Source of the DNA: a virus
Reading direction: 5' to 3' (one strand)
Length of the DNA: 64,000 nucleotides
Virus record (IMG/VR): IMGVR_UViG_3300036861_001106
Span: 1 to 64,000 of that record
Shown: positions 1-64,000 of the stretch, in pieces
Layout of the letters: every line of letters starts with the position of its first letter
How positions within the stretch are numbered: the first letter of the stretch is position 1
Translations under genes and position numbers: made by a program
The notes under the pieces: generated by a model
Databases searched by the model: none
Told to the model about the DNA's origin: nothing
Seen by the model: only the letters and a program-made list of their open reading frames with translations

Positions 1-101
1 GGACCAGGGGGGGGGAGGCGGGGCCGGGTGGGGTGCGTCCTGAGTCCGATTGAAATCCTGGAACTTTTCAGTCCACGGCTCCACGTTTCTATCGGAACAT
101 C

Positions 102-130
102 TTGCCTTGCACCGACTATTATGGTATACT
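102..130 (+). promoter_or_regulatory. sigma70-type promoter, probably giving a leaderless HNH mRNA
   Basis: TTGCCT(102-107)-17 nt-TATACT(125-130), 6 nt before ATG at 137; no SD sequence. Confidence 0.6.
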
Positions 131-136
131 CTAATC

Positions 137-670
137 ATGGACAAGCAGAAGTATGTGAAGCGCTTTCTTGGGCGGATCGTGAGGGTCGCGCCACCGGCGG
201 AGGTGCGTGGCAGGGTGCAGGGTGCGTGCTGGCGGTACGATGGGAGTGCCTGCGGTTCTGGCGGGGCCTACCGGCAGGCCTTCTTCGAGGGCCGGAAGCA
301 GATGGCGCACCGGATCATGTGGAAGCTGTTCATTGACGCAGACCTTCCGGACGAGGACGACCTCGACCACCTGTGCCGCACCCCCGCCTGCGTGAACCCG
401 GCACACCTCGACCCGGTGCCGCACTGGCTGAACATGCACCGGAGCCCCACCCACTTTACGGGGGTCAACGCGGCCAGGATGCACTGCCCGGCGGGGCACC
501 TCTACGACGCGGCGAACACCCACGTCACGCGCGGTGGGGGTCGTGTCTGTCGGGCGTGCCGTGACGCGCGGGTGCGGGAGTACATGCGGCGGCACCCTGA
601 CGCCAACCGGGCGGCGTGTCAGCGGTACCAGGAGAAGAAGCGGCAGCAGCAGCGTGCGGGGGGCAGCTAG
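137..670 (+). CDS. HNH homing endonuclease with C-terminal Zn finger
   Basis: AHRIMW, DLDHLCRTPACVNPAHL, HCPAGHLYDAANT...CRAC motifs. Confidence 0.9.
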   Translation: MDKQKYVKRFLGRIVRVAPPAEVRGRVQGACWRYDGSACGSGGAYRQAFFEGRKQMAHRIMWKLFIDADLPDEDDLDHLCRTPACVNPAHLDPVPHWLNMHRSPTHFTGVNAARMHCPAGHLYDAANTHVTRGGGRVCRACRDARVREYMRRHPDANRAACQRYQEKKRQQQRAGGS

Positions 671-876
671 CGGTACGGCGGTCTCAGTCCCAGGCGGGCC
701 AGGCACGCATCGCACACGTAGCGCTTGTGCACGCCGCTCTGCCAGCGGTAGTTCTTGTGCTGCACAAGCCTCCACCCTGGCTCTGCCCGGCCGTCGCAGT
801 CGTCGCAGGGCCCGCTGACCTCCGCCGGGCCCTCACAGTGCCAGGTCGGCGCGGTCCAGACTCTTCCTCGTGCCAT
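667..876 (-). CDS. small Cys-containing hypothetical protein
   Basis: SD GAGGTG before ATG; two CxxC pairs; stop overlaps the HNH stop. Confidence 0.55.
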   Translation of the reverse strand: MARGRVWTAPTWHCEGPAEVSGPCDDCDGRAEPGWRLVQHKNYRWQSGVHKRYVCDACLARLGLRPPYR

Positions 877-971
877 CTTCACCTCGGTGGGGGTAGGGGC
901 TGACTCTTCTGTCCTTTACCCCGCCCACCCCACGGCGGACAAGCTCCTCTATTTTCCTTCCAATGTATAGC

Positions 972-1022
972 AGATTCAGCGATAAGATTCACATGAGAAA
1001 AAGATTCAAGATTCAAGAATCA
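972..1022. repeat. AGATTCA heptamer cluster in an AT-rich intergenic tract
   Basis: exact copies at 972, 985, 1002 and 1009, variant AGAATCA at 1016. Confidence 0.8.
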
Positions 1023-1069
1023 TGAACCCAGGTTGCTTGTCGCGCAATCGAGGGTAGGAGGTGTTGCTG

Positions 1070-1489
1070 ATGATTGGACCGCTGGCTTGCTGTGCGTCTA
1101 GCTATGAGCGTTGCCGGACGTGCGGTGGGTTCATTGCCTACGAACACTGCGTTGACTGTGGGAGGGCTGCGCTGCCTGCTACCTCTGCGCCTGCTTCCTC
1201 GGCTGCTTCCTCGGCTGCTTCCTCGTCTGGCTCGCCAACTCAAGGGGGTGGCGTGGGCTCACCTGCTGTCTCGTCTGCGTGCCCGATGTGCGGGACGGCG
1301 GTGGTGGGGGCGTGCTGCCCGCGGTGTGGGCTGCCGGCTGCGGTGCCGCCTGCGCCGGCGGTGCCCACGGCGGGGGCTGCCCTGCCCGCGGCACAGGCTG
1401 CTGCCCCGGACGTCAGTGCCTGCTGTGGGGTGGCGTGGTTCCTGTGCGACGGGGTGCGGGTCTGTGAGGGGTGCAGGCTGCGGTGCTGA
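1070..1489 (+). CDS. multi-zinc-ribbon protein with Ala/Ser/Pro linkers
   Basis: AGGAGG SD; several CxxC pairs; 12-nt tandem repeat CTGCTTCCTCGG at about 1191-1225. Confidence 0.7.
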   Translation: MIGPLACCASSYERCRTCGGFIAYEHCVDCGRAALPATSAPASSAASSAASSSGSPTQGGGVGSPAVSSACPMCGTAVVGACCPRCGLPAAVPPAPAVPTAGAALPAAQAAAPDVSACCGVAWFLCDGVRVCEGCRLRC

Positions 1490-1592
1490 CAAAGAGAGCC
1501 CTGCGGCACCGGTGGTGCTGCAGGGCTGACGACAAGTGACGATCACGAAAGCACAATCTGATTCTACCGGGTTGGAGGCGCAGAGTGTCAAG
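1481..1592 (-). ncRNA. small-RNA cassette A (promoter, variable seed, terminator hairpin)
   Basis: minus-strand TTGACA(1591-1586)-19-TAGAAT(1566-1561); hairpin 1497-1527 followed by CUCUUUGU. Confidence 0.55.
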
Positions 1593-1602
1593 TGCTTTAC
1601 CT

Positions 1603-1711
1603 CGGTGCTGACAAAGAGAGAGCCCTGCGGTGCCTACAGCACCGCAGGGCTAACAAGAAGGTAAGCAGACGTGATAGTCTGATTCTACCGGGCTGGCGGT
1701 GGGTTGTCAAG
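1603..1711 (-). ncRNA. small-RNA cassette B (paralog of A)
   Basis: minus-strand TTGACA(1710-1705)-17-TAGAAT(1687-1682); perfect 13-bp hairpin 1621-1651 followed by CUCUCUUUGU. Confidence 0.65.
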
Positions 1712-1715
1712 CGCC

Positions 1716-1865
1716 CTACTTCGGTGGGTAGCAGCCCCACCCGACGGTGGGGGCCTTCCGCGCCTCCAGCTCCTGGAGGGTGAGGTGGCGGGCCTCACCC
1801 TGCGCCTCCGCCGGCGGCGTGACCTGCCGCTCCCGGCGGAGGAGCTTGCGGAGTAGTGCTCTCAA
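1716..1865 (-). CDS. 49-aa peptide, RiPP-precursor-like or pheromone-like (not in ORF track)
   Basis: SD GGAGGTG, TTG start; MRALLRKLLRRERQVTPPAEAQGEARHLTLQELEARKAPTVGWGCYPPK*. Confidence 0.65.
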   Translation of the reverse strand: MRALLRKLLRRERQVTPPAEAQGEARHLTLQELEARKAPTVGWGCYPPK

Positions 1866-1893
1866 GTGTCTCACCTCCCTTCCCCTTGACGTT

Positions 1894-2277
1894 TCACAAC
1901 CATGTTAGCATGCGCTGCCACCAGCTTCGCGGTGGGATGCGCGCGACGGCACACTGTGCCCCGTGCTCGCGCTGGTGGCGCACGACGCACGGGACGTGGC
2001 GCCCGACGAGGGTTCGGAGGTGCAGGGCGCTGGGGAGGTCCTCCGCGCTGACCTCCAGGGCCCAGCAGGCGAGGTGCTCAAGGTCGCTGCCGGGCGCGTA
2101 GTGGGGGGTCACCACCGCCGTGACGAGGCCGTGCGGCGTGCGGAGGGTCACACGGAGCCATGGGTCGAAGGGGCCGTTCTCCAGGTCGCTGAGGCCCTCG
2201 ACGGTGGCGGTGAACCGCCCAGCGGGGTGGAGGGTGGGGCCCCCGCGGCGGGCGTGGAGGAGGATGATGTCACGCAC
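1894..2277 (-). CDS. hypothetical protein
   Basis: GTG start overlapping the upstream stop in the leftward operon. Confidence 0.6.
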   Translation of the reverse strand: MRDIILLHARRGGPTLHPAGRFTATVEGLSDLENGPFDPWLRVTLRTPHGLVTAVVTPHYAPGSDLEHLACWALEVSAEDLPSALHLRTLVGRHVPCVVRHQREHGAQCAVARIPPRSWWQRMLTWL

Positions 2278-2536
2278 TTTGGGCCTCCGTTGCTCCCCGC
2301 AGCGGTCGAAGTCCGGGCTCGTCCACCCGGTGCTGGTCGCCGCAGAAGGGGCAGTAGGCGGCCATGAGGACGGGGAGTGGCCTCCGTGGCCGCCTGTCCT
2401 TGTCGAGCTTGTAGAGTGGGACCTGGGTCCTGGGTGGTAGGTGCTGGCCACTCTTGAGGTCTAGCTCCAGGGGGATGTCGAGCCCAGCGTTGTGCTCGGC
2501 CAGGGCCTCGTTCATGCGGGTGATGCAGTCACACAC
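2270..2536 (-). CDS. small Zn-binding phage protein
   Basis: MCDC...YCPFCG, a common phage pattern. Confidence 0.7.
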   Translation of the reverse strand: MCDCITRMNEALAEHNAGLDIPLELDLKSGQHLPPRTQVPLYKLDKDRRPRRPLPVLMAAYCPFCGDQHRVDEPGLRPLRGATEAQSA

Positions 2537-2780
2537 TTTGTGCCTCCGGCTCGTCCTTCACCCCCTCCTCACGCACTGGTGTGACCCAGGAGGACAGGAA
2601 GGTGCCTCTGTCCCACATCTCGATCGGCTTCCAGTCGGGCCGTTCTGTCGCCATTTCCCGGAAGATGGCGCCACCGTGCCGCAGCACGCGGTAATGCCCC
2701 ATGACGTCGGTCTCGACGATGACCCATGGCTCCTTCGTCGAGTTGTAGGCTGCCAGTCGCCGCGCTCTCTCCAGGGTCAT
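2529..2780 (-). CDS. hypothetical protein
   Basis: ATGA-coupled to the HTH gene. Confidence 0.55.
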   Translation of the reverse strand: MTLERARRLAAYNSTKEPWVIVETDVMGHYRVLRHGGAIFREMATERPDWKPIEMWDRGTFLSSWVTPVREEGVKDEPEAQSV

Positions 2781-3070
2781 CTTGCGCCTCCGTCCAGGTT
2801 CTTCCGCGGGCGCCCACTCCGCGGCCTGTCCTGCAGTCCTGCCACCCCCTCCGCGTTGAACCGGCGGCACCACAGCCGCACGCCGGTGGGACTCAAGCGG
2901 AGCTGCTCGGCCACGTAGTGGGGACCTGCGCCGGCGGTGAGGAGGATGATGGCGCGGGCGCGGCGGCCCTGGCGGGTGTCCCTTGCCACTCCCTGGTCGT
3001 AGGCCAGTGCGTGCAGCTCGGTGCGCTCAGCCGTGGTGGGCTGGCGTGGGGTGATTCGTCGCTCGCTCAA
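2777..3070 (-). CDS. helix-turn-helix protein resembling the IS630-family N-terminal HTH
   Basis: RARAIILL...VAEQLRLSPTGVRLWCRRFNAEGVAGLQDRPRSGRP; no DDE domain follows. Confidence 0.8.
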   Translation of the reverse strand: MSERRITPRQPTTAERTELHALAYDQGVARDTRQGRRARAIILLTAGAGPHYVAEQLRLSPTGVRLWCRRFNAEGVAGLQDRPRSGRPRKNLDGGAR

Positions 3071-3303
3071 CTTGTTCCTCCGTCCGTCCGTGTCGTTGCT
3101 TTACCTGTCATGTTGCTCGGCGGCGCTGTCAACGCCTCAAACCCGTCACAGGCGCACCCCTCAACCTGGCACGGCTCAGCCACGTCATCGACGTCGTGCT
3201 CAAGCCACAGGTGGCCACAGTGGCACAGCTCAGCGTCAGCTTCCTTGTCCACCTCGCTCCTCCTCACAGTCGTGGCTCCCGGTCGAGCCACCGGTCGATC
3301 CAC
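3067..3303 (-). CDS. small Cys/His metal-binding protein (start uncertain)
   Basis: CHCGH...H...C...CAC pattern. Confidence 0.5.
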   Translation of the reverse strand: MDRPVARPGATTVRRSEVDKEADAELCHCGHLWLEHDVDDVAEPCQVEGCACDGFEALTAPPSNMTGKATTRTDGGTS

Positions 3304-3537
3304 TCACGGATCATGGGGTGACGTCCTCCCTAGCGGGCAAGCCTCGTCAGAGTGGGGTCGCTCGCTCATCGACAGGACGCCCTTCCCGAGCAGTCACAGC
3401 AGACGTGCTTCGGGGCACACCGCAGACAGACGAGTCTGCGACATTGTCCCTGGCACTTCACGGTCTTCTGTAGCTCAACGATGCGCTTGCAGCAGGAGCA
3501 CGGGACCGGTTCTTCCATTGCACGCCCTTTCTTTCGG

Positions 3538-3930
3538 TCAGTCGTCCGTTTCCTTGCATGTCACTCTGCACTGCTCACAGTACCGGCGGCCGTCCGCCTC
3601 GAAGACCGGGGCCTTGCAGCAGGCGCTGGGCCCTGGCACCCAGTCAGCGTCACGGTGCCCGCAGGCGACGCAGTGCTTGGTGTGGAGGCTGAACCACTGC
3701 TCACCGCAGCGCGGGCAGTCGGCCTCCACGTTCAGGCTGCTGGGGTCGGCGCAGGTTGCGTGCACTGCCCCGTGCACCCACTCCCACCGCCGCGCGGTGG
3801 TGGGCGCCGCGAGGGTCGCGGCCAGCAGCAGCCGGTCACACCCGGCGCAGACGGCTCGCGCCTCCCAGGTGCTCGTGGCGCGGTTGCGGCCGCAGCACTC
3901 GCAGGTGCTCGTCGTGTCGCCCTCACTCAT
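3538..3930 (-). CDS. multi-zinc-ribbon protein
   Basis: several CxxC pairs; C-terminal SACCKAP...DGRRYCEQCR module. Confidence 0.7.
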   Translation of the reverse strand: MSEGDTTSTCECCGRNRATSTWEARAVCAGCDRLLLAATLAAPTTARRWEWVHGAVHATCADPSSLNVEADCPRCGEQWFSLHTKHCVACGHRDADWVPGPSACCKAPVFEADGRRYCEQCRVTCKETDD

Positions 3931-4333
3931 CGTTGTTGCCCTCCCCGTGCGCGTTGCTCCTCGCTGCGAGGAGGTTCCCACACGCGCGGCACAGCAGGCT
4001 GCCTGCAGGGTGGCCGTGGCGGTCGGTGCGGGTGCGGTAGTAGTGTCCTCCCAGTACGTCCCCGCAGCGGGCGCACTGGAAACTCAGGCCCGGGGCTGCC
4101 GCCCTCGCTGCCGCCAGCTCGGCGAGTTGCTGGCGGATGGGGTGCGTCTCCCGCTCAAGGGCCGCGCGCACCGGGGCCTGCTGCGCGTTGGCGCAGTCCG
4201 TGCCCGCGATCTCCCTCGTCCTCGCGGCCCGCAGGCAGTACATGCAGCGGCAGGAGGTTCCCATTGTGCTACTTCTGCAGGTCTCGTGGCTCTCCCGCGG
4301 CCAGCGTTCCTCGGGCCAGTCGTGCATGCTCAT
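3923..4333 (-). CDS. Cys-rich hypothetical protein
   Basis: first gene of the leftward operon; CRCMYC, CARC and CRAC motifs. Confidence 0.65.
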   Translation of the reverse strand: MSMHDWPEERWPRESHETCRSSTMGTSCRCMYCLRAARTREIAGTDCANAQQAPVRAALERETHPIRQQLAELAAARAAAPGLSFQCARCGDVLGGHYYRTRTDRHGHPAGSLLCRACGNLLAARSNAHGEGNNDE

Positions 4334-4372
4334 CGTTCCCTCTCGTTCGTCATCCTCGTTCCTCCTCGCCTT

Positions 4373-4423
4373 ATTCTACCGAAACTTTTGGCAGTTGACA
4401 AGCCCCTGTCAAGTCGGTATCCT
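4373..4423. promoter_or_regulatory. bidirectional promoter with a shared -35 element
   Basis: plus TTGACA(4395-4400)-17-TATCCT(4418-4423); minus TTGTCA(4401-4396)-17-TAGAAT(4378-4373); lies at the strand switch of the genes. Confidence 0.75.
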
Positions 4424-4442
4424 TCAGGTAGGAGGTGTGAAG

Positions 4443-4613
4443 ATGACGAACGACGAAGCAGGACGGCTGGCCGCCAAGTGGCTAGGTTCGAAGCACGAGG
4501 ACACTGGGTGGACCCCTGGCGACCTGCTCCTGCTGCAGCTCCTGGAGCAGGGTGAGCGGCTTCAGGCGCTGCTCGTGCTGATTGAGGCCCACCTTTCTGC
4601 CTGGAGGAGCTGA
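4443..4613 (+). CDS. small hypothetical protein
   Basis: AGGAGG SD; first gene of the rightward operon. Confidence 0.6.
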   Translation: MTNDEAGRLAAKWLGSKHEDTGWTPGDLLLLQLLEQGERLQALLVLIEAHLSAWRS

Positions 4614-4614
4614 G

Positions 4615-5220
4615 GTGAGCCTCCCATGGACCATCAAGGAGCTTGAGGTCCCGTACACCAGCTACGGGGAGTGGCTGGCGTTGCAGCGCCAGGAGTTTTC
4701 GGAGGAGGAGACGATGGACGAGAAGCTTTCAACGGCGGACTTCTTGACGGCACAGCACGAGGCGCTGAAGCGGGCGGTGCAGGAGGTTGAGACCAGGGTT
4801 GAGTGGGATGGGGGCGGAATTAACGCCGTCCACACCAGAATCCCCCCGCAGCCCTTCAGTGCTGCCCAGGTGGAGGTGCTGCAGGAGCTGATTGACCAGG
4901 GCGTGGCGGCGCGCCTGCACGCCGTGGCCGCGGAGCTGCAGAAGCTTGGCGTCGGCTCGCTTGCGCTAGCAATCGAGGTGGCACTTAAGCGCGCACTGGT
5001 GGCGACCCAGGCTGCTCCGCAGGCCACTGGCGGCTGCAGGCGCTGTGGGGGTCCGGTTGGCACGGGCTATGACCTCTGCGGCGGGTGTGCCGTCAACCGG
5101 AGCATCAAGGACCCAGCGCCTGCCACCCTGTCAGCCCTCAGCCGCTGCTGCAGGGCGCCCATCGACCAGTGTGACGGGCGGCCCATGTGCACTGCGTGTC
5201 GCATGACTGGGAGGGTCTGA
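4615..5220 (+). CDS. hypothetical protein with C-terminal Zn ribbons
   Basis: GGAGGA SD; ends SRCCRAP...DGRPMCTACR. Confidence 0.65.
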   Translation: MSLPWTIKELEVPYTSYGEWLALQRQEFSEEETMDEKLSTADFLTAQHEALKRAVQEVETRVEWDGGGINAVHTRIPPQPFSAAQVEVLQELIDQGVAARLHAVAAELQKLGVGSLALAIEVALKRALVATQAAPQATGGCRRCGGPVGTGYDLCGGCAVNRSIKDPAPATLSALSRCCRAPIDQCDGRPMCTACRMTGRV

Positions 5221-5822
5221 TGGTCGACGTCAAGGTCATGGTTGAGACAGACTTCACCAGTGCAAGTCCTGCAGAGCGGGCTGGCGAGGCTGCGCTGCGG
5301 CGTGAGCTTGGCCTTGCAGTGCAGGTCCACGCGGCCTACCTGCAGGCTCGGGCTGACGAGCTGGTCAAGGCTGGGGAGAGCTTGCTGGCCAATTGGCTGC
5401 AGCAGGTGGCGGCCCAGTTCAAGCAGTGCGCCCCTCTCTTTCCCAGCGAGCGCCACGCTGAAGCGGCAGCTCACGTCGCCAGGGCGCTCGTTCAGGAACT
5501 CGGCGTGGACTGCGTCTGGTGCTCAGAGTGGGGTAATCGGTGGCAACTCGCCTCCCAGCGGGAGTTCAACCGCGAGACCGGGCGGTGGCGGTGTGCCTGC
5601 CCGGCACCCGTCGAGGAGGGGATTGAGGTATTACAGCAGACCATGGAGCGAGTGGACGCGGCCATGGAGCAAGTGGACACAGCCATTGAGGCAGCACAGC
5701 AGGCTGTGGAGTGGACCGTGGAGTGGAAGGCACCGTCTTGTGCCTGCCACGGTGTGCCGGCCTTTCAGGAGGGCGACGCCCGCTACTGCAGCGTGACGCG
5801 CCTGCGGTGCAAGTTGCGGTGA
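5220..5822 (+). CDS. hypothetical protein with coiled coil and C-terminal Zn module
   Basis: TGATG coupling; ends SCACHGVP...GDARYCSVTRLRC. Confidence 0.65.
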   Translation: MVDVKVMVETDFTSASPAERAGEAALRRELGLAVQVHAAYLQARADELVKAGESLLANWLQQVAAQFKQCAPLFPSERHAEAAAHVARALVQELGVDCVWCSEWGNRWQLASQREFNRETGRWRCACPAPVEEGIEVLQQTMERVDAAMEQVDTAIEAAQQAVEWTVEWKAPSCACHGVPAFQEGDARYCSVTRLRCKLR

Positions 5823-5980
5823 GCGTCACCGACTGGGCCGTGCTCGGTGTCATTGTCACGCTCCTGGTCCTGAAGCTTGTCGATTGCATTTATGGCAACC
5901 TTCAGGCCAGGCGGCGTGACAGGGCACTGCTGAAAGAAATGCATCGCTACCTCAGGGAGCATCCACGTGACGACACTTGA
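5819..5980 (+). CDS. small single-TM protein
   Basis: WAVLGVIVTLLVLKLV hydrophobic segment. Confidence 0.55.
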   Translation: MSVTDWAVLGVIVTLLVLKLVDCIYGNLQARRRDRALLKEMHRYLREHPRDDT

Positions 5981-6293
5981 GTGGCGTTTCTTCCACTGCC
6001 GGGACGTCGAGGCTGCCGTCCGCTTCGCCGAGGCTGGGGGCGTCGCCGTGCACCACAACCGCTACTGCGGGGGGTGGGCCAACGATGGCTACTGTGCGCA
6101 CCTCTTCGCCCCCGACGAGGCCACCCTCCTGGCCGTTGGGGCCGAGCTGGGGCTGAAGCCGGAGTGGCTGCAGCGTGGCACGCCCATCTTCGGGGTGCCA
6201 GCCAGCGCACTCCACTTTGACCTCAAGGGCCTGCCCCTGCGAGTCGCCCTGGCGCGGTGTGGGGTCACCCTGCGGGAGCTGTTTCAAGATTGA
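5967..6293 (+). CDS. DUF4031-like protein
   Basis: CAHLF...ELGLKPEWLQ...HFDL pattern. Confidence 0.7.
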   Translation: MTTLEWRFFHCRDVEAAVRFAEAGGVAVHHNRYCGGWANDGYCAHLFAPDEATLLAVGAELGLKPEWLQRGTPIFGVPASALHFDLKGLPLRVALARCGVTLRELFQD

Positions 6294-6443
6294 CGCGCGT
6301 CAACCTCGCCGCGCCCACTTGCGGTTTGCGCCGCAGGTCGGTAGACTAGGGGTGCCAGACCGCGCGCCCGACGCATCATCGGGCACACCGGCACCGGGGA
6401 CCATCCCCCGGTGCCGTCTTCTTGAGAGGGGAAGGAGGATGGA

Positions 6444-6848
6444 GTGCGTGACTTCCTGAGCCCACTGGCGATGCAGCAGGTCGCTGAGGAGTGGGAGCCG
6501 GCGTTGTTGATGGCCTGTGTCCTTGGCTTCTTCCATGAGGTGGAGGCGAACCTCGTGGCGCTGCTGCCGTCGCTGCTGGCTGGTGAGGTGCATGAGCTGC
6601 ACCTCCGGGTCAACGGGGCGGAGGCCCACTGCGTTCTGATCGAGCGCCTCGGGTCCGAGGCGGCAGTCCACGCCGCCCTGGCGCGCGTCTGCAGCGCCAT
6701 CCTCCAGCAGGTGCGCCAGGCTGGGTGGCTCGTCACCGCGCCGGTGGTCACGGACGACGGGTGGGGCTTCGCCTTCACCGTGCAGGTGCACGAGCGGATC
6801 GTGCAGGGCCTGCGGGCGGAGCGCAGTGGCGGGGAGGTGACGCAGTGA
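6444..6848 (+). CDS. hypothetical protein
   Basis: AGGAGG SD; GC3-biased ORF. Confidence 0.6.
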   Translation: MRDFLSPLAMQQVAEEWEPALLMACVLGFFHEVEANLVALLPSLLAGEVHELHLRVNGAEAHCVLIERLGSEAAVHAALARVCSAILQQVRQAGWLVTAPVVTDDGWGFAFTVQVHERIVQGLRAERSGGEVTQ

Positions 6849-7054
6849 GGTGGCAGTCACGGTCAGGTGTCGTCTGCGACAAGGAGCTGGGCTGCCGGCG
6901 CTGCTGGGTCTTCGCCCACGGCGCCGAGGTGGTGGAGCTTGACCCCGAGGGCTACTGCGTGAGCTGCGCGTCCTACCTGCGGACCCGGGCAGCGACGCCT
7001 GCGCCAACCGATGCAGAGTTTGCCCGGGTGTTCGACCTGGAGGAGCAGCCATGA
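6845..7054 (+). CDS. small Cys-rich hypothetical protein
   Basis: GTGA coupling; CRRC and CVSC. Confidence 0.55.
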   Translation: MRWQSRSGVVCDKELGCRRCWVFAHGAEVVELDPEGYCVSCASYLRTRAATPAPTDAEFARVFDLEEQP

Positions 7055-7299
7055 CATTCGAGCCCGCTGCCTGGCACGTGCGCCGGGCGCGTGAGGCGCT
7101 CAATCAGTGGAATGAGGAGCACCCTGATGACAGGCTTGCCTGGGAGACCATGGAGGAGTGTCTGCTCTCCTTTCGCCGGTGGAAGGAGACTGCAGACTAC
7201 GCTCCCGAGGAGGCCCTGGTGGCCTGTGCTCGTTTTCAGGAGTTTGCGCGCCAGTTGCCCCGTCTGATTCTCGACAACATCTTTCCCGGAGTTAGCTGA
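7051..7299 (+). CDS. hypothetical protein, paralog of 17307-17582
   Basis: RAREALNQWNEEHPD versus RARQAVAIWNQNHPD. Confidence 0.6.
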   Translation: MTFEPAAWHVRRAREALNQWNEEHPDDRLAWETMEECLLSFRRWKETADYAPEEALVACARFQEFARQLPRLILDNIFPGVS

Positions 7300-7312
7300 G
7301 GAGGTGAACAGC

Positions 7313-9754
7313 ATGGCACTCTCACCGACCGGTCGCATCCCCAAGTTGCTGTGGTCGGAGCGCTGGCAGGACACGATTCAGCGCATGCGCACCGACAACC
7401 ACGTGTGGTGGCAGCTCCTCAAGGCCAACGCCGAGAAGACTGGCACCGCTGGCCAGCGGTACGGCGACACCGGCCTCTGGGCCACCATCATGTTCCAGGC
7501 CACGGGGGACAGCGCCTACGCCACCCGCGCCCTGACCCTGCTGCGGCCACTCCTCCTGGACACCGCCGTCAAGAGCGCCAACTGGACGCGCTCCAACGGG
7601 GCGGAGCAGGCACTCCTGTTCGACTGGCTCAACCCGGCGCTCACCGGCGCTGACCGGCAGCTCTACATTGCCGCCCTCAACCGGTGGGCTGACCAGGCGA
7701 CGACGAGCCAGTTCTCCCCTAACTTCCCAATCCGCACTGACGACTCCGACCAGACGGTGGGGAACTACTTCCAGTTCGCCCTGCTGGCGGTGGCCACTGC
7801 CGACGACAACCCGCGGGCGCAGGAGTTCCTGAACCGTTCCTACGTGGGGGGGCTCACCCCCACGGCTGCCGACCGCACCTCCCTGCGGAACGCCATCAGC
7901 GAGTACTGCACGAACCTGGCCGTCGGTGGCATGTGGCCGGAGAGCACGCAGTACAACCACGGCACGCTCTCGCTGCTCACCCTCGGCGTTGAGGCCCTGC
8001 GGCCAGCCACCGCCGTGGACTCCTTTCCCGAGGTCACGGCGCTGCTGCCCGCCCTCGCTGCGTCCCAGCTCTTTGAGGTCACGCCTGACCTGGCCCAGCC
8101 CTTCCAGTGGGGGGACAATGAGAACCCCCGTGACCTGCGGCTGTTCCAGTACGTGACCCTCCTGGGCATGCTGCAGGGGGCCACGCAGTCGAGCCCAGGG
8201 CCGGTGAGTGCCTACCTGACCAGCCTCATCGCTGACTTGGTGAGTCGATTCGGTGCCACCGGCTTTGGCTCGGCGGAGCCCTGGGCCCGGCTGTTCCTGT
8301 TCTACAACCCCTACCGGCTGTCAACTGATTGGCGCACTGCCCCCCGCACCTTCTTTGCCCCGGGGCAGGGCATCCTGATTCACCGCCAGGCGGACCAGCC
8401 GGTCACGGGTGCCCTGCTCGGGGCGCACTTCCGGCCCAGGCAGTCCCTGGTGGACCACCAGGTCAAGTACTTCGGGGACTTCCAACTGTACCGCCGTGGC
8501 GAGTGGGCGCTCACGCATCCGATCGGGTACCAGGGGCCGCCCAACCAGGGCGAGGGCACCAACACCATGCTGCACAGTGGGCTCTCAGCCATGGCGGAGC
8601 GGCAGGTCACGGCGCAGGAGTCGAGCAGGGATGGCGCCTACAGCTACCTTGCCGGCACGACGAGCGGTCCCTACTATGCACCGCCCTACTTCAGCGCACC
8701 CGCGTCGTTCATGGACGAGTGGACCCGGTCCCTGCTCTACCTGCCCGGCACGCCCGGCACGCCCGGCACGCCGGTGGGTGCCACCCCAACTGTCGTCACG
8801 CCCGACGTGCTGATTGTCCATGACCGCGTGAACAGCACGCCGATCCGGGCAGTCGACCTCCCGAGGTACCGCGGTGCTGACCAGGCCCGGATCAAGGCAG
8901 CCAAGCACCCGAAGGAGTGGATCATCCACGCGCCGGTCGCACCCACCGTCACCCTCCAGGGGCTGCAGTGGGTCACCACCAAGGGTCAACGGGTGGCGGT
9001 GGACACCCTGCTCCCACTGGGGCAGGAGCGGGAGGTCATCGACGAGGACACCCTGTGGACGGACACCTACCCCAACCCGGCCAAGTCGGAGCAGAAGTGG
9101 CAGGTGCGAGTTGCACCCACCGTGGACGTGCCGCTGGTGAACTTCCTGAACGTCATCCAGGTTGCCGACCCTGCCGGCAGTGGCACGGTGTTCCCTGCCA
9201 GGCTCGTGGGCGACGCTGACGGTGTGCTGGTGGGCGCCTTTGTCGCGCGGCCCAATCAGCAGGCGGTGCTGGCGTTCTTCCCTGCCAATGGACCAAACCT
9301 GCAGGCGACGCGCCTGACCATCCCGCTGAGTCTCCTTGACGAGCGGCAGGTCGACGCCTACGTGGCTGGAATCGACGTCACGCAGGACTGGTTTGCGGCG
9401 GTGGATGGGAGGTTGGTCACGCCCCTGCGGATCTTTGGCTCCAACCTGCTGCGATTCAGCCTTGCGCTCAAGGAGGGCAGCCACACTCTTGAGCTGGGCA
9501 GTGCCGTGCGGTCCTTGACGTTTAAGCTCTTCGCCGAGGGGCTCACCGGTGGGACCAGTTTCTTTCTGGATGGTGAGCAGCGGTTGAGCTTGACCTTTCC
9601 AACCCTTGCAGAGGCCAAGGAGGTTGCTCAGCGTGCGGTGCGGCTGAACCCGCTTTTCACGCTGGTTGTGGAGGACTTGACCACGCCGGGCACTCGCCGG
9701 CTGCACAAGTACACGCTGGTCATGAACTACGCGGTGGAGGAGGTGCCCTTGTGA
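7313..9754 (+). CDS. heparinase II/III-like (polysaccharide lyase-like) protein
   Basis: helical N-half with GMWPESTQY and DW/WGD motifs; beta-rich C-half with HQ...GDFQLYRRG and LIVHDRV. Confidence 0.55.
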   Translation: MALSPTGRIPKLLWSERWQDTIQRMRTDNHVWWQLLKANAEKTGTAGQRYGDTGLWATIMFQATGDSAYATRALTLLRPLLLDTAVKSANWTRSNGAEQALLFDWLNPALTGADRQLYIAALNRWADQATTSQFSPNFPIRTDDSDQTVGNYFQFALLAVATADDNPRAQEFLNRSYVGGLTPTAADRTSLRNAISEYCTNLAVGGMWPESTQYNHGTLSLLTLGVEALRPATAVDSFPEVTALLPALAASQLFEVTPDLAQPFQWGDNENPRDLRLFQYVTLLGMLQGATQSSPGPVSAYLTSLIADLVSRFGATGFGSAEPWARLFLFYNPYRLSTDWRTAPRTFFAPGQGILIHRQADQPVTGALLGAHFRPRQSLVDHQVKYFGDFQLYRRGEWALTHPIGYQGPPNQGEGTNTMLHSGLSAMAERQVTAQESSRDGAYSYLAGTTSGPYYAPPYFSAPASFMDEWTRSLLYLPGTPGTPGTPVGATPTVVTPDVLIVHDRVNSTPIRAVDLPRYRGADQARIKAAKHPKEWIIHAPVAPTVTLQGLQWVTTKGQRVAVDTLLPLGQEREVIDEDTLWTDTYPNPAKSEQKWQVRVAPTVDVPLVNFLNVIQVADPAGSGTVFPARLVGDADGVLVGAFVARPNQQAVLAFFPANGPNLQATRLTIPLSLLDERQVDAYVAGIDVTQDWFAAVDGRLVTPLRIFGSNLLRFSLALKEGSHTLELGSAVRSLTFKLFAEGLTGGTSFFLDGEQRLSLTFPTLAEAKEVAQRAVRLNPLFTLVVEDLTTPGTRRLHKYTLVMNYAVEEVPL

Positions 9755-9936
9755 GCGAGGAGCTGTTCTACCGCCTGACCCCCGAGGGAATTGCTTTGCT
9801 TGAGCGCGCCGAGGCCGAGGCTGCGCGCACTGGGCGCAGCTTCGAGGATGCGTTGCAAGAGTATCTCATCAAACTTGAGGAGACAGCACTCAAGAGAGTG
9901 CCCGCCGCAAAGAAGGAGGAGATTGAGGATGAGTGA
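9751..9936 (+). CDS. small putative DNA-binding protein (RHH-like)
   Basis: strand-helix-helix pattern, EAARTGRSFEDALQEYL. Confidence 0.4.
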   Translation: MSEELFYRLTPEGIALLERAEAEAARTGRSFEDALQEYLIKLEETALKRVPAAKKEEIEDE

Positions 9937-10567
9937 CAATGCGACAGCGCCCCCCACGCTGCGTGAGAAGCTGGCTGCGCTGTGCCATGAGCAGTGGCGG
10001 GCGTGGATGAACAGTCTTGCCAGTTGCACGCCTGCGGAGACGCACCTGTGGCAGCAGCAGCTCTGGCTGGCCTACGCTGACCTCACGGAGGCGATGAAGG
10101 AATCTGCCCGTGCCGCGGCTGACAAGTTCATTGGCCTGTTCATGGCAGAGCTGACGGAGTCTGACGGGGGGAAGCGGGAGTTCTTCGAGCTGATGGCCGC
10201 CACAGTCGCTGACTACGAGCGCAACCAGCAGTGCGGCGGGGTCCTTGACTTCAAGTGTGGCCTCAAGGATGCGATCCTTGCTTGGCGGGACGCAGAGATG
10301 ACAGCGTGCACCGCCCGCCTCCGTGCCGAGGAGGTGCTGGCCGAGGCCACCCTGGAGGCCAGCAGGCCTGACTTCGCACCCGATGGCGCAAAGTTGACCA
10401 ATGAGGCAGCGCGCAGGGCCTGGGCCACCAAGACCTGCGTGGATGAGGTCATGGAGGCTGACGTCCTGGAGGCGCGGGCGCAGGCGTTGCGCTACTGGGT
10501 GGAGGCGCTGGTTGGCCCTGCCGGCCAGCCGCGATTGATTCATGAAGTGCCGGAGGAGCCACGTTGA
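9929..10567 (+). CDS. hypothetical helical protein
   Basis: AGGAGG SD; REKLAALCHEQW...AYADLTE N-terminal motif seen in phage proteins. Confidence 0.65.
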   Translation: MSDNATAPPTLREKLAALCHEQWRAWMNSLASCTPAETHLWQQQLWLAYADLTEAMKESARAAADKFIGLFMAELTESDGGKREFFELMAATVADYERNQQCGGVLDFKCGLKDAILAWRDAEMTACTARLRAEEVLAEATLEASRPDFAPDGAKLTNEAARRAWATKTCVDEVMEADVLEARAQALRYWVEALVGPAGQPRLIHEVPEEPR

Positions 10568-10842
10568 GCCGAACAATCTGGAAGTACCCCCTCCCGGCTA
10601 AATACTACGGGGATTTTGAGCTTGAGCTGCCGGATGGCGCGGTTTTTCTGAGCCTTCAGGTTCAGCGCGGGGTGCCCTGTCTCTGGGCCATGGTGGATCC
10701 GAGTGCGCCCAAGGTGAGGGAGACCTTCAAGTGGTTGCTCACGGGGGATGAGGTGCCAACCGGCACTGACTGGGGCTACGTGGGTCTTGTTCAGCTCCAT
10801 GACGGTGGCCTTGTCGTGCACCTGTGGAGGATGTTCCGTTGA
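10564..10842 (+). CDS. conserved phage protein (IWKYPL...LWA family)
   Basis: RTIWKYPL...LELPDGAVFLSLQVQ...CLWAMVD. Confidence 0.7.
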   Translation: MSRTIWKYPLPAKYYGDFELELPDGAVFLSLQVQRGVPCLWAMVDPSAPKVRETFKWLLTGDEVPTGTDWGYVGLVQLHDGGLVVHLWRMFR

Positions 10843-11825
10843 GCGCCTTCCTTGAGTCCCTGGTCCTGCCCGTGCTCACCGAGGCCACCGTCGCCGCCGC
10901 CATTGCCGCCGCCAGTGTGCGGGGGCGCGGGGACAATGACCTCGCGGACCAGCTTGCCACCGAGGCAATGCGGGAGGTCCTGAATGCACGCCTGCCCTGC
11001 GCCGCCGTCGTCGTCGCGGGGGAGGGGGGGCGCACCGACTCGCCGCGCCTGGAGGCGGGTGAGGAGCTTGGTCATGGTGACTTCAACGACCCCGTCCTGC
11101 AGCTCGTCGTGGACCCCCTGGAGGCGACCCGCTGCTGCGCCCGGGGGGAGCCGGGGTCCATCTCAATGCTCGCCGCCGCCTTCGAGGGGGAGGGCGCCTT
11201 CCACGTCGGCCCGGACACCTACCTGGAGAAGGTCGTGCTCGCCGCTGACCTGGCGGCGCGGCTGGATGTCCTGCGGCACCAGGTGGAGGTGCAGTTCCCG
11301 GACCAGGCCTCGCAGCACCTGCTTGACCTGCCGCTGTCCAAGGTCGTGGACTGGCTCGCCTGGGCGCGCCAGAAGGAGCGGGCGCACGTGACGACGATGC
11401 TCCTGGACCGGGAGCGCAACGTGCTGGCGATCAAGTTCCTGCAGGAGCTGAACTCCCAGGTGCGGCTCATCCGCGACGGGGACGCCGTGGCAGCCCTGCT
11501 GGCCCTGGACCGCACGAGTGGCGTGGATCTTGCACTTGGAATCGGTGGAGCACCGGAAGCCCTGATTGCCGCCGCCGTGACCCGCGTGTTCGGTGGGCAC
11601 GCCGAGTTTCGCTGGTGGGATGCGGCGAGTACCGGGCCGAAGCCAATCTACACTGCCGAGCAGCTTGCCTCGGGGCACGTCATGTTCGCGATGACCGGCG
11701 TGACCAGCAACGAGGTGCTGAGGGGGGTCAGGTATCGGCGTGGCCTCCCGGTCACGGATTCAATCTGCGGAAGTAGCCGCACTGGCGTGATTTCACGGAT
11801 TGAGCGGGAGGTGCATGTCAGGTGA
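10839..11825 (+). CDS. glpX: class II fructose-1,6-bisphosphatase
   Basis: GRGD..AD, GEG, DPLEAT, YLEK, LDR.R, DGD, GIGGAPE and TGVT motifs in the canonical order. Confidence 0.9.
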   Translation: MSAFLESLVLPVLTEATVAAAIAAASVRGRGDNDLADQLATEAMREVLNARLPCAAVVVAGEGGRTDSPRLEAGEELGHGDFNDPVLQLVVDPLEATRCCARGEPGSISMLAAAFEGEGAFHVGPDTYLEKVVLAADLAARLDVLRHQVEVQFPDQASQHLLDLPLSKVVDWLAWARQKERAHVTTMLLDRERNVLAIKFLQELNSQVRLIRDGDAVAALLALDRTSGVDLALGIGGAPEALIAAAVTRVFGGHAEFRWWDAASTGPKPIYTAEQLASGHVMFAMTGVTSNEVLRGVRYRRGLPVTDSICGSSRTGVISRIEREVHVR

Positions 11826-12226
11826 GAGAGTGGGCGGTGAGCAGAGTTTGCGCTGAGCAGTGTCGGCACTGCCTGTTTGGTTCTGATCCGGTGCCTGGCG
11901 TTGGGAAGGCAGCCGCTTGGCTGGCGCAACTTTACCGCGCTGTTGGGCACCGCCGAGTGCCAGCAGCCGGCTTTCTGTGCCATCGCTTCACTGACCGCAA
12001 TCAGGAGGTGGTGTGTCGCGGTTGGTGGGATCGACGGTGGCGCTTTGGTTGGCGGCAGTGCGATGAGGAACAGGATGCCCACCTGGTCACCTTCGTGCCG
12101 CTCCCGCCGTACAGCTCCGCGGACCAGACTGACTGGACCGTGGAGAACGTCCCGCACCTCCGAGAATCGTTCGACTTTCGCATCGACGAGTCTGACTCGT
12201 CTGGGAGGACTGATGAGACTTCGTAA
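11822..12226 (+). CDS. Cys/His Zn-binding hypothetical protein
   Basis: C..QCRHCLF...FLCH...VCRGW. Confidence 0.55.
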   Translation: MREWAVSRVCAEQCRHCLFGSDPVPGVGKAAAWLAQLYRAVGHRRVPAAGFLCHRFTDRNQEVVCRGWWDRRWRFGWRQCDEEQDAHLVTFVPLPPYSSADQTDWTVENVPHLRESFDFRIDESDSSGRTDETS

Positions 12227-12644
12227 CCTCTGGCCCGTGCTTGCCGTCCTGGCGACCCTGCTCCTGACGCTGACCATCCCTGGGCACGCCAGCCCGCTCC
12301 AGTACGAGGGCAACCTGGAGCTGCGCTCCCCCGTGTGGGCCTCGCGGCACCTGAACAACGGCCACGACTTCGAGCCGCGCATCCAGCAGTTGGACCTGGC
12401 AGGCAACGTGCGGTTCTTCTCCCCGGGGTCACGGTTCGCTGCGTGGGTCAGCGGGGAGCACAGCTTCAGCCGTGGGTTCTTCGTCCACGAGAACAAGATG
12501 CGAACAGGCCTTGACCTGAGACTTGGACCCGGAAAGAATCCGGGCTCCCTCACCTTGTTTTCCTTCTGGGAAAGGAGATTCGACATCGACGTTGACAGAG
12601 TGTTCGTGGGCGTGCGTGTCGGGTTCCATGGTGACATGGACTAA
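12213..12644 (+). CDS. exported, probable small outer-membrane beta-barrel protein
   Basis: signal peptide ending GHA; alternating beta strands; terminal VFVGVRVGF. Confidence 0.55.
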   Translation: MRLRNLWPVLAVLATLLLTLTIPGHASPLQYEGNLELRSPVWASRHLNNGHDFEPRIQQLDLAGNVRFFSPGSRFAAWVSGEHSFSRGFFVHENKMRTGLDLRLGPGKNPGSLTLFSFWERRFDIDVDRVFVGVRVGFHGDMD

Positions 12645-12654
12645 GTGATTGGCT

Positions 12655-12700
12655 GGTAGGTAGGCGAATATTTGCCTACCTACCAACAAGGAAGTAAAAT
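12655..12700 (+). promoter_or_regulatory. inverted repeat overlapping a promoter-like element upstream of the HNH
   Basis: TGGTAGGTAGGC...GCCTACCTACCA; TTGCCT(12672)-17-TAAAAT(12695). Confidence 0.5.
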
Positions 12701-13205
12701 GGCAGGGAAAAGGGGTGTTCGAGGAGGGGCTCCTCAAAGCGTCGGCGATCTTTTGCTCAGAATTTCCATTTTGGAGTTTGATGAAACGTCAGAACGGCAT
12801 CCATCTTGCCCAAAGACAGGTTGTTGGGCAATCGATATAAAGCCTGCAAAGAATGGCTACTGCCAAGTACGAGTCAGTGGCGAACGAGGTCCTGTTCACA
12901 GGTTTGTTTATGAGTACTTTGTTGGAGCAGTGCCTGAGGGGAACGATCTGGATCACCTTTGTAGGAATCGGAGCTGCTGCAACTTCGAGCACTTGGAATC
13001 CGTTTCACGGCAGGTCAATCTGCTTCGGGGCAAAACGGTCACTGCTCGAAATGCCGCCGCAACTCACTGCCCACAGGGGCATCCTTACTCCGGGGATAAT
13101 CTTTACCTCTGGACCAAGAAGGGGCACCGGTTCTGCAAAGTTTGTCAGCGCGCTAACCAGTTGCGTCAGCGGGCTCGTAGGCGCGCTCTTCGTCAGCAGG
13201 ATTGA
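12699..13205 (+). CDS. HNH homing endonuclease, same family as 137-670
   Basis: VHRFVYE, DLDHLCRNRSCCNFEHLE, THCPQGHPYSGDN; lower GC than flanks. Confidence 0.9.
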   Translation: MAGKRGVRGGAPQSVGDLLLRISILEFDETSERHPSCPKTGCWAIDIKPAKNGYCQVRVSGERGPVHRFVYEYFVGAVPEGNDLDHLCRNRSCCNFEHLESVSRQVNLLRGKTVTARNAAATHCPQGHPYSGDNLYLWTKKGHRFCKVCQRANQLRQRARRRALRQQD

Positions 13206-13342
13206 GGCTGATGCCAGCCCAGACTGGCGAGCCCGAGGGCCGCCCGTCAGCAACCCTTGAAGTCGAGAGTTGTCAACGGGTCCCGTCACCACTCTGCGTC
13301 GTCCAGGTGGCGGGGCCATTCAAGTCACGAGGAGGAGAAGAG

Positions 13343-13711
13343 ATGAGATTTCTCGGACGGCTACTGCTGCTGGCTGGCGTCGCGGCTGCGCTGGCCCTCC
13401 TGCTGCTGCCCCGCATTGCCCACGCTGGCGCCGTGGGTGGGCAGAAGTGGAAGGAGGACACCGTCCTGGGCAGCGACACTGACTTCTACCGAGTCAGCTT
13501 CGAGGCCAATGAGCCTGCTGCAGTCCTGGTTGCCGGCGACGGCGACCTGGACGTCTACATCTACGATGCGGGTGGGCACCTGGTCGTCCAGGACACGCGC
13601 TCCCACCACTACGCGTCGTGCAGTTGGACCCCGCGCTGGACGGGGGCGTTCACCATCAAGGTCAAGAACTGCACCTCCAGTGACGTTGATTACCTGCTCA
13701 CGACCAACTGA
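13343..13711 (+). CDS. exported PPC-like (pre-peptidase C-terminal) domain protein
   Basis: signal peptide ending AHA; GDGDLDVYIYD...WTPRWTGAFTIKVKN. Confidence 0.7.
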   Translation: MRFLGRLLLLAGVAAALALLLLPRIAHAGAVGGQKWKEDTVLGSDTDFYRVSFEANEPAAVLVAGDGDLDVYIYDAGGHLVVQDTRSHHYASCSWTPRWTGAFTIKVKNCTSSDVDYLLTTN

Positions 13712-13745
13712 GCAGGTGCCGGTGGGTGGCGGAGGAGGCACAGGC

Positions 13746-14141
13746 GTGGTCACGCTGGCGTCCGTGAGCCCAGTCCCTGCCAAGCCTGTCCTCACCCGTG
13801 CGGAGCTGCTCGTGGCAGCCCGCGCCGCCGCCGCGTGGCCGCTGGGCTGCAACGCCGCCACGCGGTGGTTCAGCAGTCCTCAGGCTGCAGCCGCCTGCAG
13901 CTACCCGCACCCGGTGCAGGTGGCGCTGGCACGCCGCTGGGGCTGCCCTGCCGTGGCGGTGACCGCCTACCGCGGTCACCTCCGCGGCGACCCAACCGTC
14001 CCATGGCCCGAGGTGTGGGCGGTGCAGGTGGTCCTCATTGCCCTGGTGCGCGTGGGCGACCTGCGCCTCAATGAGGCACTGACCCAAGTTCCAGCGCTGG
14101 TGGCGCAGGTCCTGCAGGACCTGGCTGCTGCCCAGTGCTGA
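13746..14141 (+). CDS. hypothetical protein
   Basis: GGAGGAGG SD, GTG start. Confidence 0.5.
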   Translation: MVTLASVSPVPAKPVLTRAELLVAARAAAAWPLGCNAATRWFSSPQAAAACSYPHPVQVALARRWGCPAVAVTAYRGHLRGDPTVPWPEVWAVQVVLIALVRVGDLRLNEALTQVPALVAQVLQDLAAAQC

Positions 14142-14166
14142 CGACAAGTGCGAAAGGACAAGAACC

Positions 14167-14706
14167 GTGCGAATCAAAGCTGTGCTGCTGGCCGTGTTTG
14201 GTCTCCTCTGCATGCTCACTGCGCCACGCGCTGAGGCGAACACCTACGGGACCTGGGGCCTCTATGGCGACCGCTACTGGCAGGTGATGGCGAACGTGAT
14301 AAACCCCCTCAATGGGGCCACCTACACCACCTATGGGGGCACTTACGTGTACGTGCCACACAGCGGCAACTACGAGAACCGACTGCAGAACTCGAATGCG
14401 GAGGGGATGAGTCCCCACTTCTACACCCTGGTCGGGAGCCTTCAGCGGTACGACCGCGGTTTTGCCTACTGGCGCTACTTCAACGACGAGATTCGCGGCT
14501 ACACCCAGCCGTCGCAGCCGCAGGCAGCCTGGAGTGTCTACGGCTGGCGGAACCCGCCAACAGACAACTACTGGGACTACGTCTCCGTCAGCCCGCCGAA
14601 CACCTGGAACCTCTGCGATGCCATCACACACGCGACCGACCATGCCATCGGCTACGTCTCGCGTAGCATCTCGGAGCGCCAGTATTACAAGACGATAAGG
14701 CAGTAG
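14167..14706 (+). CDS. exported Tyr/Trp-rich protein
   Basis: AAAGGA SD; signal peptide ending AEA. Confidence 0.7.
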   Translation: MRIKAVLLAVFGLLCMLTAPRAEANTYGTWGLYGDRYWQVMANVINPLNGATYTTYGGTYVYVPHSGNYENRLQNSNAEGMSPHFYTLVGSLQRYDRGFAYWRYFNDEIRGYTQPSQPQAAWSVYGWRNPPTDNYWDYVSVSPPNTWNLCDAITHATDHAIGYVSRSISERQYYKTIRQ

Positions 14707-14721
14707 GGACGCAACAAACCG

Positions 14722-15813
14722 ATGAGACTTGCGACGCTCCTCGTCGCGCTGCTTGCCACGGCACCCGCCGTGGCGGCAGCGCCCCTCACAGAATCCACCC
14801 AGGCGGTGGAGGTGATGACCGTGGCCGACGTGCGTCTTGACCAGTCAATCACCCTCACGGAGCCTGGGGACAGCCTGCGTGCTGTCCTTGAGCGTCTCAC
14901 CAGGACGACCAAGGTTGAGCTGTTTGCTGACCGGCCCATGTGCAACGTCGTCGTCGTGGCCCGCTACACCGGTCCTCTCCGGGGGTTCATGGCGGCGCTC
15001 ACCCAGCTCTTTGCTGTGGACCGGGACCACCCCGCCTGGTGGTTCCCAACGCTTGCTGGCCAGTACCGCCTGCAGCGCCCCGCCCAGGCCACCCGCGCCC
15101 TGCAGGAGCTGCGCGCCGCGCGCCGCGCGGCCGTGGCCCAGGGCCTCGACCAGGCAATCCGTGACGGTAACCGTTGGGTCAGGCCCCTGGGGCAGCTCAC
15201 GGACGCCCAGCGTGCCCAGCTCTACGCGGGGCAGCCCCTGGCGTTGCATGCCAGCTACTTCGGCGGCCGGCCGTTTCTGCGGGCGATGCTCGGAGAGAAT
15301 GCTCCGGGGTGGGGAGACGACGTGGCCGTCACGTTCCAGGTCATCGGTGCCTCTCCCGTTGGCGGTGGCTTCCAGTGGACACTGGTGGAGACGATGGCGG
15401 GGGGGGCGAGCCAGTACACGACGGAGGGCGTGCGGTTGGCCACGCTCTGTCCAAGCCTCGCGCCCGCACAGCAACAGGTGGAGTGGCGGCAGCGGTTTGG
15501 AACTCCGGTGCCCACCACCGGGCCGCCGGTGCGGTTCACCCAGCCGGGGGACCCACCCCTCACCTCCGCCCTCCTGCGGCGCACTGCTCTGCTGCGCATC
15601 GCAGAGCGCGCCCAGGTGAACCTGCTGGCTGATGATGCGGAGCAGGTTCTGGATGCAGGGGCATTTAATGCGGGAGAGCAGGCCTTACCCGCCCTGCTCA
15701 GCGCAGCGTGCGCGCCGAGCTACCTCCCCGATCATGAATCGCCCGGGTCCTTCTGGCGCAAGCACGGGGACGTCTACCTCGTGCGCAGCCTTGCGTGGCC
15801 CGAGGAGGAGTAG
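14722..15813 (+). CDS. exported protein with STN/secretin-N-like segments
   Basis: signal peptide; DVRLDQSITL...LRAVLERLTRTTKVEL and IAERAQVNLLAD segments. Confidence 0.6.
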   Translation: MRLATLLVALLATAPAVAAAPLTESTQAVEVMTVADVRLDQSITLTEPGDSLRAVLERLTRTTKVELFADRPMCNVVVVARYTGPLRGFMAALTQLFAVDRDHPAWWFPTLAGQYRLQRPAQATRALQELRAARRAAVAQGLDQAIRDGNRWVRPLGQLTDAQRAQLYAGQPLALHASYFGGRPFLRAMLGENAPGWGDDVAVTFQVIGASPVGGGFQWTLVETMAGGASQYTTEGVRLATLCPSLAPAQQQVEWRQRFGTPVPTTGPPVRFTQPGDPPLTSALLRRTALLRIAERAQVNLLADDAEQVLDAGAFNAGEQALPALLSAACAPSYLPDHESPGSFWRKHGDVYLVRSLAWPEEE

Positions 15814-15815
15814 AG

Positions 15816-15989
15816 ATGCGAACCTGGATCGTGACAACGTCGATCATTGCTTGTTTGCCATTTGGCTGGGGACTTGCGGAATTCTTGGATCCCAATGGCA
15901 ACCTGCACACTGCCGCATCCTGCTTCCTGTTCGCAACGGTTGTCGCCCTGCTTGGGTTGTGGGGACCCTACCTCGCAGGGAAGGAGTAG
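15816..15989 (+). CDS. small two-TM membrane protein
   Basis: two hydrophobic segments. Confidence 0.55.
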   Translation: MRTWIVTTSIIACLPFGWGLAEFLDPNGNLHTAASCFLFATVVALLGLWGPYLAGKE

Positions 15990-16005
15990 GACCGGAGGGA
16001 CGCGG

Positions 16006-16632
16006 TTGAAGCTGATAACGCCAACGACCCTGACGCCGCACGAGGAGGAGGCGCACCTCCGTCAACTTGCGGGCCTCATCAACGAGGCGGTGCGGGTGTA
16101 CCGCCGGAAGCTGCCCGAGGGTATCTCAACCGAGGAGCTGCGGGGGGAGGTGCAACTGGCTGTGCTGCAGGCCGTGCGGACCTGGCGCCCTGACGGCGGG
16201 GCCTCCCTGGAGGTGTGGTGTCGGCTGTTGATCAAGCGTCACCTGCAGCACAGTGGGCGCAAATTCATCTGCAGCGTCTACCGGGGGTGGGGTGTCGCTC
16301 GGTTGGCAGCAGGGGACTTACCGGTGACGCTGTCCCTGGATTCGCCTCACGCACCTGGGGTCGATGGTGACGAACGAACTGTGGATGACTTCATCCCAGT
16401 GGTTGAGGACGTGGCCACCGTGGTCCTGGCGAAGGTCGAGGCTGAGCGGATCCTGGCGCTCGTGCATCGGCTTCCTGTGCAGCAGCGCAGCGCGGTGGTG
16501 CTGCGCTTTGGCTTCGACGGGGCAGGCATGCGCACCCAGGCGGAGGTGGCCGCACTCATGGGCGTGTCGCAGATGGAGGTGTCCCGGCGGCTGCGCCGGG
16601 CCCTCCAGGACCTGCGGTCCAGCTTGGAGTAA
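16006..16632 (+). CDS. sigma70-family sigma factor
   Basis: region 2 (EELRGEVQLAVLQAVRTWRPDGGASL) and region 4 (LRFGFD...TQAEVAALMGVSQMEVSR). Confidence 0.88.
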   Translation: MKLITPTTLTPHEEEAHLRQLAGLINEAVRVYRRKLPEGISTEELRGEVQLAVLQAVRTWRPDGGASLEVWCRLLIKRHLQHSGRKFICSVYRGWGVARLAAGDLPVTLSLDSPHAPGVDGDERTVDDFIPVVEDVATVVLAKVEAERILALVHRLPVQQRSAVVLRFGFDGAGMRTQAEVAALMGVSQMEVSRRLRRALQDLRSSLE

Positions 16633-16636
16633 CGTG

Positions 16637-17239
16637 ATGATCACCGCGGACGATGCTCTCGTGCGCGCCCATGAGGGGCTCGTGCAGCAGTGCGTGAACA
16701 ACCACCAGTACCTCCTGTCCCCGTACCTGGAGCGCGAGGACCTGGTGTCAGCGTGCTACCTCGCACTGCTCCGCGCGGCGCGCCTGTGGAACCCAGAGTA
16801 CAACGTCAAGTTCAGCACCTACGCGGTGACTGCCATGCACAACGCCTGCATTCAGGCGCGGCAGCGGGCCATGCCCTCTGGGTTTCGTGGGCGCTTCGCG
16901 GCGGCTGAGTTTCCGCAGGTCTACTCGCTGGACCAGCACGCGCGTGACGAGGACGGTGAGGACCTGGAGAGCCTGCTGATGGCCCCCGATGACCCGGCGG
17001 GGCAGGCGCTACAGCGGGTCAGCCAGAGTGAGGTGCGGCAGCTCGTGCGGGCGGTGCTCGCGGCTCACCCCACCGAGCTGCGGGTGATCGAGCTGGCGTT
17101 CGGGCTCGTCGACGGGGTGGAGTGGCGGGGGCGGGACATCGCGCGGCACCTCAGGCTCTCCCGCACCGCCGTCAGCTCGGCGCTGCACCGGGCGCTGGCA
17201 CGGCTGCGCCGGTCCCGGGAGTTGGAGGTGCTGCGGTGA
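16637..17239 (+). CDS. sigma70-family sigma factor
   Basis: REDLVS...AARLWNPEYNVKFSTYA; region 4 FGL...DIARHLRLSRTAVS. Confidence 0.9.
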   Translation: MITADDALVRAHEGLVQQCVNNHQYLLSPYLEREDLVSACYLALLRAARLWNPEYNVKFSTYAVTAMHNACIQARQRAMPSGFRGRFAAAEFPQVYSLDQHARDEDGEDLESLLMAPDDPAGQALQRVSQSEVRQLVRAVLAAHPTELRVIELAFGLVDGVEWRGRDIARHLRLSRTAVSSALHRALARLRRSRELEVLR

Positions 17240-17246
17240 GGAGGTC

Positions 17247-17275
17247 TTGCAGAGGGTTTGGAAACGGCGTACAAT
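17247..17275 (+). promoter_or_regulatory. sigma70-type promoter
   Basis: TTGCAG-17-TACAAT. Confidence 0.6.
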
Positions 17276-17306
17276 AGGTTGGAGGAGGAGAGGTGCAGCA
17301 AGGCCA

Positions 17307-17582
17307 ATGTTTCCCGCTGAGCAGTTCCTAGCGAGGGCCCGCCAAGCGGTGGCGATCTGGAACCAGAATCACCCTGACCAGTTCGTACCCACCGAGTGGG
17401 CGGAAGAGTATCTGCGCACCGAGGCGCTGGTGGTGGGGCTCCAGCACGCCACCGACCTGTACCTGCGCACGCAGGAGTTCCACGGGGCGCAACTCCGCTG
17501 TGCTGAGTTCGAGAAGCTGCTCGACCGCACTGCCCCGCACTTCCTCCGGTGGCTCGTGACGCTGCTCGGCGCGCTGCCCTGA
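17307..17582 (+). CDS. hypothetical protein, paralog of 7051-7299
   Basis: shared RAR.A...WN..HPD motif. Confidence 0.6.
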   Translation: MFPAEQFLARARQAVAIWNQNHPDQFVPTEWAEEYLRTEALVVGLQHATDLYLRTQEFHGAQLRCAEFEKLLDRTAPHFLRWLVTLLGALP

Positions 17583-17723
17583 CTTCCGCGTGAATCAGTG
17601 ATAGACTGAAGGTGAGTGGCGTTTAGCGACACGCGCCCTCACCTGCGGGGCCTCGGGGGTGGGGAGACTTCTCCCTCCCCGCCCCCATCAATCAATCCTT
17701 TCACGCACGAGCAAGTTCGTGTG

Positions 17724-17798
17724 GCATCCTGTAGTTCAAGCGGTAGAACGCTACCAGGACGCTGGCAGAGGCTGCAGGTTCGAATCCTGCTGGGATGC
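17724..17798 (+). tRNA. tRNA-like RNA with a non-canonical anticodon arm
   Basis: acceptor CATCCTG/TGGGATG, D arm GTTC-AAGCGGTA-GAAC, T arm GCAGG-TTCGAAT-CCTGC; 18-nt anticodon arm without U33; no encoded CCA. Confidence 0.75.
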
Positions 17799-17824
17799 TG
17801 CCCGACACTCCGAGGAGGTTTGCC

Positions 17825-18199
17825 ATGGCAGTTGAGCGACAGCCACTTGGCGACGGCACAGTTCATGTGGGCGGACCCCTCTTCGTGGCCAACGCGGGCA
17901 CCGTCGAGGAGGGTAGCCCCGCCAACCACGGCCTCGGCACCATGACGGACGGGGACCGCGCGTGGGCCCTCCGCGGCGCTGGGCCACAGCAGACGTGGCG
18001 GGGGGACATGGCCAACTATCCGGCGTCGCCTGGCGTGGGGAGCCTCCAGGTGGACCCCATCCTGCCGGACATCAACTACAGCGCTACATTCCCCGAGAAT
18101 GGCGGCAACGACGCCTGGAAGGGCGAGCAGCCAATGATGCCCCGACCTGCCATCTCTTCGAGTGGCGTGCACGACCTCGGGGAACCGAGGGAGGAGTAA
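17825..18199 (+). CDS. Gly/Pro-rich hypothetical protein
   Basis: GAGGAGG SD; strong GC3 bias. Confidence 0.7.
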   Translation: MAVERQPLGDGTVHVGGPLFVANAGTVEEGSPANHGLGTMTDGDRAWALRGAGPQQTWRGDMANYPASPGVGSLQVDPILPDINYSATFPENGGNDAWKGEQPMMPRPAISSSGVHDLGEPREE

Positions 18200-18203
18200 G
18201 ACC

Positions 18204-18509
18204 ATGGAAGACCTCACCCAGTACGACGTTGCGATTTACGGCCCCTCGGGTGGCCCATCCGTCTACGCCGAGGCGGAAGGCCGCTTCAATGGCGGAGGCT
18301 GGATCAGGGAGCCCCTGGCCTTCAGTGACTTCGACGGCAAGGGGATCTGGGCCCAGCCCCCCGAGGCTGACGGCGAGAAGAACTTGACCACCGTCCCCCA
18401 GGGCACCCAGGCCAGCGGTGGCAACATGGGACCCTACGGCGGCATGCTGATCTGGGACGCTGTCGAGCGCTCGGCAGGGTCACCCACCGCTGAGGGTGGT
18501 TGGTTCTGA
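18204..18509 (+). CDS. Gly-rich acidic hypothetical protein
   Basis: GGAGGAG SD; strong GC3 bias. Confidence 0.7.
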   Translation: MEDLTQYDVAIYGPSGGPSVYAEAEGRFNGGGWIREPLAFSDFDGKGIWAQPPEADGEKNLTTVPQGTQASGGNMGPYGGMLIWDAVERSAGSPTAEGGWF

Positions 18510-18542
18510 GCCTTTTTCCTCCGCTCCTCCTCGCCAATCCCT

Positions 18543-18571
18543 TGAGCAGCCATCCGGCTGCTCACTTTTTT
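18543..18571 (+). terminator. intrinsic terminator
   Basis: TGAGCAGCC-ATCC-GGCTGCTCA followed by CTTTTTT. Confidence 0.8.
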
Positions 18572-18583
18572 CGGGTGGTGGGG

Positions 18584-18681
18584 TTGACACTTGCCTGCCA
18601 TCCCGGTAACCTCAGGTTGCTCACTAATCTTCACTGACGGACACCGTTGCCGCAGCCCCCTGGGGCTGCGGCGCCTTTTTT
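18584..18681 (+). ncRNA. promoter, ~65-nt RNA and terminator (sRNA or attenuator leader)
   Basis: TTGACA(18584)-17-TAACCT(18607); GCCGCAGCCCC/GGGGCTGCGGC hairpin plus T6 immediately before the next SD. Confidence 0.55.
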
Positions 18682-18692
18682 CTGGAGGACCG

Positions 18693-19010
18693 ATGGACCT
18701 GACCTGGCCAGCCTTCGCGCAGTGGCTGCGGAGCCTCCCGCCGGACAAGGCGGTGGGCCTCGCGGGCGGTTCCTACCTGCACCCCTTCGCGCTCTTCGTC
18801 TCCAGCCTCCACGGTGGGCGCGACACCTACGTGTGGTGCGCGGCGGGGAGCATCTACGTGTGGGTGCAGGGCGACGACCTGCCCTGGTATCTGGAGGAGC
18901 CCAGCGTGGTGGCGGGGCTGCCAGCCTTCAACGACCTCCTGGTGCCACCGGAGCCGCTGCGGGCCGTCACGGCTGGGGAGTGCGTGGCAGTGTTGGACCA
19001 GTTGGGATGA
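18693..19010 (+). CDS. hypothetical protein
   Basis: GGAGG SD, ATG start. Confidence 0.65.
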   Translation: MDLTWPAFAQWLRSLPPDKAVGLAGGSYLHPFALFVSSLHGGRDTYVWCAAGSIYVWVQGDDLPWYLEEPSVVAGLPAFNDLLVPPEPLRAVTAGECVAVLDQLG

Positions 19011-19588
19011 GCCAGGAGGAGCATCGACCGGATTGGCAGAGCTTCGAGGTGCTCTTCTCAGCCGCACGGGGAGGGGACGACCGGGCCATGGACGCACTGA
19101 TGCGCGCCTTTGAGGGGCTGGTGTGGAGAGAGGTGGCCACTGTCGACTTCTTTGCGCCCGGCTTGGAGCGTGAGGACCTGCTGCAATGTGCTCGCTTAGC
19201 GTTGCTGGACGCCTTCCGGTGTTTTCAGCGCGCCAAGGGGTGTAACTTTCCAAGCTTCGCTCGTGTCTGCATTCGGCGTGGGCTCATCACTGCGGTGAAG
19301 TGTGCGCGGGCGAAGAAGAATTTTCCAGGCACCATGTCGCTGGATGAGCAGGATCACCTTGCGGTTGATGCCGCCGACTGTGAGGCCTTGGCCATCGCGA
19401 ACGTAGTCACTGCTGCGCGGTGGACTGAGCTACGAGCGCGGCTGACACCCCTGGAGTTGCAGGTTCTTGAGGCTCGCCTGCGGGGAGAGGTTTACAAGAG
19501 GCCCGATGAGCAACGTGGCCGCTGCGCGGACAACGCACGAGTGCGCATCCAGAGAAAGCTATGCCACTGGCTAGAGGAGGGGGATTAA
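19007..19588 (+). CDS. SigH/Spo0H-like sigma factor
   Basis: FFAPGLEREDLLQ...FPSFARVCIRRGLITAVK...LTPLELQVL...DNARVRIQRKL matches the SigH pattern. Confidence 0.85.
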   Translation: MSQEEHRPDWQSFEVLFSAARGGDDRAMDALMRAFEGLVWREVATVDFFAPGLEREDLLQCARLALLDAFRCFQRAKGCNFPSFARVCIRRGLITAVKCARAKKNFPGTMSLDEQDHLAVDAADCEALAIANVVTAARWTELRARLTPLELQVLEARLRGEVYKRPDEQRGRCADNARVRIQRKLCHWLEEGD

Positions 19589-19590
19589 CC

Positions 19591-20274
19591 GTGACAACTG
19601 ATTTGCGGAGAGTGGTTCTGTATGTCGATGGATCATGCCGCGGTGGCACCGTCAAGGAGCCCAAGGCCATGGGCGCGGGCATCCTGCTGATCGACGGCCC
19701 CACCGAGCGGGAGCTGGCAGTGCCCCTGGGGGAGGGGACGAATCAGCAGGCTGAGCTGCTGGCCCTCAAGGTGGCCCTGGAGACGGTGGCGGCTGGCACT
19801 CCGCTGCAGGGCTGCAGCGTCTGGTGCTACACCGACTCGATGTACACCGTTGGCCTCCTGGCCCAGGGTCACACGCCCAGTGCCAATCGGAACCTCGTCA
19901 ATGAGGTGGTGCGGCTCAGCCGGCGCTGTGGCCAGTTTCGGATCGCGTACGTCCCCGGGCACGAGGGGCATGCCCTCAATGAGCGGGCCCACCGGCTGGC
20001 CGTGGCGGCGGCGAAGGGGCGCGCTGCCGACCTCGGCTGCACACCCAGCGTCAGTGCCGAGCTGGTGGAGGAGCTGGAGGCGCGGGTGGAGGCGCTGGTG
20101 AAGGTGACTCAGTTCTACGCGGACCCCCTGACCTACCAGAAGCTCAATGGCGCGGTGCCTGCCATCATTGGTGACCGTGGCGAGGCGGCGCGCGTCGTCC
20201 TCCGCGCCCTGGGACACCCGGCGGTGGAGGAGCCGTTCGAGGAGCCGGTGACGGCAGCGGAAGCTGCGGCGTGA
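19591..20274 (+). CDS. rnhA: ribonuclease HI
   Basis: YVDGSC, TNQQAEL, YTDS, VPGH..HALNERAH motifs. Confidence 0.9.
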   Translation: MTTDLRRVVLYVDGSCRGGTVKEPKAMGAGILLIDGPTERELAVPLGEGTNQQAELLALKVALETVAAGTPLQGCSVWCYTDSMYTVGLLAQGHTPSANRNLVNEVVRLSRRCGQFRIAYVPGHEGHALNERAHRLAVAAAKGRAADLGCTPSVSAELVEELEARVEALVKVTQFYADPLTYQKLNGAVPAIIGDRGEAARVVLRALGHPAVEEPFEEPVTAAEAAA

Positions 20275-20275
20275 G

Positions 20276-20860
20276 GTGGTCTACTACAACGAGATTGATC
20301 CCTTCTGCTGTCAGTGGTTGCGCAACCTGATTGAGGCTGGCCTGATTGCGAGAGGTGAGGTGGATGAGCGAGACATCCGAGATGTCACCTCCAGTGACCT
20401 GTGTGGGTTCACTCAGTGTCACTGGTTCGCTGGAATCGGCGGCTGGTCCTACGCCTTGCGTCTCGCCGGTTGGCCCGATGACCGGCCCGCATGGACCGGC
20501 AGTTGCCCTTGTCAACCTTTCAGCGCGGCAGGCAAGGGAGCTGGGTTTGCTGACGAGCGGCACCTCTGGCCAGCCTGGTTCCACCTCATCAGCGCCTGTT
20601 GCCCTCCAGTCGTTTTCGGAGAACAGGTCTCAAGTCCCATCGCGTTGAAGTGGCTGGATGTAGTTGTGATGAATTTCGAGGAGATTGGATATGATTTCGC
20701 AGCAGCAGACCTTTGCGCCTCTGGTGTCGGCGCTCCACATATCCGGCAACGGCTCTATTGGGTTGCTGAAAACCTGCACGTCGTGCAAGCAGGCAAAGCC
20801 GTTCAGCGACTATCGGAGGTACAGTGGCAGATGCCGGGACGGACTGCGTCCAATCTGTAA
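20276..20860 (+). CDS. C5-cytosine DNA methyltransferase, N-terminal part (motifs I-VIII)
   Basis: FAGIGG (I), SCPCQPFS (IV), GEQV (VI), APHIRQRL (VIII); stops before motif X. Confidence 0.9.
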   Translation: MVYYNEIDPFCCQWLRNLIEAGLIARGEVDERDIRDVTSSDLCGFTQCHWFAGIGGWSYALRLAGWPDDRPAWTGSCPCQPFSAAGKGAGFADERHLWPAWFHLISACCPPVVFGEQVSSPIALKWLDVVVMNFEEIGYDFAAADLCASGVGAPHIRQRLYWVAENLHVVQAGKAVQRLSEVQWQMPGRTASNL

Positions 20861-21299
20861 GCCATGCCAACGCGAGTACGAGAAGGGTTGGCGGTCCAAA
20901 ACCACGGCATATCGATCCGAGGCGCGTGCGAAGCGACGAGAGAAAGAGGAAGCCTACAAATCCGATTGGCTCATGAGAAACCGAGTAAAATATCTGGTTG
21001 CGGAGTGCCGGCGCAGGAGTGCGAAGAAGGGGCTATCGTTCAATCTCGACCAGTATATCCCGGAGTTGCAGGCACGGTTAGACATGGGAGCGTGCGAATT
21101 GTCAGGGATCCCGTTCAAACAGACAATGGGGCCGACGACCTATGACAGTCCATCCCTGGATAGGATCAATCCTTCGGAGGGATATCTCTACGGCAACGTT
21201 CGTATAGTATGTTACGCGATGAACTGCGCGCTAGGGAATTGGGGCGAAGAAGCACTGTTGACGATTTTGGAGGGTTGGCAGCGGAGGAGGAGCGAGTGA
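20685..21299 (+). CDS. Zn-finger/HNH-like endonuclease inserted in the methyltransferase locus
   Basis: KTCTSCK...ICKPC; CELSGIPF...SPSLDRINPSEGYLYGNVRIVC..MN; lower GC. Confidence 0.8.
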   Translation: MDMISQQQTFAPLVSALHISGNGSIGLLKTCTSCKQAKPFSDYRRYSGRCRDGLRPICKPCQREYEKGWRSKTTAYRSEARAKRREKEEAYKSDWLMRNRVKYLVAECRRRSAKKGLSFNLDQYIPELQARLDMGACELSGIPFKQTMGPTTYDSPSLDRINPSEGYLYGNVRIVCYAMNCALGNWGEEALLTILEGWQRRRSE

Positions 21300-21302
21300 C
21301 AA

Positions 21303-22481
21303 ATGGAGGAGACGCTCCAGGGCCGATTGACGTCGGCTCTGAAGAAACGAATCAACCAGGATACCGCATCGATCCTGTTCAAGCACCAATGGAAGACGCG
21401 GACGACGCCGAGAGACAGGATGATACCCGCCTTCAGAGCGTCTCCGCTCCGCACATCCGGCAACGACTGTTCTTCGTGGCCGACGCCGACGGCGGCGCTG
21501 GCCGACAAGGGCGTGCGCTCGACGGAGGGTGGTATACGGGAGGCGATGCGCTCGCGCGGGCCGGATCTGACAGCGGTCTCGGCGCTGTCGTCCTGGGCGA
21601 CCCCGAGCGCGCGGGACTGGCGCGACGGTCGCGCCAGTCCCGAGACGATGGAGCGGAACAGCCGTCCGCTGAACGAACAGGTGGTGCAGTTGGCGGGGTG
21701 GACTACGCCGTCAGCGACGGACGGCGAGCGTGCAGGAACGATGACCCCCGGAATGACAGGCAGCAGCCTAACACAGAAGGCGTCCTTGGCGGGATGGGCA
21801 ACTCCTTGCGCGCAGCCAACGAATACGTCACCCGAGGCGTTCATTCGGCGCAAGGACCGGAAACCGAGCGGGGCTGTCACGGACATCGGTGCGCAGGTCC
21901 AACTGGCGGTTTTTGGTCCGACGCTGACTGGATCTACTGTCGCGACGGCAAGTGGCGGCCAGTTGAATCCGGCACACTCCCGTTGGCTGCAAGGGTACCT
22001 GCCCGAGTGGGACGACTGCGCGGTTACGGTAATGCCATCGTCGCGCCGCTCGCCGCAGAATTCATCAAAGCCTACCTTGAAAGTCAGGAGGGAAGACTTG
22101 GAGCAAGCGAAGACCGACGATGAGGAGCTGGTCCTTGAGCCCGTGCGACCGTCGCGCCGTCGACGGCAGGAGCTGCCAGTCAACCCGCAGCCGCTGGGTG
22201 GGGCCAACATTCCGCCCAAGCCCCTGCGCCTTCGTGAGGGCGCCGTCCGGCACCTCAAGGTTGAGGGGACTGGCGACGAGTACCTCCTGACGGTGGAGGT
22301 GGGTGACAGCCAGGTGTGGGAGGTGCCCATCACCGAGGCGGTCAAGGCAGCCTTCGAGCGCGAGCGTGACCGGCTGCTGGCGGAGTTCAACCAGCGCGAG
22401 CTGGAGCTGTTGTCGAAGGTCAATGACCTGGAAGGGCAGGTGCAAGTTGCAAAGAAGTGGCTCAAGCGACTCCGAGGCTAG
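21303..22481 (+). CDS. methyltransferase beta-type subunit (TRD/motif IX) read in an alternative frame, open into a downstream coiled-coil ORF
   Basis: repeated W(P/A/T)TP units; GQLNPAHSRWLQGYLPEW; probable internal restart at TTG ~22098 after AGGAGG. Confidence 0.7.
   Translation: MEETLQGRLTSALKKRINQDTASILFKHQWKTRTTPRDRMIPAFRASPLRTSGNDCSSWPTPTAALADKGVRSTEGGIREAMRSRGPDLTAVSALSSWATPSARDWRDGRASPETMERNSRPLNEQVVQLAGWTTPSATDGERAGTMTPGMTGSSLTQKASLAGWATPCAQPTNTSPEAFIRRKDRKPSGAVTDIGAQVQLAVFGPTLTGSTVATASGGQLNPAHSRWLQGYLPEWDDCAVTVMPSSRRSPQNSSKPTLKVRREDLEQAKTDDEELVLEPVRPSRRRRQELPVNPQPLGGANIPPKPLRLREGAVRHLKVEGTGDEYLLTVEVGDSQVWEVPITEAVKAAFERERDRLLAEFNQRELELLSKVNDLEGQVQVAKKWLKRLRG
21389..22123 (+). CDS. 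C5 methyltransferase C-terminal part (duplicated motif VIII plus motif X); start uncertain
   Basis: SAPHIRQRLFFVAD...RVGRLRGYGNAIVAPLAAEFI. Confidence 0.7.
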   Translation: MEDADDAERQDDTRLQSVSAPHIRQRLFFVADADGGAGRQGRALDGGWYTGGDALARAGSDSGLGAVVLGDPERAGLARRSRQSRDDGAEQPSAERTGGAVGGVDYAVSDGRRACRNDDPRNDRQQPNTEGVLGGMGNSLRAANEYVTRGVHSAQGPETERGCHGHRCAGPTGGFWSDADWIYCRDGKWRPVESGTLPLAARVPARVGRLRGYGNAIVAPLAAEFIKAYLESQEGRLGASEDRR

Positions 22482-22485
22482 GCAG

Positions 22486-23103
22486 GTGCGTGTCACCGCT
22501 GAGCGCATCCTCCCCGATGGCGACGGCTTCGTGGCCTGCGTGCCGCCGGTGTACCTGCCGCGCAAGTCTGCGTTACTGGTGCGGTTGCCGGAGGAGTACT
22601 GGGTGGGTGCCCAGCGCATCGCAGACCTACAGGCGTGCTCGGCGCGACTTGAGCTACAGCGGGCTGAGCTGGCACAGTACGCACGGGGACTGGACAAGGA
22701 GCTGCGGGAGGTGCGGCGGCGCCACTCCTACCTCATCGCGTCCCTGAATCAGGTCACGAACGAGGGGAATCAGCTTGTGCTCCCAGTCACGGACCTGCGC
22801 CTTGAGATTCGGGCCCTGCTGTTCGCTCAGGGCTTTCACCCACGGCACCACCACCCGTGGTGGCACTGGCCCCGGTGGATTGGGTGCTCGCACTGTCTAC
22901 CCGCTGGCCTTGGGTTTGAGCGCGATCTCAACATCGTCCACGCAGAGATGGTGCTGTGCCGTGGGCTCATCAAGCTCTTCCACGAGCGCCTGCGGGCAGC
23001 CCTGCGCCCGGTCCTGCGGGGGGCACACCCAAACCTGCTGGCTGCGCCAGAAGCGGCACCCGTCGAGCTGGCCGCTGGCGTGCCAGTTCCTGAGGAGGTG
23101 TGA
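22486..23103 (+). CDS. hypothetical protein
   Basis: fills the operon gap; coiled coil plus His/Cys segment. Confidence 0.55.
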   Translation: MRVTAERILPDGDGFVACVPPVYLPRKSALLVRLPEEYWVGAQRIADLQACSARLELQRAELAQYARGLDKELREVRRRHSYLIASLNQVTNEGNQLVLPVTDLRLEIRALLFAQGFHPRHHHPWWHWPRWIGCSHCLPAGLGFERDLNIVHAEMVLCRGLIKLFHERLRAALRPVLRGAHPNLLAAPEAAPVELAAGVPVPEEV

Positions 23104-23104
23104 C

Positions 23105-23740
23105 ATCGCAGTCGTCTACACCACCAAGGAGAAGCTTGAGGATCTCCCTGAGCGGCACGAGCTGGGGACCTACCTGACGCCACCGGAGTTCGTGAAGTTG
23201 GGACTCACGGTGCTGGAGGGGGAGGTCACTCGCCATGCCGGTCACGTGCCGCCGCACCTCACCATCCTTGACCCGGGTGCTGGCGAGGGTGCCTGGGGGC
23301 ATGGCCTCGTGGTGGACTCCTTCCCACGTTCCAGGCTGCTGGTGGGGGTGGAGCGGCGACCCGTGGCGCAGCCACAGGGCTACGACAGGTGGGTCACGGC
23401 AGACTACCTGGAGTGGGCGCAGCGCTGCCCGCCGGCCGTCTTCGACCTCGTCGTGGGCAATCCGCCGTACGACGAGCCCAGGGGATCCTACTCTGCAGAG
23501 CTGTTCATCCGCGCCTCCCTGCGGCTGCTCAAGCCCGGTGGCTTCCTGCTCTTCCTGCTGAAGCTCACCTTCCTGCAGAGTAGGCGGCGCGCGGATGCCC
23601 TCTTCCTGGAGCACCCGCCGGTGTCAGTGACCGTGTGCAAGTCGCGGCCACGGTTCACGGGGCCTGGGAATCCAGATTCCTACGCATTCTACTGCTGGCG
23701 CAAGGGGTTCACGGGTGAGCCACGATTGGCATGGATTTGA
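23105..23740 (+). CDS. amino (N6A/N4C) DNA methyltransferase
   Basis: YLTP, LDPGAGEG (motif I), VGNPPY (motif IV); start appears to be ATC. Confidence 0.85.
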   Translation: MAVVYTTKEKLEDLPERHELGTYLTPPEFVKLGLTVLEGEVTRHAGHVPPHLTILDPGAGEGAWGHGLVVDSFPRSRLLVGVERRPVAQPQGYDRWVTADYLEWAQRCPPAVFDLVVGNPPYDEPRGSYSAELFIRASLRLLKPGGFLLFLLKLTFLQSRRRADALFLEHPPVSVTVCKSRPRFTGPGNPDSYAFYCWRKGFTGEPRLAWI

Positions 23741-23844
23741 GGGGAGCCATTGATGGAAAGTGTCCTATCGCACCTGGTCGCAGTTGCCTTTGGTCTTTTT
23801 GTCGGCTACTTCATGGGACTTGCGGATAATGGGGAGAGGCGCTG

Positions 23845-24129
23845 ATGGATGGGATGGAGTATGCCGACGTCGTCGGAGAACGGTTAGAGAGGGAGCGCGA
23901 TGAGGCAGAGCAGCAGCGGGACAAGCTGCAGGCCGAGTGCAGCCAGTTGCAGGAGGAGCTAATGGAGTTCCAGGAGATTGCCTACTTCTGGCTGGATCGT
24001 TGGGAGGAACAGCGAGAAGGCTGGGGCTGGCGGCACAACTACCTCTACGACCGCACGAAGGCCGCGCTCATCGACGACTTCGAGTGCGGGGACTGGATGT
24101 GTTGCACCGACGATGACAATCTGGCCTAA
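23845..24129 (+). CDS. small coiled-coil hypothetical protein
   Basis: ERERDEAEQQRD; part of a coupled small-ORF run. Confidence 0.6.
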   Translation: MDGMEYADVVGERLERERDEAEQQRDKLQAECSQLQEELMEFQEIAYFWLDRWEEQREGWGWRHNYLYDRTKAALIDDFECGDWMCCTDDDNLA

Positions 24130-24145
24130 CAGACGAAGGAGAGAC

Positions 24146-24328
24146 GTGCGGCTGCGGGAGCAGCGCGACGAGGCGAGAGCTGCGGCACGGGAGGCAACTA
24201 GGCTGCTGTTGGCCGCGCCGGTCATGGAACGCCTCGGGGGTCAGGCGGCGACGGTGCAGGCCTTCCTGGAGAGGTATCCCTGGGTCCACGAGGCGCCACA
24301 GCCAAGCATAGACGAGGAGGAGCGATGA
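24146..24328 (+). CDS. small hypothetical protein
   Basis: AAGGAG SD, GTG; EQRDEAR...YPW. Confidence 0.55.
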   Translation: MRLREQRDEARAAAREATRLLLAAPVMERLGGQAATVQAFLERYPWVHEAPQPSIDEEER

Positions 24329-24573
24329 GCAACGTCAAGCTTTGTGAGCGCTGCGGAGAAACGTTTTACTCAATGGACATGCTGGAGATGTCCAACAAGC
24401 GCTGGCTGTGCCTTGTGTGCGTTAAGCTGGAGTTTGACGAAGTGCAGCAGCAGCGGGACCAGGCGCGGGACGTGGCGCGGCACGCAGTGCTCTGCATGAA
24501 GCAGACGGACTATCACACGCAGGGGCTGATCTTGGAAGAGCAACACTCGTGGCTGCGCGAGGCCGGCCAGTGA
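24325..24573 (+). CDS. small Zn-ribbon protein
   Basis: CERC...CLVC; QQRDQAR. Confidence 0.6.
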   Translation: MSNVKLCERCGETFYSMDMLEMSNKRWLCLVCVKLEFDEVQQQRDQARDVARHAVLCMKQTDYHTQGLILEEQHSWLREAGQ

Positions 24574-24767
24574 CGCGGCATCCCTGGTGGCGGCGGCTCC
24601 TGTGTCGTATCGGCTGGCACTCGGCGGAGCGTATCGGCTTCACGCTGCTGTGCAATCCGGCGTGGGGTTGTCGCTACTGCCCCGAGGCGTGGGTGGACTA
24701 CTGGTATGCGCAGGTTCACTGGAGGCGCGAGGTCGGCCAGGGAGCGGGAGGCCGAGGCGATGAGTGA
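24570..24767 (+). CDS. small protein with LLCRIGWH motif
   Basis: RLLCRIGWH...CRYC; GTGA coupling. Confidence 0.5.
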   Translation: MTRHPWWRRLLCRIGWHSAERIGFTLLCNPAWGCRYCPEAWVDYWYAQVHWRREVGQGAGGRGDE

Positions 24768-25050
24768 ACGCCAGATGGTCGCAGAAGTTCGGTTGTCCTG
24801 CGGTCGTTGGTATCTATCGGTCTGCGGGTTTGCCGTTGCGATGGAGGGGGACCGCTGCCGAGACGGCAGCTTGCCGGAGGTGGTGATGCCGCCGATACCT
24901 ACTGAGGAATTGCATAACGCCACCATCGGCGGGAAGCCTGCGTCAGAGCTACCCATTTCCCTTGTGCGCTTCTTCCGGGGCAACAACTGGACGAAGGAGA
25001 TGCTTTCCTACGTGGCGGACAAGATAAACCGCCGAGCAACGCTCACATGA
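24760..25050 (+). CDS. hypothetical protein
   Basis: coupled ATG with GGAGG SD. Confidence 0.5.
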   Translation: MSERQMVAEVRLSCGRWYLSVCGFAVAMEGDRCRDGSLPEVVMPPIPTEELHNATIGGKPASELPISLVRFFRGNNWTKEMLSYVADKINRRATLT

Positions 25051-25191
25051 GCCGGACTAACTGCCCCGACTGTGAACGCCTGCGCGAGCAGCTTGGTGAC
25101 ACTATGCCCTCGGCTTGAGGGCAGAGGGGGACACCCTGCCCCCCCCCGGTGCAGGTGAGAGACGCGCGACGAACTCTGCTTCCTGGTTTCT

Positions 25192-25219
25192 CCCCCGGTC
25201 ACCGCCGGGGGTTCTTTTT
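25192..25219 (+). terminator. intrinsic terminator ending the early operon
   Basis: CCCCCGG...CCGGGGG followed by TTCTTTTT. Confidence 0.75.
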
Positions 25220-25224
25220 GCGCC

Positions 25225-25253
25225 GTGACTTTGACGGGTGTCGGCGGTATACT
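25225..25253 (+). promoter_or_regulatory. promoter of the structural operon
   Basis: GTGACT-17-TATACT with CGG before the -10; AGGAGG SD follows. Confidence 0.6.
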
Positions 25254-25273
25254 TGGAACAGGAGGATTCCTGC

Positions 25274-26989
25274 GTGGCCGACCCCAACGCGATTGTGGAC
25301 GTCTTTCACGCCCCGGTGCGCCCGCCCACGGTGGCGGAGCGTGCCAGCCTCCTGCGTCGAGTCCGGGTGAAGCTGGCAGAGTTGCTCATTGGCCCGCAGC
25401 CTGCCCCTGGCGCCGCCCCGGCGCCAGTCTTGACCACCCAGACCGGAGCCAGCGACGCCACCTACGCCAGCTTCGGTGACCGCGTCTGGAACGTCAGCTA
25501 CCAGCGCCGCGCCGTGTACTTCGACCTCCTCGACATGGACCGCAACGACCCCATGCTTCACACGGCCCTTTCCATCCACGCGGACTGCACGGTCTGCTAC
25601 GAGGACGTGGCGGTGGACGGGTTCGACTGGACCATGACGCTGAAGAACGAGCGTGCCCAGGACGCGCTGGATGACCTCAAGGAGCGCCTGAACCTGGGCG
25701 CCGAGGTCTGGCAGATCGTGCGCAAGTTCGTGCAGTTCGGGGAGGAGTACCGGGAGGTCGTCGTGGACGACCGCAACCTGGTGGTGGCCTTCAACAGCCT
25801 CCCAGCCTACCAGGTCATGCCCAAGTTCGACGCGATGGGGAACCGCCTCCCCGGCTGGTCACAGCGCCCCGAGCAGCTCGTGGGTGCGCGGCCGATTCAC
25901 CTCGACGAGTGGCAGGTCATCCCCTTCATGTGGGGTCCACGGTGGGGCTACTTCGGCACTGGGCTCATGGCGCCGGCGCGCCGCTCCTGGCGCCGGCTGC
26001 AGAAGCTGGCGGATGGCATGGCCATCGCGCGCATGACCCGGGCCTACGACAAGCTCGTCCACAAGGTGCCGGTGGAGCCCAAGTGGAACATGGCCAAGCA
26101 GTACGAGGCCATTGGTCTCTACCGGCAGAACCTCACCAAGCGCCGGAGTCTCGACCAGGACGGCAACGTCACCCTGCGCGACGACCCCATGACCCCCACG
26201 ACTGAGATCTTCATCCCGGACGACGGTAGTGGCCGCGGGGGCGTGGAGACCCTGGCACTGCAGAACATGCAGTTGATGAACGTGGAGGACCTGCGGTTCC
26301 ACCAGGATGAGATTCTCACCTGCTGCCGGGTGCCGCGGAAGTACCTGAACCTGGTCCTCAAGGGCGCAGCTCTCGGTGATTCCTCCATCATGGCTGAGGA
26401 CATCCAGTTCGCGCGGGTCCTGCGGCAGAACCAGGCGACCCTGCGCCTGGGCCTGCGGCAGCTCGCGCGCGTGGCCCTGCTCCTTCGGGGCTTCGACGCC
26501 GACGAGCTGGGGGTCAACGTCAAGCTGGCCAAGATCAACGTCCAGGACTACCTCACCCAGGCCAAGGTGCAGATGAACCTCGCCCAGGCGGCCAACGTGT
26601 TCGCCCAGACCCTCCTCACCGGTGGCATTGCCCCCGAGATCGTCTACGACCGCTACATGCAGCTCAGCGACGCTGACAAGGAGATCATGCGAAAGTTCCA
26701 GGAGGAGCAGGAGAAGGATGAGCTGGCTGCCCTTCGCAAGGAGAAAGCTGAGGCGGCGAAGCAGCAGCCCCAGAATGGCAAGCTTCCCCGAACCAATGCC
26801 AACGGCGGTGGCGGCGCGCAGCAGGGGCTCCCAACCGCGGAGGAGGTCAGCCAGGTCCTGGCGAAACTTGGCATGATGTGCCAGGAGCTGGCTGAAAAAG
26901 AGGGACTGCAGTTCGATCTGACCTACGAGGATCGCCTGGCCCAGGCCAGGGATGTCATTGCTGAGACTTGCTTGAACGGGAGTCGTTGA
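25274..26989 (+). CDS. portal protein (T4 gp20-like)
   Basis: RKFVQFGE, IARMTRA, IFIP...GGVETL, EDLRF...RVPRKYL, EDIQFAR pattern; first structural gene. Confidence 0.8.
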   Translation: MADPNAIVDVFHAPVRPPTVAERASLLRRVRVKLAELLIGPQPAPGAAPAPVLTTQTGASDATYASFGDRVWNVSYQRRAVYFDLLDMDRNDPMLHTALSIHADCTVCYEDVAVDGFDWTMTLKNERAQDALDDLKERLNLGAEVWQIVRKFVQFGEEYREVVVDDRNLVVAFNSLPAYQVMPKFDAMGNRLPGWSQRPEQLVGARPIHLDEWQVIPFMWGPRWGYFGTGLMAPARRSWRRLQKLADGMAIARMTRAYDKLVHKVPVEPKWNMAKQYEAIGLYRQNLTKRRSLDQDGNVTLRDDPMTPTTEIFIPDDGSGRGGVETLALQNMQLMNVEDLRFHQDEILTCCRVPRKYLNLVLKGAALGDSSIMAEDIQFARVLRQNQATLRLGLRQLARVALLLRGFDADELGVNVKLAKINVQDYLTQAKVQMNLAQAANVFAQTLLTGGIAPEIVYDRYMQLSDADKEIMRKFQEEQEKDELAALRKEKAEAAKQQPQNGKLPRTNANGGGGAQQGLPTAEEVSQVLAKLGMMCQELAEKEGLQFDLTYEDRLAQARDVIAETCLNGSR

Positions 26990-26992
26990 TCA

Positions 26993-27877
26993 GTGCCCAC
27001 TTCTTCCCGAGGAGAGTTCCAGGTGCTCGCTCGGCGTTGCCAGAGCCTGTCAGCTCAGTGGCTGCAGCTCGCCCAGGCGCGGAAGGTCAACCGTCGCCGG
27101 GGTGCCTGGCGGCGTGTGCCCCTGGCCGGCTCCGTCAGCCGCCTGGAGAAGCTCCTGCGGGCCGAGTTCAGCCGCCTGGAGCGCCAGGCGATTCAGGTGC
27201 TGGCTGGGGCCAGCCTGGAGCGGGCACGCAGCGAGGAGGAGCCGCTGGAGGTGGACCCTGCAGCGCCGCTAGACAAGCGCCGGCTGGCTCCGCTGCTGAT
27301 CCTCCTGGGCCTCTTCCGCGCGCGACAGCTTGCCGCAGCCGAGACGGTGATCGATGAGGCCTTCGCGGTTGGCCGCACGCAGGTGCTGAAGCGGCTGAGG
27401 CGCCCAGACGCCCCCGAGCAGCCAGCGACGGCTGCCCTGCCGACGGTGGTCCTGCAGCGGTTCCGCACGGACGTGCTGCGGCTGCACTCGGATCTCATCG
27501 CCGGCACGGCCCGCTCCCCGGGTGTGGAGCGGCTGGTGGCGGACAGCGCCACGGTGGGTGCAGCGGTGGAGGCGCTCACTGCCCTCCTGGACGTGGAGAG
27601 CTTCCGGCTCTCGATGTTTGCGGAGGCCCTGGTGCACGCCGCGTGGATCGCTGGCTTCAGGAGCGGCGCTGTCGACGCGACCGTGGCAGCGCTGGCAGCC
27701 GGTGAGGTACCACAGGAGTTCGCCTGGACGGGCCCGGACGACACGGACACGTGTCAGCCGTGCCATGACCAGTTCAAGAAGCGCGTTGTTGCGCGGTCGC
27801 TGGCTGACCTGCCGGATCCAACTACAATCTGTGAATTTGGAAGAGCGTGCAGGCATGCTTGGAGAGTTGTCAATTGA
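26993..27877 (+). CDS. head morphogenesis protein (SPP1 gp7/Mu F-like)
   Basis: follows portal; W.GPDD..TCQPC and C...CRH C-terminal motifs. Confidence 0.65.
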   Translation: MPTSSRGEFQVLARRCQSLSAQWLQLAQARKVNRRRGAWRRVPLAGSVSRLEKLLRAEFSRLERQAIQVLAGASLERARSEEEPLEVDPAAPLDKRRLAPLLILLGLFRARQLAAAETVIDEAFAVGRTQVLKRLRRPDAPEQPATAALPTVVLQRFRTDVLRLHSDLIAGTARSPGVERLVADSATVGAAVEALTALLDVESFRLSMFAEALVHAAWIAGFRSGAVDATVAALAAGEVPQEFAWTGPDDTDTCQPCHDQFKKRVVARSLADLPDPTTICEFGRACRHAWRVVN

Positions 27878-27954
27878 CTGTGGTGACCAATGCCCAAGTT
27901 TGAGTATGAAGTGGTTGCAATGCGACCGCATCCACGGCGCGTGTGAGGTGAGCG

Positions 27955-28461
27955 ATGGCGTGCCACATTGACCGCATTACCAACCTCTGCGTTGATGGGG
28001 AGCCCGTCAGCTCCACGAACCCGCTGCCCACCTCTGGTGGTGCAGGACCCGGGTCCAACGTCGTCGTCACGGACATGGAGGATGGCGCTGGCGACAGCGT
28101 CATGGACCCCGTCAACGACGCTGTCCGCGTCAACGTCGTGGCGGGGGGGACTGCTGGGGGCGTCACTCCCCTCACCTACACGGCGGCGGGGACGCTGGCC
28201 ATCACCAGCGGGGGCACCTCCCAGGAGGTCTTCGCGGCCAACGCCAGCCGCAAGGCGTTGCTCATCATCAACATCTCCAGCGAGGTGCTGTGGGTCGCCT
28301 TTGGGGGCGCAGCCACCGCCGACACCCCCTCCATCCCCCTGCAGCCGAACAACGCGGGCGTTCTGGACTTCCCCAACCCTGGTGGGGGCATTGTCACCCA
28401 GCAGATTCAGATCATCGGCGCAACGACGGGCAGTAAATTCGTCGCCTTACAATCGTCCTAG
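27955..28461 (+). CDS. putative virion protein
   Basis: PVSSTNPLP and ANASRKALLI.N patterns typical of phage structural proteins. Confidence 0.6.
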   Translation: MACHIDRITNLCVDGEPVSSTNPLPTSGGAGPGSNVVVTDMEDGAGDSVMDPVNDAVRVNVVAGGTAGGVTPLTYTAAGTLAITSGGTSQEVFAANASRKALLIINISSEVLWVAFGGAATADTPSIPLQPNNAGVLDFPNPGGGIVTQQIQIIGATTGSKFVALQSS

Positions 28462-28469
28462 GAGGCCCT

Positions 28470-28760
28470 GTGAGTAAGAATGTCCTGCAGCTCCTGAACT
28501 CTCCCCAGGAGGTGCCAACCCTGGACCGCGAGGCCCTGAAGTACCTGACTGACGAGCAGGTGACTCGCGCCTGGAAGGAGTTCCTGGCGCAGGTGGCGGT
28601 GCAGCTCCTGCAAGCGCACGCCAACGTGCGCATGGACCCCAGTGACCAGGGGCTGCGCGACCAGTACGAGCGGGCACACCGGCACAACCGGCGGCTGGTC
28701 GAGGAGTACGAGGCCCGCTGGCGTGCCTTTGAGCCCAAGGACGAGCCGTCCACTGAGTGA
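28470..28760 (+). CDS. hypothetical helical protein
   Basis: AGGAGG SD. Confidence 0.65.
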   Translation: MSKNVLQLLNSPQEVPTLDREALKYLTDEQVTRAWKEFLAQVAVQLLQAHANVRMDPSDQGLRDQYERAHRHNRRLVEEYEARWRAFEPKDEPSTE

Positions 28761-30367
28761 CCGGAGGTAGCCACGTGCTGCGCAACGACGTCACCGCCCT
28801 CAACCAGTTGATCGCCACCAGCGGCGAGCACATCGTCCCGGGGACACCCACCGCCTCGGCGACAAAGGCACTCCTGCGGCTGGGCAATGCCCTCGTCGGT
28901 GGTGACGCCGATGGCTGCTACCTGGGTCTCAACGCGCCCAGTGGCTGGGTCGGCGACTACCTGCGCCTCCAGCTCAACGCGGTGGACGTGCTGCGGCTCG
29001 ACAGCCTTGGCAACCTGGGCGTCGGAGTCTCGGCCACCTCGGGTTTTCGGATCCACGCCGAGGCTGACGGCAACTTCGACAACATGGTCCGGGTGAACAA
29101 CGTCAACACGGGCAATGGTGCCGCCGCCGGCTCCTCGGTGCAGGTACGCTGTGGGGGGACCGACACCGCGAGCGGGCGACTGACGGCCTGGGGTGGCAGT
29201 CACGCCTCGACGTTTCGAGCAAACCGGGTCAGTGTCGTTGCCAACTCGGACGCCACCGGGGTCACCCTGGAGGCCAACAATGCCTCGCAGGACATTCGCT
29301 TCGTGCTGCCAACGCCGCTGGATGAGCAGGCCAGGTTCGCCAGCACCGGTGAGCTGCTGATTGGCACGACCTCCACTCTGGGGCGCCTAGCAGTTGTTGG
29401 GCGCATTGACCAGATTCAATCTGTTGTCAGGGCTTTTTCAACCCAGACAACCAACCTTGCAGAGTGGCAGTCGTCGGCGCCAGCGATTCTTGTGGCGATA
29501 CTGGGTGATGGTCGCCTGCAAGTCAATCCAGCTACCAATGCTTTGGCATTTTTTGGCGGCACGGGGTCAATAAACAACACTCGCGTTTCTATCTTCAACA
29601 ATCAGAACGCCACCCTGATCCCGCTTGGAATACGTGCTCACGCCTCGCAAACAGCTTCCGCGCTTGAGGTGCAGGACAACGGCGGCACCTCCCGTGTCAC
29701 AGTCGGCAGCCTTACGCAGGTCGCCAGCATCACCCTGGCCGTGAGAGGCATTGCATCACAGACTGGCAAGCTGCAGGAGTGGCAGACGAGTGCCGGGGGC
29801 ACTCTCGCGTACGTCCAGGCAGATGGTCCATGCTACTTCCCCCAGGCTGGCATTGGCGTTTTCGCTGCACAGGCCGGCGTTGGACTCTTCGTCACTGGCT
29901 CCGACGCAACGGCAGTGACCCAGGTTTTGCGCCAGTTGACGTCCCAGACGGGTCACCTGCTGGAGGCTCGTGACGACAGCAACGGGAGCCTCTTCACCTT
30001 CACGAACATCGGTGATCTGACGTTTAACCGCCGCTCCTCGACGACAGGTGGGCGCCAGGTGGCGGACCTCATCGCCGAGTTTGTCGTCAGTACGGACGCC
30101 TCGCGCACGGGTCGCTTCAAGCTGCGCGCCACGGACTTCAACGCGACGCGTGAGGTGCTGCGGGGCGAGGCGGACGGGACGAACCCGATGGTCGGCTTCC
30201 TGGGGACCAATGCCTTCCGGGCTACTGGGTGGGCAACGGCGACAGGCACTGCCACACGCACGACTTTCGACACGACCACTGTCACGCTGGCAGGATTGGC
30301 TGAGAGGGTCAAGGCTCTACTTGATGATCTCCACCAGACAGCAGGCTATGGTTTGCTGAGGACGTAA
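28757..30367 (+). CDS. fibre-like virion protein
   Basis: Gly/Thr/Ala-rich beta repeats (SQT..L.EWQ.S.G) and C-terminal trimer-like helix LAERVKALLDDL. Confidence 0.65.
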   Translation: MTGGSHVLRNDVTALNQLIATSGEHIVPGTPTASATKALLRLGNALVGGDADGCYLGLNAPSGWVGDYLRLQLNAVDVLRLDSLGNLGVGVSATSGFRIHAEADGNFDNMVRVNNVNTGNGAAAGSSVQVRCGGTDTASGRLTAWGGSHASTFRANRVSVVANSDATGVTLEANNASQDIRFVLPTPLDEQARFASTGELLIGTTSTLGRLAVVGRIDQIQSVVRAFSTQTTNLAEWQSSAPAILVAILGDGRLQVNPATNALAFFGGTGSINNTRVSIFNNQNATLIPLGIRAHASQTASALEVQDNGGTSRVTVGSLTQVASITLAVRGIASQTGKLQEWQTSAGGTLAYVQADGPCYFPQAGIGVFAAQAGVGLFVTGSDATAVTQVLRQLTSQTGHLLEARDDSNGSLFTFTNIGDLTFNRRSSTTGGRQVADLIAEFVVSTDASRTGRFKLRATDFNATREVLRGEADGTNPMVGFLGTNAFRATGWATATGTATRTTFDTTTVTLAGLAERVKALLDDLHQTAGYGLLRT

Positions 30368-30369
30368 CG

Positions 30370-30636
30370 TTGGCAAATTTCGGTGACATCCCGGGAAACA
30401 CAGACGTTCTCGGGAAGGCAGTGCGAACCGGCTCGATCACCGTCACTGCCCTGGAGCTAACCAAGGCGATCACCTTCGCCAGCAACATGCCCTCTGTCAG
30501 TTTCAAGGTCTTCTTTGCGCCCGAGGGGAACCTAGCTGCAATTCTGTGGGCTACGAGCAAGGCTACGACGGGCTTCACGCTCAACCTGTCAGTGGGCGTT
30601 GCAGGCACGATTGACTGGCTGGCAGTTGAAGACTAG
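30370..30636 (+). CDS. small beta-sandwich (H-type lectin/fibre-tip-like) protein
   Basis: TGSIT...ITFAS...KATTGFT...IDWLAV. Confidence 0.5.
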   Translation: MANFGDIPGNTDVLGKAVRTGSITVTALELTKAITFASNMPSVSFKVFFAPEGNLAAILWATSKATTGFTLNLSVGVAGTIDWLAVED

Positions 30637-30638
30637 CC

Positions 30639-31736
30639 ATGATTCATAACTTAGCCACCGTCGCACCCGTTGTGGGCAACGACGGCACACAGGGGTACGA
30701 GGTCGGCTCCAAGTGGCTGAACGTCGTGACGGGCCAGCTCTATTCCTGCACCAGCGCTGCCACCGGGGCAGCCACCTGGTCGCCTGTGGACAAGGTGGTG
30801 CTGGAGCAGGACCCTACCCTGCTGCCCGCGACGAAGCTGGGCAGTGGGAGCCTGGACTCCAGCAAGTTCCTGCGCGGCGACCAGATGTGGGCGACACCGC
30901 CCGCTGGTGGCACCCCACCCACCGGCACGGGCTTCCGGCACGTCACTGCCGGGGCTGAGGACTCCGCCGCGAAGCTGGTGGAGAATGCGGACGTTGCCAG
31001 CGCGGCAGCCATCGCGGAGAGCAAGCTCTCCCTGAACTTTGCCACGCACTCCAACGCGAACGACCCGAGCAGTGGCGAGAAGAGCGCCCTGGCGGGCACC
31101 AGCGGCACGCCGGGGTCGGGGAACAAGTACGTCACCGACGGCGACGCGCGGAACACGAACTCCCGGGCGCCGACGAGCCACGGGGCTAGCCTGCACGACG
31201 GCACGGTGGAGGCGACGGCCAACAAGGGGGCTGCCAGTGGGTACGCTGGCCTGGGCAGCAACTCCCTGGTGCCGACTGCGCAGCTCGGCACTGGGACACC
31301 GGACACCACCAAGTTCCTGCGCGGTGACCAGACTTGGGTCGCACCGCCCGGGGCACCGGGCGCGCGGGAGGACCTGGTGGCCTACTGGGAGGTCACCAGC
31401 ACCAAGACCAACATCGGCGCATCGTTCGTGGACATCTACGTGAACACCAACGCCGATGGGAAGAGCGTGCAGATTGACACCAACGGCAAGACCCAGGTGC
31501 GCCTGGCAGTGCTCTGGAACAAGATTGGGACCGGCACGCAGACGGTGCAGGTGCTGGAGGTCGGGACTGCCAACGTGCTGATCTCCCTGGACGTGGTGAG
31601 TGGCCGCAACGCCAGCGCACTCACCGCCATCCCAGCGGCGCTGCAGAACAGCGTGAAGATTTACAAGCTGCAGGCGAAGAGCACGACCGCAGCAGACGAT
31701 CCCGTCTTCGAGGGTTGTCAAATTTTTCTCAAATGA
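30639..31736 (+). CDS. fibre-like virion protein with FLRGD repeats
   Basis: KLGSG..DSSKFLRGDQMW and QLGTG..DTTKFLRGDQTW; D.TQGY.VGSKW N-terminus. Confidence 0.65.
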   Translation: MIHNLATVAPVVGNDGTQGYEVGSKWLNVVTGQLYSCTSAATGAATWSPVDKVVLEQDPTLLPATKLGSGSLDSSKFLRGDQMWATPPAGGTPPTGTGFRHVTAGAEDSAAKLVENADVASAAAIAESKLSLNFATHSNANDPSSGEKSALAGTSGTPGSGNKYVTDGDARNTNSRAPTSHGASLHDGTVEATANKGAASGYAGLGSNSLVPTAQLGTGTPDTTKFLRGDQTWVAPPGAPGAREDLVAYWEVTSTKTNIGASFVDIYVNTNADGKSVQIDTNGKTQVRLAVLWNKIGTGTQTVQVLEVGTANVLISLDVVSGRNASALTAIPAALQNSVKIYKLQAKSTTAADDPVFEGCQIFLK

Positions 31737-31770
31737 TTCAGGCTCTACCTGAAGTAAGGAGGACCAACCA

Positions 31771-32055
31771 ATGGCTGTTGACACCACCGACAAGGCGCTG
31801 AACCTGTGCACGCGACTTGCGGATGCAGCGAATCGGCTCATGATTGCGGTTGAGGACCTGGCAAACCTCAAGGACGAGAAGGAGAGTGCCGGGCTGACTC
31901 TCACTGCCGCTGAGATTGAGGCGGCGCTTGACGCCTCCAGCCTGAAGCACGCCGATGGGACTGACTTCGACAACGTCATCAGCTCCGGGGCGGCAGTCAA
32001 GACGTTCCTGGTGACCAACTTTCACGACGACATCTTCGCCAAGGTTCGCCCATGA
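31771..32055 (+). CDS. hypothetical helical protein
   Basis: TAAGGAGG SD. Confidence 0.7.
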   Translation: MAVDTTDKALNLCTRLADAANRLMIAVEDLANLKDEKESAGLTLTAAEIEAALDASSLKHADGTDFDNVISSGAAVKTFLVTNFHDDIFAKVRP

Positions 32056-32636
32056 CGGAGCCCAGGATCTTCACCTGCGAGGAGTGGGGTGCCCTCCCCG
32101 TGCACCGGGCCTTTCCCACCAAGCCTGCGGTGGGCACCGTGATTCACCACACTGCGTCGCCGAATGCCACGCCGCTCCTGGGTCCTGAGGAGCTGCACCG
32201 GTCCTTCAAGCTGGCTCGGGCCATCCAGCGGGACCACCTCGCGCGAAGGTGGGCGGACACCGGGCAGCACTTCCTGGTCAGCCGCGGTGGCATCATCCTG
32301 GAGGGGCGCCATGGGAGCCTTGCCGCCGCACGCCGGGGGCGCTGCGTGCGTGGCTCCCACGCAGGCAACAACCTGGCGAACTCCCAGTGGTTCGGCATCG
32401 AGACCGAGGGGCGCTACGACCAGGAGTTCCTCGTCACCGATGCACAGTGGCAGGCGCTGGTGACGCTGCATGCGTGGTTGGCCCACTGGGGTGACTTCGA
32501 CACGGCGACTGTTCAACCACACAGTCACTTCAGGCCAACGGAGTGTCCTGGGCACCTCCGCGATCACCTTGGCCGGCTGCGGCAGGAGGCCCATGACCTG
32601 AAGATGAGGCTCAGGTTCCCACAAGATAACCCTTGA
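32052..32636 (+). CDS. N-acetylmuramoyl-L-alanine amidase (Amidase_2/PGRP-like endolysin)
   Basis: VIHHTA, WADTGQHFLV, GSHA, GIE, HS...TECPG. Confidence 0.9.
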   Translation: MTEPRIFTCEEWGALPVHRAFPTKPAVGTVIHHTASPNATPLLGPEELHRSFKLARAIQRDHLARRWADTGQHFLVSRGGIILEGRHGSLAAARRGRCVRGSHAGNNLANSQWFGIETEGRYDQEFLVTDAQWQALVTLHAWLAHWGDFDTATVQPHSHFRPTECPGHLRDHLGRLRQEAHDLKMRLRFPQDNP

Positions 32637-32707
32637 GGGTGACCCAGTCCGTGTCAAGTGTCGCTGAATCGCGGTAGAATTCAGACAAGTGTCAGAGTGG
32701 AGGCTCC

Positions 32708-33139
32708 ATGTTCGAGCAATTGCTGAAGTTTGCGCTGCCGCACCTTGGAGGTGACCTCAAGGATCGTCTCCTCCACCAGTTGGAGGCGGCAGTCAAGCAG
32801 CTCGCGGTGGATCAGCTCGCCAAGAGCACGGCGCACGTCCTGCTGAAGTCCATCGACAGTGTGATCGCGGTGGCGGTGGCCAACCTCTCCCGGGGTGATG
32901 CGCAGAAGCTTGCCAGCGCCTACGCGCTGGAGGTCCTGCGGCAGCTCGACCAGCTCAGTGACGCGGTGCATGCCTACATCCCCATGCAGGTCACGGTGGA
33001 GGTGGCCAAGCAGGAGCATGGGGCCACAAGCCCGCAGGCTGCGGCTGCCCGCAAGGCCCGCGAGGCTGGGATTGCGGAGCTGAAACAAGAGGTAAAGGAC
33101 CTCTTGAAGTCGGCCACCGGTGGAGATGTGAAGGACTAG
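32708..33139 (+). CDS. hypothetical helical protein
   Basis: GGAGG SD; preceded by CGG-TAGAAT (32672-32680). Confidence 0.65.
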   Translation: MFEQLLKFALPHLGGDLKDRLLHQLEAAVKQLAVDQLAKSTAHVLLKSIDSVIAVAVANLSRGDAQKLASAYALEVLRQLDQLSDAVHAYIPMQVTVEVAKQEHGATSPQAAAARKAREAGIAELKQEVKDLLKSATGGDVKD

Positions 33140-33151
33140 GGGGACACGTCG

Positions 33152-36100
33152 TTGCCCTACGCCAGGACCAGCGAGCTGCCAGAGGGTGTCAAGGGTGCCC
33201 TGCCGAAGCGGGGTCAACGCATCTTTCGCGCTGCGTTCAATGCCGCTCACCGCACCTACGGTGGCAATGAGGAGCGGGCCTTCAAAGTGGCCTGGGCGGC
33301 GGTGAAGCGCGTCTTCAAGAAGAAGGGTGGCAAGTGGGTCAAGGCCAGCCAGTCTGATCTGACCACCCAGCAGCTCCTCCTGGACACGCAGCGGCTCTAC
33401 CAGGAGCACTGGCGCCGCAACCCCGAGGCGCTGCCTGCCCAGCGCACGGTCAACGACCTGCTGGCGCAGGTGGCAGCCAACCCGACACAGGACTTGCGAC
33501 TCCTGCGGCAGCTTGAGGGGCTCGGTGTCCCGTACTTTGACTTCGAGGCGCTTGTGCAGTCATACGCGAATCCAATGCCGTGTGCGCCTCACACCGATGA
33601 CTTTCCCGGCTCCCTGGACCACCGCATCCGGCGGGTGTGCTGCGCCGTGCGGGATGAGGGCGACGAGTACCTGGGCGAGTACGGGTACGTGCTGGCAGTC
33701 TACCCCAACTTCGCCGTCTGCTGCTCCCTGGACGAGGGCGATGAGGACACTGACTACTGGAAGGTTGACTACACGTTCAACCCGACGACGTTTGAGGTGG
33801 CACTGGGCGACGCCCAGCCGGTCGAGGTCCTGACCGTCGTGGTGCCGCATGAGGGGGAGGCGATGGAGACACCAGAGCGCGAGGGCCTGAACATCGGCGG
33901 GACTCAGACCGTGGTCGACCAGGAGGCCAAGTTCAAGACCGACAACGGTCAGCAGTTCTCCCGAGGTGCCTACCTCATCATCGGCGACCCTGACCTCCCC
34001 TCGACCTGGAAGGTGCGCGTGGAGGAGACGCCGGGCAAGGTGACGGTGCCGCAGCTTGGGCGTGCCTACGCAGCCCTGACCAAGGGCTTTCGGGGCAACA
34101 AGGTTGCAGCCTCCGGCGGTGACAAGTCGGCGGCGCTGGGCAAGCTCAAGTCGCTCTACAAGTCGCACGACGCCGAGTGGCCCGGTGACAAGCAGAGCGT
34201 GGCGCCTGACCTCACGGGGGCCTTGAACCAGGACCCCCAGTGGACCACCACGCCCACCTGGCTGGCCCAGGGGCAGCCGCCGCCGGGCGGGGACGAGGAC
34301 CTCGTCCAGACCTGCGCGCTTGAGCTTGAGCAGGTGGAGGTGGACAAGCAGACGGGAGTCATGCACATTCGAGCCTGCCTCACCGTCGGGAACGTCCTGA
34401 ACGCCATGGGGGAGGTCTACCCGACGCAGGTGTGGGAGGACAACCTCCCCTTCTTGCAGACAGCCGCCGAGCAGGGGGCGCTCCTCGGCGAGTCCAACCA
34501 CCCACCGCCGGGTGAGTCATCCCTGGACCGCTCCTGCATCCTCTGGGATGAGGTGTGGCTTGAGGGTGACCGGCTGATGGGCGCTGGTCGCGTGCTGCCC
34601 ACGGTGCCCTCTGGGCAGAACCTGCAGATGCTCCTGCAGCACGATGCCAAGGTGGACGTCTCCTCCCGGGGCAAGGGCACGCGCAAGCAGGGCGACTGGG
34701 TCAACCCCACCACCGGCGAGCGGTACCAGGATGCGTTGGTGATCCAGCGTGGGTACCGCTGCCGCACATTCGACGCTGTCGGGTCCGGCGCCTCGCCGGG
34801 CGCGACCATCACCACGCACGAGATGGCGCAGCAGGCCGACCTTACTGCTGAGGAGCACGACATGAAAGAGATCGAAACCCTGTCGCAGCAGGTCCAGGCG
34901 CAGGCTGCGACCCTCGCGCAGATCACCGAGACGCTGGCGAAGCTTGCCGCACCCCCGCCCGCCCCGACACCCCCTGCGGCGGGCGCTGCCACCGCCGCGC
35001 TGGATGTCCCGGTTACCGCACCAGCCACAGCAGCACTGCAGCAGGCAGCCCCGGACTTCGTGGCTACCCTCACCGCGGTGGCTGCGCAGCAGGAGCGGAT
35101 GATGCCCCTCCTGCTGGAGGAGCGCAAGCGGCAGCTCCTGGAGCAGGCGCGCACGGAGCACAAGCTCCCGCAACAGTGGCTCAACTCCTACCGCAACATC
35201 CTCAACGAGGGGCAGTGCAAGTCCATCGCGGAGCTGGAGGCGCACTCCGAGCGCATGCTGCCGGCGGTGCTCTCGATGTACAAGGAGCGCCCGCAGTTGG
35301 CGCACGGCTTCCAGGTCCAGCAGGACCCTGGGGAGCGCCCTGGCCCGAAGACCCCCCGGCAGATGATTGACTTCCTGGTCAAGGACGTGGACGACACGGT
35401 CCTCTACGACCCACAGAGCTTCATCCGGCAGGATGATGAGACAGGTGCGCCGGTGCACGCACCCGACTCGGTGAAGACCCGGCGGCGCCAACTGCGGCAG
35501 ATCCTGCTGAACATCGCCCAGCACCAGGATGACAACTGGAATGGCCCTGCTGCGCTGACGGCGTTTGTGCGGCTCTACCAGGGCTACGACCCCATCCAGG
35601 TCAAGGATGCATGGATGGACCAGGCCTGCGCTGACTGCACCACCTCGGTGGCAGCCGGTGGCGCGCCCTCCAGCGCGCTGTTCATCTTCCCGCTGGTCCG
35701 GGCGGTCTACCCGCAGCTCATCGCGCCGGAGATCGCCTCTATCCAGCCGATGGACCGGCCTGACGGGCGCATCTTCTTCCTGAATGCGTTCCGGTGCCCA
35801 GTGCCGGGCATGGACGTGGTGGACCAGTCGGGGGCCACGATCTCCAACCGGATGTTCATGGACCGCAGCTCGTCCTTCAGCTCGTCCTTCGCGGATCGCG
35901 CGGCTGAGTGCGACGAGGCGGCGAAGATCCAGCTCCGGCTGGCCTCCGTGTCGGTGACGGCGACGACCAAGGCCCTCACCTCCATCAACACGATTGAGGA
36001 GCTGCAGGACCTGCGGGCCTACCATGGGCTGGACGTGAACACCGAGCTGATGTCAGCCCTCTCCCGGGAGATTGCCCTGGAGTGGAACCTCACCGTGCTC

Positions 36101-36646
36101 AACGAGATGGTCGCGGGCGCCACGGCCAGCGCACGCTTCTATGGCACCAACGCTCCCACTGGCTACACGCAGAAGGAGTGGGCGGAGTACCTGCCGCGCT
36201 ACATCGACGCGGTGAGCATGGACATCTTCTCCAAGCGCCACGGCAACGCGACGCACGTCATCGCCGGGCCGCAGGCCATCCTCCGGTTGGGCGCAGCCTA
36301 CCGGCAGCCGGTGCAGCCGACGGGGGTCAATCCGCAGGTCTACCCCGGCCTGGCCGTGACGCCCTGGCTGGCTGGCACCAGCGCTGACATCAAGGTCTAC
36401 CAGACGAGCTTCTGGACAGGGGTGAACCAGAACACCATCCTGGTCATCCGCCGGGGTGCCGACTGGTCGGACACGGGGTACGTGTTCGCCCCCTACATCG
36501 ACTACATCGCGCCCCTCCTGACGCTGCCGGACACCTTCACCCAGAAGCAGGGTGTGATGTCCCGTGCAGCGCACCGGGTGGTCGTGGGTGACACCATGGG
36601 CACCATCACCATCGTGCCGGGTGACACCGGCGTTGAGGTGCCGTAG
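33152..36646 (+). CDS. polyprotein: ChaB domain, T4 gp21-like prohead protease, scaffold and T4 gp23-like major capsid protein
   Basis: ChaB (PY...LP..VK..LP..GQRIF.AAFN...AWAAVK); protease LGESNHP, VSSRGKG, TFDAV; MCP PLVRAVYPQLIA..IASIQPM..PDGRIFFL, ELQDLRAYHGLD, LS.EIALE.N, FAPY. Confidence 0.88.
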   Translation: MPYARTSELPEGVKGALPKRGQRIFRAAFNAAHRTYGGNEERAFKVAWAAVKRVFKKKGGKWVKASQSDLTTQQLLLDTQRLYQEHWRRNPEALPAQRTVNDLLAQVAANPTQDLRLLRQLEGLGVPYFDFEALVQSYANPMPCAPHTDDFPGSLDHRIRRVCCAVRDEGDEYLGEYGYVLAVYPNFAVCCSLDEGDEDTDYWKVDYTFNPTTFEVALGDAQPVEVLTVVVPHEGEAMETPEREGLNIGGTQTVVDQEAKFKTDNGQQFSRGAYLIIGDPDLPSTWKVRVEETPGKVTVPQLGRAYAALTKGFRGNKVAASGGDKSAALGKLKSLYKSHDAEWPGDKQSVAPDLTGALNQDPQWTTTPTWLAQGQPPPGGDEDLVQTCALELEQVEVDKQTGVMHIRACLTVGNVLNAMGEVYPTQVWEDNLPFLQTAAEQGALLGESNHPPPGESSLDRSCILWDEVWLEGDRLMGAGRVLPTVPSGQNLQMLLQHDAKVDVSSRGKGTRKQGDWVNPTTGERYQDALVIQRGYRCRTFDAVGSGASPGATITTHEMAQQADLTAEEHDMKEIETLSQQVQAQAATLAQITETLAKLAAPPPAPTPPAAGAATAALDVPVTAPATAALQQAAPDFVATLTAVAAQQERMMPLLLEERKRQLLEQARTEHKLPQQWLNSYRNILNEGQCKSIAELEAHSERMLPAVLSMYKERPQLAHGFQVQQDPGERPGPKTPRQMIDFLVKDVDDTVLYDPQSFIRQDDETGAPVHAPDSVKTRRRQLRQILLNIAQHQDDNWNGPAALTAFVRLYQGYDPIQVKDAWMDQACADCTTSVAAGGAPSSALFIFPLVRAVYPQLIAPEIASIQPMDRPDGRIFFLNAFRCPVPGMDVVDQSGATISNRMFMDRSSSFSSSFADRAAECDEAAKIQLRLASVSVTATTKALTSINTIEELQDLRAYHGLDVNTELMSALSREIALEWNLTVLNEMVAGATASARFYGTNAPTGYTQKEWAEYLPRYIDAVSMDIFSKRHGNATHVIAGPQAILRLGAAYRQPVQPTGVNPQVYPGLAVTPWLAGTSADIKVYQTSFWTGVNQNTILVIRRGADWSDTGYVFAPYIDYIAPLLTLPDTFTQKQGVMSRAAHRVVVGDTMGTITIVPGDTGVEVP

Positions 36647-36690
36647 ACTGACCGAGTGCCAGGCTGCCCCCTGGCGCTCACCAACTCACC

Positions 36691-36918
36691 ATGAGTGAAC
36701 TCCGAGGGCTGGTCAAGAACATGGGTAACGCGCCGGTGAAGTGGGGGACCACTGTGATTCCACCCCACGCCATCGGCACGTTGCCCCTGGTGACGATTCA
36801 CGTGCTGCAGCGGCGACCCATCCCGCAACTCAAGGTGATGGAGGATGACCCGCTGCTGCAGCCCTTCGTGCGGACTCCGCATCAACCGTTCTCGGCAAGA
36901 TACTGCAGGGAGGAGTGA
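36691..36918 (+). CDS. small hypothetical protein
   Basis: follows the MCP; VKNMG N-terminal strand. Confidence 0.5.
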   Translation: MSELRGLVKNMGNAPVKWGTTVIPPHAIGTLPLVTIHVLQRRPIPQLKVMEDDPLLQPFVRTPHQPFSARYCREE

Positions 36919-36921
36919 CCA

Positions 36922-37101
36922 GTGCACAACGTTCAAATTCAACCGGGCAAGTGGTACTGCGTCGACAGTAACGCCCCGCACCACGTCAAGGCTGGGCCCT
37001 TCGACACGCAGGCTGAGGCTGCGAGTGCGTCCAGTGCAATGGATCAGGTGCTGGTGGGCACGAACTCGGTTCTCTGGGGTGATCCCATCGACGAGGACTA
37101 G
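36922..37101 (+). CDS. 59-aa protein (not in ORF track), related to the next gene
   Basis: GGAGGAG SD, GTG; KWYCVD...AGPFDTQAEA versus QWYVVD...SGPYTDKGAA. Confidence 0.6.
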   Translation: MHNVQIQPGKWYCVDSNAPHHVKAGPFDTQAEAASASSAMDQVLVGTNSVLWGDPIDED

Positions 37102-37128
37102 CAGGCGTCGACAACGGACGGGGAGGAG

Positions 37129-37395
37129 GTGAGTAGGATGCTGGTGAAGGACCAGTGGTACGTCGTGGATGGGCAGGACAACGTGCTCTCCGGGCCCTAC
37201 ACGGACAAGGGCGCCGCGGAGGGGCACGTGACGGGGAGTGGGCAGTTCGTGAAGCAGGCGCTGGACGGGACGACCTTCGTGGCGACTCCGACGCAGGACG
37301 TCGACCTGCTGCCCAAGGGCAAGCGGGTGTTGACGGGTGAGTCGGATGCCATCAAGGTTGACCGCACCGACGTGATGTCCAAGAAGAAGCCGTAA
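37129..37395 (+). CDS. small putative head-associated protein
   Basis: GGAGGAGG SD; GC3 bias. Confidence 0.65.
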   Translation: MSRMLVKDQWYVVDGQDNVLSGPYTDKGAAEGHVTGSGQFVKQALDGTTFVATPTQDVDLLPKGKRVLTGESDAIKVDRTDVMSKKKP

Positions 37396-37401
37396 GTCGG
37401 G

Positions 37402-38169
37402 ATGACCAACGAGCAAATCATTGAGGCAATCAGGGAGGGCGGCTACCCTGACAATCTCCTGGACAGCGAGATTGTCGGGGCAGTGAAGTACGTCCTGCGG
37501 GACCTCAAGTTCGAGTACCCGGTGATGCTCGGCGGCTTCTTCGACCTAGTGCCCTGCCAACAGGTGTACGACCTGTTCAACACGGTGCCGGACGCAGCGA
37601 CGAGCCAGGGGGTCTTTCCCGGCGGGCTGCGCGCCTACGAGCTGGTCTGGACCAACAACCTGTCGGGGGACAACCTCAGCGTCTTCGGGCTGGCCCCCAT
37701 CCTCCAGGGGGGGGCACCGATCCTGGGGTTGCCCTCCACCTGGTCCTTCTACACCCCTGGCGACTGGGTGCTGTGGGACCAGGACTGGGCTGCGCTGATT
37801 CACCGGTTCTCACCGGGGGAGTTCGAGCACCTGGACAACCGCCCTGGCTCGCCCATCCGGGTCTTCCCGGTGCCCCAGGGGGCCTGTCGCGCCTTCGTGC
37901 GGTTCACAAAGCCGCGCACCGAGGCTGAGCTGCGGGACGAGGACGAGTCCTGGTTCCTGAAGCTCGTCGAGGCGCGCTGCTGCCGCGTGCTGGCACGGAC
38001 GTTCAGCCTCTGCGCGGGCATCACCTTCGCCGAGGCGCTGCGGGACGACGGCAAGCTGCTCAGGCACTGGGAGCAGGAGGCCAAGGACCTGGAGGAGCAG
38101 GGGTGGGAACTCTTCAATGCGCGGCGTCATGAGGGCGTCTGGCCGGCACAGCGGAGTCACGGGCCATGA
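37402..38169 (+). CDS. putative head-tail adaptor
   Basis: position after the capsid genes; QQVYDL...IRVFPVP pattern. Confidence 0.55.
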   Translation: MTNEQIIEAIREGGYPDNLLDSEIVGAVKYVLRDLKFEYPVMLGGFFDLVPCQQVYDLFNTVPDAATSQGVFPGGLRAYELVWTNNLSGDNLSVFGLAPILQGGAPILGLPSTWSFYTPGDWVLWDQDWAALIHRFSPGEFEHLDNRPGSPIRVFPVPQGACRAFVRFTKPRTEAELRDEDESWFLKLVEARCCRVLARTFSLCAGITFAEALRDDGKLLRHWEQEAKDLEEQGWELFNARRHEGVWPAQRSHGP

Positions 38170-38591
38170 CGAACTGCTGCGCGGACCTGTGGCGCCAGCG
38201 CCTCCTTGCCCTGGCCACCACCTGTGGGTGCGGCGCTGAGTCCGTCACCACGACGTTCACGCTCTACCGGCGCACGCTGAACGACCCGCTGGCACCGCCG
38301 CGGGATGACATCGGGCTTGAGCGCCGCCCGATCCTGCAAGACTTTGCGCCGATTCTGGTTGACGAGCCCTGCGTCTTCGCCGGGGTCAACCCGAAGCAGG
38401 ACCGGTGGAACGTCGCCCCGGAGGGGCAGCAGCAGACCGAGCTGGTGACGCTGTACACGGGTTTTCAGGACATCCGTGAGGGTGACAACCTGGTGCTGGC
38501 GGCGGACGGGAAGAGCTACCTGGTGGAGGCGTCGACCTACGTGGGGCCGTTGCGACGGTGCTTCCTGAACAGCTCGAAGGCACAGCTCTGA
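38166..38591 (+). CDS. putative head closure (stopper) protein
   Basis: DIREGD.L...DGKSYLVE beta-barrel signature; synteny. Confidence 0.6.
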   Translation: MTNCCADLWRQRLLALATTCGCGAESVTTTFTLYRRTLNDPLAPPRDDIGLERRPILQDFAPILVDEPCVFAGVNPKQDRWNVAPEGQQQTELVTLYTGFQDIREGDNLVLAADGKSYLVEASTYVGPLRRCFLNSSKAQL

Positions 38592-38613
38592 GGGTAGACC
38601 CCTCAGAGCTGTG
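38581..38613. terminator. perfect 14-bp hairpin over the stop codon (no U tract)
   Basis: CACAGCTCTGAGGG-TAGAC-CCCTCAGAGCTGTG. Confidence 0.45.
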
Positions 38614-38750
38614 GTCGAAGCCCTTCAAGCTCCCATGGCAGTAACGTGGAGGTCCGGGTCTAGAGTATGCTTAGTGATACCGGGATGGCCACTGAGTGTC
38701 AAGAGATGATTTTCTAGCGTGTTGAAACGCCGCTGTTTGGAGCGACCCAA

Positions 38751-39299
38751 GTGCCGGACCCGTTGGCTGACGTCAAGCGTGAGTTTCGCCGCGTGGAGCG
38801 GGCGATGGTGCAGGCGCTGGCCGGTGCCGTCAAGGAGGCTGCCCAGGCGGTGTTGGCGGAGATGCAGCAGCTCACGGCGGCGATTGGGCACACCCCGGCA
38901 GACCTGGCGCGCCTGGGTCACCCGTACGCCAGGCGGCTCCCGGCGGGGAGTGGCCCGTTCGAGGACTGGATCACGCACCACCAGAGCGGCAGCCTGCACG
39001 GTGGGCTGCGGGCGCCAGGCGCGGTGCGCGCGAAGGAGTTTGTGGAGGCGCAGATTCACTCCACCTCCCCGCACACCTGGTACGTGGTGCAGGACGAGCG
39101 GGCCAGCGCGGCGGGGAAGATGCGGCCAAGGGACTTCGTGACGGCCGCGCTGATCTACCAGGAGGATGCGGTGGCAGCCATCATCGCAGCAGCGCACGCC
39201 AGCGTGCACGACGTGCTGGGCACGACGCCCGGGTACCGGCCGCAGTTGACGCCCATCAACCACGGCAGCGTCGCCGCTGATCTGCCGGAGCGTGATTGA
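38751..39299 (+). CDS. putative neck/tail-completion protein (HK97 gp10-like)
   Basis: QSGSL...KMRPRDFV..AL; synteny. Confidence 0.6.
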   Translation: MPDPLADVKREFRRVERAMVQALAGAVKEAAQAVLAEMQQLTAAIGHTPADLARLGHPYARRLPAGSGPFEDWITHHQSGSLHGGLRAPGAVRAKEFVEAQIHSTSPHTWYVVQDERASAAGKMRPRDFVTAALIYQEDAVAAIIAAAHASVHDVLGTTPGYRPQLTPINHGSVAADLPERD

Positions 39300-39751
39300 T
39301 GGCAGTCACCTCCAGACCCATCGCCGCCTTTCGGCAGCGGCTCCTGAGCAGCGCCGAGTTCGCCGCCTTCGTGAACTTCCTGCCGGATGGCAGCGTGGAC
39401 CCACAGGGGGGTCGCATCTACCCCCGGCATCTCATCGACGTGCGGCAGCCGGTCTATCCGTGCGTGACGCTCTACGTGGAACGTGGGCGGCAGGGGGTGT
39501 GGGCGCCACGGATCTACGACCCTGGCTTCATGCTGGTGCAGTTCTACTCGCAGGACGACCAGGGTGAGACGATGGAGATGTACGACGTGGCCAGTCAGCT
39601 CCTGCACAACCAGAAGACGCTCCTCTCGACGAGCGACTTCTGCTGCCACGAGGTGCGGGAGGTGATGGCTGACTCCGGCGTGTGGCTGGAGGCAAGTAGC
39701 GCGTGGCAGGTCAGTGCGCGTTACCTGTTCCGCGGAAGCGTGCTGACCTGA
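39299..39751 (+). CDS. putative tail terminator
   Basis: GRIYP...YPCVT...VQFYS...LLH pattern; synteny. Confidence 0.65.
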   Translation: MAVTSRPIAAFRQRLLSSAEFAAFVNFLPDGSVDPQGGRIYPRHLIDVRQPVYPCVTLYVERGRQGVWAPRIYDPGFMLVQFYSQDDQGETMEMYDVASQLLHNQKTLLSTSDFCCHEVREVMADSGVWLEASSAWQVSARYLFRGSVLT

Positions 39752-39789
39752 CAACCCCGGGCGCCGCCCGGCTGTGATCGGAGGACAAC

Positions 39790-40413
39790 ATGCCTGCTGG
39801 GACGCGAATCACCACCGCCGACATCAGCCTCGGGATCGGCGTGCTTGAGTTCGGCAACTACGACACCAACGACGTCTTTCAGGGCTTTCAGGACGTGGGG
39901 GCCATCAAGGGCGTCTTCTCCATGGAGATCACGCGTGAGACGCGGGACTTCGAGACGAGCCAGCCCCTCATCGTCGTGAAGCGCCAGGTCCTGCGGGAGC
40001 GCGTGCAGATCACCTTCACCATGGCGGAGTGGCGCGTGGCCAACTTGAAGCTTGCCTTCGGCGGCGGCGTCATCTCCAGCTCGCAGGCGGGCTTCACCTT
40101 CATCGACGGGACCACGGTGGCGCCCACTGGCGACCTCACCACCAGCGTCACTGTAGTGGGAACGAACGACCAGTTCAAGCTGGGTGGACAGTGCGCCCTC
40201 GACAAGGTTGGGCTGCGGTTCACCCACGTCAAGTCCTGCGTGACGGGGAAGCGACAGATCGCTGAGGTCTACTTCGCGCAGGCTGTGGGGACGGCGACGC
40301 TGCCCTGGAACGAGGAAGATTGGAACCAGTTCGAGGTGCAGTTCATCGCGCTGGCAGACACCACCCGGCCAGCCGGTGAGCAGTACTTCACGCTGATTGA
40401 CGAGCGGAACTAG
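39790..40413 (+). CDS. major tail tube protein
   Basis: ISLGIG, DVGAIKG, ITFTMAEW...NL, F.AL.D; precedes the chaperone and tape measure. Confidence 0.75.
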   Translation: MPAGTRITTADISLGIGVLEFGNYDTNDVFQGFQDVGAIKGVFSMEITRETRDFETSQPLIVVKRQVLRERVQITFTMAEWRVANLKLAFGGGVISSSQAGFTFIDGTTVAPTGDLTTSVTVVGTNDQFKLGGQCALDKVGLRFTHVKSCVTGKRQIAEVYFAQAVGTATLPWNEEDWNQFEVQFIALADTTRPAGEQYFTLIDERN

Positions 40414-40463
40414 GAGTGCGAGGTGGCTCCGCTTGGAGCCACCTACCCCTTTCCTGGAGGACC

Positions 40464-40940
40464 ATGAGCAATCGAATCCTTGACCTTGACGCTGACGCCA
40501 TGATTGAGGTGACCCTGGGTGGTCGCTCCTTCACCATCACGCAGCAGCGAGCTGCCGTCCTGGAGCAGGTGCTGCTGGCGGTCTACAACGACAGCCAGCA
40601 GGCGGACCTCAAGGACGACGCTACCATGCGGGAGCTGTCGCAGCTCAGCCTCGCCCGCTGGCAGGAATCCATCCCCACCTTCGCCCTCATCCTCGGGGTG
40701 GAGCCGGGTGACGCAAACCACCGGGACACGGTGGCGCACCTGGAGACGCACCTGACCTTCCCGAAGGCGCAGCAACTCTTTGAGGCGTGGTACGAGCTGA
40801 ACCAGGTGGAGAGTTTTTTCTACCAGGCCGGCAACCCGCTGATTCCGCTGGCCCGCCTGCGGGAGTTCAGGGCAACGGCCAACGGCGACGCGCTGACGCT
40901 GTCGTCCGCCGATTCGAATCTGACCCCGACTTCACCCTAG
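40464..40940 (+). CDS. tail assembly chaperone (G-like)
   Basis: lies between tail tube and tape measure; contains slippery T TTT TTC. Confidence 0.7.
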   Translation: MSNRILDLDADAMIEVTLGGRSFTITQQRAAVLEQVLLAVYNDSQQADLKDDATMRELSQLSLARWQESIPTFALILGVEPGDANHRDTVAHLETHLTFPKAQQLFEAWYELNQVESFFYQAGNPLIPLARLREFRATANGDALTLSSADSNLTPTSP

Positions 40941-41311
40941 ACTACGTGGACCGCTGCGAGGCCCTGGGGGCGGCCTACGGGTGCTCACCCCTCGTGGTCC
41001 TGCGGTGGCCTCGGGTGAAGGTCGAGGAGCTGTGGCGCTCCTACAGCAAGCGGGAGCGCCGGAGGTGGAAGATGGAGCTGTTGACGCGGGGGGTGGCGGC
41101 TGGCGCAGACCTGGAGGGTACCGATGCCGCCGAGGGGGCCACTGGGTCAGGCGGCCGCAACGGTGAGTTCGAGCGCCGCCCACGCCCCTACTACGCCCCG
41201 ACTGACGTGGGCATGCGGCCGGCGCAGGACGGTGATGACTGGGACGTGCCGGAGTCCGAGGTCAACCGCCTTGCCATGCTCTTCCCGGAGGCCATCAAGA
41301 TCCGGCACTGA
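40814..41311 (+). CDS. tail assembly chaperone -1 frameshift extension (GT-like)
   Basis: heptamer T TTT TTC at 40814-40820 is in X XXY YYZ phase; the -1 frame is open to 41311. Confidence 0.7.
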   Translation, partial: FFLPGRQPADSAGPPAGVQGNGQRRRADAVVRRFESDPDFTLDYVDRCEALGAAYGCSPLVVLRWPRVKVEELWRSYSKRERRRWKMELLTRGVAAGADLEGTDAAEGATGSGGRNGEFERRPRPYYAPTDVGMRPAQDGDDWDVPESEVNRLAMLFPEAIKIRH

Positions 41312-41388
41312 GCCCGCACCGCAAGTGCTGCCCCTGACGGCAGGGCCTACAATGGGGTAGGTTCTGCCGTTTTCGTTGGGACACCGTG

Positions 41389-44300
41389 ATGCCGAGTTCC
41401 CTGGTAACTGCGCTTCGAGTCGACCTTGCCGAGTGGCGGAAGCAGCTCCGCGCCGCAGAGGCGGAGTACGCCGCCTTTGTGCAGCGCATGCGGCAGGTTG
41501 GCGTCGTGGCGCCCGGGGGGGCAGCCGCTGGCCGGGCCAGAGCTGGCGCTGCTGCTCCAGCGGTGACGCAGGGGTTTCGCACGGCACAGCAGGTGGCCCA
41601 GTTCACCGGCGTGCCGCGCACCACCATCCAACTGCAGGTCAACGCCGCAACCCAGGCGGCACAGGCGCAGCAGAACCTCGCCAACGCCACGAATGCCGCA
41701 GCCACGCAGGTGCGGAGGAGCACTGCCAAGCGTGACGCGCTGGACCGGCAGGTCGAGCAGGAGGCGCGGCTCAGGATTCAGCAGGGTGGTGTCCCCACGG
41801 CGTTTCCGCGGGGCTTCCGTGGCCGCGTCGTGCGGCAGGCCTTTGAGGAATCCGAGGCGCGCAACATCCTGGCGCTGCAGGCGCGTAGTCGCCAGGAGGA
41901 ACGTGAGCGACGAGCCGCGAATCGGCGCGACTTCACGCAACAGGCTCGCGATGCCAGGCGTGACCTGCGAATTCAGGATCAAGAGGCAGCTCGACAGCGT
42001 CGCACGGAGGAGACGCGGGCTGCCGAGGTTGTGGCGCGCCTCGGCCTCCGCACCCCGGCGCAGGCTGCACGGGAGGCTTTTAGGGCTGAAAATCGTCCTC
42101 CGCTTCGAGTTCGCGGCGGTGGCGGTGGCCCCATTGACCCCAACCGCCTCCAACAGGCTGTGCGCCTCGTCGGCACCAACCTCACCAACGCCTTTGACAA
42201 GGCCACGCGGGCCGCCAATGCCCTGGGGATCGTGGCCAACGTCAGCCTCCTGGGTGGCCTCGTCGGCCTCGTCGCCGAGGGCATCAAGCTCAACGCCGCC
42301 CTGGAGCGCACCAACCTCACCATGGCGGCCACCCTGGCCCTGTCCAACGACGTGGTCGACTCCCAGGGCAGGACCGTGGAGGGGGCCGCGAAGGCCAACG
42401 CGCTCCTCAGGGGCACGGCGGGCATCTACAACATCATCCGCGACGTGGCGGCGAAGTCCCTCCTGGAGCAGCAGGAGCTACAGGAGACGGTCACCGAGAA
42501 CCTCGCCCTCGCCCAGCGGGCTGGCTTCCGCTTCAACCGCCTGCGTCCCGAGTCCTTCCGCCCGGCTATTCAGGCCATCGCCAACGTCGCGCAGATCGCC
42601 CGGGCCATTGGTCTCCCCGGTGGTCAGCGACAGACCTCGCAGGAGGTGCGGGCTCTATTGCTCGGCGAGCGCCTGCAGGGGGCCACGGTTGCACGCCTCC
42701 TCAACTTCCGCAGCATCAGCGAGATTCAGCGCCTGCAGGCACGTCCTGGCCGTCAGGGTCCGAGGGGCCCTTCAGCCTTCGTGGAGGAGCTGACCAAGCG
42801 GTTCCAGCAGGCCAAGCCCATCCTGGACGCCTTCGCGCAGTCCGCCACCGGGGTGTTCACGACCCTCATCTCGCAGGTCAAGCTGTTCCTGCAGATTGCC
42901 ACCGAGGCGGCCTTTAAGCAGATTGTGGGAGTCACGCGCAACCTGCGGGACTTCCTCACCGACGAGCGCGTCAAGAGTAGTGCCCAGGAGGTGGGGAAGG
43001 TCATCGGCACCCTCGTGCGCGACGTCGTTGGCCTGGGTCGCGCGCTGGCCCCCGCCTTGACCTTCTTCCGCTTCCTGGCGGAGCACGCGCGGGAGCTGAT
43101 TGCCGTTGCCCTGGCCTTCAAGGGGCTGCAGCTCACGCAGACAGCGGCTGGGTTCCTCGGGGGTCGTGGCGGCGGCGCTGCCGGCGCTGCCGGTGCCGCC
43201 GGACAGGCAGCCGCCGGGGTTGCGGGGGCGGCGGCCCCGGGCTTCCTCGGGCGCTTCGCGGCGGCGCGAGGTGGGCTTGCCCTCGGTGGTGCAGCGCGGC
43301 TTGGCCTGCTGGGCCGGCTCGCAGGCCTGGGCGCTGCCGGTGGGCTCGCCGCGGGGGCGCTCCCGGCGACGCTGGTTGGTGGTGCCGCGCTCACGGGGCT
43401 CGGGGTTGGTGCTGGCGTCAACTTCCTCGCCCAGGGCTTGCCAACCCAGCTTGGGCAGCGCGCAGGTGCGGGTCGCGTCGTCGAGCAGGTGCAGCCCGAG
43501 CGTGCAGCGCTCGTCGAGCCCCTTCTCCGCACCCGTGAGCGGCGCAGTCGCCTGCGGGAATTCATTCGACGGGAAGGGACGGAAGCCGCTCAATTTACAC
43601 CCCTTGAGAGATTTGCGGGTCTGTTCGGAGGGGGAGGTTTTGGTGGTGTTCTCAGGCGACTAGAGCAGCAACGGGGCCCAGACTTCGGGCCAAAGACGAC
43701 AGTTGCGGGTGCCCGTCGAGCGGAACAACAGCTCAAGGCGCAGGAGGACCAGCAGTCCAAGACCGCCAAGGAGGCCGAGGAGTACCGGCTGCGGGTGCAC
43801 GAGAGCGCCCTGCGGCAGGAGCAACTGCAGGCGAAGCTGGCCTTCGCCGAGCTGAACCGGGACCGGGAGGCAGCCCTCAAGCTCCAGGCCAAGCTGGAGC
43901 AAGAGAACATCATCACCCAGTTCGAGGACAAGAAGGCGGCGGCCATCCGCCTCAAGGCGCTGGACAAGACCCTGCAGCGCGACCTCCTTGAGCTGCGGGA
44001 GGACGAGGCACTCGCGGTCAGGCAGCTCCAGGCGGAGAGCCTCCAGGACGAGGAGGGCCTCATCCGCCTGCGCACCCTGCGGGAGACGATTGACGCGCGT
44101 CGCCGCATCAGGGACAAGCGGCAGCTCACCCAGACCCTGGCGGCAATCGAGCTGCAGGGCCGGCGGGCCCTCATCTCGCAGTTCCTGACGCGGCAGGGAG
44201 AGCGGGCGGGGGTCCGGGGCGAGCTGGCCACCGCGCAGGGGCGCACCCTCACCGCGCTCCGCGAGGAGGCCCTGGGGCGCGTGGCCCAGTTCGGGCAGCA

Positions 44301-45555
44301 GGTGGCAGCGGGGAAGGCCACGGTCGCGGAGTTCTTCCAGTTCTACAACGCCACCGTCAAGGACACGGCCCGCCGGGAGATCGAGGCGCGCCAGGAGGTG
44401 CGGGACAAGGCGCGGGACTTCGGGCTGCAGATCATTGACCTGGCACAGCAGGGTGCCCTGAAGCGCAAGGAGATCGAGCTGGACGTGGCCCACTTCCAGG
44501 AGCGCCTCCGCGACCGCGACATCGAGAACGTCAAGGCGCGGCTGGCCGAGGAGGTGAACCTCCGCCGGGCCGCGCAGGCGAGGATTGATGCACGGGTTGA
44601 TGAGTCACTGTTCAAGCGCCAGCGGGCTGCGAAGCAGGCCGCAGCGCAGGCGCTGCAGACCCAGCGGCAGGGAGTGGCCGCCCCCGTCATTGGCCCCAAC
44701 GGTGAGGTGCTCTTTCCCGGTGGCGGTCAGCTTGGGCAGCCGTCGTTGCCCATCACCCTCCCCTCCGTGCAGCAGGAGGTGCAGCGACGACTGCTGCAGC
44801 AGATCCAGCGTGGACCTGAGACCAGACTGCTTCCTGGCGCGCAGCAGGGCGAGCTTGCAGCACAGCGGGCACAGGAGTTCATCCGCAACCTCGTTGACAC
44901 CCTCCTGGGGGAGGGGGGGCTGGAGGAAGCAGGGGCGCAGCTTCGTGGGCTTGGTGTCAACGTCACCCCGGGCATTCGGCAGCAGCTCGCCGGCGCGGCC
45001 ATCACCGCCGGTGGGGTGCGAGAGGATCAGCGCACCTTCGCCGACATCCGTGAGGCGCAGCAGGTGCGGGAGCGCACCATCGACGCTGACCAGGGTCTGC
45101 TGGACGCACAGGAGAGTCGCCGGGAGCGGGAGCTGCAGGACCGGCGCAGCTTGCGGGATGAGGGAGTTGAGCGGCAGCGGCTGCAGGTTGATTCGGCGCG
45201 GGCGCTCCTACAGCTCAACGTGGAGTTCGGGCGCACGCAGGACGCAATCCGAAAGTTTGCAGGGGAGGCAACGCGGGCTGGGATTGCGCTTGACCAGGGG
45301 CTGACACGGATCTTTCAGACCTTCCTGGGTGCCCGCGTGCCTGCCCCTGAGGCGGCGATTGCCGGACAGGCCCAGCAGCAGCTTGAGCGTGCGGGTGCCC
45401 CTCGCAAACCCGGTGAGACCCCCACCAGGAATCAACGGGGGGAGGGTGGCACCACCATCAACCTCAACATCGGGCAGCTCGGCGCCGACACGAAGAAGAC
45501 GTTGGACACCCTCAAGGACCAGCTCATCCGCGACAGCCGCCGGACCACCGCGTAG
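41389..45555 (+). CDS. tape measure protein
   Basis: ~1390 aa, Ala/Gln/Arg-rich helical, Gly/Ala hydrophobic middle, C-terminal TTINLNI. Confidence 0.85.
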   Translation: MPSSLVTALRVDLAEWRKQLRAAEAEYAAFVQRMRQVGVVAPGGAAAGRARAGAAAPAVTQGFRTAQQVAQFTGVPRTTIQLQVNAATQAAQAQQNLANATNAAATQVRRSTAKRDALDRQVEQEARLRIQQGGVPTAFPRGFRGRVVRQAFEESEARNILALQARSRQEERERRAANRRDFTQQARDARRDLRIQDQEAARQRRTEETRAAEVVARLGLRTPAQAAREAFRAENRPPLRVRGGGGGPIDPNRLQQAVRLVGTNLTNAFDKATRAANALGIVANVSLLGGLVGLVAEGIKLNAALERTNLTMAATLALSNDVVDSQGRTVEGAAKANALLRGTAGIYNIIRDVAAKSLLEQQELQETVTENLALAQRAGFRFNRLRPESFRPAIQAIANVAQIARAIGLPGGQRQTSQEVRALLLGERLQGATVARLLNFRSISEIQRLQARPGRQGPRGPSAFVEELTKRFQQAKPILDAFAQSATGVFTTLISQVKLFLQIATEAAFKQIVGVTRNLRDFLTDERVKSSAQEVGKVIGTLVRDVVGLGRALAPALTFFRFLAEHARELIAVALAFKGLQLTQTAAGFLGGRGGGAAGAAGAAGQAAAGVAGAAAPGFLGRFAAARGGLALGGAARLGLLGRLAGLGAAGGLAAGALPATLVGGAALTGLGVGAGVNFLAQGLPTQLGQRAGAGRVVEQVQPERAALVEPLLRTRERRSRLREFIRREGTEAAQFTPLERFAGLFGGGGFGGVLRRLEQQRGPDFGPKTTVAGARRAEQQLKAQEDQQSKTAKEAEEYRLRVHESALRQEQLQAKLAFAELNRDREAALKLQAKLEQENIITQFEDKKAAAIRLKALDKTLQRDLLELREDEALAVRQLQAESLQDEEGLIRLRTLRETIDARRRIRDKRQLTQTLAAIELQGRRALISQFLTRQGERAGVRGELATAQGRTLTALREEALGRVAQFGQQVAAGKATVAEFFQFYNATVKDTARREIEARQEVRDKARDFGLQIIDLAQQGALKRKEIELDVAHFQERLRDRDIENVKARLAEEVNLRRAAQARIDARVDESLFKRQRAAKQAAAQALQTQRQGVAAPVIGPNGEVLFPGGGQLGQPSLPITLPSVQQEVQRRLLQQIQRGPETRLLPGAQQGELAAQRAQEFIRNLVDTLLGEGGLEEAGAQLRGLGVNVTPGIRQQLAGAAITAGGVREDQRTFADIREAQQVRERTIDADQGLLDAQESRRERELQDRRSLRDEGVERQRLQVDSARALLQLNVEFGRTQDAIRKFAGEATRAGIALDQGLTRIFQTFLGARVPAPEAAIAGQAQQQLERAGAPRKPGETPTRNQRGEGGTTINLNIGQLGADTKKTLDTLKDQLIRDSRRTTA

Positions 45556-45584
45556 TTGACAGGTGTCAGCCCGTGGGGTAGAAT
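45556..45584 (+). promoter_or_regulatory. consensus promoter, probably leaderless transcript
   Basis: TTGACA-17-TAGAAT, 6 nt before GTG at 45591. Confidence 0.75.
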
Positions 45585-45590
45585 AAGACT

Positions 45591-46016
45591 GTGCCGACAC
45601 CACTTGCAGCCAGCAGCATGTCCCTCCGCAGCCTCGACGGCGGCAACATCACCACCTTCTCCGTCGACCCCACCCGGTACGACCCCTTCCAGAATGCCAA
45701 GCGCGGCAGCAGCCACCGGGTCCTCTCCGGCTCCGTCATCCACCAGGACCGTGGGCTGCAGGTGGCGGACTTCGTGATCAACCTGGAGGCTGAGGTCACC
45801 GACTATGTGACATGTCAAGACCTCTGGACTAAGTTTCGAAGTCAGGGCACGACCTGGGAGCTGCGGGACTGGTTCCCGAATCGCTTCGAGGTGCTCTTTG
45901 CCCCAGGACAGGCAGCCTTCCACCCAGTCCCAATTCGAGGAAGCTGCGACAGCTTCGAGATTTCGATGGTCTTCTACGTTGTTAGAGTGATACAGTGGTT
46001 CGGTTCCTCGTATTGA
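45591..46016 (+). CDS. putative distal tail protein
   Basis: follows the tape measure; beta-rich. Confidence 0.5.
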   Translation: MPTPLAASSMSLRSLDGGNITTFSVDPTRYDPFQNAKRGSSHRVLSGSVIHQDRGLQVADFVINLEAEVTDYVTCQDLWTKFRSQGTTWELRDWFPNRFEVLFAPGQAAFHPVPIRGSCDSFEISMVFYVVRVIQWFGSSY

Positions 46017-46026
46017 GGAGGCTTGC

Positions 46027-46908
46027 TTGGCTGACCAGCTCAAGGTCTTTGGTGCGCTTGGCGGTGGCGTGGGTGACCTCTGGTGGGACTGGCTTCACGA
46101 ACCCAGCTTTCGCAAGCTGGCCAGTCTCGTGGAGCGCAATGGCGCGCGCGTGCGCATCTACTCCCAGTGTCACTGCGCTGGTGCTGCCACGGACCTGTTC
46201 CACGGTCACCCCCACGTCCATGAGGTCGTGGAGGAGCCCTGGGCACCACCCACGCCCGAGCTGCAGCACCGGTGGAACACCCCCACTGCGGATGGCTTCA
46301 TCCCGCTCTCGCGCAATGACCTGCTGCATGACGCGGGGGTGCGCCAACTTGACCTTCAACAACCGCAGATCCACCTGCTGGAGGGTGAGCGTCACCTGCT
46401 TGGTCAACTCCTGACGCGGCGCCCCTGCGTCGTGGCCCAGCCCTACGCGGGGCTCTCTGACCGCGATGGCTTTGACGTGGCTGCCATCGCACGGCTGGCT
46501 GCAGCCCTGCAGCACCTCGCACCGGCGGCCAGCCTCCTGGTGATTGGCCGGAACCATGACCGCGGCCACAAGTACACACAGGAGCTGTGCCCAGCCGCAC
46601 CAAACCTCACCGACCTGATTGATCAGCTCAACATTCGGGTGACCTACCACCTCGTGGCCAATTGTGACGCCTTTGTCGGGGCGCACTCAAACCTCATCCG
46701 CGCTGCCTGGGACCACCGGCGTCGCACGGTGCTGGTGGTGCCCGAGCCCCTGATGACGCGCCACCTGCCGACGCTGGACTCAAAGTACACCTACGGGCTG
46801 CGACACCCAGAAAATAGGGTATTCACGTATCCCTTCGACCATGGTCAGGAGCGACAATTTGACCAGCTCGACACCAGCGCCATCGCCGAGTTCCTCCTGC
46901 GGGGCTGA
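46027..46908 (+). CDS. GT9-like glycosyltransferase
   Basis: GGGVGD, DLIDQLNIR, CDAFVGAHSNL. Confidence 0.7.
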   Translation: MADQLKVFGALGGGVGDLWWDWLHEPSFRKLASLVERNGARVRIYSQCHCAGAATDLFHGHPHVHEVVEEPWAPPTPELQHRWNTPTADGFIPLSRNDLLHDAGVRQLDLQQPQIHLLEGERHLLGQLLTRRPCVVAQPYAGLSDRDGFDVAAIARLAAALQHLAPAASLLVIGRNHDRGHKYTQELCPAAPNLTDLIDQLNIRVTYHLVANCDAFVGAHSNLIRAAWDHRRRTVLVVPEPLMTRHLPTLDSKYTYGLRHPENRVFTYPFDHGQERQFDQLDTSAIAEFLLRG

Positions 46909-47641
46909 GCAGCGCGAGCGCTGCCCCGCCTGTGCTCGGGACTTGCTGTACCCCCACCAGCGGGGACTTGGCTACTGCTACCACTGCTTCACCTACTGTG
47001 CTGCTGACCGACACACGACTGCGGTCTATGACCGTGCCTACGTGGCAGAGCGCTATGATCGGTACCCAGCCATGCAGCAGATGAGCGAGCTGCGCCTGCG
47101 CGTGTTGTGGCACGTCCTGAGCCTGCACGAGTGTGCTGCCACCGGCGAGCAGCTTCGCCGGGGCCGGCTCCTGGACGTGGGGTACGGGAATGGCAGCTTC
47201 ATTCGCGCCGCCGCTGCCGTCGGGTGGGCTGCCGTGGGGAATGACGTCAACCCCACCGAGTACCCCGGTGTGCGGCGCGTGGCGCTGCCGACAGACCCAC
47301 TGCCGCCGGAGGAGCGCTACCGGGTCATCACGTTCTTCGACTCCCTGGAGCACTTCGAGGACCTGGCCGCGCCACGAGCGGCAGCGCTCAGCACTGACTG
47401 GCTGATGATCAGCGTGCCCCGGGCTCCCCGGAGCTTCCCCAGTCGACCCTGGAAGCACTTTCGACCTGGGGAGCACCACCACTACTGGTGGAACCCCCGG
47501 TCGTTCGAGCTGATCTTCACGACGCCGGAGGTGCAGGCGCGGCTCGTCTACGCCGAGCACCCGGAGGACCACATTCGCGGGACACTGCCGGATGGAGTGC
47601 CGAACATCATGACCTGTGTCCTGAGGCTGGAGCGGCTGTGA
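46841..47641 (+). CDS. class I SAM-dependent methyltransferase (start uncertain)
   Basis: LLDVGYGNGSF, ITFFDSLEHF, WKHFRPGEH. Confidence 0.85.
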   Translation: MVRSDNLTSSTPAPSPSSSCGAEQRERCPACARDLLYPHQRGLGYCYHCFTYCAADRHTTAVYDRAYVAERYDRYPAMQQMSELRLRVLWHVLSLHECAATGEQLRRGRLLDVGYGNGSFIRAAAAVGWAAVGNDVNPTEYPGVRRVALPTDPLPPEERYRVITFFDSLEHFEDLAAPRAAALSTDWLMISVPRAPRSFPSRPWKHFRPGEHHHYWWNPRSFELIFTTPEVQARLVYAEHPEDHIRGTLPDGVPNIMTCVLRLERL

Positions 47642-48300
47642 GACACGACATCTTCCACGTCAGCGAGCGGTACCCAGTGCCCATCTCCAGCTTTGCAGTG
47701 CCCTCGGACATCACCATCTTTGGCGGCCGCTGGGCAGATGACACGTATTACGCGGATTACGCGGGCATTGCCAGGAAGTACCGGCCCGAGGAGATCCTGG
47801 AGATCGGGGTGCGCTTCGGTTACTCCGGCATTGCGATGTGCCTGGGTGCCCTTGCAGGACGCCCAAATTACGATCCAGAGGTGTGGATCCTCGGCTACGA
47901 TGGAATCGACGCTTGCTTCTTCAGTCACCCTGAAGATCCAGCAGTCTCAAGCAACGAGGTTGCCAGCGCGAACTTCGCAGCCCAGACGCCAAGCGTTGGT
48001 GTTGAGCTGTTTCGCCACGACACACGAGCGGGGCTGCCCGAGAAGGTGTGTCAGTACCTTGGAGTCTATGACCTTGTCAACGTTGACGGGGACCACTCCT
48101 ACGAGGGGTGCTACCGCGACCTTGTCAACATCTGGCCCCTGACTGCCCCTGGTGCGGTTGTGATCGTAGACGACACGGGGATGACCGACGTGAAGCGCGC
48201 GGTGGAGCAGTTCCGTGACGAGCACCTTGCGGAGTTGCAGGCGTTCCAGTGGCACGAGAATGAGCGTGGGCTGGCGCTCCTGCAGCGGAACGCAGGCTGA
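47638..48300 (+). CDS. Methyltransf_24-type SAM methyltransferase
   Basis: ILEIGVRFGYS, DLVNVDGDHSYEG, GAVVIVDD. Confidence 0.85.
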   Translation: MRHDIFHVSERYPVPISSFAVPSDITIFGGRWADDTYYADYAGIARKYRPEEILEIGVRFGYSGIAMCLGALAGRPNYDPEVWILGYDGIDACFFSHPEDPAVSSNEVASANFAAQTPSVGVELFRHDTRAGLPEKVCQYLGVYDLVNVDGDHSYEGCYRDLVNIWPLTAPGAVVIVDDTGMTDVKRAVEQFRDEHLAELQAFQWHENERGLALLQRNAG

Positions 48301-48830
48301 TGGGAAAGCGTGCCTACTTTGTGCTTGGCCCCGAGAACTCCGGCACGAGGTTCTTCCGGCGGTGCCTCTGCTCGGCAGGGTGCTACGGTGACCCGGACGC
48401 CGGTGAGAGCACCGATGACCTGTGCTTCCGCGACAAGCCAAGCAAGCTCGCACTTGCGCGCAGCGTGCCCAATGGGCTGCTGGTGCCGGACGTGCTTGCC
48501 ATCGCGGGGCTGCTCAAGGCAGCGGGGTACCGGGTGACGCCCATCCTCATCTCTCGGCGCAGCGACTTCGTGGTGGCAGGGCAGTTGAAGAACTACGAGG
48601 GGCGCACCTTCGAGGCGGCGCGGCAGACGATCCTGGTGGCGGCCAAGCTGGCCTACGAGCTGGCGAGCTGGCTGAAGACGACCCTGGTCGTGGTGCCGTA
48701 CGGGCTCTTCGTGACGGTGCCGGAGGTGCGGGGACACCTGTTTGCGCAGCTCGGGCTGCCGCCGCCAACCGTCGAGGTCGTCAACGCCAATGAGAAGTAC
48801 GGGCTGGCAGGGCTGCTGCTGCCGTTCTGA
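48300..48830 (+). CDS. sulfotransferase-like/P-loop-fold protein
   Basis: FVLGPENSGTRF resembles the 5'-PSB loop; VPY..FV..PE...LF..LGL. Confidence 0.5.
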   Translation: MGKRAYFVLGPENSGTRFFRRCLCSAGCYGDPDAGESTDDLCFRDKPSKLALARSVPNGLLVPDVLAIAGLLKAAGYRVTPILISRRSDFVVAGQLKNYEGRTFEAARQTILVAAKLAYELASWLKTTLVVVPYGLFVTVPEVRGHLFAQLGLPPPTVEVVNANEKYGLAGLLLPF

Positions 48831-48842
48831 GGGGAGGCTGAC

Positions 48843-49526
48843 TTGGTTGTCGAGGTGGAGTTCCTGACCGAGCCGGAGTGGTGGAAATTTGATCGTCGGC
48901 TGGTGGACCAGGTGGCCTTCCCGCTGGGTGACCGGTACCCGCAGGAGATCATCGACCGGTACTTCGCGGTCTACGGTGGCCTAGTCCACAAGTTCCGCCC
49001 ACGACACATGCTGGAGATTGGCGTGCGGTTCGGCTACACGGGCATCGTCTGCTGCGCGGCAGCGCTGGCGGCGGGCGTCGAGCGCTTCGAGTACCTGGGC
49101 ATCGACGATGAGAGCTACCACGCCGGGTCGTGCCAGCAGGCCAACGACAACTTCCGCATCGTTGGGTTCCACGCGCGCTGTCGGGCGCTGCGGTGGAACT
49201 CCTTCGACGGCATCCCGGCCAAGCTGGGGACCTTTGACCTCATCCACGTCGACGGCAACCACGACAAGCACGGGGTGCTCAATGACCTCATGAACGTGTG
49301 GCCCATCCTGCACCAGCGGGGCTTCGTGATCCTCGATGACTACTACTTCCCCCAGATCAGGGAGGCCATCGACCAGTGGCTGGAGGAGTTCGTGGACAGT
49401 GACAACGTCGTGGCGGTGCAGTTCGTGGAGGATGAGCGTGGCCACGCCATCATTCGCAAGACAGGGCTGCGCAGGGAGGAGCTGCAGGACCAGGAGGGGT
49501 TGGTGATGGAGGCCCTCACCCTGTGA
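48843..49526 (+). CDS. Methyltransf_24-type SAM methyltransferase (paralog of 47638)
   Basis: LEIGVRFGYT, FDLIHVDGNH, GFVILDD. Confidence 0.85.
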   Translation: MVVEVEFLTEPEWWKFDRRLVDQVAFPLGDRYPQEIIDRYFAVYGGLVHKFRPRHMLEIGVRFGYTGIVCCAAALAAGVERFEYLGIDDESYHAGSCQQANDNFRIVGFHARCRALRWNSFDGIPAKLGTFDLIHVDGNHDKHGVLNDLMNVWPILHQRGFVILDDYYFPQIREAIDQWLEEFVDSDNVVAVQFVEDERGHAIIRKTGLRREELQDQEGLVMEALTL

Positions 49527-50563
49527 TTGCGGAGGCTACTCGCGTGCTCAAGGTGTGGCCCACTCGGGTTGTCCGTGAGCCAAAGCTCAAGAAGATCACC
49601 GTCTTCCGACAGCTTGGCGGAATCGGTGACGTCCTGATGTGCACGCCAGTGTTCCGCGGGCTCAAGGAGAAGTACCCCGGGTGCTTCTTGACCGTGGCGA
49701 CTGACAGCAGCTACATGGCGGGCTGTCTGCCGATGATCTTTCGGCACAACCCCTTCATCGACGATCTCGTTCACGTCAACCCCTTTGAGTTTGTCTGCTC
49801 TCCCACGCGGCACGTGCGGCAGGAGTTCCGCAACGCGCCGAACCACGCTGACATGGTGCCTCACTGCGTGCGGGACACGGACCTGGTGATCGACCTGAAC
49901 GTCGTCTGCGCCCTGACCGAGACTGCCCAGCAGCCCCACGTCAAGGACCACCGCACGGACATCTGGTGCCGGGCTGCGGGGGTGGCACCCTCCAACCGGC
50001 GCCCCATCCTGCACCTGACCGGCAGCGAGCTGGCGGAGGGAGCACGGTGGTGTGAGGAGCGCCTCGGGGCCGGCGTGCGGGTCGGCGTGGTGCTCACCAC
50101 CAAGGACCCGGCGCGGGACTGGCCCTTCGCCTCCCAGTTCGCCTGGGAGCTGCAGCAGCGTGGCTACAAGGTGTGCTCGATCGATGCACTCAAGAAGGTC
50201 ACGGACCAGGTGCCAGCCATGCTCGGCATGCACATCCGCAAGGTGGCTGCCGCCATCGCCCACCTCGACGTCGTCGTCTCCCCGGACACCGGCATCCTCC
50301 ACGTCGCGGGCACGCTGGGGGTGCCGGTCGTCGGCCTGTTTGGTCCCACCGACGGGGCCCTGCGGATGCGGGAGTACCCTGGTAGCTACGTCAACCCCAC
50401 CGCCATTGTGGACTGTGCTCCCTGCTGGTACCTGCATCCCTGCCGGAAGGAGAATCCGAAGGAGCCGGCGAAGCACTACGTGTGCATGCGACGCCTCACC
50501 AAGGAGCTGGTGCTCCACGAGCTGGAGGCCACCCTCCGACGCTTCGGCAAGGAGCCGCTGTAG
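49523..50563 (+). CDS. GT9 (heptosyltransferase-like) glycosyltransferase
   Basis: GGIGDVLM.TP, HNPFID, SPDTGILHVAGTLGVPVVGLFGPT, C.PC. Confidence 0.9.
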   Translation: MIAEATRVLKVWPTRVVREPKLKKITVFRQLGGIGDVLMCTPVFRGLKEKYPGCFLTVATDSSYMAGCLPMIFRHNPFIDDLVHVNPFEFVCSPTRHVRQEFRNAPNHADMVPHCVRDTDLVIDLNVVCALTETAQQPHVKDHRTDIWCRAAGVAPSNRRPILHLTGSELAEGARWCEERLGAGVRVGVVLTTKDPARDWPFASQFAWELQQRGYKVCSIDALKKVTDQVPAMLGMHIRKVAAAIAHLDVVVSPDTGILHVAGTLGVPVVGLFGPTDGALRMREYPGSYVNPTAIVDCAPCWYLHPCRKENPKEPAKHYVCMRRLTKELVLHELEATLRRFGKEPL

Positions 50564-50589
50564 GCGGTATAATGACAAGGAGGAGCTTG

Positions 50590-50922
50590 ATGAAGATTCG
50601 TCAGTTCAGCGCGGTGGTTGTGGTCCTTGGCCTGTTCTTGCTGGCACTACCATTGCCGGCCAACGCCAGCCCCACCGGGCGGCGCAACACCGCCCTCGGA
50701 GTCAGCGCGCTGGCCATCTACGAGATTGCCCGGGGGAACAACGGGCTTGGGCTGCTGAGCGCCGCGGGCGCAGTCGTCGCTTGGAACCGCTACAGCCAGG
50801 GACGGCGCGAGGAGCGCTGCCGGGACGCCTTCAATGCGGGTTTCCGGGCGGGTGTGCGGCGGGCGTGGCGGGAGTGCCCCGACCGTGGGCGTCATCGGGG
50901 TCAGCGGCGTCGAGGCCGCTGA
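50590..50922 (+). CDS. small exported or membrane protein
   Basis: own CGG-TATAAT (50565-50573) and AGGAGG SD; signal peptide ending ANA. Confidence 0.65.
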   Translation: MKIRQFSAVVVVLGLFLLALPLPANASPTGRRNTALGVSALAIYEIARGNNGLGLLSAAGAVVAWNRYSQGRREERCRDAFNAGFRAGVRRAWRECPDRGRHRGQRRRGR

Positions 50923-50935
50923 CGGGAGCTGAGCT

Positions 50936-51307
50936 GTGCCAGCGTCACTGAGAATGCTCGACAGCGACGAGTCCACGGTCATCACGACGTCCGATCAGGG
51001 GAACGTGCCGACCCCGGGCTCGTCCACCGCCAAGAAGTTCTTCGTGCAGAACTTCGGCACCTCGACAGCGGAGGACGTCGTGGTCACGATCGAGGCAGTG
51101 GGGACCAACGACGGGGCGGACTACACGCAGATCGCTGCGGATGTCGCGGGCTCGCCGGGGACGTTCAGCCAGAGCGACGTCAACCTGGGCGACATCGCTG
51201 CCTTGGACGACGCACCCTTCTGGGCGCAGATTGTCCAGCCGAGCGGCCTCACCGCTGACAACAATCCCCGGCGCAGCAGCCTCGTGGCGTCGGGCACAAC
51301 CGTCTAG
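50936..51307 (+). CDS. putative virion protein (Ig-like, acidic)
   Basis: FVQNFG..TA..V.V, VNLGDI; GC3 bias. Confidence 0.55.
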   Translation: MPASLRMLDSDESTVITTSDQGNVPTPGSSTAKKFFVQNFGTSTAEDVVVTIEAVGTNDGADYTQIAADVAGSPGTFSQSDVNLGDIAALDDAPFWAQIVQPSGLTADNNPRRSSLVASGTTV

Positions 51308-51314
51308 GAGCACC

Positions 51315-51575
51315 ATGGGCAAGCAGGCTACGGACGTCGACGTCAAGACCACCACTGTTGAGCGCCACCTGGACCAGGCGACGGCGGACGCGCATGAGCT
51401 GGTGCCGGGCGACTGGTGTGTCCTCCTGAACGAGGAGGGCTTCGAGACCGGGCGGTGGGGCATCGTGTGCAACTCCCTGCGCAACACCGCGCACACCCTG
51501 GAGGTGCGGCTGGGGGCTGACCCGATCCGCACCTTCCCGCGCCGCAAGCTGCGGTGGCTGGGGCCGTTGGACTAA
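51315..51575 (+). CDS. small SH3-like hypothetical protein
   Basis: LVPGDWCV...WGIV...VRL. Confidence 0.55.
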   Translation: MGKQATDVDVKTTTVERHLDQATADAHELVPGDWCVLLNEEGFETGRWGIVCNSLRNTAHTLEVRLGADPIRTFPRRKLRWLGPLD

Positions 51576-51585
51576 AGGAGAGGCA

Positions 51586-52161
51586 ATGGAGCGACGGGAC
51601 CTGTTTCGCAAGGCACTTGGCGCGGTTGCTGGCACAGCCTCGGCGCTGCTGGTGGGCCGCTACGTTGACCCGCCGGTGAGCGTGGCACGGCTGGAGGCGA
51701 CAGCCCTGGCGCCAGCCACGTTGGGGTTCTCCAGCCCGCCGCTTGAGCCGGGCAGCGTTGAGTGGTACTTTGCGGACGGCACCCTGAAGGGGACCACCGT
51801 GGTGCCCATCATCAATTACAAGGAAGATAGTGATCGCTACTTCATCCTTGCTGGTCACGTGCCGGCCATGTTGCTGGGCCACTGGTCCAAGACCCGGGTG
51901 CTTGACGTCGGTCTTGCCTGGACGTACTTGCACGGTGAGCGCGGTGACCTGACCCTGGGTGTGCCGGCAACTGGTCCGCTGGCCCCGGGGACCCTCTTCA
52001 TGTGGGCGGAGGGTCCGGCGGCTGGCCGCTGGGGCGTCGTGACCAAGCCCTACCTGCAGTTGCCAAGCATCCAGCGCCATCTGGCGGACGGGAACTTCGA
52101 GGCGATGCTGGCCACCGAGGAGGGTCGTGTCCTCCTCGTGCACCGCAGCCAACTGGGCTGA
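51586..52161 (+). CDS. protein with Tat-like N-terminus
   Basis: MERRDLFRKALGAVAG twin-arginine pattern; AAGGAG SD. Confidence 0.6.
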   Translation: MERRDLFRKALGAVAGTASALLVGRYVDPPVSVARLEATALAPATLGFSSPPLEPGSVEWYFADGTLKGTTVVPIINYKEDSDRYFILAGHVPAMLLGHWSKTRVLDVGLAWTYLHGERGDLTLGVPATGPLAPGTLFMWAEGPAAGRWGVVTKPYLQLPSIQRHLADGNFEAMLATEEGRVLLVHRSQLG

Positions 52162-52172
52162 GGGAGACCACC

Positions 52173-52340
52173 ATGACACTCAACCTGCTGCAGACTGTCG
52201 ACGCCCCGGAGAAGCCCATGGACCCGACGGCCCCGTGGTGGCCCAGGGAGGAGCCCCTGGCGCCGCCCACGGAGCCGGACGTGCCCTACGAGGCGCCGCC
52301 GGCGGACGATGAGCCGGACGACGATGAGGATGACGACTAG
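52173..52340 (+). CDS. small Pro/Asp-rich protein
   Basis: GGGAG SD, ATG; acidic tail. Confidence 0.5.
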   Translation: MTLNLLQTVDAPEKPMDPTAPWWPREEPLAPPTEPDVPYEAPPADDEPDDDEDDD

Positions 52341-53203
52341 CCGAAGCGGAGCTGGTCCCGGTACTTCGGGAGCGCCAGGTAGTGGTCCAGGACCCGCTGG
52401 CGCTTCCGGGGGAGGTAGATCGTGGCCCCCTCGTAGAGGAGGTTCACGATGGGGAGGCACTGAGCGTTGCCGTGAAACTGCAGCTTCCAGGCGGTCTTGC
52501 TGTTCTTGGCAGCGACGGTGTGACCACCAATCTCTGGTAGTTCGATTTTCAGATACTCATGTGCAGCCTTGGCAAATGCTTCGGTGGACACGATCTTGAT
52601 GGCGGCGTTCGGTGGGCATACCCCATCCTTGCGAGGGCGATTTCCAGCCTGGGATCGAAACATGCCGTCGCCGTCGAAGTAGCCGCGAAGATAATGCGGC
52701 TGCAAACGCCACGAGATGAAGTGCCAGGTAAGCTTTGTCGTCTTTCCTGGTATGATGCCAAATTTCTCAACATCTCGTAGAAGGTTGACCGAAACCAATG
52801 CGAGCCGGCTCGTGGGGTGTCCATTCGCAAGGTAATGGTACAGGGGATTTTCACACTCTGTGTCTCTCCTGAAAGACTCCAGGTGATCGGCATCTTTCGA
52901 TGAAAGATTTACGATTACAGAGTTTCTCTGCGGACAGGCGTAGCCGTCTGCAGCAAGGAAACCAAGCCAGTAGGCTTGGCGTTCAGTCTCAATTGAAGAA
53001 AAGTAGCCTTCATTGAGGCTGAACTTTCGCTGGCAAGCTGATCGGTCGCGCCTAGTTATGCCTGCCATTTTCAGACAGGCGTAGATTGGCATCTCTGAGC
53101 AGCCAAACAAAGCAGCGAGTTCGTAGGCGCTCTTGCCCTCTCGGTAGAGACGGCAAACGACTTCCTTCTGACATTCTGTGAGATGGCCTCTGTAGTTGCT
53201 CAT
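52337..53203 (-). CDS. free-standing double-motif LAGLIDADG homing endonuclease with N-terminal HTH
   Basis: AYWLGFLAADG and HYLRGYFDGDG; lower GC; opposite strand to the operon. Confidence 0.92.
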   Translation of the reverse strand: MSNYRGHLTECQKEVVCRLYREGKSAYELAALFGCSEMPIYACLKMAGITRRDRSACQRKFSLNEGYFSSIETERQAYWLGFLAADGYACPQRNSVIVNLSSKDADHLESFRRDTECENPLYHYLANGHPTSRLALVSVNLLRDVEKFGIIPGKTTKLTWHFISWRLQPHYLRGYFDGDGMFRSQAGNRPRKDGVCPPNAAIKIVSTEAFAKAAHEYLKIELPEIGGHTVAAKNSKTAWKLQFHGNAQCLPIVNLLYEGATIYLPRKRQRVLDHYLALPKYRDQLRFG

Positions 53204-53208
53204 ATCGG

Positions 53209-53237
53209 AGTCTACAGATTTTGTCTCCAAATGTCAA
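53209..53237 (-). promoter_or_regulatory. promoter for a leaderless LAGLIDADG mRNA
   Basis: TTGACA(53237-53232)-17-TAGACT(53214-53209), 5 nt before ATG at 53203. Confidence 0.7.
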
Positions 53238-53295
53238 CTGGCTGCCACGACTTTTTGCGGGAGCGTGGCTAAAAAGTGAAAGGAGGTGCGGTCTC

Positions 53296-54269
53296 ATGGC
53301 CGCTACCTTTCTCGTGGAACCAGCGTAACGGAGCGAGCGGCACGGCGACAGACCTCGGATCAAGCGGAAATTTGGCTTCAAGAAGTTGGCCCCTCGCGTA
53401 GGAATGCGTGAGTGAAAACGGCGTGAATTGCGGGAAGCCTACAGCGAAGGCCATGGTAATCCGCAGCCAAGCTCGACAGGGCACTGGTTGTCGAGAAGGT
53501 TCAGAGACTAGAGGGTGAGTCCCAACAATAAGCCCTCCACGAGCGCGCCGCACCCAGATCGGGTGATGAGATAGTCCAAGCATCGGGGAAACCCGGTGAA
53601 CTAGAACTTCAAGACCACGGACACGACGGGGATTGGAGATTACGCCGCGAATCCGGTCTCAGCCGGCTCGAACTCAATGGAAGTCGTACTGCGGATGCAC
53701 TTCACAGGGTCTGCGGCCCCTCCAGCCTGAAAGGGCTGGTCGTGATGGCGTGAATTCGGGGAAGCCTACAGCGAAAGCCATGGTAATCCCGACCCAAGCT
53801 CTCCAGGAATGGTGAGAAGGGCTAGAGACCAGAGCAAGTAGACGAGACCCGTCGAACGCTCCACGAGCGCGCCACACCCCTCGGGGTGATGAGATGGTCC
53901 GACACTCCGTGGAAACGCGGAGAGCCTTGGATAAAGAGCCAAGGTGTAACTGGTGCCTTCAACCGCATCGCCGACTTCCGATTCTGGCAATCGACGGCGT
54001 TCTCGCCGTCCACCGGCTTGCAGGTCTTCTGGTCCGGCACGCAGGTCATCTACCTGCAGCCGACCACCGGCACGTCGTCCATCGCCACGTCGTCCATCCC
54101 GACGACCGACCCTGGCACGGCGAACGTCAGCGTGGGTGGCTCCCTGACCGGATGCCTGACGACATCTGGTTTTACGGACCACATCTACCTTCAGCTCAGG
54201 ACTGCGTCCAACGCTGCGGCAGGTGACACATCGCTCGGAACTTTCACGGGCAGCTACACTGAGAACTAA
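53296..54269 (+). CDS. putative virion protein in three exons (53296-53377, 53605-53710, 53956-54269); needs a +1 shift at ACC TTT C
   Basis: AGGAGG SD; joined product ~166 aa: MAATFSWNQRNGASGTATDLGSSGNLA/NFKTTD...RMHFTG/SFNRIADFRFW...YTEN. Confidence 0.75.
53378..53604 (+). ncRNA. group I intron 1 (227 nt, ORF-less)
   Basis: P AATTGCGGGAA, Q AATCCGCAGC, R TCAGAGACTA, S GAGATAGTC; P1 GGCU/GGCC with U-G; P10 GAAGUU/AACUUC; terminal G. Confidence 0.92.
53711..53955 (+). ncRNA. group I intron 2 (~245 nt, ORF-less)
   Basis: P AATTCGGGGAA, Q AATCCCGACC, R CTAGAGACCA, S GAGATGGTC; P1 GGGU/GCCC; 3' site G53955 (alternative G53952). Confidence 0.88.
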
Positions 54270-54270
54270 G

Positions 54271-54465
54271 GTGCGTGCCACTGTCAGAATCCTGATCGCT
54301 GCCCTGGCCCTCTTTGCCAGCGCCTTCTGGCTCGCGCTCTCCGGCGTCATCTGGCTCGACTGCCCGTGGCTCGGTGCCCTGATGGGGGCCCTCGGGGGGC
54401 TCGCCTTTGGGGCGGCCCTCTGGCTGCTCGGGGTGCTCGACGAGGGGGCCAATGGCGCACACTGA
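54271..54465 (+). CDS. small two-TM protein (holin candidate)
   Basis: two hydrophobic helices; function unproven. Confidence 0.45.
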   Translation: MRATVRILIAALALFASAFWLALSGVIWLDCPWLGALMGALGGLAFGAALWLLGVLDEGANGAH

Positions 54466-54673
54466 GCTGATGCAGGTCACCTTCAGCGGGTACTGCTGGC
54501 GCTGCGGGGTGCGGCGGTTCAACGAGGTCTGCCTGGAGTGGCCGGTGCCCAAGGACTGGCTCGTCAGGGCCATCACGCGGCTGGAGGGGAGGGGCTGGTG
54601 CTTCGTCGATGGCACCAGCGAACACACCGCGCGGGCGTACTGCAAGCAGTGCGTGGAGGCCACGGAGGGGTGA
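54452..54673 (+). CDS. small Zn-ribbon protein
   Basis: CWRC...GW...YCKQC. Confidence 0.6.
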   Translation: MAHTELMQVTFSGYCWRCGVRRFNEVCLEWPVPKDWLVRAITRLEGRGWCFVDGTSEHTARAYCKQCVEATEG

Positions 54674-54933
54674 TGAGCCTGCGCGAGACCAACTTCGTCC
54701 TGGCGCAGCGAGCGCCCACCAGTAGCACCCTGCGGCTGGAGACGGCAAGCGGCGACCTGGTGACCGCGCGACCCTGGGACCGCGTCAAGGTCCCCCTGCT
54801 GGTGCGGTGGTGTGGCCGGGTGTTTCAATTTCAGTTCAACTCCTGCCACAGCCGCATTCACAACTTCCGCGAGCTGGCCCCCGAGGACGCGGCAACTGCC
54901 GTGGGGAGCTTTGAGGTGCACGAGCTTGAGTAG
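54673..54933 (+). CDS. hypothetical protein
   Basis: TGATG coupling. Confidence 0.55.
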   Translation: MSLRETNFVLAQRAPTSSTLRLETASGDLVTARPWDRVKVPLLVRWCGRVFQFQFNSCHSRIHNFRELAPEDAATAVGSFEVHELE

Positions 54934-54943
54934 AGGAGGTTCC

Positions 54944-55738
54944 GTGACCGAGATTGAGCTGACCGAGGCCCCCCGGGAGGGTGAGGCGCAGCGCGGGGAC
55001 TTTCGCATCCAGATTGCCCCATGCAACGTGACGGGGGAGCGCGCGAAGGTCATCAGCCACATGGCGGGCACCATCGACCTGGAGCTGGACAGCGGGGAGC
55101 AGAAGTCCCTCGACGTCTGGGTGAGCTACAGCGCCGAGGGGCTGGCGACGCTGCAGCGGACCCTGGAGGCAAGCCCCTTCCCGGTGGACCTGCCGACGGC
55201 GGAGGAGATTCGGAAGAACGTGAAGTACCAGTGGGTGGCGCACTACGCTGACGGGGAGGTTGTGGCGCAGTTCCCAGACGACCTGAACCTGGGGCACCTG
55301 GACCTGCCGCGCGTGCAGCGCCTCGTGCTTGAGCCGCGGGGGGAGAACGTCGACGGGCTGCCCCACTTCTGCCTGGACCGGCAGTGCGGCTTCCAGTACC
55401 TGGACCTGACGGGCATGTGGCAGCCCCTCTGTGACAAGGCGACGCGGGCCCCGTTGCCCTGCCCCACGGTGCCCTTCCACCTGGAGTACCAGCGCCGCGT
55501 GCACGTGACCTTCGTCGCGGGTCCCGGGGTGGAGGAGTGCTTCCCCCCGAGCGTGCGCCAGGAGCTGGGGTGGCGCGTCGACTGCCTGCACGGCGACGCG
55601 CAGGAGACCTGGTTCATGATCGCCGTCGAGGACAGCGACGGGACGTGGCAGGTGTGCCGCCAGGAGCCCGTGGGGTCACGGCACTTTGGCCCGCGGGTGA
55701 TCCCGGGTGACGTGCGGTTCATGGAGCCCTACGGGTGA
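54944..55738 (+). CDS. hypothetical protein
   Basis: GAGGAGG SD; YQWVAHYADG..V.QF motif seen in phage proteins. Confidence 0.65.
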   Translation: MTEIELTEAPREGEAQRGDFRIQIAPCNVTGERAKVISHMAGTIDLELDSGEQKSLDVWVSYSAEGLATLQRTLEASPFPVDLPTAEEIRKNVKYQWVAHYADGEVVAQFPDDLNLGHLDLPRVQRLVLEPRGENVDGLPHFCLDRQCGFQYLDLTGMWQPLCDKATRAPLPCPTVPFHLEYQRRVHVTFVAGPGVEECFPPSVRQELGWRVDCLHGDAQETWFMIAVEDSDGTWQVCRQEPVGSRHFGPRVIPGDVRFMEPYG

Positions 55739-55967
55739 GCCCCGAGGTGATCCTCCTCGACTTCTGGTGGCGCCTGCGCTGGCCGGCGCTGTGGCGGCTG
55801 CAGTGCTGACCGACGTGGAGCGGGCCGAGGCGCGCCTGCGGGCCGCCGCCGCCGTGGCGGACGAGCGGGACCGCACGACCGTGCGGGGCAGCGACCTGCA
55901 GCTCCTGCTGGTGCTGCTGACCAGCCTGCGGGAGCTGCTGGCGGACTGTCGACCGAGGGACTAATTG

Positions 55968-57665
55968 ATGGCTTGGCTTGTGGGTAGCTCAGACATTGCC
56001 AACCTCCGCGCGGACCTGTACGCCCTGTTGAGTGGCACCATGGCGGCTGGCACGCGCGGTGGTGGCCAGGCGGGCAATGGCGTCACCGTCGGTGGCACTG
56101 ACGCCTGGACGGCACTGGACGGGACCAACTTCATCATCCGCAGCCAGCGCACGGAGAGCCCCTGGACCTCGGAGTATGGACTCTACCGCGGCGCCCCCCG
56201 CTTCGCCGCCCGCACCACCAGCACAGTCTTCCAGTCCGCCATCCAGACGCAGCTTGGCAAGCCTGCCTTCAGCGGGGCCTACTCGGGTGGCACCGCGCGG
56301 GTCTACCTCGCGGCCTTCGTCTCGACGGCCAACGGCACCCCGGGCTCCCTGACGGGCACCGTCATCACCTGGACCCTGGTGAATGCCGACACGGCGGCCA
56401 CTGTGGCCTCTGGGACGACGAGTGCCTGGTCCGGGTCCACTGACACCAAGCTCATTACCAATGGCATCTCCCTCACGCTCACCCTCGGCGGCAGCGACCA
56501 GTTCGTGGGTGGTGCCAACGCCGTGCTCTGGCTGCGCGGCTACACCACCACGTTCACGCAGGGCATCGACTACTTCCCCGAGGCAGCAAACATCACCGGG
56601 GGCATCACGGTCTCCAACACCAGCGGGGGCAGCAACAACTACACGGGCGGTGGCACGGACTACACGCTGGTGCAGCAGGTGCACACGCACCCCATCGCCG
56701 TCGCCGACGCCAACACGATTGCCCCCTTCAGTGCCATCCTCGACTGGGGTGGCAACGGCTGTGGCTGCGGCATCGCCTGGAACGCAGGTGGCTCCCCGCC
56801 GGCAGTGGGGGCCAACTACTTCATCCCGGCGGACTACTCGCTGTACGGTGCTTACTACCAGGTGCCCAACCTCGTGGCCTCCACCGACTACAAGCTGACC
56901 GGGGCACCCATGGACGCGTGGGATGCCACGCTGGCGGTGGGCCGGTGGGTGATGACCAGCTCGACCACGACGCCCAAGTCCACGGTCAACACCACCCTGT
57001 TCTACGGCCGCGTGTTCAGTGGTGTGGGCCAGCCGACGAGTACCTTCATCAACTTCTGGATCAGCGTCAAGTCGGACAAGATCGTCATCATCCTCCGGGG
57101 TGACCCGGGGCAGAGTGGGCAGGTGACGATGCTGACGCTGCAGCGCGCCACAGCACTGGTGGCTGCCGACAAGCACCCGTGGCTCTTCGCCTGCACGGGC
57201 TCGGCACCGAGCACCGACGGCTGGTTCGCCTACGAGGTGACCTCGAAGTACACCTACGAGCAGCCCTACTACGGGACACCCGCCACGACCGTGACGAGCC
57301 TGGGGCTGGCAATGTGGTCTGGCCTCCTCTCCAGCAACGCAGGCCGCACCGTGTTCGCCGGCATCCCCACGGCCAGCCTGCCGATTCAGAACCCCAACAA
57401 CTTCGACCTGCGGTTCTGGCTCTACTCCATCTACCCCTACTGCCTCAAGGGGGGCAGCAACCTCGCAGGCACCTTCGACGTGACCAAGAACGCTGGCATC
57501 CGCAGCAAGCTGCAGGGCATCTGGGTCATCGCCCTGGACAACTTCTCCTCCCTGGACACTCTGGCTGACAGCTCGGGGAACTACCTGCTCTTCACCCCCA
57601 ACTCGGCCTTCGGGGCAGGCTCGGGGTCACAGGCGTACACAGACCTGGGCGTTTTGAACGAATAG
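55968..57665 (+). CDS. Thr/Gly-rich virion (tail-associated) protein
   Basis: composition, strong GC3 bias, position. Confidence 0.65.
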   Translation: MAWLVGSSDIANLRADLYALLSGTMAAGTRGGGQAGNGVTVGGTDAWTALDGTNFIIRSQRTESPWTSEYGLYRGAPRFAARTTSTVFQSAIQTQLGKPAFSGAYSGGTARVYLAAFVSTANGTPGSLTGTVITWTLVNADTAATVASGTTSAWSGSTDTKLITNGISLTLTLGGSDQFVGGANAVLWLRGYTTTFTQGIDYFPEAANITGGITVSNTSGGSNNYTGGGTDYTLVQQVHTHPIAVADANTIAPFSAILDWGGNGCGCGIAWNAGGSPPAVGANYFIPADYSLYGAYYQVPNLVASTDYKLTGAPMDAWDATLAVGRWVMTSSTTTPKSTVNTTLFYGRVFSGVGQPTSTFINFWISVKSDKIVIILRGDPGQSGQVTMLTLQRATALVAADKHPWLFACTGSAPSTDGWFAYEVTSKYTYEQPYYGTPATTVTSLGLAMWSGLLSSNAGRTVFAGIPTASLPIQNPNNFDLRFWLYSIYPYCLKGGSNLAGTFDVTKNAGIRSKLQGIWVIALDNFSSLDTLADSSGNYLLFTPNSAFGAGSGSQAYTDLGVLNE

Positions 57666-57688
57666 TTCGGCTGTAAAAGGAGTGCGCA

Positions 57689-58054
57689 ATGGCCTCGTTT
57701 GACTTCAACCAGACCGCCGCCGTGATCGACGGCACGACGACCACAACCTACCAACCAGTCGACTTCACCGACGCCAATGTCGCAAAGCATCTGGAGAAGG
57801 ATGTGAACGTCGCCGCGCTGGCCACGGACGCGGAGATCAGCCTGGACGGGCTGACGGTGAAGCACCTGCGGCTGGTCTGCGGGGCCACCATCTCCGTGAA
57901 GCTGAACGGCACGGGCAACACGGCCATCGCGTTGACCCCGAACGCCGACCACCCGGCGGTGCTGTGCCTCATCGGGTGCAACGTGACGTCGATTCACGTG
58001 ACCAACACCGGCGCCTCCGCCGTGGAGTTGAAGCTGATCGCAATGGCTGAGTAG
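57689..58054 (+). CDS. small beta-rich putative virion protein
   Basis: AAGGAG SD; VTSIHVTN. Confidence 0.6.
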   Translation: MASFDFNQTAAVIDGTTTTTYQPVDFTDANVAKHLEKDVNVAALATDAEISLDGLTVKHLRLVCGATISVKLNGTGNTAIALTPNADHPAVLCLIGCNVTSIHVTNTGASAVELKLIAMAE

Positions 58055-58063
58055 AGGAGGAAC

Positions 58064-58267
58064 ATGGGCAACTGGGCAATCACCATCCAGGGCATTGGTG
58101 CCCATCACAACAAGCTTAACTCGGGCGACGCCAACCGGATGGCCCGGAGATTTGTCCGGCAGTTGCGGAACGCGGGGCACACCGTCGTGCGGGCTGACTT
58201 CACGCACGGGGCCAACGAGGACCTCTGCGACGAGCACCTGGCACACCCGGACGATCGGCTAAAGTAA
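58064..58267 (+). CDS. small conserved-looking hypothetical protein
   Basis: GAGGAGG SD; MGNWAITIQGIGAHHN...DAN.MA..FV..L..AGH. Confidence 0.65.
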   Translation: MGNWAITIQGIGAHHNKLNSGDANRMARRFVRQLRNAGHTVVRADFTHGANEDLCDEHLAHPDDRLK

Positions 58268-58298
58268 GATTCTTCACGCGCGGCGAAAGGAGTAGGCA

Positions 58299-59201
58299 AT
58301 GCCCGAGCAGACCCTCGACATGCGCGCCTACATCTTGCCGCGCTACACCCCCACGGCCTTTGGTGACGCCCCGGACGACAGCATCGGTGGCATCGCCACC
58401 ACCGACGCGCCCCCCGCGCTCGACTACTACGAGGGTGAGCAGGAGCAGGCCACCACCCGCGGCGACGCCAGCCTCCCCGTCTACATCTGGGACCTGGGCG
58501 TGCCCACGGTCGGTGGCGTCGTCACCGTGCGCCTGCGGATGCGGGCCAACATCCGCAAGACGCAGGAGCAGACGATCCAGCTCCGCGCCAAGGTCACCAA
58601 CCAGGTCCTGCGGCAGATCCAGATTCGTGCCTACGTCGTGCGCCCGGTGCGAAAGACCATCAGGATGCGAGCCCGGATCTTCACGGGCGTCTCCACCAAG
58701 ACCATCCGCCTGCGCGCGAACGTCCGCAACACGGTGACCCGCACGCTCACCATGCGTGCGTCGATCCAGCGGCCCAACTTCCAGATTCAGCTCCGGGCCA
58801 GGATCACCAAGGCGGTGTCGCAGACCATCCAGCTCCGCGCGGCCATCACCCCGCAGACCCTGCAGAAGATCGATCTTAGGGCCAACATCCAGGCAGTGGC
58901 CACACAGTCGCTGCAGATGAGGGCAAGAATCCAGCCCTTCACCGACCTGCAGATGCGGGCGAGGATCCGGCAGGTCGTCTCGACTACGCTGGAGCTGACC
59001 TGGAACGCCGCCGAGCCCCTGCGGTCGCCGCTGCTCCTCACCTGGAACGCGGGCGAGGGCACGCGGACGTCACACGTCATCACGATGCGCGCGATGATCG
59101 TCAGCCCACGCAGCACGACGGTGGAGCTGGAGTGGCGGGTGGAGGCGCCGGTACCCGAGGGGCCGGTCACGGAGCCGATTCAGAAGCTGGAGACACCCTG
59201 A
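58299..59201 (+). CDS. beta-repeat fibre-like protein
   Basis: about 11 tandem ~14-aa repeats with core (I/L)x(L/M)RAx(I/V). Confidence 0.7.
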   Translation: MPEQTLDMRAYILPRYTPTAFGDAPDDSIGGIATTDAPPALDYYEGEQEQATTRGDASLPVYIWDLGVPTVGGVVTVRLRMRANIRKTQEQTIQLRAKVTNQVLRQIQIRAYVVRPVRKTIRMRARIFTGVSTKTIRLRANVRNTVTRTLTMRASIQRPNFQIQLRARITKAVSQTIQLRAAITPQTLQKIDLRANIQAVATQSLQMRARIQPFTDLQMRARIRQVVSTTLELTWNAAEPLRSPLLLTWNAGEGTRTSHVITMRAMIVSPRSTTVELEWRVEAPVPEGPVTEPIQKLETP

Positions 59202-59398
59202 TGCCAAGTTCAGAGGACTTTGAGCGGGTGCGCCCTCTCCTGCGGGAGGCAGCGCACTTGTGGAGCAACTACCGCGACTTCTACCGTCACTTGACGGTGG
59301 AGGAAAGGGTTTACTGCCTCCCACCCTCCCTGGTGGAAGATTTTGAACGGCTGGGGAAGGTGATCGGCGACGTCGATCTGACCATGGCTGACATCTAG
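59201..59398 (+). CDS. small hypothetical protein
   Basis: TGATG coupling. Confidence 0.45.
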   Translation: MPSSEDFERVRPLLREAAHLWSNYRDFYRHLTVEERVYCLPPSLVEDFERLGKVIGDVDLTMADI

Positions 59399-59405
59399 GG
59401 GCTAA

Positions 59406-62339
59406 ATGGCACGCTACGGTCTTGTCATCGCGCTCGACACAGGGCGCCTCGTGCAGATTGACCACGACACTGGGGCGTGGGTCCGCAACTACGGCGCCCT
59501 GAACGAGACCTGGGCCGGCAACGTCAGCGACTTCGACCCGACCACCGGGCTGCCCACCCCGGAGGCCCTCGGCGCGACCGACACCAGCAACCCCTGCGGC
59601 ACGACGGCGACCAGCGCGCTCGCCTACCTGCTGGACCCCAGCACCTGCCGCGTCCTCGCCTTCGACCCCCTCACCGGTGACCTCTATGCCACCTTCGGCG
59701 GTCGGCGCGGGATCGGCAGCGGCAAGATCACCCCGGACCCCACGCGGCGCTCCATCATCGCGCTCGCGAATGGCAAGATCTGGGTCACCGACAATGCGGG
59801 CGACTTTCTGGTCCAGTTTGCCACCGGGGGCACCTTCGAGGCGGACCACGCCATCAGCGGGTGGGCCACGGCGCTCAGCCTCGCCTTTGACCAGTGCACG
59901 GGCTTCGCCTTCGACGTGGCGCGGCAGCGGTACTGGGCACTCGTCGGCGCCACCGCCACGACGTACCTCATCGAGCTGGACACCAGCCTCGTGCCCACCG
60001 GCACGGTCATCGACCTCACGACGCGCCTGGCCAGCAGCCTCGGCATCACGGTCAGCGGCCACGGTGGGAGTGACCTGGGGCGTGCGCAGACCCGGGGGCT
60101 CTTCTTCCACAACGGCTACCTGTGCCTCACCTCCACGACCTACGTCGTCAAGGTCGACCTCACCAACAGCAGCGGGGATCAGCTCCTCAAGACGTTCGCG
60201 CAGGACGTCGGCCCGGGCGCCTGGGCCAGCGATGGGACCGAGTTCTCCTTTGTGGGGCGCGACCAGGTGGACGGGCAGCCAGTCGTCCACGTCCTGACCG
60301 TTGCCACCCTGGCGGAGCGCACGTACGGATTCCAGGTCACCGTGGACGATGGCGACCCCACCCACGTGGCTGCGCCGTGGGACTTGACCGTCTCCCCCAA
60401 CGTTGAGGACCCCAGCACCCGCACCAGCCGGGACCTGCAGGTCCGGGCGCGCATCCAGGCCACCGCCACGCGCGGCATCCAGCTCCGGGCCAGCATCCGC
60501 AACACCGTCCCGCGGACCCTCGACGCCCGGGCGCGCATCCTCCAGGGGGCCATCCAGCAGCTCACGATGCGGGCCCGCATCGTCGAGGCGACGACGCTGC
60601 TGGACCGCATGACGACGGCCTGGACGCTGGAGGACAGCGTCGGCAGCTTCAGCCGCGGGCTCACCCTGAGCTGCGCGGCCAACCCGGGGCTGGCGGTGGG
60701 GGACACCGTGACGCTCTACGCGGGCTACAACGACCCCGTGGACGGACCCACCCTGGTCAAGGTCTTCCACGGCGAGGTGGACGACGTCACCGTGGCGGAG
60801 GAGGCGGACTCCGCCCTCTACACCTTCACCCTGCGGGATGTGGGGGCCAAGGAGGCCAACAGCCGCCGGGTCACCCGCACGACGCAGACGCAGTTCCCGC
60901 GCACGACGACCGACGTGCCGTCGGTGAACGCGAACAACGCCCTGCTGGACCATGGAATTCTCAACCTGCCGGACTTTGAAGCTGGCGTAGGCGCTGGTGC
61001 CCCAGCCTTCTCCTTCTACGGCAACTTCACGGCGCGGGACGTGTCGCCCATCCAGGTCCTGCAGCAGCTCACCGAGCCGTGGAACCTGTTTGCCAGCAAC
61101 CAGTACTACCCCACTGTGCGCGACGGGCGCACCTTCAGCCAGCACATCAACTGGGCCAACCCACCAGCGGATGGGTACCGGCTCCCCCGGGCCCGGCTGA
61201 CCAGCCAGGTGCTGAAGCAGCAACGGTACATTGAATCGCCCAACCTGGTGGGGCTGGCCATCCAGGTGCGCGGCGCGACCTTCACGCTGCAGATCATCGA
61301 CCAGCTCGGGCCGCAGACGCGGATTGAGTACATGCGGTCGCTGGCCCAGAGCGACGTCACGACCCCCAGTGCCAGCAACATTGGCACCACGGCCTTCGCC
61401 ACCGAGTACGTGCTCACCGAGACCAGCAACGTCGAGGAGACCTGGGGGGACAAGGTGCTGTCGCGCACCTCCGAGACCTACGAGTCGCGGTTCACCTCCA
61501 CGGACGGCGGCGGGGGGGGCACGAAGCTCATCCACCGGGAGGTGGAGGCCAACCTGTACTTCGAACCGCCCGGGGACCTTGGCTTCGACTCCATCCAGAC
61601 CTCCAGCGCGGGCCCCTCCCCGCTGGCGCTGCCGCTGCAGGTCAACTCCATCGTGTCCGGCATCGACCCCACCGACTCGGTCTTCCGGGAGCTGCAGCGC
61701 ACGCAGACGAACTACTACTACGATGCCAAGAACAACCTTGCGGCGGAGAGCACGAGCGTCACCCTCTTCGATTCAAGCACCAACACCTGGAAGCTGGACA
61801 GCGTCCAGCAGCGGTTCCACAGCGAGACCACCGGGGGCAGCACGCGCACGCGGCGGCTCTCCTTCGCCAACGACGATGGCACGCTCACCTTCGACACGGC
61901 GGATGGCCAGCAGGTCGGGGGACGCCGGCCCAACCCGGCCCTCATCTCGGGCCTCGCCTCGGTGGTGACGTCGCAGGCGATGTTCCCGATCCCTGACATT
62001 GTGGTCGACTTTCTCGGCTCGCACGTTAGCCTCCCGGTGGCCACGCCCACGTGGCTCTACGAGAACCCACTCCTGGGGCAGGACGACTGCGAGACGGTCT
62101 ACAGCTTGGCGGTCACGGAGCAGGGGCTGCAGGCCAACCCGCTGGTCCGGTGGGAGACGATCGACTTCGCGGGGCCCTTCGACCCGAACCTGCAGTCGGG
62201 CATGGCCCTCCAGTTGGAGCGCCAGCCCGGGGTGTGGGTGGACTACTGGGTGGAGAGCGTCGCCCACAGCTACACGGCGGACGAGGCACTGTCCCGGGGG
62301 TCGGCCAAGAGGATCACAACTGACCCGCTGCCAGCATAG
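59406..62339 (+). CDS. large tail-tip/hub-like protein: beta-propeller-like N-terminus, RA repeats, hub-like C-terminus
   Basis: NHL-like GKIWVTDN; four LxRAxI repeats; LAVGDTVTLYAGY...VFHGEVD; YWVESVAHSY. Confidence 0.6.
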   Translation: MARYGLVIALDTGRLVQIDHDTGAWVRNYGALNETWAGNVSDFDPTTGLPTPEALGATDTSNPCGTTATSALAYLLDPSTCRVLAFDPLTGDLYATFGGRRGIGSGKITPDPTRRSIIALANGKIWVTDNAGDFLVQFATGGTFEADHAISGWATALSLAFDQCTGFAFDVARQRYWALVGATATTYLIELDTSLVPTGTVIDLTTRLASSLGITVSGHGGSDLGRAQTRGLFFHNGYLCLTSTTYVVKVDLTNSSGDQLLKTFAQDVGPGAWASDGTEFSFVGRDQVDGQPVVHVLTVATLAERTYGFQVTVDDGDPTHVAAPWDLTVSPNVEDPSTRTSRDLQVRARIQATATRGIQLRASIRNTVPRTLDARARILQGAIQQLTMRARIVEATTLLDRMTTAWTLEDSVGSFSRGLTLSCAANPGLAVGDTVTLYAGYNDPVDGPTLVKVFHGEVDDVTVAEEADSALYTFTLRDVGAKEANSRRVTRTTQTQFPRTTTDVPSVNANNALLDHGILNLPDFEAGVGAGAPAFSFYGNFTARDVSPIQVLQQLTEPWNLFASNQYYPTVRDGRTFSQHINWANPPADGYRLPRARLTSQVLKQQRYIESPNLVGLAIQVRGATFTLQIIDQLGPQTRIEYMRSLAQSDVTTPSASNIGTTAFATEYVLTETSNVEETWGDKVLSRTSETYESRFTSTDGGGGGTKLIHREVEANLYFEPPGDLGFDSIQTSSAGPSPLALPLQVNSIVSGIDPTDSVFRELQRTQTNYYYDAKNNLAAESTSVTLFDSSTNTWKLDSVQQRFHSETTGGSTRTRRLSFANDDGTLTFDTADGQQVGGRRPNPALISGLASVVTSQAMFPIPDIVVDFLGSHVSLPVATPTWLYENPLLGQDDCETVYSLAVTEQGLQANPLVRWETIDFAGPFDPNLQSGMALQLERQPGVWVDYWVESVAHSYTADEALSRGSAKRITTDPLPA

Positions 62340-62347
62340 GAGGTACG

Positions 62348-62614
62348 TTGGCCAACATCGCTGAGATTCTGGCGCAGCGCCGGCGGGAGGCCACTCCTGG
62401 CACCGCTGCCAGCACCGCCGGCGCCGTGGTGAGCGGCATCATCGTTGCCCAGGCGGGGCCACGCTTCGTCGTGTCGGTGGCGGGGATGGACAGCTTCGCC
62501 GCGGAGACGATTGTGACGGAGACCCTGCGCGAGGGCGACCGGGTCTGGATCGCCACCGGCAAGGCGACGGCGGTGATCGTGGGGCTGCAGGGTCGCGATT
62601 CAGAGTTCGACTGA
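62348..62614 (+). CDS. small OB-fold-like tail protein
   Basis: AGGAGG SD; LREGDRVWI...AVIVG. Confidence 0.55.
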   Translation: MANIAEILAQRRREATPGTAASTAGAVVSGIIVAQAGPRFVVSVAGMDSFAAETIVTETLREGDRVWIATGKATAVIVGLQGRDSEFD

Positions 62615-63738
62615 TGGCCAACCTCCTCGACGCCTTTGAGCCCCACCGCACGGCCACGGGCCAGCCGCAGGAGCAGGGCGCGGCGCTGCGCATCGTCCCG
62701 GCGCAGCCCACCGGCACGCCACCCAACACCGTGTGGATGGGACCGGAGTTGGGCTACCTCTACTACACCGGCTCCCAGCCCAAGGCGGATGACCTCGTCG
62801 CCGTGGTGGGCATCCAGGGAGCGCAGGTGGTGATGCTGCGGGAGACCCCGCCGCTGCGCGACCCCGTGATCGTCAGCGGCTGCAAGTGCCGCTGCCAGGC
62901 CGGGGTCGGCACGATCTTCACGGTGATCAGCAACGTCAGCAGCCAGCGCCTGTCGCACGTCGTGGCGTTCGGCGTGCCGGACTTCCCGGTGCAGCAGTTC
63001 TTTGGGCACGAGGAGACCTTCAGGATCGTGGGGCTGGCGGTGGACCGGCTCACGCCCTTCACGCTCTACCTGCTCGACGACCGGCGCTCGCTCTTCAACA
63101 AGGTGACGGACGCCAGCCCCCTGCAGCAGGTGCCGGAGAACAGCTACTACACGGTCGTCCAGCTCGACCTGGTGGGGGACACCTACGCGGCGACGGCCAG
63201 CTACACCCTCGCCAACCCCGGGGTGCCCGGGTCCATCATCTTCACGCTCGACCCGGTGGAGGACCTCATCCGCAACCAGCTTGACCCGCCGTCGATCTAC
63301 CCGGGGAACCCACTCTCCGTCATCGACAGTCAACTGCACGTGACCATGAACCGCGCGCCGGCCCGGTACCAGCGCCTGGAGGCGGGGGTGCTGGTGACCC
63401 ACACCCTCACGCTGGACGGCGACCCGTACGCCAAGGGGCTGCGGGGGCGCATCGTGCAGGTGCGCGACCGGCCCGCGAAGCGGCAACTGCGCTACGCCAT
63501 CGCCTGGGCTGGCAGCGACAGCTTCGACGACGCCAAGCCAGGAGCTGCCTTTGAGGTGCTGGAGTTCAATGACGCCGACGAGATCACCGCCCGGGTCACG
63601 GACGCGGCGCTGATTAGCCCCTTCCAACTGGCGAACAACTGCAACCGCCTGGTCGTGCTGCAGTCCGACCGCTACGGCCGCACGGCCAACGACCTGGGCG
63701 GCACGGCCCTGCCGCGGGAGGCGGACGAGGAGGCCTGA
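62614..63738 (+). CDS. putative tail-tip protein
   Basis: TGATG coupling; GC3 bias. Confidence 0.6.
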   Translation: MANLLDAFEPHRTATGQPQEQGAALRIVPAQPTGTPPNTVWMGPELGYLYYTGSQPKADDLVAVVGIQGAQVVMLRETPPLRDPVIVSGCKCRCQAGVGTIFTVISNVSSQRLSHVVAFGVPDFPVQQFFGHEETFRIVGLAVDRLTPFTLYLLDDRRSLFNKVTDASPLQQVPENSYYTVVQLDLVGDTYAATASYTLANPGVPGSIIFTLDPVEDLIRNQLDPPSIYPGNPLSVIDSQLHVTMNRAPARYQRLEAGVLVTHTLTLDGDPYAKGLRGRIVQVRDRPAKRQLRYAIAWAGSDSFDDAKPGAAFEVLEFNDADEITARVTDAALISPFQLANNCNRLVVLQSDRYGRTANDLGGTALPREADEEA

Positions 63739-64000
63739 TGGCGGGTGAGAAGGAGTTCATCGCCGACTTCTGCAAGGCACGCCGCTTCACGCGGTTCCAG
63801 ACGAAGCGCAACCTGGCTGCGCCCCTCGACGTCCTGGACGTCACCACCATCGCGCCGCTGGGCTGCAACCTGATCGCCGGGCACCAGGGGACGGAGGCAG
63901 GGGTGATCCTCTCGACGGTGGACCACCGCACGGGGGGCTACGGCAGTGCCATCCTCACCTCCGCAGACCCTGAATCGGTGTTCAACCCAGGCCCGGCGAC
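63738..64000 (+). CDS. hypothetical protein, truncated by the window end
   Basis: GAGGAGG SD and TGATG coupling; MAGEKEFIADFCK... Confidence 0.6.
   Translation, partial: MAGEKEFIADFCKARRFTRFQTKRNLAAPLDVLDVTTIAPLGCNLIAGHQGTEAGVILSTVDHRTGGYGSAILTSADPESVFNPGPA

Follow-up and report, generated by a model that had tools for sequence, protein, structure and literature searches.

What is the function of two short minus-strand units of a phage, arranged in tandem, that each carry a promoter and a terminator-like hairpin with no gene between them? The first-pass annotation of this locus took them for a modular family of phage small RNAs or guides, each made from its own promoter, in which only a 5′ seed changes. 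The DNA analyzed here, termed the window, covers the initial 64 kb of the 109,530-bp IMG/VR record IMGVR_UViG_3300036861_001106; some of the analyses extend over the whole record.

The phage and the search for relatives

The ends of the record share a 29-bp overlap, indicating a circular or permuted assembly. The phage has a GC content of 65%, and it encodes a T4-like portal together with a single long open reading frame (ORF) in which ChaB, a prohead protease and a gp23-type capsid protein are fused. Megablast and sensitive blastn against cultured phages gave no match to the phage or to the cassette. In a tblastn search the portal showed only ∼23% identity, with proteins of cyanophages and Flavobacterium phages, and a search of IMG/VR with the portal returned nothing. 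An exact scan of IMG/VR for the hairpin pattern likewise gave zero matches, and a scan for a 15-nt sequence of the tail gave more than 100 chance matches that were seed-only. The hairpin pattern was matched 45 times in metagenome contigs, in every case by an unrelated terminator lacking the promoter and the tail. The protein of the upstream neighbour matched itself alone in a protein search, and there were no family matches for the neighbouring proteins. Across the viral, metagenome, phage and protein collections searched, no relative of the phage or of the cassette was found. It follows that the covariation of the inner stem discussed below rests on two sequences, and that selection on the leaders has nothing to show it.

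The host was approached through two further features of the phage. Its glpX protein has no confirmed relative among genome contigs, and the 17-nt core of its CRISPR-like repeat gave single chance matches scattered over many phyla. The leaderless genes and the GGTAGAAT form of the −10 element described below suggest a high-GC Gram-positive host, probably not a Gram-negative one.

Two diverged copies of one unit

Unit B lies at positions 1710–1603 and unit A at 1591–1481, both on the minus strand, with a period of 121–124 nt. Each comprises a promoter, a leader, a hairpin and a tail in the same order, so that TTGACA is followed by a spacer of 17 (B) or 19 nt (A), TAGAAT-CAGA, a leader of 24–27 nt, a GC hairpin of 31 nt and the tail. 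Thus the two minus-strand units of ∼120 nt described in the first-pass annotation are present where it had placed them, and the 19-nt spacer that it had noted in copy A is indeed found. Promoter, hairpin and U-rich tract share one orientation in each unit. Neither predicted transcript contains an ORF, again as had been claimed; RNA A would open with GUG-CUU-UCG-UGA, giving three codons. The units are therefore self-contained modules running from promoter to terminator with no ORF, in agreement with the assignment of a separate promoter to each. The promoters, the hairpins, their orientation, the lack of ORFs and the pattern of conservation can all be read directly from the DNA.

Comparison of the two copies reveals a bimodal distribution of identity. 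Some 53 nt are 100% identical, comprising CTTGACA, CCGGTAGAATCAGA, both 8-nt arms of the outer stem and the tail. A further ∼54 nt, made up of the promoter spacer and leader together with the inner stem and loop, are near random with ∼40% identity. On this pattern units A and B are best described as diverged tandem duplicates, in which only the parts that start and stop transcription have been kept. The proposal that only the seed changes is not supported by this comparison. The leader is as diverged as the promoter spacer, a segment without function, and its variability can be accounted for by neutral drift no less than by an exchange of seeds.

Three other readings of the repeat can be set aside. 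A protein-coding cassette is rejected because the region 1261–1650 lacks codon periodicity and an ORF is absent. An assembly artefact is rejected because the copies differ at about half of their positions. A transcription-primed replication origin is rejected because there is no AT-rich unwinding element past the promoters. An AT-rich cluster of TGAATCT sequences does occur at 972–1015, but it lies 500 nt from the promoters and fits better with a divergent promoter region.

Promoters and start sites

Promoter B (1682–1710, minus strand) has TTGACA at 1710–1705, a 17-nt spacer and TAGAAT at 1687–1682 with CCGG ahead of it, and scores 11/12 against the consensus in the promoter scan. Promoter A (1561–1591, minus strand) has TTGACA at 1591–1586 and TAGAAT at 1566–1561, again preceded by CCGG, with a suboptimal spacer of 19 nt; its −35 element lies 29 nt past the end of hairpin B. 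The exact combination TTGACA-N16–19-TAGAAT occurs three times in the 64-kb window, compared with 0.00 in shuffled sequences.

Promoters of the CGGTAGAAT class are found elsewhere in this genome ahead of genes. In two cases the element lies 5–6 nt before the ATG of a leaderless gene, and in others it precedes genes that have leaders. This indicates that the class is used, and allows the start site to be placed. From the leaderless genes behind the same promoter class, transcription is expected to begin 6–7 nt after the −10 element, giving RNAs of ∼64–65 nt from both units. The early promoter consensus of the phage, as deduced from these sites, is (C/G)GGTAGAAT with a start 6–7 nt downstream. 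The 19-nt spacer of promoter A and the interruption of the U tracts by C suggest that initiation at A, as well as termination, may be weak.

Hairpins and tails

Hairpin B (1621–1651, minus strand) has a perfect stem of 13–14 bp with an outer stem of AGCCCUGC/GCAGGGCU. Hairpin A (1497–1527, minus strand) has the same outer 8 bp and a changed inner stem. Tail B (1603–1620, minus strand) consists of the U-rich tract CUCUCUUUGU followed by CAGCACCG, and tail A (1481–1496, minus strand) of CUCUUUGU followed by CAGCACCG. Past the hairpin, unit B thus reads CUCUCUUUGUCAGCACCG to 1603 and unit A reads CUCUUUGUCAGCACCG to 1481; the 18-nt tail B is the same as tail A except for a CU indel. The 13–14-bp GC hairpins have calculated energies of −27.2 and −22.7 kcal/mol, and the U tracts that follow them are imperfect. 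Complete RNA B is predicted to fold at −33.4 kcal/mol (z = −6.2 against shuffled sequences), and RNA A at −28.4 kcal/mol (z = −3.1). A 24-nt motif spanning hairpin and tail has no chance matches.

The inner stem had been said to covary between the copies. Two double compensatory changes are present, and to that extent the observation stands, but they are accompanied by a one-sided change and by one broken pair, and 131 of 500 shuffled sequences do equally well. With only two sequences available and that frequency among the shuffles, the covariation carries no statistical weight. The broken pair is an A•C mismatch in hairpin A on the minus strand, equivalent to a G•U pair on the plus strand, and thus hairpin A is fully paired only as a plus-strand RNA. 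The plus-strand flanks of both hairpins have no U tract.

Conservation of the tail extends 8 nt past the U tract in both copies, for which a 65-nt RNA gives no reason. In copy A it can be put down to the gene at 1070–1489 discussed in the next section, whose coding sequence ends there; in copy B it has no explanation. A closing helix between UGCU of each leader and AGCA of the tail was considered and rejected, as it would comprise just 4–6 bp and require transcripts that run past the U tract.

A junction of leftward and rightward transcription

The units lie between two sets of genes that face each other. On the plus strand a convergent gene that we term zr1 (1070–1489) encodes a cysteine-rich protein of 139 aa with three CxxC…CxxC ribbons, behind a strong Shine–Dalgarno (SD) sequence. 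It is a paralog of an early protein encoded at 3541–3981 on the minus strand (BLASTP E = 4e-5 over 74 aa), and aligns more weakly with another early protein. The protein has zero matches in a large protein collection, where zr1 itself is uncalled, and the gene is without the usual GC3 signal. From its SD sequence, paralogs and ribbons we regard 1070–1489 as a real plus-strand zinc-ribbon gene. A minus-strand ORF at 1394–1179 is rejected, since its apparent GC3 signal merely mirrors, in antisense, the Ala/Pro/Ser-rich coding sequence of zr1, the reading that the paralog supports. The stop codon of zr1 (1487–1489) falls within the conserved tail of unit A, which on the plus strand reads CGG TGC TGA, the last two codons and the stop of the gene, and hairpin A starts 8 nt later.

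On the other side lies a leftward early operon that spans 4333–1716, with its promoter at 4401–4373 and about nine small genes. The last of these (1716–1874, minus strand) encodes 52 aa and ends with TAG at 1718–1716, leaving 5 nt between the stop codon and the −35 element of unit B. In the genome scan there is no minus-strand terminator-like structure for this operon before hairpin B. On this arrangement the operon transcripts must run into unit B, so that hairpins B and A would also end the leftward operon and RNA B would be its 3′ end. With the stop codon of zr1 inside tail A, the cassettes therefore sit at the point where leftward and rightward transcription meet. The next co-oriented gene (876–667) is 610 nt away, beyond the antisense of zr1, and from 1480 as far as the gene at 876 the minus strand has no other terminator-like hairpin.

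Promoter–hairpin pairs elsewhere in the genome

When the complete genome was scanned for compact hairpins with a U-rich tract behind them, ∼35 terminator-like candidates emerged. Each of the four strongest compact hairpins, those of B, A and two further units that we call C and D, has a promoter-like site 59–70 nt upstream. As the genome has no more than 52 loose promoter-like sites, ∼0.1 such pairings would be expected by coincidence, compared with the four that are found.

Unit C (18584–18683, plus strand) has TTGACA-N17-TAACCT, an 11-bp stem and U6; a separate terminator lies ahead of it at 18543–18564. Unit D (6319–6426, plus strand) has TTGCGG-N17-TAGACT and also an 11-bp stem. Their hairpins are unrelated to those of A and B, their leaders are roughly 30–45 nt long, and each is followed within 10–25 nt by an SD sequence and a gene. 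No motif is common to the leaders of the four units. In their layout C and D look more like attenuation than stand-alone RNA genes.

A covariance model built from A and B detects these two alone in the 109.5-kb genome, its best non-self match being unit C at an insignificant score (12.5 bits, E = 0.54), and BLAST likewise returns two copies. The word family used in the first-pass annotation is therefore too broad for what is, within this genome and the collections searched, a pair of homologous copies.

Leaders and a candidate target

The leader of RNA B (1652–1675, minus strand, predicted start ∼1675) is ∼24 nt long. It is 75% pyrimidine (p = 0.02) and 42% GC, is predicted to be unpaired, and contains ACCUUCUU, which resembles an anti-Shine–Dalgarno sequence. 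The leader of RNA A (1528–1554, minus strand, predicted start ∼1554 at the G of GUG) is ∼27 nt long, with 67% pyrimidine (p = 0.08) and a weak internal hairpin of 4 bp. Thus the variable segment had been rightly called pyrimidine-rich in copy B, but the bias is not clear in copy A. The leaders have 42–52% GC within a 65% GC genome and are unpaired in the predicted folds. Their divergence between A and B equals that of the promoter spacers, as would be seen in neutral sequence.

Candidate targets were scored by the statistics of exact matches and by cofold energies, in each case against shuffled leaders. A ranking by plain RNAduplex was discarded, as it gave −35 to −43 kcal/mol at many sites of this GC-rich genome. 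Nucleotides 1538–1525 of RNA A are perfectly complementary to 14137–14150 of the plus strand. The candidate site (14137–14156, plus strand) combines these 14 nt with an adjacent 6-nt block, CGAAAG, that reaches into the SD sequence AAAGGA of a gene with a GTG start at 14167, whose product has a signal peptide. Taken over the genome as a whole, 2% of shuffled leaders and 12% of random genomic 37-mers have a match of 14 nt or longer; when the comparison is confined to a generously drawn set of start regions, the values are 0.4 and 2.2%, respectively. When both partners are folded the site ranks 11th of 124 start regions by cofold energy. The best pairing energy is reached or beaten by 1 of 38 shuffled leaders for A, and by none of 38 for B, and CU-rich leaders in general score well against purine-rich start regions. 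Pairing of leader A with the start region of gene 14167 is therefore suggestive, with a chance probability of 0.4–2%, and is not singled out by its energy. Leader B has no notable target in the phage, its best exact match being a 10-mer inside a coding region.

Short RNAs or punctuation of transcription?

We tentatively favour the reading in which A and B are two sibling early non-coding RNAs of ∼65 nt, probably base-pairing regulators, a view that we hold with a little less than even confidence. A host polymerase of σ70 type would start 6–7 nt after each TAGAAT, transcribe the GC-poor, pyrimidine-rich, unstructured leader of 24–27 nt, and stop at the 13–14-bp GC hairpin followed by CUCU(CU)UUGU, releasing non-coding RNAs of ∼64–65 nt. 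Two RNAs of ∼65 bases would thus probably be made early in infection. Their free 5′ leaders could pair with purine-rich ribosome-binding regions, that of RNA A just upstream of the SD sequence of gene 14167, and both RNAs would be fully antisense to any read-through from zr1. At the same time the hairpins would end the leftward early operon and shield zr1 from antisense transcription. The accumulation of discrete RNAs, efficient termination and a seed function of the leaders are inferences of ours. The RNA-product reading is placed first because a promoter with its own terminator has been kept twice, and because one of the leaders has a plausible target. In addition, promoter B is wedged between the stop codon of the operon and the operon's only terminator, a placement that is hard to understand if neither the short RNA nor transcription from this point is of use.

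The position of the zr1 stop codon in the tail, the lack of any other terminator for the operon, and the location of C and D directly before genes give nearly equal weight to a reading in which the units act in cis. They would then be terminator–promoter modules like the promoter-early stem–loops (PeSLs) of T4-type phages, or promoter-proximal attenuators, and the short RNAs would be by-products, like the 6S transcript of lambda pR′–tR′. The hairpins would stop the leftward operon where zr1 converges on it, and the promoters would restart leftward transcription; when termination is relaxed or suppressed, antisense transcription would pass through zr1, silencing it, and reach the gene at 876–667. 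We consider this a real possibility, at somewhat better than one chance in three. It explains units C and D, the neutral-looking leaders and the position at the junction. Also in its favour are a real convergent gene that ends 8 nt from hairpin A, the lack of any other terminator for the upstream operon, the perfect pairing of hairpin A on the plus strand only, and the stretch from 1480 to the gene at 876 that is free of minus-strand terminator-like hairpins. The same layout of promoter, leader and hairpin recurs in C and D with an SD sequence and gene 10–25 nt beyond, conservation between A and B is limited to the promoter and terminator elements with leaders that look neutral, and composite modules flanking small early genes are known in T4-type phages (PMC2839356, PMC4122927); this phage has a T4-like portal and capsid protein. 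Yet initiation is wasted at a promoter that has a terminator directly behind it and nothing in between, if neither the RNA nor a regulated read-through is of importance, and we find neither an antiterminator protein nor a motif conserved among the four leaders. The next co-oriented gene is moreover 610 nt away across the antisense of zr1, and PeSLs are present in many copies that flank ORFs, compared with two copies flanking none here.

The remaining explanations fit the locus less well. Because the units are a tandem duplicate without an ORF between promoter and hairpin, and have no relatives that could show conservation, they might be a non-functional relic, a duplicated promoter–terminator junction that stayed behind when small genes were lost and has no present role; recombination between modules of the PeSL type is known to delete intervening DNA (PMC4122927). 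We think this improbable, since the variable parts are saturated with changes and ∼53 nt of motifs are still 100% identical, with the stem kept by compensation, which argues for continued selection on both copies. The tails of both copies are conserved for 8 nt more than the U tract that a terminator would call for, which raises another idea, that of a loading site for antitermination of the rrn or nut kind. The hairpin would serve as boxB and the tail sequence CUCUUUGUCA as a boxA-like site for NusB/NusE, making polymerase from the tandem promoters resistant to termination for long leftward transcription. CUCUUU..CA is similar to the rrn boxA of E. coli, UGCUCUUUA with ACAA after it, a sequence that may not be that of the host. 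A hairpin that precedes boxA is the order found in rrn antitermination sites (PMC2724277), and there are two promoters ∼120 nt apart. However, the match is short and cannot be distinguished from the U tract of a terminator, a 13–14-bp GC stem directly before a U-rich tract should terminate, the coding end of zr1 explains the tail of copy A, and the motif is absent from C and D. We regard such a role as highly improbable.

Least credible of all is the idea that the RNAs guide a nuclease, or that the locus is a CRISPR-like array in which the handle is conserved and the spacers vary, which we consider barely worth entertaining. It is true that on the plus strand the locus reads as a conserved hairpin followed by a variable 25–30 nt, and that the phage does have a CRISPR-like array with a 61-nt period near 97.1–97.4 kb. 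But the conserved blocks correspond base for base to a −35 element, an extended −10 element and a terminator on the minus strand, and have no sequence similarity to the 97-kb repeats. A unit of 122 nt with a full promoter, present twice, is also far from repeats of 28–37 nt with spacers of similar size. There is no adjacent effector, and the sole nuclease nearby is an HNH homing-type enzyme, which uses no guide. The first-pass annotation was thus right in stating that this is not a CRISPR array, and its alternative description of the RNAs as guides is not supported, no nuclease being associated with the locus.

Returning to the two sibling RNAs, a further reading would make the promoter, the terminator hairpin and the conserved 18-nt tail a fixed chassis into which 25-nt seeds are exchanged. 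We consider this unlikely. Were it true, the tail would be a handle for a protein or for 3′-end formation, and the phage would possess programmable early RNAs, one aimed at its own exported-protein gene 14167 and the other or others at host messages, with unit C a more distant member of the set. The small RNAs of lytic phages are poorly known, especially in high-GC hosts. If the two RNAs are real, they would be siblings that share the same expression signals but differ in their pairing regions, and for one of them there is a candidate target in the phage. If instead the units punctuate transcription, the PeSL idea, so far tied to T4-type phages of coliphage and vibriophage kind, would also cover a high-GC phage that is very distant from these but has T4-like head genes. 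Either way the annotation of the genome gains the end of the leftward operon, a convergent gene that had not been called, and an early promoter consensus.

Comparison with known systems

Tandem small-RNA genes with their own promoters and terminators, phage small RNAs, and the terminator–promoter cassettes of T4-type phages are all known kinds of element. The locus differs from PeSLs in having few copies that do not flank ORFs, and from sibling small RNAs in that the leader is its least conserved part.

PeSLs are composite terminator–promoter cassettes of the T4-type phages, present in many copies that flank small early ORFs, and a role in modular gene shuffling has been proposed for them, seen as indels between close relatives (Arbiol et al. 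2010, PMC2839356; Comeau et al. 2014, PMC4122927). Our locus shares with them the coupling of a stem–loop terminator to an early promoter of the host σ70 type (here hairpin B and promoter A, 29 nt apart), small early genes of unknown function as neighbours, T4-like head genes in the same phage, and repeated copies in which promoter and stem sequences are conserved. In contrast to the PeSLs, the two copies here enclose only a non-coding leader of 24–27 nt, and the host would be one of high GC content.

Tandem sibling small RNAs include LhrC1–5 of Listeria, PrrF1/2 of Pseudomonas and OmrA/B of E. coli. They resemble units A and B in being back-to-back units of ∼60–110 nt without ORFs, each with its own promoter and intrinsic terminator. 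In these known families the seed is the conserved part, whereas the leader is the least conserved here and only the promoter and terminator are common to the copies.

Short, promoter-proximal terminated transcripts are also made by phage lambda, as 6S RNA (from pR′ to tR′) and oop RNA, the latter antisense to the end of a convergent gene. The shared features are a strong constitutive promoter, an intrinsic terminator within 100–200 nt, and an early small RNA as product, here a predicted one. We identified no Q- or N-like antiterminator and no qut or nut site here; the tail has only the partial boxA-like CUCUUU..CA. Unlike the lambda transcripts, the units here are tandem duplicates placed at a convergent junction, not ahead of a late operon.

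No Rfam family matches the cassette at its gathering threshold. The best match is to F6 of Mycobacterium tuberculosis (RF01791), at 27.3 bits compared with a gathering score of 46, with E = 0.1 over 6 kb, or an estimated ∼3 over the whole genome. The stem of hairpin B resembles that of F6 (AGCCCnGnGnUGC), but the model has a loop of 19 nt where there are 3 nt here, and only the hairpin is matched; we read this below-threshold match as a chance similarity of GC-rich stems. Matches to Spot 42 and other families are also sub-threshold and attributed to chance. The one match in the window that does reach a gathering score is a group I intron located elsewhere.

Further promoter and hairpin units

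A covariance model built from the tandem cassettes A and B was run over the whole genome, and its top non-self match (12.5 bits, E 0.54) fell in another promoter-leader-hairpin arrangement, unit C, at 18543-18692 on the plus strand of the window. Here a terminator (18543-18564 plus CUUUUUUCGG) is followed by the promoter TTGACA-N17-TAACCT at 18584-18612, a 29-nt leader and an 11-bp hairpin (18648-18673) with U6, and directly 3′ of this lie GGAGGA and an ATG at 18693. Unit C is either a third candidate RNA of ~65 nt or an attenuator preceding a gene. Unit D (window 6319-6444, plus strand) has the promoter TTGCGG-N17-TAGACT and a leader of ~40 nt, within which lies a small hairpin; an 11-bp hairpin comes next, at 6389-6416, followed by UCUUCUUGAG. 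A Shine-Dalgarno sequence, a 6-codon mini-ORF (ATG 6439) and a GTG start at 6444 follow.

On the minus strand at genome positions 109219-109250 (locus L274, about 5720-5751), CTAGAATCGA runs directly into a GCCCTG...CAGGGC hairpin. The element is reminiscent of the −10 and outer stem of the A and B cassettes, and has no −35 at usable spacing.

Leaderless starts and divergent promoters

Two consensus promoters on the minus strand, at window 53209-53237 and genome 73338-73366, have −10 elements ending 5-6 nt ahead of an ATG, which makes their mRNAs leaderless. These sites help to place transcription starts and point tentatively to a host of actinobacterial type. If transcription of RNA A, the predicted product of unit A, begins at the predicted G, its first bases are GUG-CUU-UCG-UGA (window 1543-1554, minus strand). 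In hosts able to translate leaderless transcripts, these would form a three-codon mini-ORF at the extreme 5′ end; RNA B, from unit B, contains no counterpart. Back-to-back divergent promoters at window 4373-4423 share TTGACAA at 4395-4401, and appear to initiate both early gene blocks, the leftward one and the rightward one.

The zinc-ribbon gene and its upstream region

The gene at window 1070-1489 (plus strand) encodes a Cys-rich protein of 139 aa with three zinc ribbons. Its own sequence, used as query against the big protein collection, did not return even a self-match, and therefore the gene appears not to be called there. Within the phage its paralogs are 3541-3981 (minus), 4582-5220 (plus) and 5220-5822 (plus), the whole group having a C-terminal CC...DG.R.C..CR module in common. 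In the AT-rich divergent region between this gene and that at 876-667 (minus), TGAATCT occurs four times within 44 nt (window 972-1015, minus strand), out of 15 copies genome-wide; the cluster may be an operator or a set of iterons.

Other elements of the phage

A CRISPR-like array whose ~29-nt repeats (GTCTGCCCCACGCGCGC...) recur every 61 nt lies outside the window at genome 97115-97375 (locus L273, about 13416-13676). Searched against bacterial genomes, the 17-nt repeat core gave nothing beyond single chance matches, and so revealed no host. The phage carries a class II fructose-1,6-bisphosphatase gene (glpX; window 10824-11825, plus strand; Pfam E 2e-64), for which a word-based search found no close cellular relative. 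The sole Rfam match in the window at gathering score is a group I intron (RF00028, 79.4 bits) at 53369-53598 on the plus strand. A single ORF of 1164 aa (window 33152-36646, plus strand) combines ChaB, prohead protease (S77) and gp23-type major capsid domains.

Follow-up and report, generated by a model that had tools for sequence, protein, structure and literature searches.

Does a phage small RNA silence, in trans, a single gene in a long operon of the same phage? The question is raised by a short string that is shared between a small cassette on the minus strand of an uncultured phage genome and the ribosome-binding region of a gene for an exported protein 12.6 kb away. A first-pass annotation had read this match as trans-acting translational silencing of the phage's own envelope genes, comparable to type I antitoxin control or to superinfection-exclusion timing. 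If such silencing were true, a lytic-type uncultured phage of high GC content would switch off a single cistron in its own long operon by means of a free-standing trans-acting RNA, a form of control that has been documented for very few phages. The source record is an uncultured IMG/VR phage of 109,530 bp (~65% GC), and the window referred to here is the whole stretch of DNA that was analysed, i.e. the first 64 kb of that record. Coordinates below are those of the window unless given as genome coordinates, and coordinate 1 is arbitrary because the terminal repeat of the phage record is only 29 bp.

Results

The gene map, called by codon statistics, comprises 174 genes over the phage genome. 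A rightward gene arm spans 4200-64952, and the remaining genes run mostly leftward, from 4243 down to 667 and from 109 kb down to 65 kb. The genome encodes a T4-like portal, a class II fructose-1,6-bisphosphatase (FBPase), a DnaE-type polymerase and HNH endonucleases, and contains a group I intron. At 16006-17239 (+), two genes of the sigma-70 family (regions 2 and 4) stand side by side, which suggests that the phage redirects the host RNA polymerase.

Two tandem units of ~120 nt, henceforth referred to as cassettes A and B, lie on the minus strand, flanked by genes 1061-1489 (+) and 1716-1865 (-), which converge; the latter gene encodes 49 aa. Read along the minus strand, each unit consists of TTGACA, a spacer of 19 nt (A) or 17 nt (B), TAGAAT, CAGA, ~27 variable bases (henceforth the ‘seed’) and a GC hairpin of 13-14 bp that is followed in both units by the tail CTCTTTGT. 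The promoter of cassette A (1561-1591, -) thus has a spacer that exceeds the optimum, and that of cassette B (1682-1710, -; TTGACA, 17 nt, TAGAAT) scores 11/12. Both belong to a phage-wide promoter family, TTGACA-N17-(C)CGG-TAnnnT-CAG(A/G), of which nine sites have a perfect TTGACA -35 element, 7 of them intergenic. Family promoters lie on the plus strand at 4395-4423, 32651-32680 and 45556-45584, and another at genome position 81258 (+) opposes the leftward genes, with 6.7 kb behind it without a gene. At a leaderless promoter of this family, at genome position 73338 (-), the ATG falls on the 7th base downstream of the -10 element, and the transcription start sites of the cassettes were therefore placed at this base. 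On this basis, the predicted RNA A (1486-1554, -) would be ~65-69 nt long, with a single-stranded 5' stretch, a small hairpin of 4 bp and a terminator hairpin (1497-1527) followed by the tail CUCUUUGU, the U-tract of which is weak; the predicted RNA B (1609-1675, -) has its terminator hairpin at 1621-1651. Both RNAs fold with a free 5' stretch, at -27.3 kcal/mol (z -3.2) for RNA A and -29.7 kcal/mol (z -5.6) for RNA B. The only coding capacity is a 3-codon frame at the 5' end. A plus-strand open reading frame of 42 aa across the cassettes (1536-1664) was rejected as spurious, having no Shine-Dalgarno sequence (SD) and a low GC3.

Comparison of the two cassettes shows that the seeds are their least conserved part (~54% identity, against ~90%) and that two compensatory pairs are kept between the hairpins. 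The last codons and the stop of gene 1061-1489 are duplicated at the start of cassette B, and, since the repeated CGGTGCTGAC includes this stop codon, the cassettes arose by local tandem duplication. The product of gene 1061-1489 (+), which converges with the cassettes, contains three CxxC...CxxC zinc-ribbon motifs with Ala/Ser/Pro-rich linkers between them and gave no family match. The search of Rfam returned no match to the cassettes at the gathering threshold, the best sub-threshold hit being F6 (27 bits versus 46). Overall, judged by sequence, both cassettes have the promoter of their own and the intrinsic terminator that are expected of a trans-encoded small RNA, and they look like genuine small transcription units.

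The 14-mer GCTGACGACAAGTG has just two copies in the 109,530-bp genome, one at 1525-1538 and one at 14137-14150. At the latter site it is directly followed by CGAAAG (14151-14156), and in cassette A the same hexamer lies at 1546-1551, separated from the 14-mer by seven extra bases (ACGATCA) that are present in the cassette only. The positions and letters of this 14+6 match are all as the first-pass annotation had given them, as is its remark that 3 of the 14 nt lie in the terminator stem (GCT forms the stem base). The seed of RNA A (1525-1551, -) would accordingly comprise a 14-nt block (1525-1538), a 7-nt bulge (1539-1545) and a 6-nt block (1546-1551). The proposed target (14137-14160, +) holds, in this order, the stop codon TGA (14139-14141) of the upstream gene (13746-14141, +; start codon uncertain), a spacer and the SD AAAGGA (14153-14158), which lies 8 nt before GTG 14167. 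The 14-nt block starts two bases before the TGA and so contains the stop codon of the upstream gene, and the gap between the two genes is 25 nt. If RNA A starts at 1554, the predicted duplex consists of 2+6 bp at the 5' end of the RNA, the 7-nt bulge and 14 bp, and spans positions -30 to -8 relative to GTG 14167, over the SD. The downstream gene (14167-14706, +) encodes a 179-aa protein with the N-terminal signal peptide MRIKAVLLAVFGLLCMLTAPRAEA, and the GTG start is supported by this proper, cleavable signal peptide and by the single homologue described below. The protein belongs to no known family: searches of Pfam and PHROG gave no match, the ESM Atlas gave no lead, and its AlphaFold model (pLDDT 35) is unusable apart from the signal-peptide helix. 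Two other descriptions of the shared string were rejected: it is not a repeated intergenic motif, as it occurs only twice in the genome, and the seeds do not mirror a common ribosome-binding-site tag, as no 7- or 8-mer of the seeds is found in more than 2 start regions. A third copy of GACAAGTG at 32684-32691 lies inside a promoter/leader and would be mostly untranscribed.

The match was assessed against three nulls for the 32-nt seed region, namely dinucleotide shuffles, unrelated natural 32-mers of like GC content and the genome's own 32-mers. An exact match of at least 14 nt anywhere on either strand was obtained with 0.9%, 1.0% and 3.7% of these, respectively. When the exact 14-mer had to lie sense-oriented inside a start region, the figures fell to 0.15%, 0.09% and 0.31%; 3.6% of strand positions belong to start regions. 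In 2.9% of cases such a match was accompanied, within 10 nt, by another colinear block of at least 6 nt. When seed A was scored by gapped identity against the 174 start regions, that of the gene at 14167 came first with a score of 35, the runner-up having 25. A score of 35 was reached by 0.07% of shuffles, by none of 5000 unrelated natural 32-mers and by none of the phage's own 174 start regions scored against each other (maximum 32); it was also reached by 0.3% of the 32-mers of a distant relative, where the matches are true homologues. The identity tests thus reject chance for the seed A match at ~10^-3, even genome-wide, and as sequence identity the match of seed A to the 14167 start region is beyond chance. 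The first-pass annotation had agreed to abandon its reading if equally long matches arose often in shuffled or unrelated sequence; in start regions such matches proved rare (0.09-0.15%).

The same annotation had also called for a comparison of interaction energy with that of shuffled seeds, and this comparison did not single out the 14167 site. By RNAduplex, seed A and the 14167 region pair at -33.9 kcal/mol, the best of the 174 start regions, and 16% of shuffled seeds match that value somewhere. With accessibility taken into account the value was -14.2, the site ranked 4th of 174, and 82% of shuffles had a start region at least as good; for binding to the 14167 region itself, the accessibility-based value was equalled by 1.1% of shuffles. 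Energy cannot discriminate here because a pyrimidine-rich seed will build a long helix full of G-U pairs with whatever start region is rich in purines. The complementarity of seed A thus has P ~0.0007 by identity, whereas its energy was equalled by 16% and 82% of shuffles, and the lesson for method is that identity tests with natural-sequence controls set the site apart and duplex energy did not. Co-folding of RNA A with the target kept the terminator intact and gave a net -19.2 kcal/mol, with 11+6+2 bp.

A weaker, three-block link had been drawn between seed B and 24126-24148 (+), a junction that holds the stop TAA of the upstream gene, the SD GAAGGAG and the GTG start of a gene for a 60-aa charged soluble protein. 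The blocks are present: CTAACA (24126-24131) coincides with the TAA stop, GAAGG (24135-24139) with the SD and AGACGTG (24142-24148) with the GTG. By identity, no other start region matches seed B better (score 25). The significance of the link did not hold up: a score of 25 is within chance, as it was attained with 34% of start-region-like queries and also with 1.8% of shuffles and 2.4% of unrelated 32-mers, and by energy the target ranks between 21st and 81st. Scored against the two junctions, the seeds gave 35 (A) and 25 (B) with their own and 14 and 14 when crossed; the TGA of the A junction is matched by a TGA in seed A, and the TAA of the B junction by a TAA in seed B. By RNAduplex, seed B pairs best with the start region of another gene (P 0.023), which drops out when accessibility is taken into account; this gene (genome 69523-70041, -) encodes a phage protein with an ETR1_N ethylene-receptor-like N-terminal domain (E 3e-16). 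A second candidate site for RNA A lies at genome 74213-74227 (-), at the start of a gene for a 101-aa zinc-ribbon protein that overlaps the dnaE stop (GTGA). Here RNA A is predicted to form a 15-bp helix with one G-U pair, plus 5 bp over the SD GGAGGA. A 15-bp helix of this kind in a start region has P 0.1-0.26% with shuffled or unrelated seeds and 5.7% with start-region-like sequences, and the identity score of the site for seed A (25) is unremarkable; we regard the start of this post-dnaE gene as a lead only.

Among 5.8 billion proteins, the 179-aa target protein has one relative (58% identity), which is encoded in a 62-kb phage record whose proteins are 58-59% identical to those of our phage. 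This record contains no cassette, and its homologue of the target gene has its own promoter and a strong SD. When the target protein, an 813-aa protein and the products of the flanking and upstream genes served as queries in protein-seeded scans of IMG/VR and the JGI metagenomes, only the 62-kb record was returned, and no relative that carries the cassettes. DNA pattern scans with TCTGATTCTACCGGG, with the hairpin-to-minus-10 pattern, with GGTGCTGACAAAGAGAG and, in metagenomes, with GGTAGAATCAGA..AGCCCTGC gave chance matches only.

Discussion

We propose, tentatively, that RNA A acts in trans to mask the SD of the gene for the exported protein, and we put the probability of this reading at about 0.4, since the transcription of RNA A, its pairing in vivo, the repression and its timing are all inferred. 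Cassette A would be a small-RNA gene, transcribed leftward from a host-type promoter to give an RNA of ~65-69 nt that ends at an intrinsic terminator. The free 5' stretch of this RNA would pair with the polycistronic mRNA that is read rightward, in the 25 nt separating the upstream gene from 14167, through 2+6 bp at its extreme 5' end and, after the 7-nt bulge, a further 11-14 bp. With the weak SD AAAGGA and the bases immediately before it buried in the duplex, 30S subunits would not load and less of the exported protein would be made. Because the cassette promoter is of the host-sigma type and the phage encodes sigma factors of its own (16006-17239), such a brake would act early in infection and fade later. 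The anatomy of the cassette, the non-random identity and the position over the SD all favour the trans-acting silencing that had been suggested from the first inspection of the sequence; the energy test and seed B do not, and two elements of that suggestion are not supported. To speak of ‘envelope genes’ goes too far, as only the target of RNA A has a signal peptide and that of RNA B is the 60-aa soluble protein, and control of the type I antitoxin kind does not fit a 179-aa exported protein encoded 12.6 kb away, which is not a small adjacent toxic peptide. A role in the timing of superinfection exclusion is pure conjecture. Several considerations weigh against SD masking. The predicted energy does not favour the site. 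Once the 3 nt locked in the stem are set aside, 11 nt of uninterrupted match remain, a length that half of the shuffles attain in some place. Translation of the upstream gene ends at the TGA within the site, and the terminating ribosomes would probably keep displacing RNA A. The perfect identity exceeds what pairing needs and could reflect copying, and the strong divergence of the seeds is unlike that of most sibling small RNAs. The weak U-tract of the tail and the 19-nt spacer of promoter A also count against it.

Copying is the rival that survives best, and we consider it unlikely. The shared string would then be a short patch of common ancestry without regulatory consequence, and RNA A, if made, would act elsewhere, for instance on host mRNAs or as an antisense to read-through from gene 1061-1489. 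That 20 of 20 bases are identical and are interrupted by one clean 7-nt indel resembles homology more than selected, imperfect pairing, and BLAST extends the similarity around the 14-mer to a stretch of 41 columns at 80% (1500-1538 versus 14111-14150; E 0.0037 in one run and 8.6e-4 in another). In addition, the pairing energy gives the 14167 site no privilege, and the duplicated CGGTGCTGAC shows that local duplication created the cassettes. The two regions nevertheless do not belong to a larger duplication, because their flanking sequences show no relation, the proteins encoded next to them are not paralogous and only the 41-column stretch aligns. Each copy of the 14-mer has an HNH endonuclease gene of PHROG 826 (137-670, +, and 12672-13205, +) ~0.9 kb upstream; we considered the two regions as a paralogous mobile HNH cassette and rejected this, as the flanking proteins are unrelated and the HNH genes are only 38% identical. 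Moreover, a neutral relic should have accumulated scattered mismatches, since seeds A and B have diverged by 46%, and the antisense position of the string exactly over an SD, in the small fraction of strand positions that start regions occupy, would be a further coincidence.

That the match arose purely by chance, a GC-rich 110-kb genome having offered enough sequence for a 14-mer match to one of two seeds of 30 nt, appears improbable to us. It is true that an exact match of at least 14 nt exists somewhere for 8.9% of 29-mers drawn at random from the genome, that 3.4% of the 50-nt start regions of the phage have a 14-mer in common with another start region and that the original match was picked out post hoc. 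However, for sequences of the composition of the seed the probability of a 14-mer is 0.9-3.7% anywhere and 0.09-0.31% in a start region, and the added colinear 6-mer multiplies it by 0.029. Less probable again is that the cassettes are promoter/terminator punctuation between the convergent genes rather than RNA genes, and the string a DNA-level site, e.g. for a phage regulator: the parts conserved between A and B are exactly the promoter and the terminator, with a variable middle, the units do sit between genes 1061-1489 (+) and 1716-1865 (-), and TGACGA recurs in seed A 10 nt apart, but it is hard to see what punctuation would be served by two tandem promoters that each fire straight into a terminator of their own, and the string occurs only twice in the genome with no palindrome common to both copies. 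A DNA-binding site is unlikely in particular because the 7-nt indel splits the match and would break the geometry of a protein site; an indel within the match would suit an RNA bulge better than a site bound by protein.

Among known systems, the closest parallel to SD masking by RNA A is the c4 antisense RNA of phages P1 and P7, which acts on the RBS region of icd/ant via short complementary blocks and thereby stops translation of a phage gene (review PMC12197685). Here, too, a phage RNA of ~70 nt is predicted to face the RBS of a phage gene with discontinuous short blocks (14+6). The c4 RNA is encoded immediately before its target, within one operon, and is excised from the operon transcript. 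Cassette A differs in having its own promoter and terminator, in lying on the opposite strand at a distance of 12.6 kb and in having a tandem duplicate, and no relation between c4 and cassette A was found by sequence or in Rfam. The most economical reading is that RNA A would be like c4 in mechanism and not a member of the c4 family. The sar RNA of P22 and the OOP RNA of lambda are cis-antisense RNAs that overlap their targets and are fully complementary to them (PMC12197685). They resemble what we propose in that a small phage RNA with its own promoter and terminator lowers the expression of a phage gene by pairing, and differ in that the target of cassette A would be at a distant locus and the pairing would be 14+6 with a bulge, which is not cis-antisense; at their own locus, the cassettes would be overlapped by nothing other than read-through transcripts of gene 1061-1489. 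DicF, PreS (LPR1) of lambda and VpdS of VP882 are Hfq-dependent trans-acting small RNAs whose known targets are host mRNAs (PMC12197685; 10.1101/2024.10.31.621285). The promoter-seed-terminator architecture is shared with them, as is the predicted pairing in trans at or near start regions. In contrast to these RNAs, the only visible target of RNA A is an mRNA of the phage itself. Tandem sibling small RNAs such as OmrA/B, PrrF1/2 and Qrr usually keep the seed and vary in the rest. Like OmrA/B, which are tandem siblings (PMC13473878), cassettes A and B are adjacent duplicates with similar promoters and terminators, and, unlike in most siblings, the seed is their most diverged part.

This divergence invites a bolder extension of SD masking, which strikes us as a long shot. 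The cassettes could form a modular antisense device, in which a fixed scaffold of promoter and terminator was duplicated and the middles were then rewritten for different stop-SD-start junctions, A mirroring 14137-14160 and B mirroring 24126-24148, with RNA A perhaps covering the start of the post-dnaE gene as well. Early transcription by the host sigma factor would silence the chosen cistrons until the phage sigma factors take over.

Some further features of the window were recorded. A third compact unit at 18584-18683 (+) has a family promoter (TTGACA-17-TAACCT), a short pyrimidine-rich 5' stretch and an 11-bp GC hairpin followed by TTTTTT, and a separate terminator lies nearby at ~18548-18573. 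As the unit ends just before the SD and ATG (18693) of the next gene, it may be a leader or attenuator or another small RNA. The class II (GlpX) FBPase gene lies at 10839-11825 (+; Pfam E 2e-64), and a peptide-seeded scan of the genome collection returned no close relative of its product. The group I intron lies at 53369-53598 (+; Rfam RF00028, 79 bits).

What the first reader, a model, noticed from the sequence alone, without database searches (positions are those of the whole stretch)
20276..22481. Overlapping-frame C5 methyltransferase broken into pieces by an endonuclease, with no visible splicing element
Known: M.EcoHK31I-type enzymes encode motif IX on a beta peptide in an alternative frame inside the alpha gene. 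Seen: alpha motifs I-VIII stop at 20860. A lower-GC endonuclease ORF begins in the alternative frame, and its N-terminus VSALHISGNGS mirrors beta's ASPLRTSGNDC. The motif VIII region is then duplicated (APHIRQRL at ~20732 and ~21446), and two frames stay open together for ~730 nt, one ending in motif X (GYGNAIV) and the other carrying motif IX. I see no group I core or intein ends. Inference: a three-polypeptide methyltransferase, comparable to the mobE-split nrdA of phage Aeh1.
Basis: partly seen in the sequence, partly recalled or inferred. Interest (0 to 1): 0.75.

Follow-up and report, generated by a model that had tools for sequence, protein, structure and literature searches.

The report
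Homing endonuclease nested in two-frame methyltransferase
A phage cytosine methyltransferase gene that normally encodes two proteins in two overlapping reading frames has been invaded by a mobile endonuclease gene; in related phages one frame still reads straight through the invader, but here three stop codons break it, leaving a three-piece or a dying enzyme.

Summary

**The gene family.** It is a large phage family, with 574 or more IMG/VR loci. Alpha carries motifs I-VIII and X. Beta is read in the +1 frame and carries the conserved W-x-T-P repeat region and a motif-IX-like block. Both frames are open in all 49 intact loci tested, while the third frame has hundreds of stops.

**The insert.** An EndoVII/HNH-like homing endonuclease sits in the beta frame just after motif VIII. 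About 150 nt are duplicated around it. The upstream copy keeps the alpha reading. The downstream copy keeps the beta reading and gives beta a new Shine-Dalgarno (SD) site and ATG right after the endonuclease stop.

**Relatives.** About 30 loci carry the same endonuclease family inside the same gene, always in the beta frame. In 28 of 28 the alpha frame runs through the endonuclease without a stop. Relatives of the endonuclease outside the gene have a median of 11 stops in that frame.

**This window.** It is the exception, with three stops (20858, 21143, 21161) that are all silent in the endonuclease. Alpha is therefore really cut. A GTG at 21296 behind the shared SD could start the motif-X piece. 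I cannot decide between a three-chain enzyme and early decay. There is no intron or intein.

The parts
20276..20860 (+). Alpha-N ORF (194 aa): C5 methyltransferase motifs I, IV, VI and VIII, then a 30-aa unrelated tail. The GTG start overlaps the stop of the upstream RNase H gene (TGAgGTG).
   Evidence: It aligns to BcepC6B gp33 residues 4-166 at 61% identity, and homology ends after ..YWVA.
20382..20648 (+). Remnant of the beta leader in the +1 frame, closed by a stop at 20646-20648.
   Evidence: It aligns to residues 1-82 of the BcepC6B beta frame. In intact loci this leader is open but unconstrained in sequence.
20615..20767 (+). Upstream copy of the duplicated stretch (alpha motifs VI-VIII). 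The alpha reading is kept and the beta reading is lost.
20691..21299 (+). EndoVII/HNH-like homing endonuclease gene (202 aa) in the beta frame. ATG at 20691, with AGGAG 4 nt upstream. The first 25 aa are the +1 reading of motif VIII.
   Evidence: phrog_1035 7.8e-30 and phrog_3322 1.2e-25. Homologues are 41-63% identical. GC is 0.55.
20858..21163 (+). Three alpha-frame stops: TAA 20858, TGA 21143, TAG 21161. Each is silent in the endonuclease frame (TGT|AAG, TAT|GAC, GAT|AGG).
   Evidence: There are 3 stops against 7.3-7.8 expected from codon shuffles (P<=0.03) and 0 in 28 embedded relatives.
21283..21305 (+). Restart site. It holds the SD run GGAGGAGGAG, then GTG 21296 in the alpha frame (overlapping the endonuclease stop as GTGA), then ATG 21303 in the beta frame.
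   Evidence: In relatives the endonuclease stop is followed at once by the beta restart.
21303..22070 (+). Beta-prime: a new start at the LQxxL helix, W-x-T-P repeats and a motif-IX-like block at 21954-22010. The ORF runs on to 22481.
   Evidence: phrog_31772 6e-24 and phrog_1008 2e-19. More than 1274 database homologues, none with a Pfam domain. Residue 1 aligns to BcepC6B beta residue 75.
21306..21470 (+). Downstream copy of the duplicated stretch. The beta reading is kept. The alpha reading is lost except for the second motif VIII at 21446-21469.
   Evidence: This part of beta-prime is more divergent than any of 50 intact members (30 mismatches against a maximum of 26).
21296..22123 (+). 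Alpha-C: low-complexity linker plus GFW..CRDGKWRP and motif X GYGNAIV (22022-22042). The frame is open from 21164, and GTG 21296 is a possible start.
   Evidence: phrog_363 profile positions 176-318. Aligns to BcepC6B gp33 residues 150-321. No stops over 21303-21929 against 4.5 expected.

Best explanation
**What it is.** This is a phage C5 cytosine methyltransferase gene of a widespread two-frame family. Alpha is the catalytic chain, with motifs I-VIII, a junk linker and motif X. Beta is read in the +1 frame across almost the whole alpha gene. It supplies the conserved W-x-T-P repeat region and a motif-IX-like block, which is presumably the DNA-recognition part.

**What happened to it.** An EndoVII/HNH-like homing endonuclease gene has entered just after motif VIII, in the beta frame.

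- The roughly 150 nt that encode both alpha motifs VI-VIII and the start of functional beta are present twice.
- The copy upstream of the endonuclease serves alpha only.
- The copy downstream serves beta only, and beta restarts at its own SD and ATG three bases after the endonuclease stop.
- The endonuclease and the left flank have lower GC. They probably travelled together as a homing and co-conversion tract.

**How relatives cope.** Alpha keeps reading through the endonuclease in its own frame. It stays one chain with a long insert, so one stretch of DNA is translated in two frames for two unrelated purposes.

**What is different here.** In this phage the read-through frame has picked up three stops. 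Alpha-N (I-VIII) ends at 20860, and motif X can be made only as a separate chain.

**What I commit to.** With about even odds, an enzyme is still assembled from alpha-N, beta-prime and alpha-C. Alpha-C would start at GTG 21296, coupled to the endonuclease stop.

**Shown and inferred.**
- Shown: the anatomy, the family-wide dual coding, the nesting and the read-through in relatives, and the three stops.
- Inferred: homing, the alpha-C start, assembly and activity.
For: **Dual coding in the family.**
- In 49 intact loci, codon shuffles of alpha predict 20, 31 and 96 beta-frame stops in the three regions, and none is seen. Alpha, which is taken as an uninterrupted frame, has none either. The third frame has 123, 74 and 394 stops in the same regions.
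- This holds at GC 0.46-0.52.
- Codon-position entropy shows selection on alpha only over motifs I-VI. It shows selection on both frames over VI-VIII and over IX/X (for example a1 0.30, a2 0.17, a3 0.10). In the W-x-T-P blocks the beta wobble position is the most variable.

**The endonuclease.**
- Identity.
- The same endonuclease family is in the same gene and always in the beta frame.
- It occupies three positions: after motif VI, after motif VIII, and downstream of the gene.
- The L107, L095, L112 and L004 loci share this window's layout, with two motif VIII copies.

**Alpha read-through.**
- The alpha frame is open across the endonuclease in 28 of 28 embedded copies.
- 57 of 59 copies outside the gene have stops in that frame, with a median of 11.
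- The fraction of codon shuffles that stay open is at most 0.07.

**This window.**
- The three stops and the start signals.
- Duplication boundaries.
- The pieces are no more divergent than intact family members. The exception is the beta-only copy, which is freed from the alpha constraint.
- There is no other copy of the gene in the 109.5-kb genome.
Against: - Selection keeps alpha whole in every relative. This argues that linkage of motif X matters, so three stops here may mean loss of function.
- The 3-versus-0 split of stops between the endonuclease part and the alpha-C linker is not significant (P about 0.15).
- GTG 21296 is only 3-8 nt from the SD run. Its use is untested.
- At columns at least 90% conserved, the window has 8 (alpha) and 7 (beta) mismatches against a family median of 1. 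Most of these lie in the two single-purpose copies.
- Calling the beta block 'motif IX' rests on resemblance by eye to E. coli Dcm (RRLTPRECARLMGF).
- Four searches gave no support for beta as a methyltransferase part:
  - hhalign probability 0.06;
  - no Pfam hit;
  - a beta-prime fold model with mean pLDDT 64;
  - no Foldseek match.
- No close relative of this phage was found for a before-and-after comparison.
Confidence: 0.6

Rival explanations
1. The methyltransferase is an early pseudogene. The endonuclease insertion was first tolerated because alpha read through it. Read-through was then lost, the enzyme is inactive, and the open frames that remain have simply not decayed yet.
For: - 28 of 28 embedded relatives keep alpha open, while the window has three independent stops.
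- The stop count is about 40% of the shuffle equilibrium.
- No alpha-C start is demonstrated.
- The window has more mismatches at highly conserved columns than typical members.
- The phage carries at least one other methyltransferase-like gene, at 22775-23740.
Against: - Alpha-N, beta-prime and alpha-C are all open and within the family's divergence range.
- The alpha frame over beta-prime has 0 stops against 4.5 expected.
- An SD run with GTGA and ATG restarts is in place.
- The excess mismatches sit mostly where the duplication removed the second-frame constraint.
Confidence: 0.33
2. A single alpha chain is restored at the RNA or protein level, by a group I or II intron, an intein or split intein, or translational bypass or stop read-through.
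For: Endonuclease genes in phage genes often sit in introns or inteins. Another member of this family, EBPR siphovirus 2 gp44, carries an intein at motif IV.
Against: - No Rfam intron at E<=1.
- There is no non-coding room. The endonuclease ORF fills 20691-21299 and beta restarts at 21303.
- No Hint or intein domain is found, and only a 30-aa tail follows ..YWVA.
- Relatives keep the alpha frame open across the insert, which would be pointless if the insert were spliced out.
- Three separate stops across about 300 nt cannot be bypassed by any known mechanism.
Confidence: 0.03
3. The nuclease is not a homing enzyme. It is a functional partner of the methyltransferase, as in a restriction-modification or addiction-like pair.
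For: A nuclease and a methyltransferase lie in one transcription unit, and the association recurs in about 30 loci.
Against: - None of the 80 loci fetched with beta alone carries it.
- It sits at three different positions in or beside the gene.
- Decayed or truncated in-frame copies exist (L119).
- It has lower GC than its surroundings.
- Related copies lie in unrelated contexts.

These are all marks of a mobile endonuclease.
Confidence: 0.04

Closest known systems
M.EcoHK31I (alpha/beta C5 methyltransferase with beta in another frame of the alpha gene; PMC2836561)
   Same: The two chains are read from two frames of one gene. Alpha holds motifs I-VIII and X. A motif-IX-type block lies on beta.
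   Different: In M.EcoHK31I alpha also holds the TRD, and beta is a short peptide lying wholly inside alpha. Here beta spans nearly the whole gene (about 300 codons) and carries all the conserved sequence between VIII and X, while the alpha frame there is unconserved filler. Sequence relatedness to M.EcoHK31I was not tested.
Genes split by free-standing homing endonucleases: Aeh1 nrdA/mobE, T4 39/60/mobA (PMC2988022)
   Same: An endonuclease ORF lies inside a conserved enzyme gene with no intron or intein. Start and stop codons are tightly coupled. Uninterrupted alleles exist in relatives.
   Different: The host gene is dual-coding. The endonuclease occupies one of the two frames. In relatives the other frame reads through it, so the host chain is not split. 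A duplication separates the two frames. Only this window resembles the mobE-type split, and its activity is unproven.
Fractured genes with split inteins flanking a homing endonuclease (PMC2677866)
   Same: A gene is interrupted by a free-standing endonuclease gene in phage or metagenomic DNA.
   Different: No intein halves are present. The alpha-N tail is 30 aa and there is no Hint match.
M.AquI-type split C5 methyltransferases and artificial fragment complementation (PMC3404938; M.AquI recalled from my own knowledge)
   Same: C5 methyltransferases can work as separately made N-terminal (I-VIII) and C-terminal (IX-X) parts.
   Different: Those are two parts cut in the variable region. Here up to three parts would be needed, with IX and X on different chains read from overlapping DNA.

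Membership tests
C5 cytosine DNA methyltransferase (Pfam PF00145 / phrog_363) | Profile match above the curated threshold | tested here: met
   Alpha-N scores 56.8 bits against a cut-off of 22, and phrog_363 1.7e-64.
C5 cytosine DNA methyltransferase (Pfam PF00145 / phrog_363) | Motifs I (FxGxG), IV (PCQ), VI (ENV-like) and VIII (QxRxR-like) in order on one chain | tested here: met
   FAGIGG 20426, PCQPFS 20507, FGEQV 20615, HIRQRL 20738.
C5 cytosine DNA methyltransferase (Pfam PF00145 / phrog_363) | Motif X on the same chain as motifs I-VIII | tested here: not met
   Three alpha-frame stops lie between motif VIII and GYGNAIV. The feature is met in intact relatives.
C5 cytosine DNA methyltransferase (Pfam PF00145 / phrog_363) | TRD and motif IX between VIII and X in the same frame | tested here: not met
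   The alpha frame there is unconserved. The conserved block is in the +1 frame.
M.EcoHK31I-type alpha/beta enzyme | Beta is read from another frame of the alpha gene | tested here: met
   Both frames are open in 49 of 49 intact loci, with selection on both. In the window beta-prime overlaps alpha-C.
M.EcoHK31I-type alpha/beta enzyme | Alpha carries the TRD and beta is a short motif-IX peptide (PMC2836561) | tested here: not met
   The conserved part of beta is at least 246 aa and includes the W-x-T-P repeats. The alpha linker is not conserved.
M.EcoHK31I-type alpha/beta enzyme | Sequence homology to M.EcoHK31I, and both chains needed for activity | not tested
   No M.EcoHK31I sequence was on hand. 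Activity needs a bench assay.
Gene split by a free-standing homing endonuclease (Aeh1 nrdA/mobE type) | Endonuclease ORF inside the gene with no intron or intein, and uninterrupted alleles in relatives | tested here: met
   Intact alleles.
Gene split by a free-standing homing endonuclease (Aeh1 nrdA/mobE type) | Each host-gene piece is a separate ORF with its own start | tested here: inconclusive
   Alpha-N and beta-prime have starts. Alpha-C has only a candidate GTG 21296 behind the shared SD.
Gene split by a free-standing homing endonuclease (Aeh1 nrdA/mobE type) | The pieces reassemble into an active enzyme, and the endonuclease cuts endonuclease-free alleles | not testable with these tools
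   This needs expression, a methylation assay and a cleavage assay.
Fractured gene with split intein | N- and C-intein halves flanking the endonuclease | tested here: not met
   No Hint or intein hit at E<=0.1, and a 30-aa tail only.
Group I/II intron carrying an endonuclease | Ribozyme core around the ORF | tested here: not met
   Rfam at E<=1 finds nothing. There is no non-coding space, and the alpha frame is open across the insert in relatives.
EndoVII/HNH-type phage endonuclease | Profile match to a nuclease family | tested here: met
   phrog_1035 7.8e-30, phrog_3322 1.2e-25, phrog_3118 6e-10. No Pfam hit even at E<=1.
EndoVII/HNH-type phage endonuclease | Sporadic presence, and several insertion points in or next to one target gene (homing behaviour) | tested here: met
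   Absent from the 80 loci fetched with beta. Present at three positions in about 30 loci.

The most novel reading that the evidence does not exclude
A family of homing endonuclease genes has adapted to live in the +1 frame of a dual-coding phage methyltransferase gene. The host's alpha chain is translated straight through the endonuclease gene in another frame, and a short duplication separates the two host frames. This would be a way for a mobile endonuclease to sit inside an essential-frame gene without an intron, an intein or a split. I found no description of it. This window would then be the natural case in which read-through was lost and the enzyme works from three chains.
Probability: 0.45. 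Interest if true: 0.85.

Novelty: new variant of a known kind. Interest (0 to 1): 0.78.

Why it matters
Three points would interest people who work on mobile DNA, overlapping genes and methyltransferases.

1. **A long, widespread overlap.** The overlap is about 900 nt. Both frames are under selection, and the second frame is a Pfam-less 'hypothetical protein' family with more than a thousand members. Gene callers pick only one of the two frames in any given genome.
2. **A third way to host an endonuclease.** Introns and inteins remove the insert, and mobE-type insertions split the gene. Here the host frame simply reads through the invader. This gives a testable case of one DNA stretch translated in two frames for a parasite and its host.
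3. **Natural deletion and split experiments.**
   - The endonuclease-bearing alleles show that the first 75 or so beta residues are dispensable.
   - They also show that alpha tolerates inserts of 200-500 aa after motif VI or motif VIII.
   - This window offers a possible three-chain C5 methyltransferase, which is of use for split-enzyme design.

Tried and rejected
- **Intron.** Rejected (Rfam).
- **Intein or split intein.** Rejected (Pfam).
- **Sequencing frameshift.** Rejected as the cause of the break. The three stops are base substitutions, silent in the endonuclease frame. Simple frameshifted copies do exist elsewhere (L035, L046, L063).
- **Linking beta to known methyltransferase structure or sequence.** All attempts failed:
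  - profile against PDB sequences;
  - Pfam on 20 members at E<=10;
  - NCBIfam;
  - hhalign against E. coli Dcm;
  - AlphaFold2 model, mean pLDDT 64, with only residues 1-50 confident;
  - Foldseek against the PDB;
  - ESM Atlas, which returned only unnamed viral clusters.
- **Is alpha-C still under selection?** The split of stops between regions was inconclusive. Divergence at conserved columns was also inconclusive.
- **Close relatives of this phage.** None found through the neighbouring RNase H gene. INPHARED holds nothing above 75% identity. There is no second copy in the phage's own genome.
- **Endonuclease in bacterial genomes.** The scan of genome contigs found none.
The contexts of the closest endonuclease homologues (P0122-P0126, 51-62% identity) could not be read.
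- **Promoter and terminator scan.** It shows nothing above chance inside the locus.
- **Literature.** Searches found no description of a nested endonuclease or of this two-frame family. The library is incomplete, so this is not proof of novelty.
Full report
**1. What is in the window**

Frame 2 carries an ORF at 20276-20860. It is the N-terminal two thirds of a C5 cytosine methyltransferase (PF00145, 56.8 bits; phrog_363, 1.7e-64). Motifs I, IV, VI and VIII are all readable in the sequence.

Frame 0 carries three successive open stretches:
- **20346-20648**, closed by a stop.
- **20685-21299**, an EndoVII/HNH-like endonuclease (phrog_1035, 7.8e-30).
- **21303-22481**, which begins one codon after the endonuclease stop. 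It matches two PHROG families that are themselves annotated 'DNA methyltransferase' (phrog_31772, phrog_1008) but has no Pfam domain.

Frame 2 is open again over 21164-22123. It holds a second APHIRQRL (21446-21469) and motif X, GYGNAIV (22022-22042).

GC falls from about 0.64 to about 0.55 between 20500 and 21400. No intron or intein is detectable, and the three ORFs leave no non-coding room for one.

**2. The gene belongs to a large two-frame family**

Uninterrupted homologues are common in phages of Burkholderia, Xanthomonas, enterobacteria and others. There are 198 INPHARED records.
- In BcepC6B and PhiXhv-18 both the methyltransferase frame ('alpha') and the +1 frame ('beta') are open for more than 300 codons.
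- In PhiXhv-18 both frames are annotated.
- Beta-frame products are abundant in protein databases: more than 1274 hits, none with a Pfam domain.
- A pattern scan of IMG/VR found 574 or more loci.

In 49 intact loci, alpha was required to be one uninterrupted frame. The beta frame also has no stop from ten codons before motif I to motif X, whereas codon shuffles of alpha predict 20, 31 and 96 beta-frame stops in the three regions. The third frame has 123, 74 and 394 stops. The same holds for contigs with GC 0.46-0.52.

Codon-position entropy shows which frame is under selection in each region:
- **Motifs I to VI.** Only alpha is constrained (a3 1.0-1.7 bits against 0.3-0.8). The beta leader is therefore translated, or at least kept open, but is free in sequence.
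- **Motifs VI to VIII, and around IX/X.** All three positions are constrained, as low as 0.30/0.17/0.10.
- **The W-x-T-P blocks between them.** The beta wobble position varies most. The alpha reading there is unconserved low-complexity filler.

In this family alpha therefore supplies motifs I-VIII, a linker and motif X. Beta supplies the conserved region that in ordinary enzymes lies between VIII and X.

M.EcoHK31I is the known precedent for a beta chain in another frame. There, however, alpha keeps the TRD and beta is a small motif-IX peptide (PMC2836561).

Calling the GGQLNPAHSRWLMGxPxEW block of beta 'motif IX' rests on its likeness to RRLTPRECARLMGF of E. coli Dcm and on its position just before motif X. 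Profile, fold and family searches gave no statistical support.

**3. The insert and the duplication**

Measured against BcepC6B:
- Alpha-N homology runs to ..YWVA, at about 20767.
- The old beta leader runs to reference residue 82 and is then closed.
- Beta-prime starts at reference residue 75, exactly at the LQxxLxxRL helix. Its DNA in intact genes also encodes alpha motif VI.
- The alpha frame regains homology at the second motif VIII.

The stretch from alpha motif VI to just past motif VIII, about 150 nt, is therefore present on both sides of the endonuclease. The upstream copy has kept the alpha reading, and its beta reading changes RTSG to HISG. The downstream copy has kept the beta reading and lost the alpha reading except at motif VIII.

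At the DNA level only the motif VIII core is still recognisably repeated. The beta-only copy is more divergent than any of 50 intact members (30 mismatches against a maximum of 26). This is expected once the alpha constraint is lifted.

The start signals are as follows:
- The endonuclease has an AGGAG four bases before ATG 20691. It begins by reading the first motif VIII in the beta frame.
- Beta-prime has the run GGAGGAGGAG ten bases before ATG 21303.

**4. The same endonuclease family lives in the same gene elsewhere, with an unexpected feature**

Scans with an alignment of endonuclease homologues returned about 30 loci in which it lies within or beside this methyltransferase gene. Every copy within the gene lies in the beta frame. 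Three positions occur:
- after motif VI and the DLE..GY segment, with one motif VIII downstream;
- after motif VIII, with two copies of it, as in this window (L095, L107, L112, L004);
- downstream of an intact gene (L114 and others).

In the split forms the endonuclease stop is followed directly by the beta restart at the same LQxxL position. In others the beta leader, the endonuclease and beta form one ORF (L110, L119, L121, L124, L126, L127, L129, L133). One database protein is a fusion of the beta leader to the endonuclease (P0127).

The unexpected feature is that the alpha frame has no stop across the endonuclease in 28 of 28 embedded copies. This gives alpha ORFs of 465-830 codons, including loci with endonuclease GC of 0.41-0.46.

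Two controls support this:
- Copies of the endonuclease family in other contexts have stops in that frame in 57 of 59 cases, with a median of 11.
- Codon shuffles leave the frame open in at most 7% of trials.

I infer that alpha is translated through the endonuclease gene in its own frame, so that motif X stays attached. I found no description of such an arrangement, but the paper library is incomplete.

**5. This window is the exception**

Its alpha frame has three stops inside the endonuclease: TAA 20858, TGA 21143 and TAG 21161. Each arises from a T at an endonuclease third-codon position and is silent for the endonuclease. Three stops is fewer than the 7.3-7.8 expected from shuffles (P about 0.03). 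This looks like a formerly open frame that is part of the way to equilibrium.

Alpha is therefore truly cut here, and two readings remain.

**(a) A three-chain enzyme.** Points in favour:
- GTG 21296, in the alpha frame, overlaps the endonuclease stop as GTGA and lies behind the same SD run that serves beta-prime.
- The alpha frame downstream has no stop over 209 codons against 4.5 expected.
- All pieces lie within the family's divergence range.

**(b) Early decay.** Points in favour:
- Relatives uniformly preserve linkage.
- The 3-versus-0 distribution of stops between the endonuclease part and the linker is not significant (P about 0.15).
- The window has more mismatches at highly conserved columns than typical members. 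Most of these lie in the two single-purpose copies.

I put (a) near 0.45-0.5, (b) near 0.33-0.4, and recoding or splicing at a few per cent.

**6. Context**

The record is a complete 109.5-kb virus genome with terminal repeats. It holds no second copy of the gene. The locus sits in a co-directional block after an RNase H gene whose stop overlaps the alpha start. There is no internal terminator and no convincing promoter.

**7. Limits**

- No close relative of this phage was found.
- No multimer modelling was available.
- All statements about translation, assembly, methylation and homing are inferences.

Noticed in passing
L003:1490-3985 (EBPR siphovirus 2 gp44): A member of the same methyltransferase family is 832 aa long. 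An intein-like insert sits exactly at the catalytic motif IV (..SCPC | insert | CQPFS..), so the gene family hosts inteins as well as free-standing endonucleases.
   Followed up: partly
L107:4438-4893 and L095:4285-4794: A second, different HNH-type endonuclease lies in the beta frame between the motif-IX-like block and motif X. The Pfam HNH and HNH_3 hits are below threshold (E 1e-4 to 5e-3). Alpha again reads through it, giving alpha ORFs of 789-830 codons.
   Followed up: partly
L092 / L105 (same contig), around 2840-3710: An endonuclease copy is flanked only by the first 45 or so residues of alpha (YYNEIDP..) and by motif X (..LRGYGNAIV..). The whole methyltransferase core is gone, yet the alpha frame is still open across the endonuclease.
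   Followed up: partly
L114, L116, L123 (endonuclease about 320 nt after beta's last conserved block): The same endonuclease family stands free just downstream of an intact two-frame methyltransferase gene. This is the classical free-standing arrangement and a possible starting point for the nested forms.
   Followed up: partly
L119:2725-4227 and L110, L121, L124, L126, L127, L129, L133: The beta leader, the endonuclease and beta form one uninterrupted ORF. In L119 the endonuclease has lost its N-terminal Cys-rich part, which suggests a decaying or domesticated in-frame insert.
   Followed up: no
window 22071-22481: The beta-prime ORF runs about 140 codons past the point where family members stop. 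The extra part is coiled-coil-like and has no family match. It may be a separate small gene starting at GTG 22143, or a C-terminal extension.
   Followed up: partly
window 22775-23740: A second methyltransferase-like ORF with an ..VGNPPY.. motif gives weak Eco57I and MTS hits (E 1.6e-4 and 9e-3, both below Pfam thresholds). It is probably an N6-adenine enzyme.
   Followed up: no
G000:C1:90605-90979 (-), outside the window: A weak paralogue of the endonuclease (22% identity, E 3e-4) lies elsewhere in the same phage genome.
   Followed up: no
L035, L046, L063: These copies of the two-frame methyltransferase carry single frameshifts that swap alpha and beta segments between frames. They are either assembly errors or decaying genes.
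   Followed up: partly
L001 (Xanthomonas phage PhiXhv-18) 1367-2359 and 1449-2354: Both overlapping frames are annotated as 'DNA methyltransferase' in the public record. Sister phages annotate only one frame or call it hypothetical. Annotation of this family is inconsistent.
   Followed up: no

Follow-up and report, generated by a model that had tools for sequence, protein, structure and literature searches.

Free-standing homing endonuclease genes of phages take up positions between conserved genes, one of which is cleaved, frequently at a distance of hundreds of base pairs (PMC2988022, PMC6083498), and such genes cluster around essential phage genes (PMC10448857). The free-standing nuclease mobE also mobilises the neighbouring nrdB intron in trans (PMC2790892). 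Collaborative homing has been proposed as the path along which an ORF-less intron and a free-standing nuclease come to form a mobile intron, and only a small number of cases have been described. For F-CphI and the psbA intron of cyanophage S-PM2, for T7-like phages and for the terminase of ICP1, cleavage by the enzyme at the intron insertion site has been demonstrated or proposed (PMC6083498, PMC3984707, PMC10448857).

Here we analyzed the first 64 kb (hereafter "the window") of a 109,530-bp IMG/VR virus record with direct terminal repeats, in which a LAGLIDADG nuclease gene lies back to back with a gene interrupted by two group I introns (hereafter "the host gene"). The locus resembles the intronless homing of the T4 Seg and Mob enzymes and the trans-homing of mobE/nrdB in that an optional nuclease gene lies between conserved genes, with the flanking gene as the expected target (PMC2988022, PMC2790892). 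As in mobE/nrdB, co-conversion could carry along a neighbouring intron that has no working nuclease. The T4 enzymes belong to the GIY-YIG or HNH families, whereas the window enzyme, a putative nuclease, is a LAGLIDADG protein with a helix-turn-helix (HTH) domain and is accompanied by two introns instead of one. The original prediction held that collaborative homing had been described with other nuclease families, and the literature agrees: the enzymes of the described collaborative or trans-homing cases are the Endo VII-motif F-CphI, HNH or T5orf172 (PMC6083498, PMC2790892, PMC10448857). The locus also departs from those cases in that relatives of the window possess the nuclease without the introns.

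Two further parallels can be drawn. As in "HEG islands" (PMC10448857), genes of the LAGLIDADG, Endo VII and HNH families are found immediately upstream or downstream of one conserved gene across relatives, but the gene bracketed here is also a hotspot for introns, with at least six insertion sites. The enzyme itself is similar to ORF036 of Bacillus phage 0305phi8-36, a member of phrog_4645 termed a "mobile intron protein" (26-30% identity over ~90% of the length). ORF036 is annotated as intron-borne in a DNA polymerase III gene, whereas the window copy is free-standing and lies on the strand opposite to the interrupted gene.

Layout of the locus, the introns and the host gene

The phage is an uncultured, high-GC soil phage, whose DNA was found in two soil metagenome runs and, among the runs listed, in no RNA run; its GC-content is about 66%. 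Among its relatives, synteny is kept for a methyltransferase, a GT9 glycosyltransferase, a 123-aa gene, the host gene and a 308-aa gene. The features of the locus are as follows:

50936-51307: conserved 123-aa gene
51308..52336, plus strand: ~1 kb of extra DNA between the 123-aa gene and the nuclease gene, absent from related loci
52337..53203, minus strand: putative free-standing homing endonuclease gene encoding 288 aa, with two LAGLIDADG motifs behind an N-terminal HTH (ORF, profile matches, alignment)
53209..53237, minus strand: promoter-like site TTGACA-17-TAGACT (consensus scan alone)
53280..53286, plus strand: AAGGAGG, a Shine-Dalgarno sequence of the host gene, 9 nt before its conserved ATG 53296 (sequence reading)
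53296..53377, plus strand: host gene exon 1, codons 1-27, 82 nt against 81 expected (homolog comparison)
53378..53604, plus strand: group I intron 1, without an ORF and 227 nt long, following codon 27 in phase 0 (Rfam, pairings, homolog colinearity)
53605..53710, plus strand: host gene exon 2, 106 nt, codons 28-62 plus 1 nt (homolog comparison)
53711..53955, plus strand: group I intron 2, without an ORF and 245 nt long, within codon 63 in phase 1 (Rfam, alignment with intron 1)
53956..54269, plus strand: host gene exon 3, codons 63-166 plus the stop codon (homolog comparison)

The extra ~1 kb contains two ORFs, at 51586-52161 (191 aa) and 52002-52340, and no homolog of the 191-aa ORF was found elsewhere. 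The stop codon of the nuclease gene overlaps that of the upstream plus-strand ORF (CTAG, 52337-52340). As had been claimed from the letters of the DNA, the nuclease gene lies outside both introns and on the opposite strand, and its ATG is 92 nt away from that of the host gene, where ~90 nt had been estimated. The distances from the nuclease start codon to the two introns are 175 and 508 bp.

Both introns were identified with the Rfam model RF00028, which matched 53369-53598 (plus strand) at 79.4 bits relative to a gathering score of 50, and 53701-53922 (plus strand) at 46.7 bits, just below the gathering score (E = 1.4e-10). The Rfam scan revealed no group I intron in the genome besides these two. 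Intron 2 is 68% identical to intron 1 (alignment A4), and the lengths of 227 and 245 nt are too short to leave room for a nuclease ORF. The guide sequence of intron 1, GAAGUUGGCC (53382-53391), forms a P1 of 4 bp with GGCU at the end of exon 1, including a U.G pair at 53377, and a P10 of 6 bp with AACUUC at the start of exon 2. These pairings support the junctions of intron 1 independently of the protein alignment. In intron 2, P1 is formed by GGGU of the exon and GCCC of the intron. U53377 and U53710 immediately precede the 5' splice sites, and the introns end in the guanosines (omega-G) G53604 and G53955. Joining the exons at intron 2 gives FTG-S-FNRI, as in the homologs, and once both introns are removed, colinearity with the 166-aa homologs extends from codon 5 to the stop codon. 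Both introns are predicted to be spliced. The twin introns of the original prediction, down to their end at position 53955, are confirmed.

The exon borders of the host gene were set by comparison with about 100 intron-less 166-aa homologs, and the frame of exon 3 has 118 homologs, mostly of 166 aa. Together, the joined exons measure 502 nt and not 501: four bases separate TTT (codon 5) from TGG (codon 7) in the window, against three in every homolog. This extra nucleotide at codon 6 places the conserved ATG 53296 out of frame with the rest of the host gene, and the sole in-frame start upstream is GTG 53276. A Logan assembly of the probable source sample, obtained with a different assembler from the same data, is identical over the whole stretch, including the extra nucleotide (depth 16.5), which argues against an artefact of the assembler. 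The contigs of the second soil run (X2) leave 52094-53981 uncovered except at two short imperfect matches around 52300 and a further one within intron 1.

The host protein presented no match in Pfam or PHROG, its relatives in the Atlas are viral hypothetical proteins, and the gene was not found in cultured phages. Its AlphaFold model, which is confident (pLDDT of 90.9), is a beta-sandwich with only middling matches to pilin-like or Ig-like folds (Z up to 6.4). The position of the gene, after a set of glycan-building genes and before virion genes, suggests that the protein may be a component of the virion.

The LAGLIDADG nuclease gene

The longest ORF of the nuclease gene spans 52337..53230 (minus strand) and reaches back to TTG 53230; we place the start at ATG 53203 instead, because the alignment of homologs (A2, 14 sequences) positions the N-terminus there. 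The ORF is matched by the Pfam family LAGLIDADG_3 (28.5 bits, cut-off of 22.5) and by phrog_4645 "endonuclease" (6.7e-45). About 200 homologs were retrieved, many of which carry additional N-terminal HTH domains of the resolvase type. Both motifs expected of a two-motif monomer are present in the enzyme, as LGFLAADGY and LRGYFDGDG. Across A2, LAADG and FDGDG are invariant, as are D86, D177 and D179; the window enzyme keeps the 19 invariant columns, and its ORF is full length and colinear with the homologs up to a conserved C-terminal RFG. The A2 profile also matched the PDB structure 2dch, a "putative homing endonuclease" (1.5e-8), and, weakly, I-AniI and I-HjeMI.

The closest homologs of the enzyme are P0120 and P0121 (54% and 50% identity, respectively). 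Searches of viral contigs with the window enzyme and with P0146 did not return close relatives of the nuclease, and a scan of genome contigs with P0121 yielded distant matches only. Four nucleases can be paired with a host protein (P0121 with P0002, P0130 with P0004, P0146 with P0055 and P0149 with P0239), the adjacency of the genes being presumed in each pair from the equal lengths of their contigs.

The nuclease gene is present in a single copy in the 109.5-kb genome. It has a GC-content of 55% and a GC3 of 64%, relative to a GC3 of 87-89% in the neighbouring genes. Upstream of it, the minus-strand site TTGACA-17-TAGACT (53237..53209) presents 10 of the 12 consensus positions, and its -10 element ends 5 nt before ATG 53203. 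No other promoter-like site of its kind was identified by a consensus scan of 2.6 kb, for which chance predicts 0.5 sites. The gene had been credited with its own leaderless promoter. The match to the consensus is real, but a match says nothing by itself of function, and from the spacing a leaderless mRNA is plausible.

Overall, the full length of the ORF, its invariant catalytic aspartates, its low GC3 and the promoter-like site make the gene look functional and recently acquired. An alternative is that an earlier invasion left behind a gene that is now decaying or inactive, without influence on the introns today. Such decay is common among homing endonuclease genes once they are fixed, and the frameshift in the adjoining host gene suggests that this copy of the genome may not be under full selection. 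The full-length ORF, both catalytic aspartates, all 19 invariant columns and an intact promoter-like site speak against a remnant, and we consider this explanation quite unlikely.

Nuclease genes and introns in related loci

We collected the loci of the host gene from viral contigs (36) and from metagenomes (80), which yielded 102 unique loci. The metagenomic set consists of the 80 best-scoring loci and therefore favours uninterrupted host genes. Both flanking genes were available in 23 loci, and in 17 of them the spacer between the 123-aa gene and the host gene measures only 9-67 nt. The same slot holds a minus-strand LAGLIDADG gene in three of the 23 loci (L003, L042 and L048; 879-1163 nt), whose host genes are all intron-less, and in three others (L006, L007 and L056) a plus-strand Endonuclease_7 gene of ~615 nt. 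The window nuclease is an optional gene between two genes that are adjacent in relatives.

Across all 102 loci, a free-standing endonuclease gene lies directly upstream of the host gene in seven (three LAGLIDADG, three Endo VII and one HNH) and directly downstream of it in six (Endo VII, HNH or LAGLIDADG). Since L056 has endonuclease genes on both sides, this makes 12 flanked loci in all, and the host gene is intron-less in 11 of these 12. Introns, for their part, were found without a LAGLIDADG gene. In L030 and L031, an intron bearing an HNH gene is inserted in codon 29, at 4 nt from the first intron site of the window, and L037 has introns in codon 5 and at about codon 70. In L094, whose upstream flank is missing, one intron occupies the first site of the window (after codon 27) and is 77% identical to intron 1 over the available part, with a second intron around codons 46-48. 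Taken together, the relatives present introns at six or more sites of the host gene. We did not count L032 as an additional site: its match to the host protein ends at residue 104, and an intron was not detected there. Truncated database proteins that start or end in intron-derived peptides hint at further intron sites.

The window is the only locus of the sample in which a LAGLIDADG gene and introns occur together, and the LAGLIDADG orthologs in the same slot are distant from the window enzyme (29-41% identity) and may have other targets. The nuclease and the introns are independently distributed in this sample: L003, L042 and L048 have the LAGLIDADG gene without introns, and L030, L031 and L037 have introns without it. 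The co-occurrence that would be expected of a single unit was not seen.

This distribution weighs on strict collaborative homing, by which the enzyme would recognize an uninterrupted intron site, the intron would protect the carrier, and the nuclease gene would spread with both introns after a single cut. Several features of the locus are consistent with this scenario. A free-standing nuclease gene adjoins ORF-less introns, for which F-CphI and the psbA intron, the T7-like phages and ICP1 provide a precedent (PMC6083498, PMC3984707, PMC10448857). The carrier genome needs some immunity, and intron 1 splits one of the two most conserved stretches of the host gene (the first 20 nt are the most conserved 20-nt stretch and the site of intron 1 falls in the second most conserved one). 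This conserved site is only ~175 bp from the nuclease gene, as the scenario predicts, and the intron-borne HNH of L030 and L031, a nuclease of another family, has its target 4 nt from there. However, the LAGLIDADG genes of the same slot adjoin intron-less host genes, as do nearly all the flanking endonuclease genes, and a single enzyme accounts for at most one of the two introns. Moreover, P0002, the presumed companion of the 50%-identical nuclease P0121, is uninterrupted at both intron sites of the window. We therefore regard strict collaborative homing as doubtful. The original prediction of a collaborative unit is retained in part: a free-standing nuclease gene does lie beside ORF-less introns and their joint spread is plausible, but the distribution does not support a dependent partnership or an immunity conferred by the intron.

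The intron-less neighbours of the orthologs argue in the same way against another role of the LAGLIDADG protein, that of a trans-acting maturase for both introns or of a DNA-binding regulator in place of a mobility nuclease. Known maturases are encoded within introns, and the catalytic residues of the window protein are conserved. The N-terminal HTH domain would be compatible with such a role, and some LAGLIDADG proteins are maturases (PMC3984707). We nevertheless consider a maturase or a regulator highly improbable, and the chance that the locus calls for a reading other than the four considered in this study appears very slim as well.

We compared the nucleotide identity of exon 1 with that of exons 2 and 3 between the window and the nuclease-bearing loci, and no clear co-conversion tract emerged. 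The first codons of the host gene deviate in every nuclease-bearing lineage: T4G in L003 and L048, an ATA start and T4S in L042, and the frameshift in the window. An immunity based on polymorphism of the first codons is a lead only, since ~27% of the nuclease-free loci deviate too, the lineages are few and the criterion was defined post hoc.

Proposed intronless homing in a recurrent slot and its significance

On balance, we lean towards the view that the nuclease gene is an ordinary free-standing homing endonuclease gene, spreading by intronless homing in a recurrent slot, and that the introns are likely passengers of co-conversion. In a mixed infection, phages lacking the nuclease would be cut by the enzyme at a conserved sequence, located within the 5' part of their 166-aa gene or beside it. 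Repair would then copy the nuclease gene together with flanking DNA from the carrier genome. The two ORF-less introns would be independent selfish elements, belonging to a family that has colonised many sites of the host gene, and they would not be needed for the immunity of the carrier. They would probably gain only by riding in the co-conversion tract, on the model of the trans-homing of the T4 nrdB intron by mobE.

The layout of the locus, the intact nuclease motifs, the foreign base composition, the slot and the distribution among relatives are observed, and the activity of the nuclease, its target, the co-conversion and the splicing are what we infer. Given their short distances from the nuclease start, the introns would probably be co-converted with the nuclease gene, so that nuclease and introns may plausibly spread together by this route. 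Free-standing nucleases can cut hundreds of base pairs away from their own gene (PMC2988022), and the intron sites therefore stay among the candidate targets of the enzyme. A collaborative unit based on a LAGLIDADG enzyme that cuts at codon 27/28 (or codon 63) and spreads the nuclease gene with two sibling introns would be the first of its kind, a prospect that we judge unlikely.

The locus-wide hotspot is more interesting than the single nuclease gene, which is probably an ordinary free-standing homing endonuclease gene. It offers a natural test bed: free-standing nucleases of three families recur in the same slots, one HNH gene is carried by an intron, and ORF-less sibling introns occupy no fewer than six sites. 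If the enzyme cuts at an intron site, collaborative homing would extend to the largest family of homing endonucleases. If it does not, the locus remains a record of independent selfish elements accumulating around one conserved target, where they can travel together by linkage.

Selfish elements around the host gene

The conserved 166-aa phage gene that hosts the introns (53296-54269 in the window; loci L003-L118 among the related viral and metagenomic sequences) is a selfish-element hotspot. Six or more distinct sites within it (codons 5, 27/28, 29, ~46-48, 63 and ~70) are interrupted by group I introns, and free-standing LAGLIDADG, Endonuclease VII or HNH genes lie immediately upstream or downstream of it in 12 of the 102 loci.

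The gene is also found duplicated in tandem at one locus (L024, 5481-6498), where the two copies have diverged (40% and 49% identical to the homologous protein P0007).

In the window, the two introns are inserted at the following sites:

53374-53377/53605-53613, insertion site of intron 1
53707-53710/53956-53962, insertion site of intron 2

Both sites present GGNU 5' of the intron and CUUCAA starting one or two bases 3' of it. This likeness could reflect a site preference of the window's intron family, or it could be due to chance, since a Phe codon follows both insertion sites.

Reading frame and start of the host gene

Relative to all homologs, exon 1 in the window contains one additional nucleotide: within 53308-53316, four bases are found in place of the three-base codon 6. 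The conserved ATG at 53296 is consequently out of frame, and GTG at 53276 is the sole in-frame start. The extra nucleotide adjoins the position of the codon 5 intron site of locus L037. A true frameshift, a start codon that has shifted, or an error in sequencing could account for it.

At several related loci, ATA or ATC replaces the ATG start (L042, at 4001; L006, L007, L056 and L105), which leads gene callers to choose codon 20 or an upstream Met. Three of these loci (L006, L007 and L056) also carry an inserted Endonuclease VII gene upstream.

The nuclease-intron region and its flank

In X2, a metagenome run from a second soil sample, contigs identical to the window end at 52093 and resume at 53982, a gap that brackets the nuclease-intron region. 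This gap could correspond to population variants of the region, or the repeated introns could have broken the assembly there. About 1 kb (51308-52336) separates the nuclease gene from the conserved 123-aa gene and is missing from all related loci. The 191-aa ORF that it contains (51586-52161) matched no homolog but itself among 5.8 billion proteins.

Relatives of the introns in other genes and phages

Other viral contigs of high GC content (L203-L209) carry introns ~75% identical to those of the window, located in genes other than the 166-aa one. In Bacillus phage Tavor_SA, an unannotated segment (9244-9366) is 78% identical to the core of intron 2 (window 53749-53871) and is presumably an unannotated group I intron. 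Among the ~75% identical introns, the one in L208 abuts an ORF:

2304-2526 (-), intron like those of the window
2516-3295 (-), ORF encoding NUMOD3 and endonuclease I-like domains

These two elements may constitute another nuclease-intron pairing.
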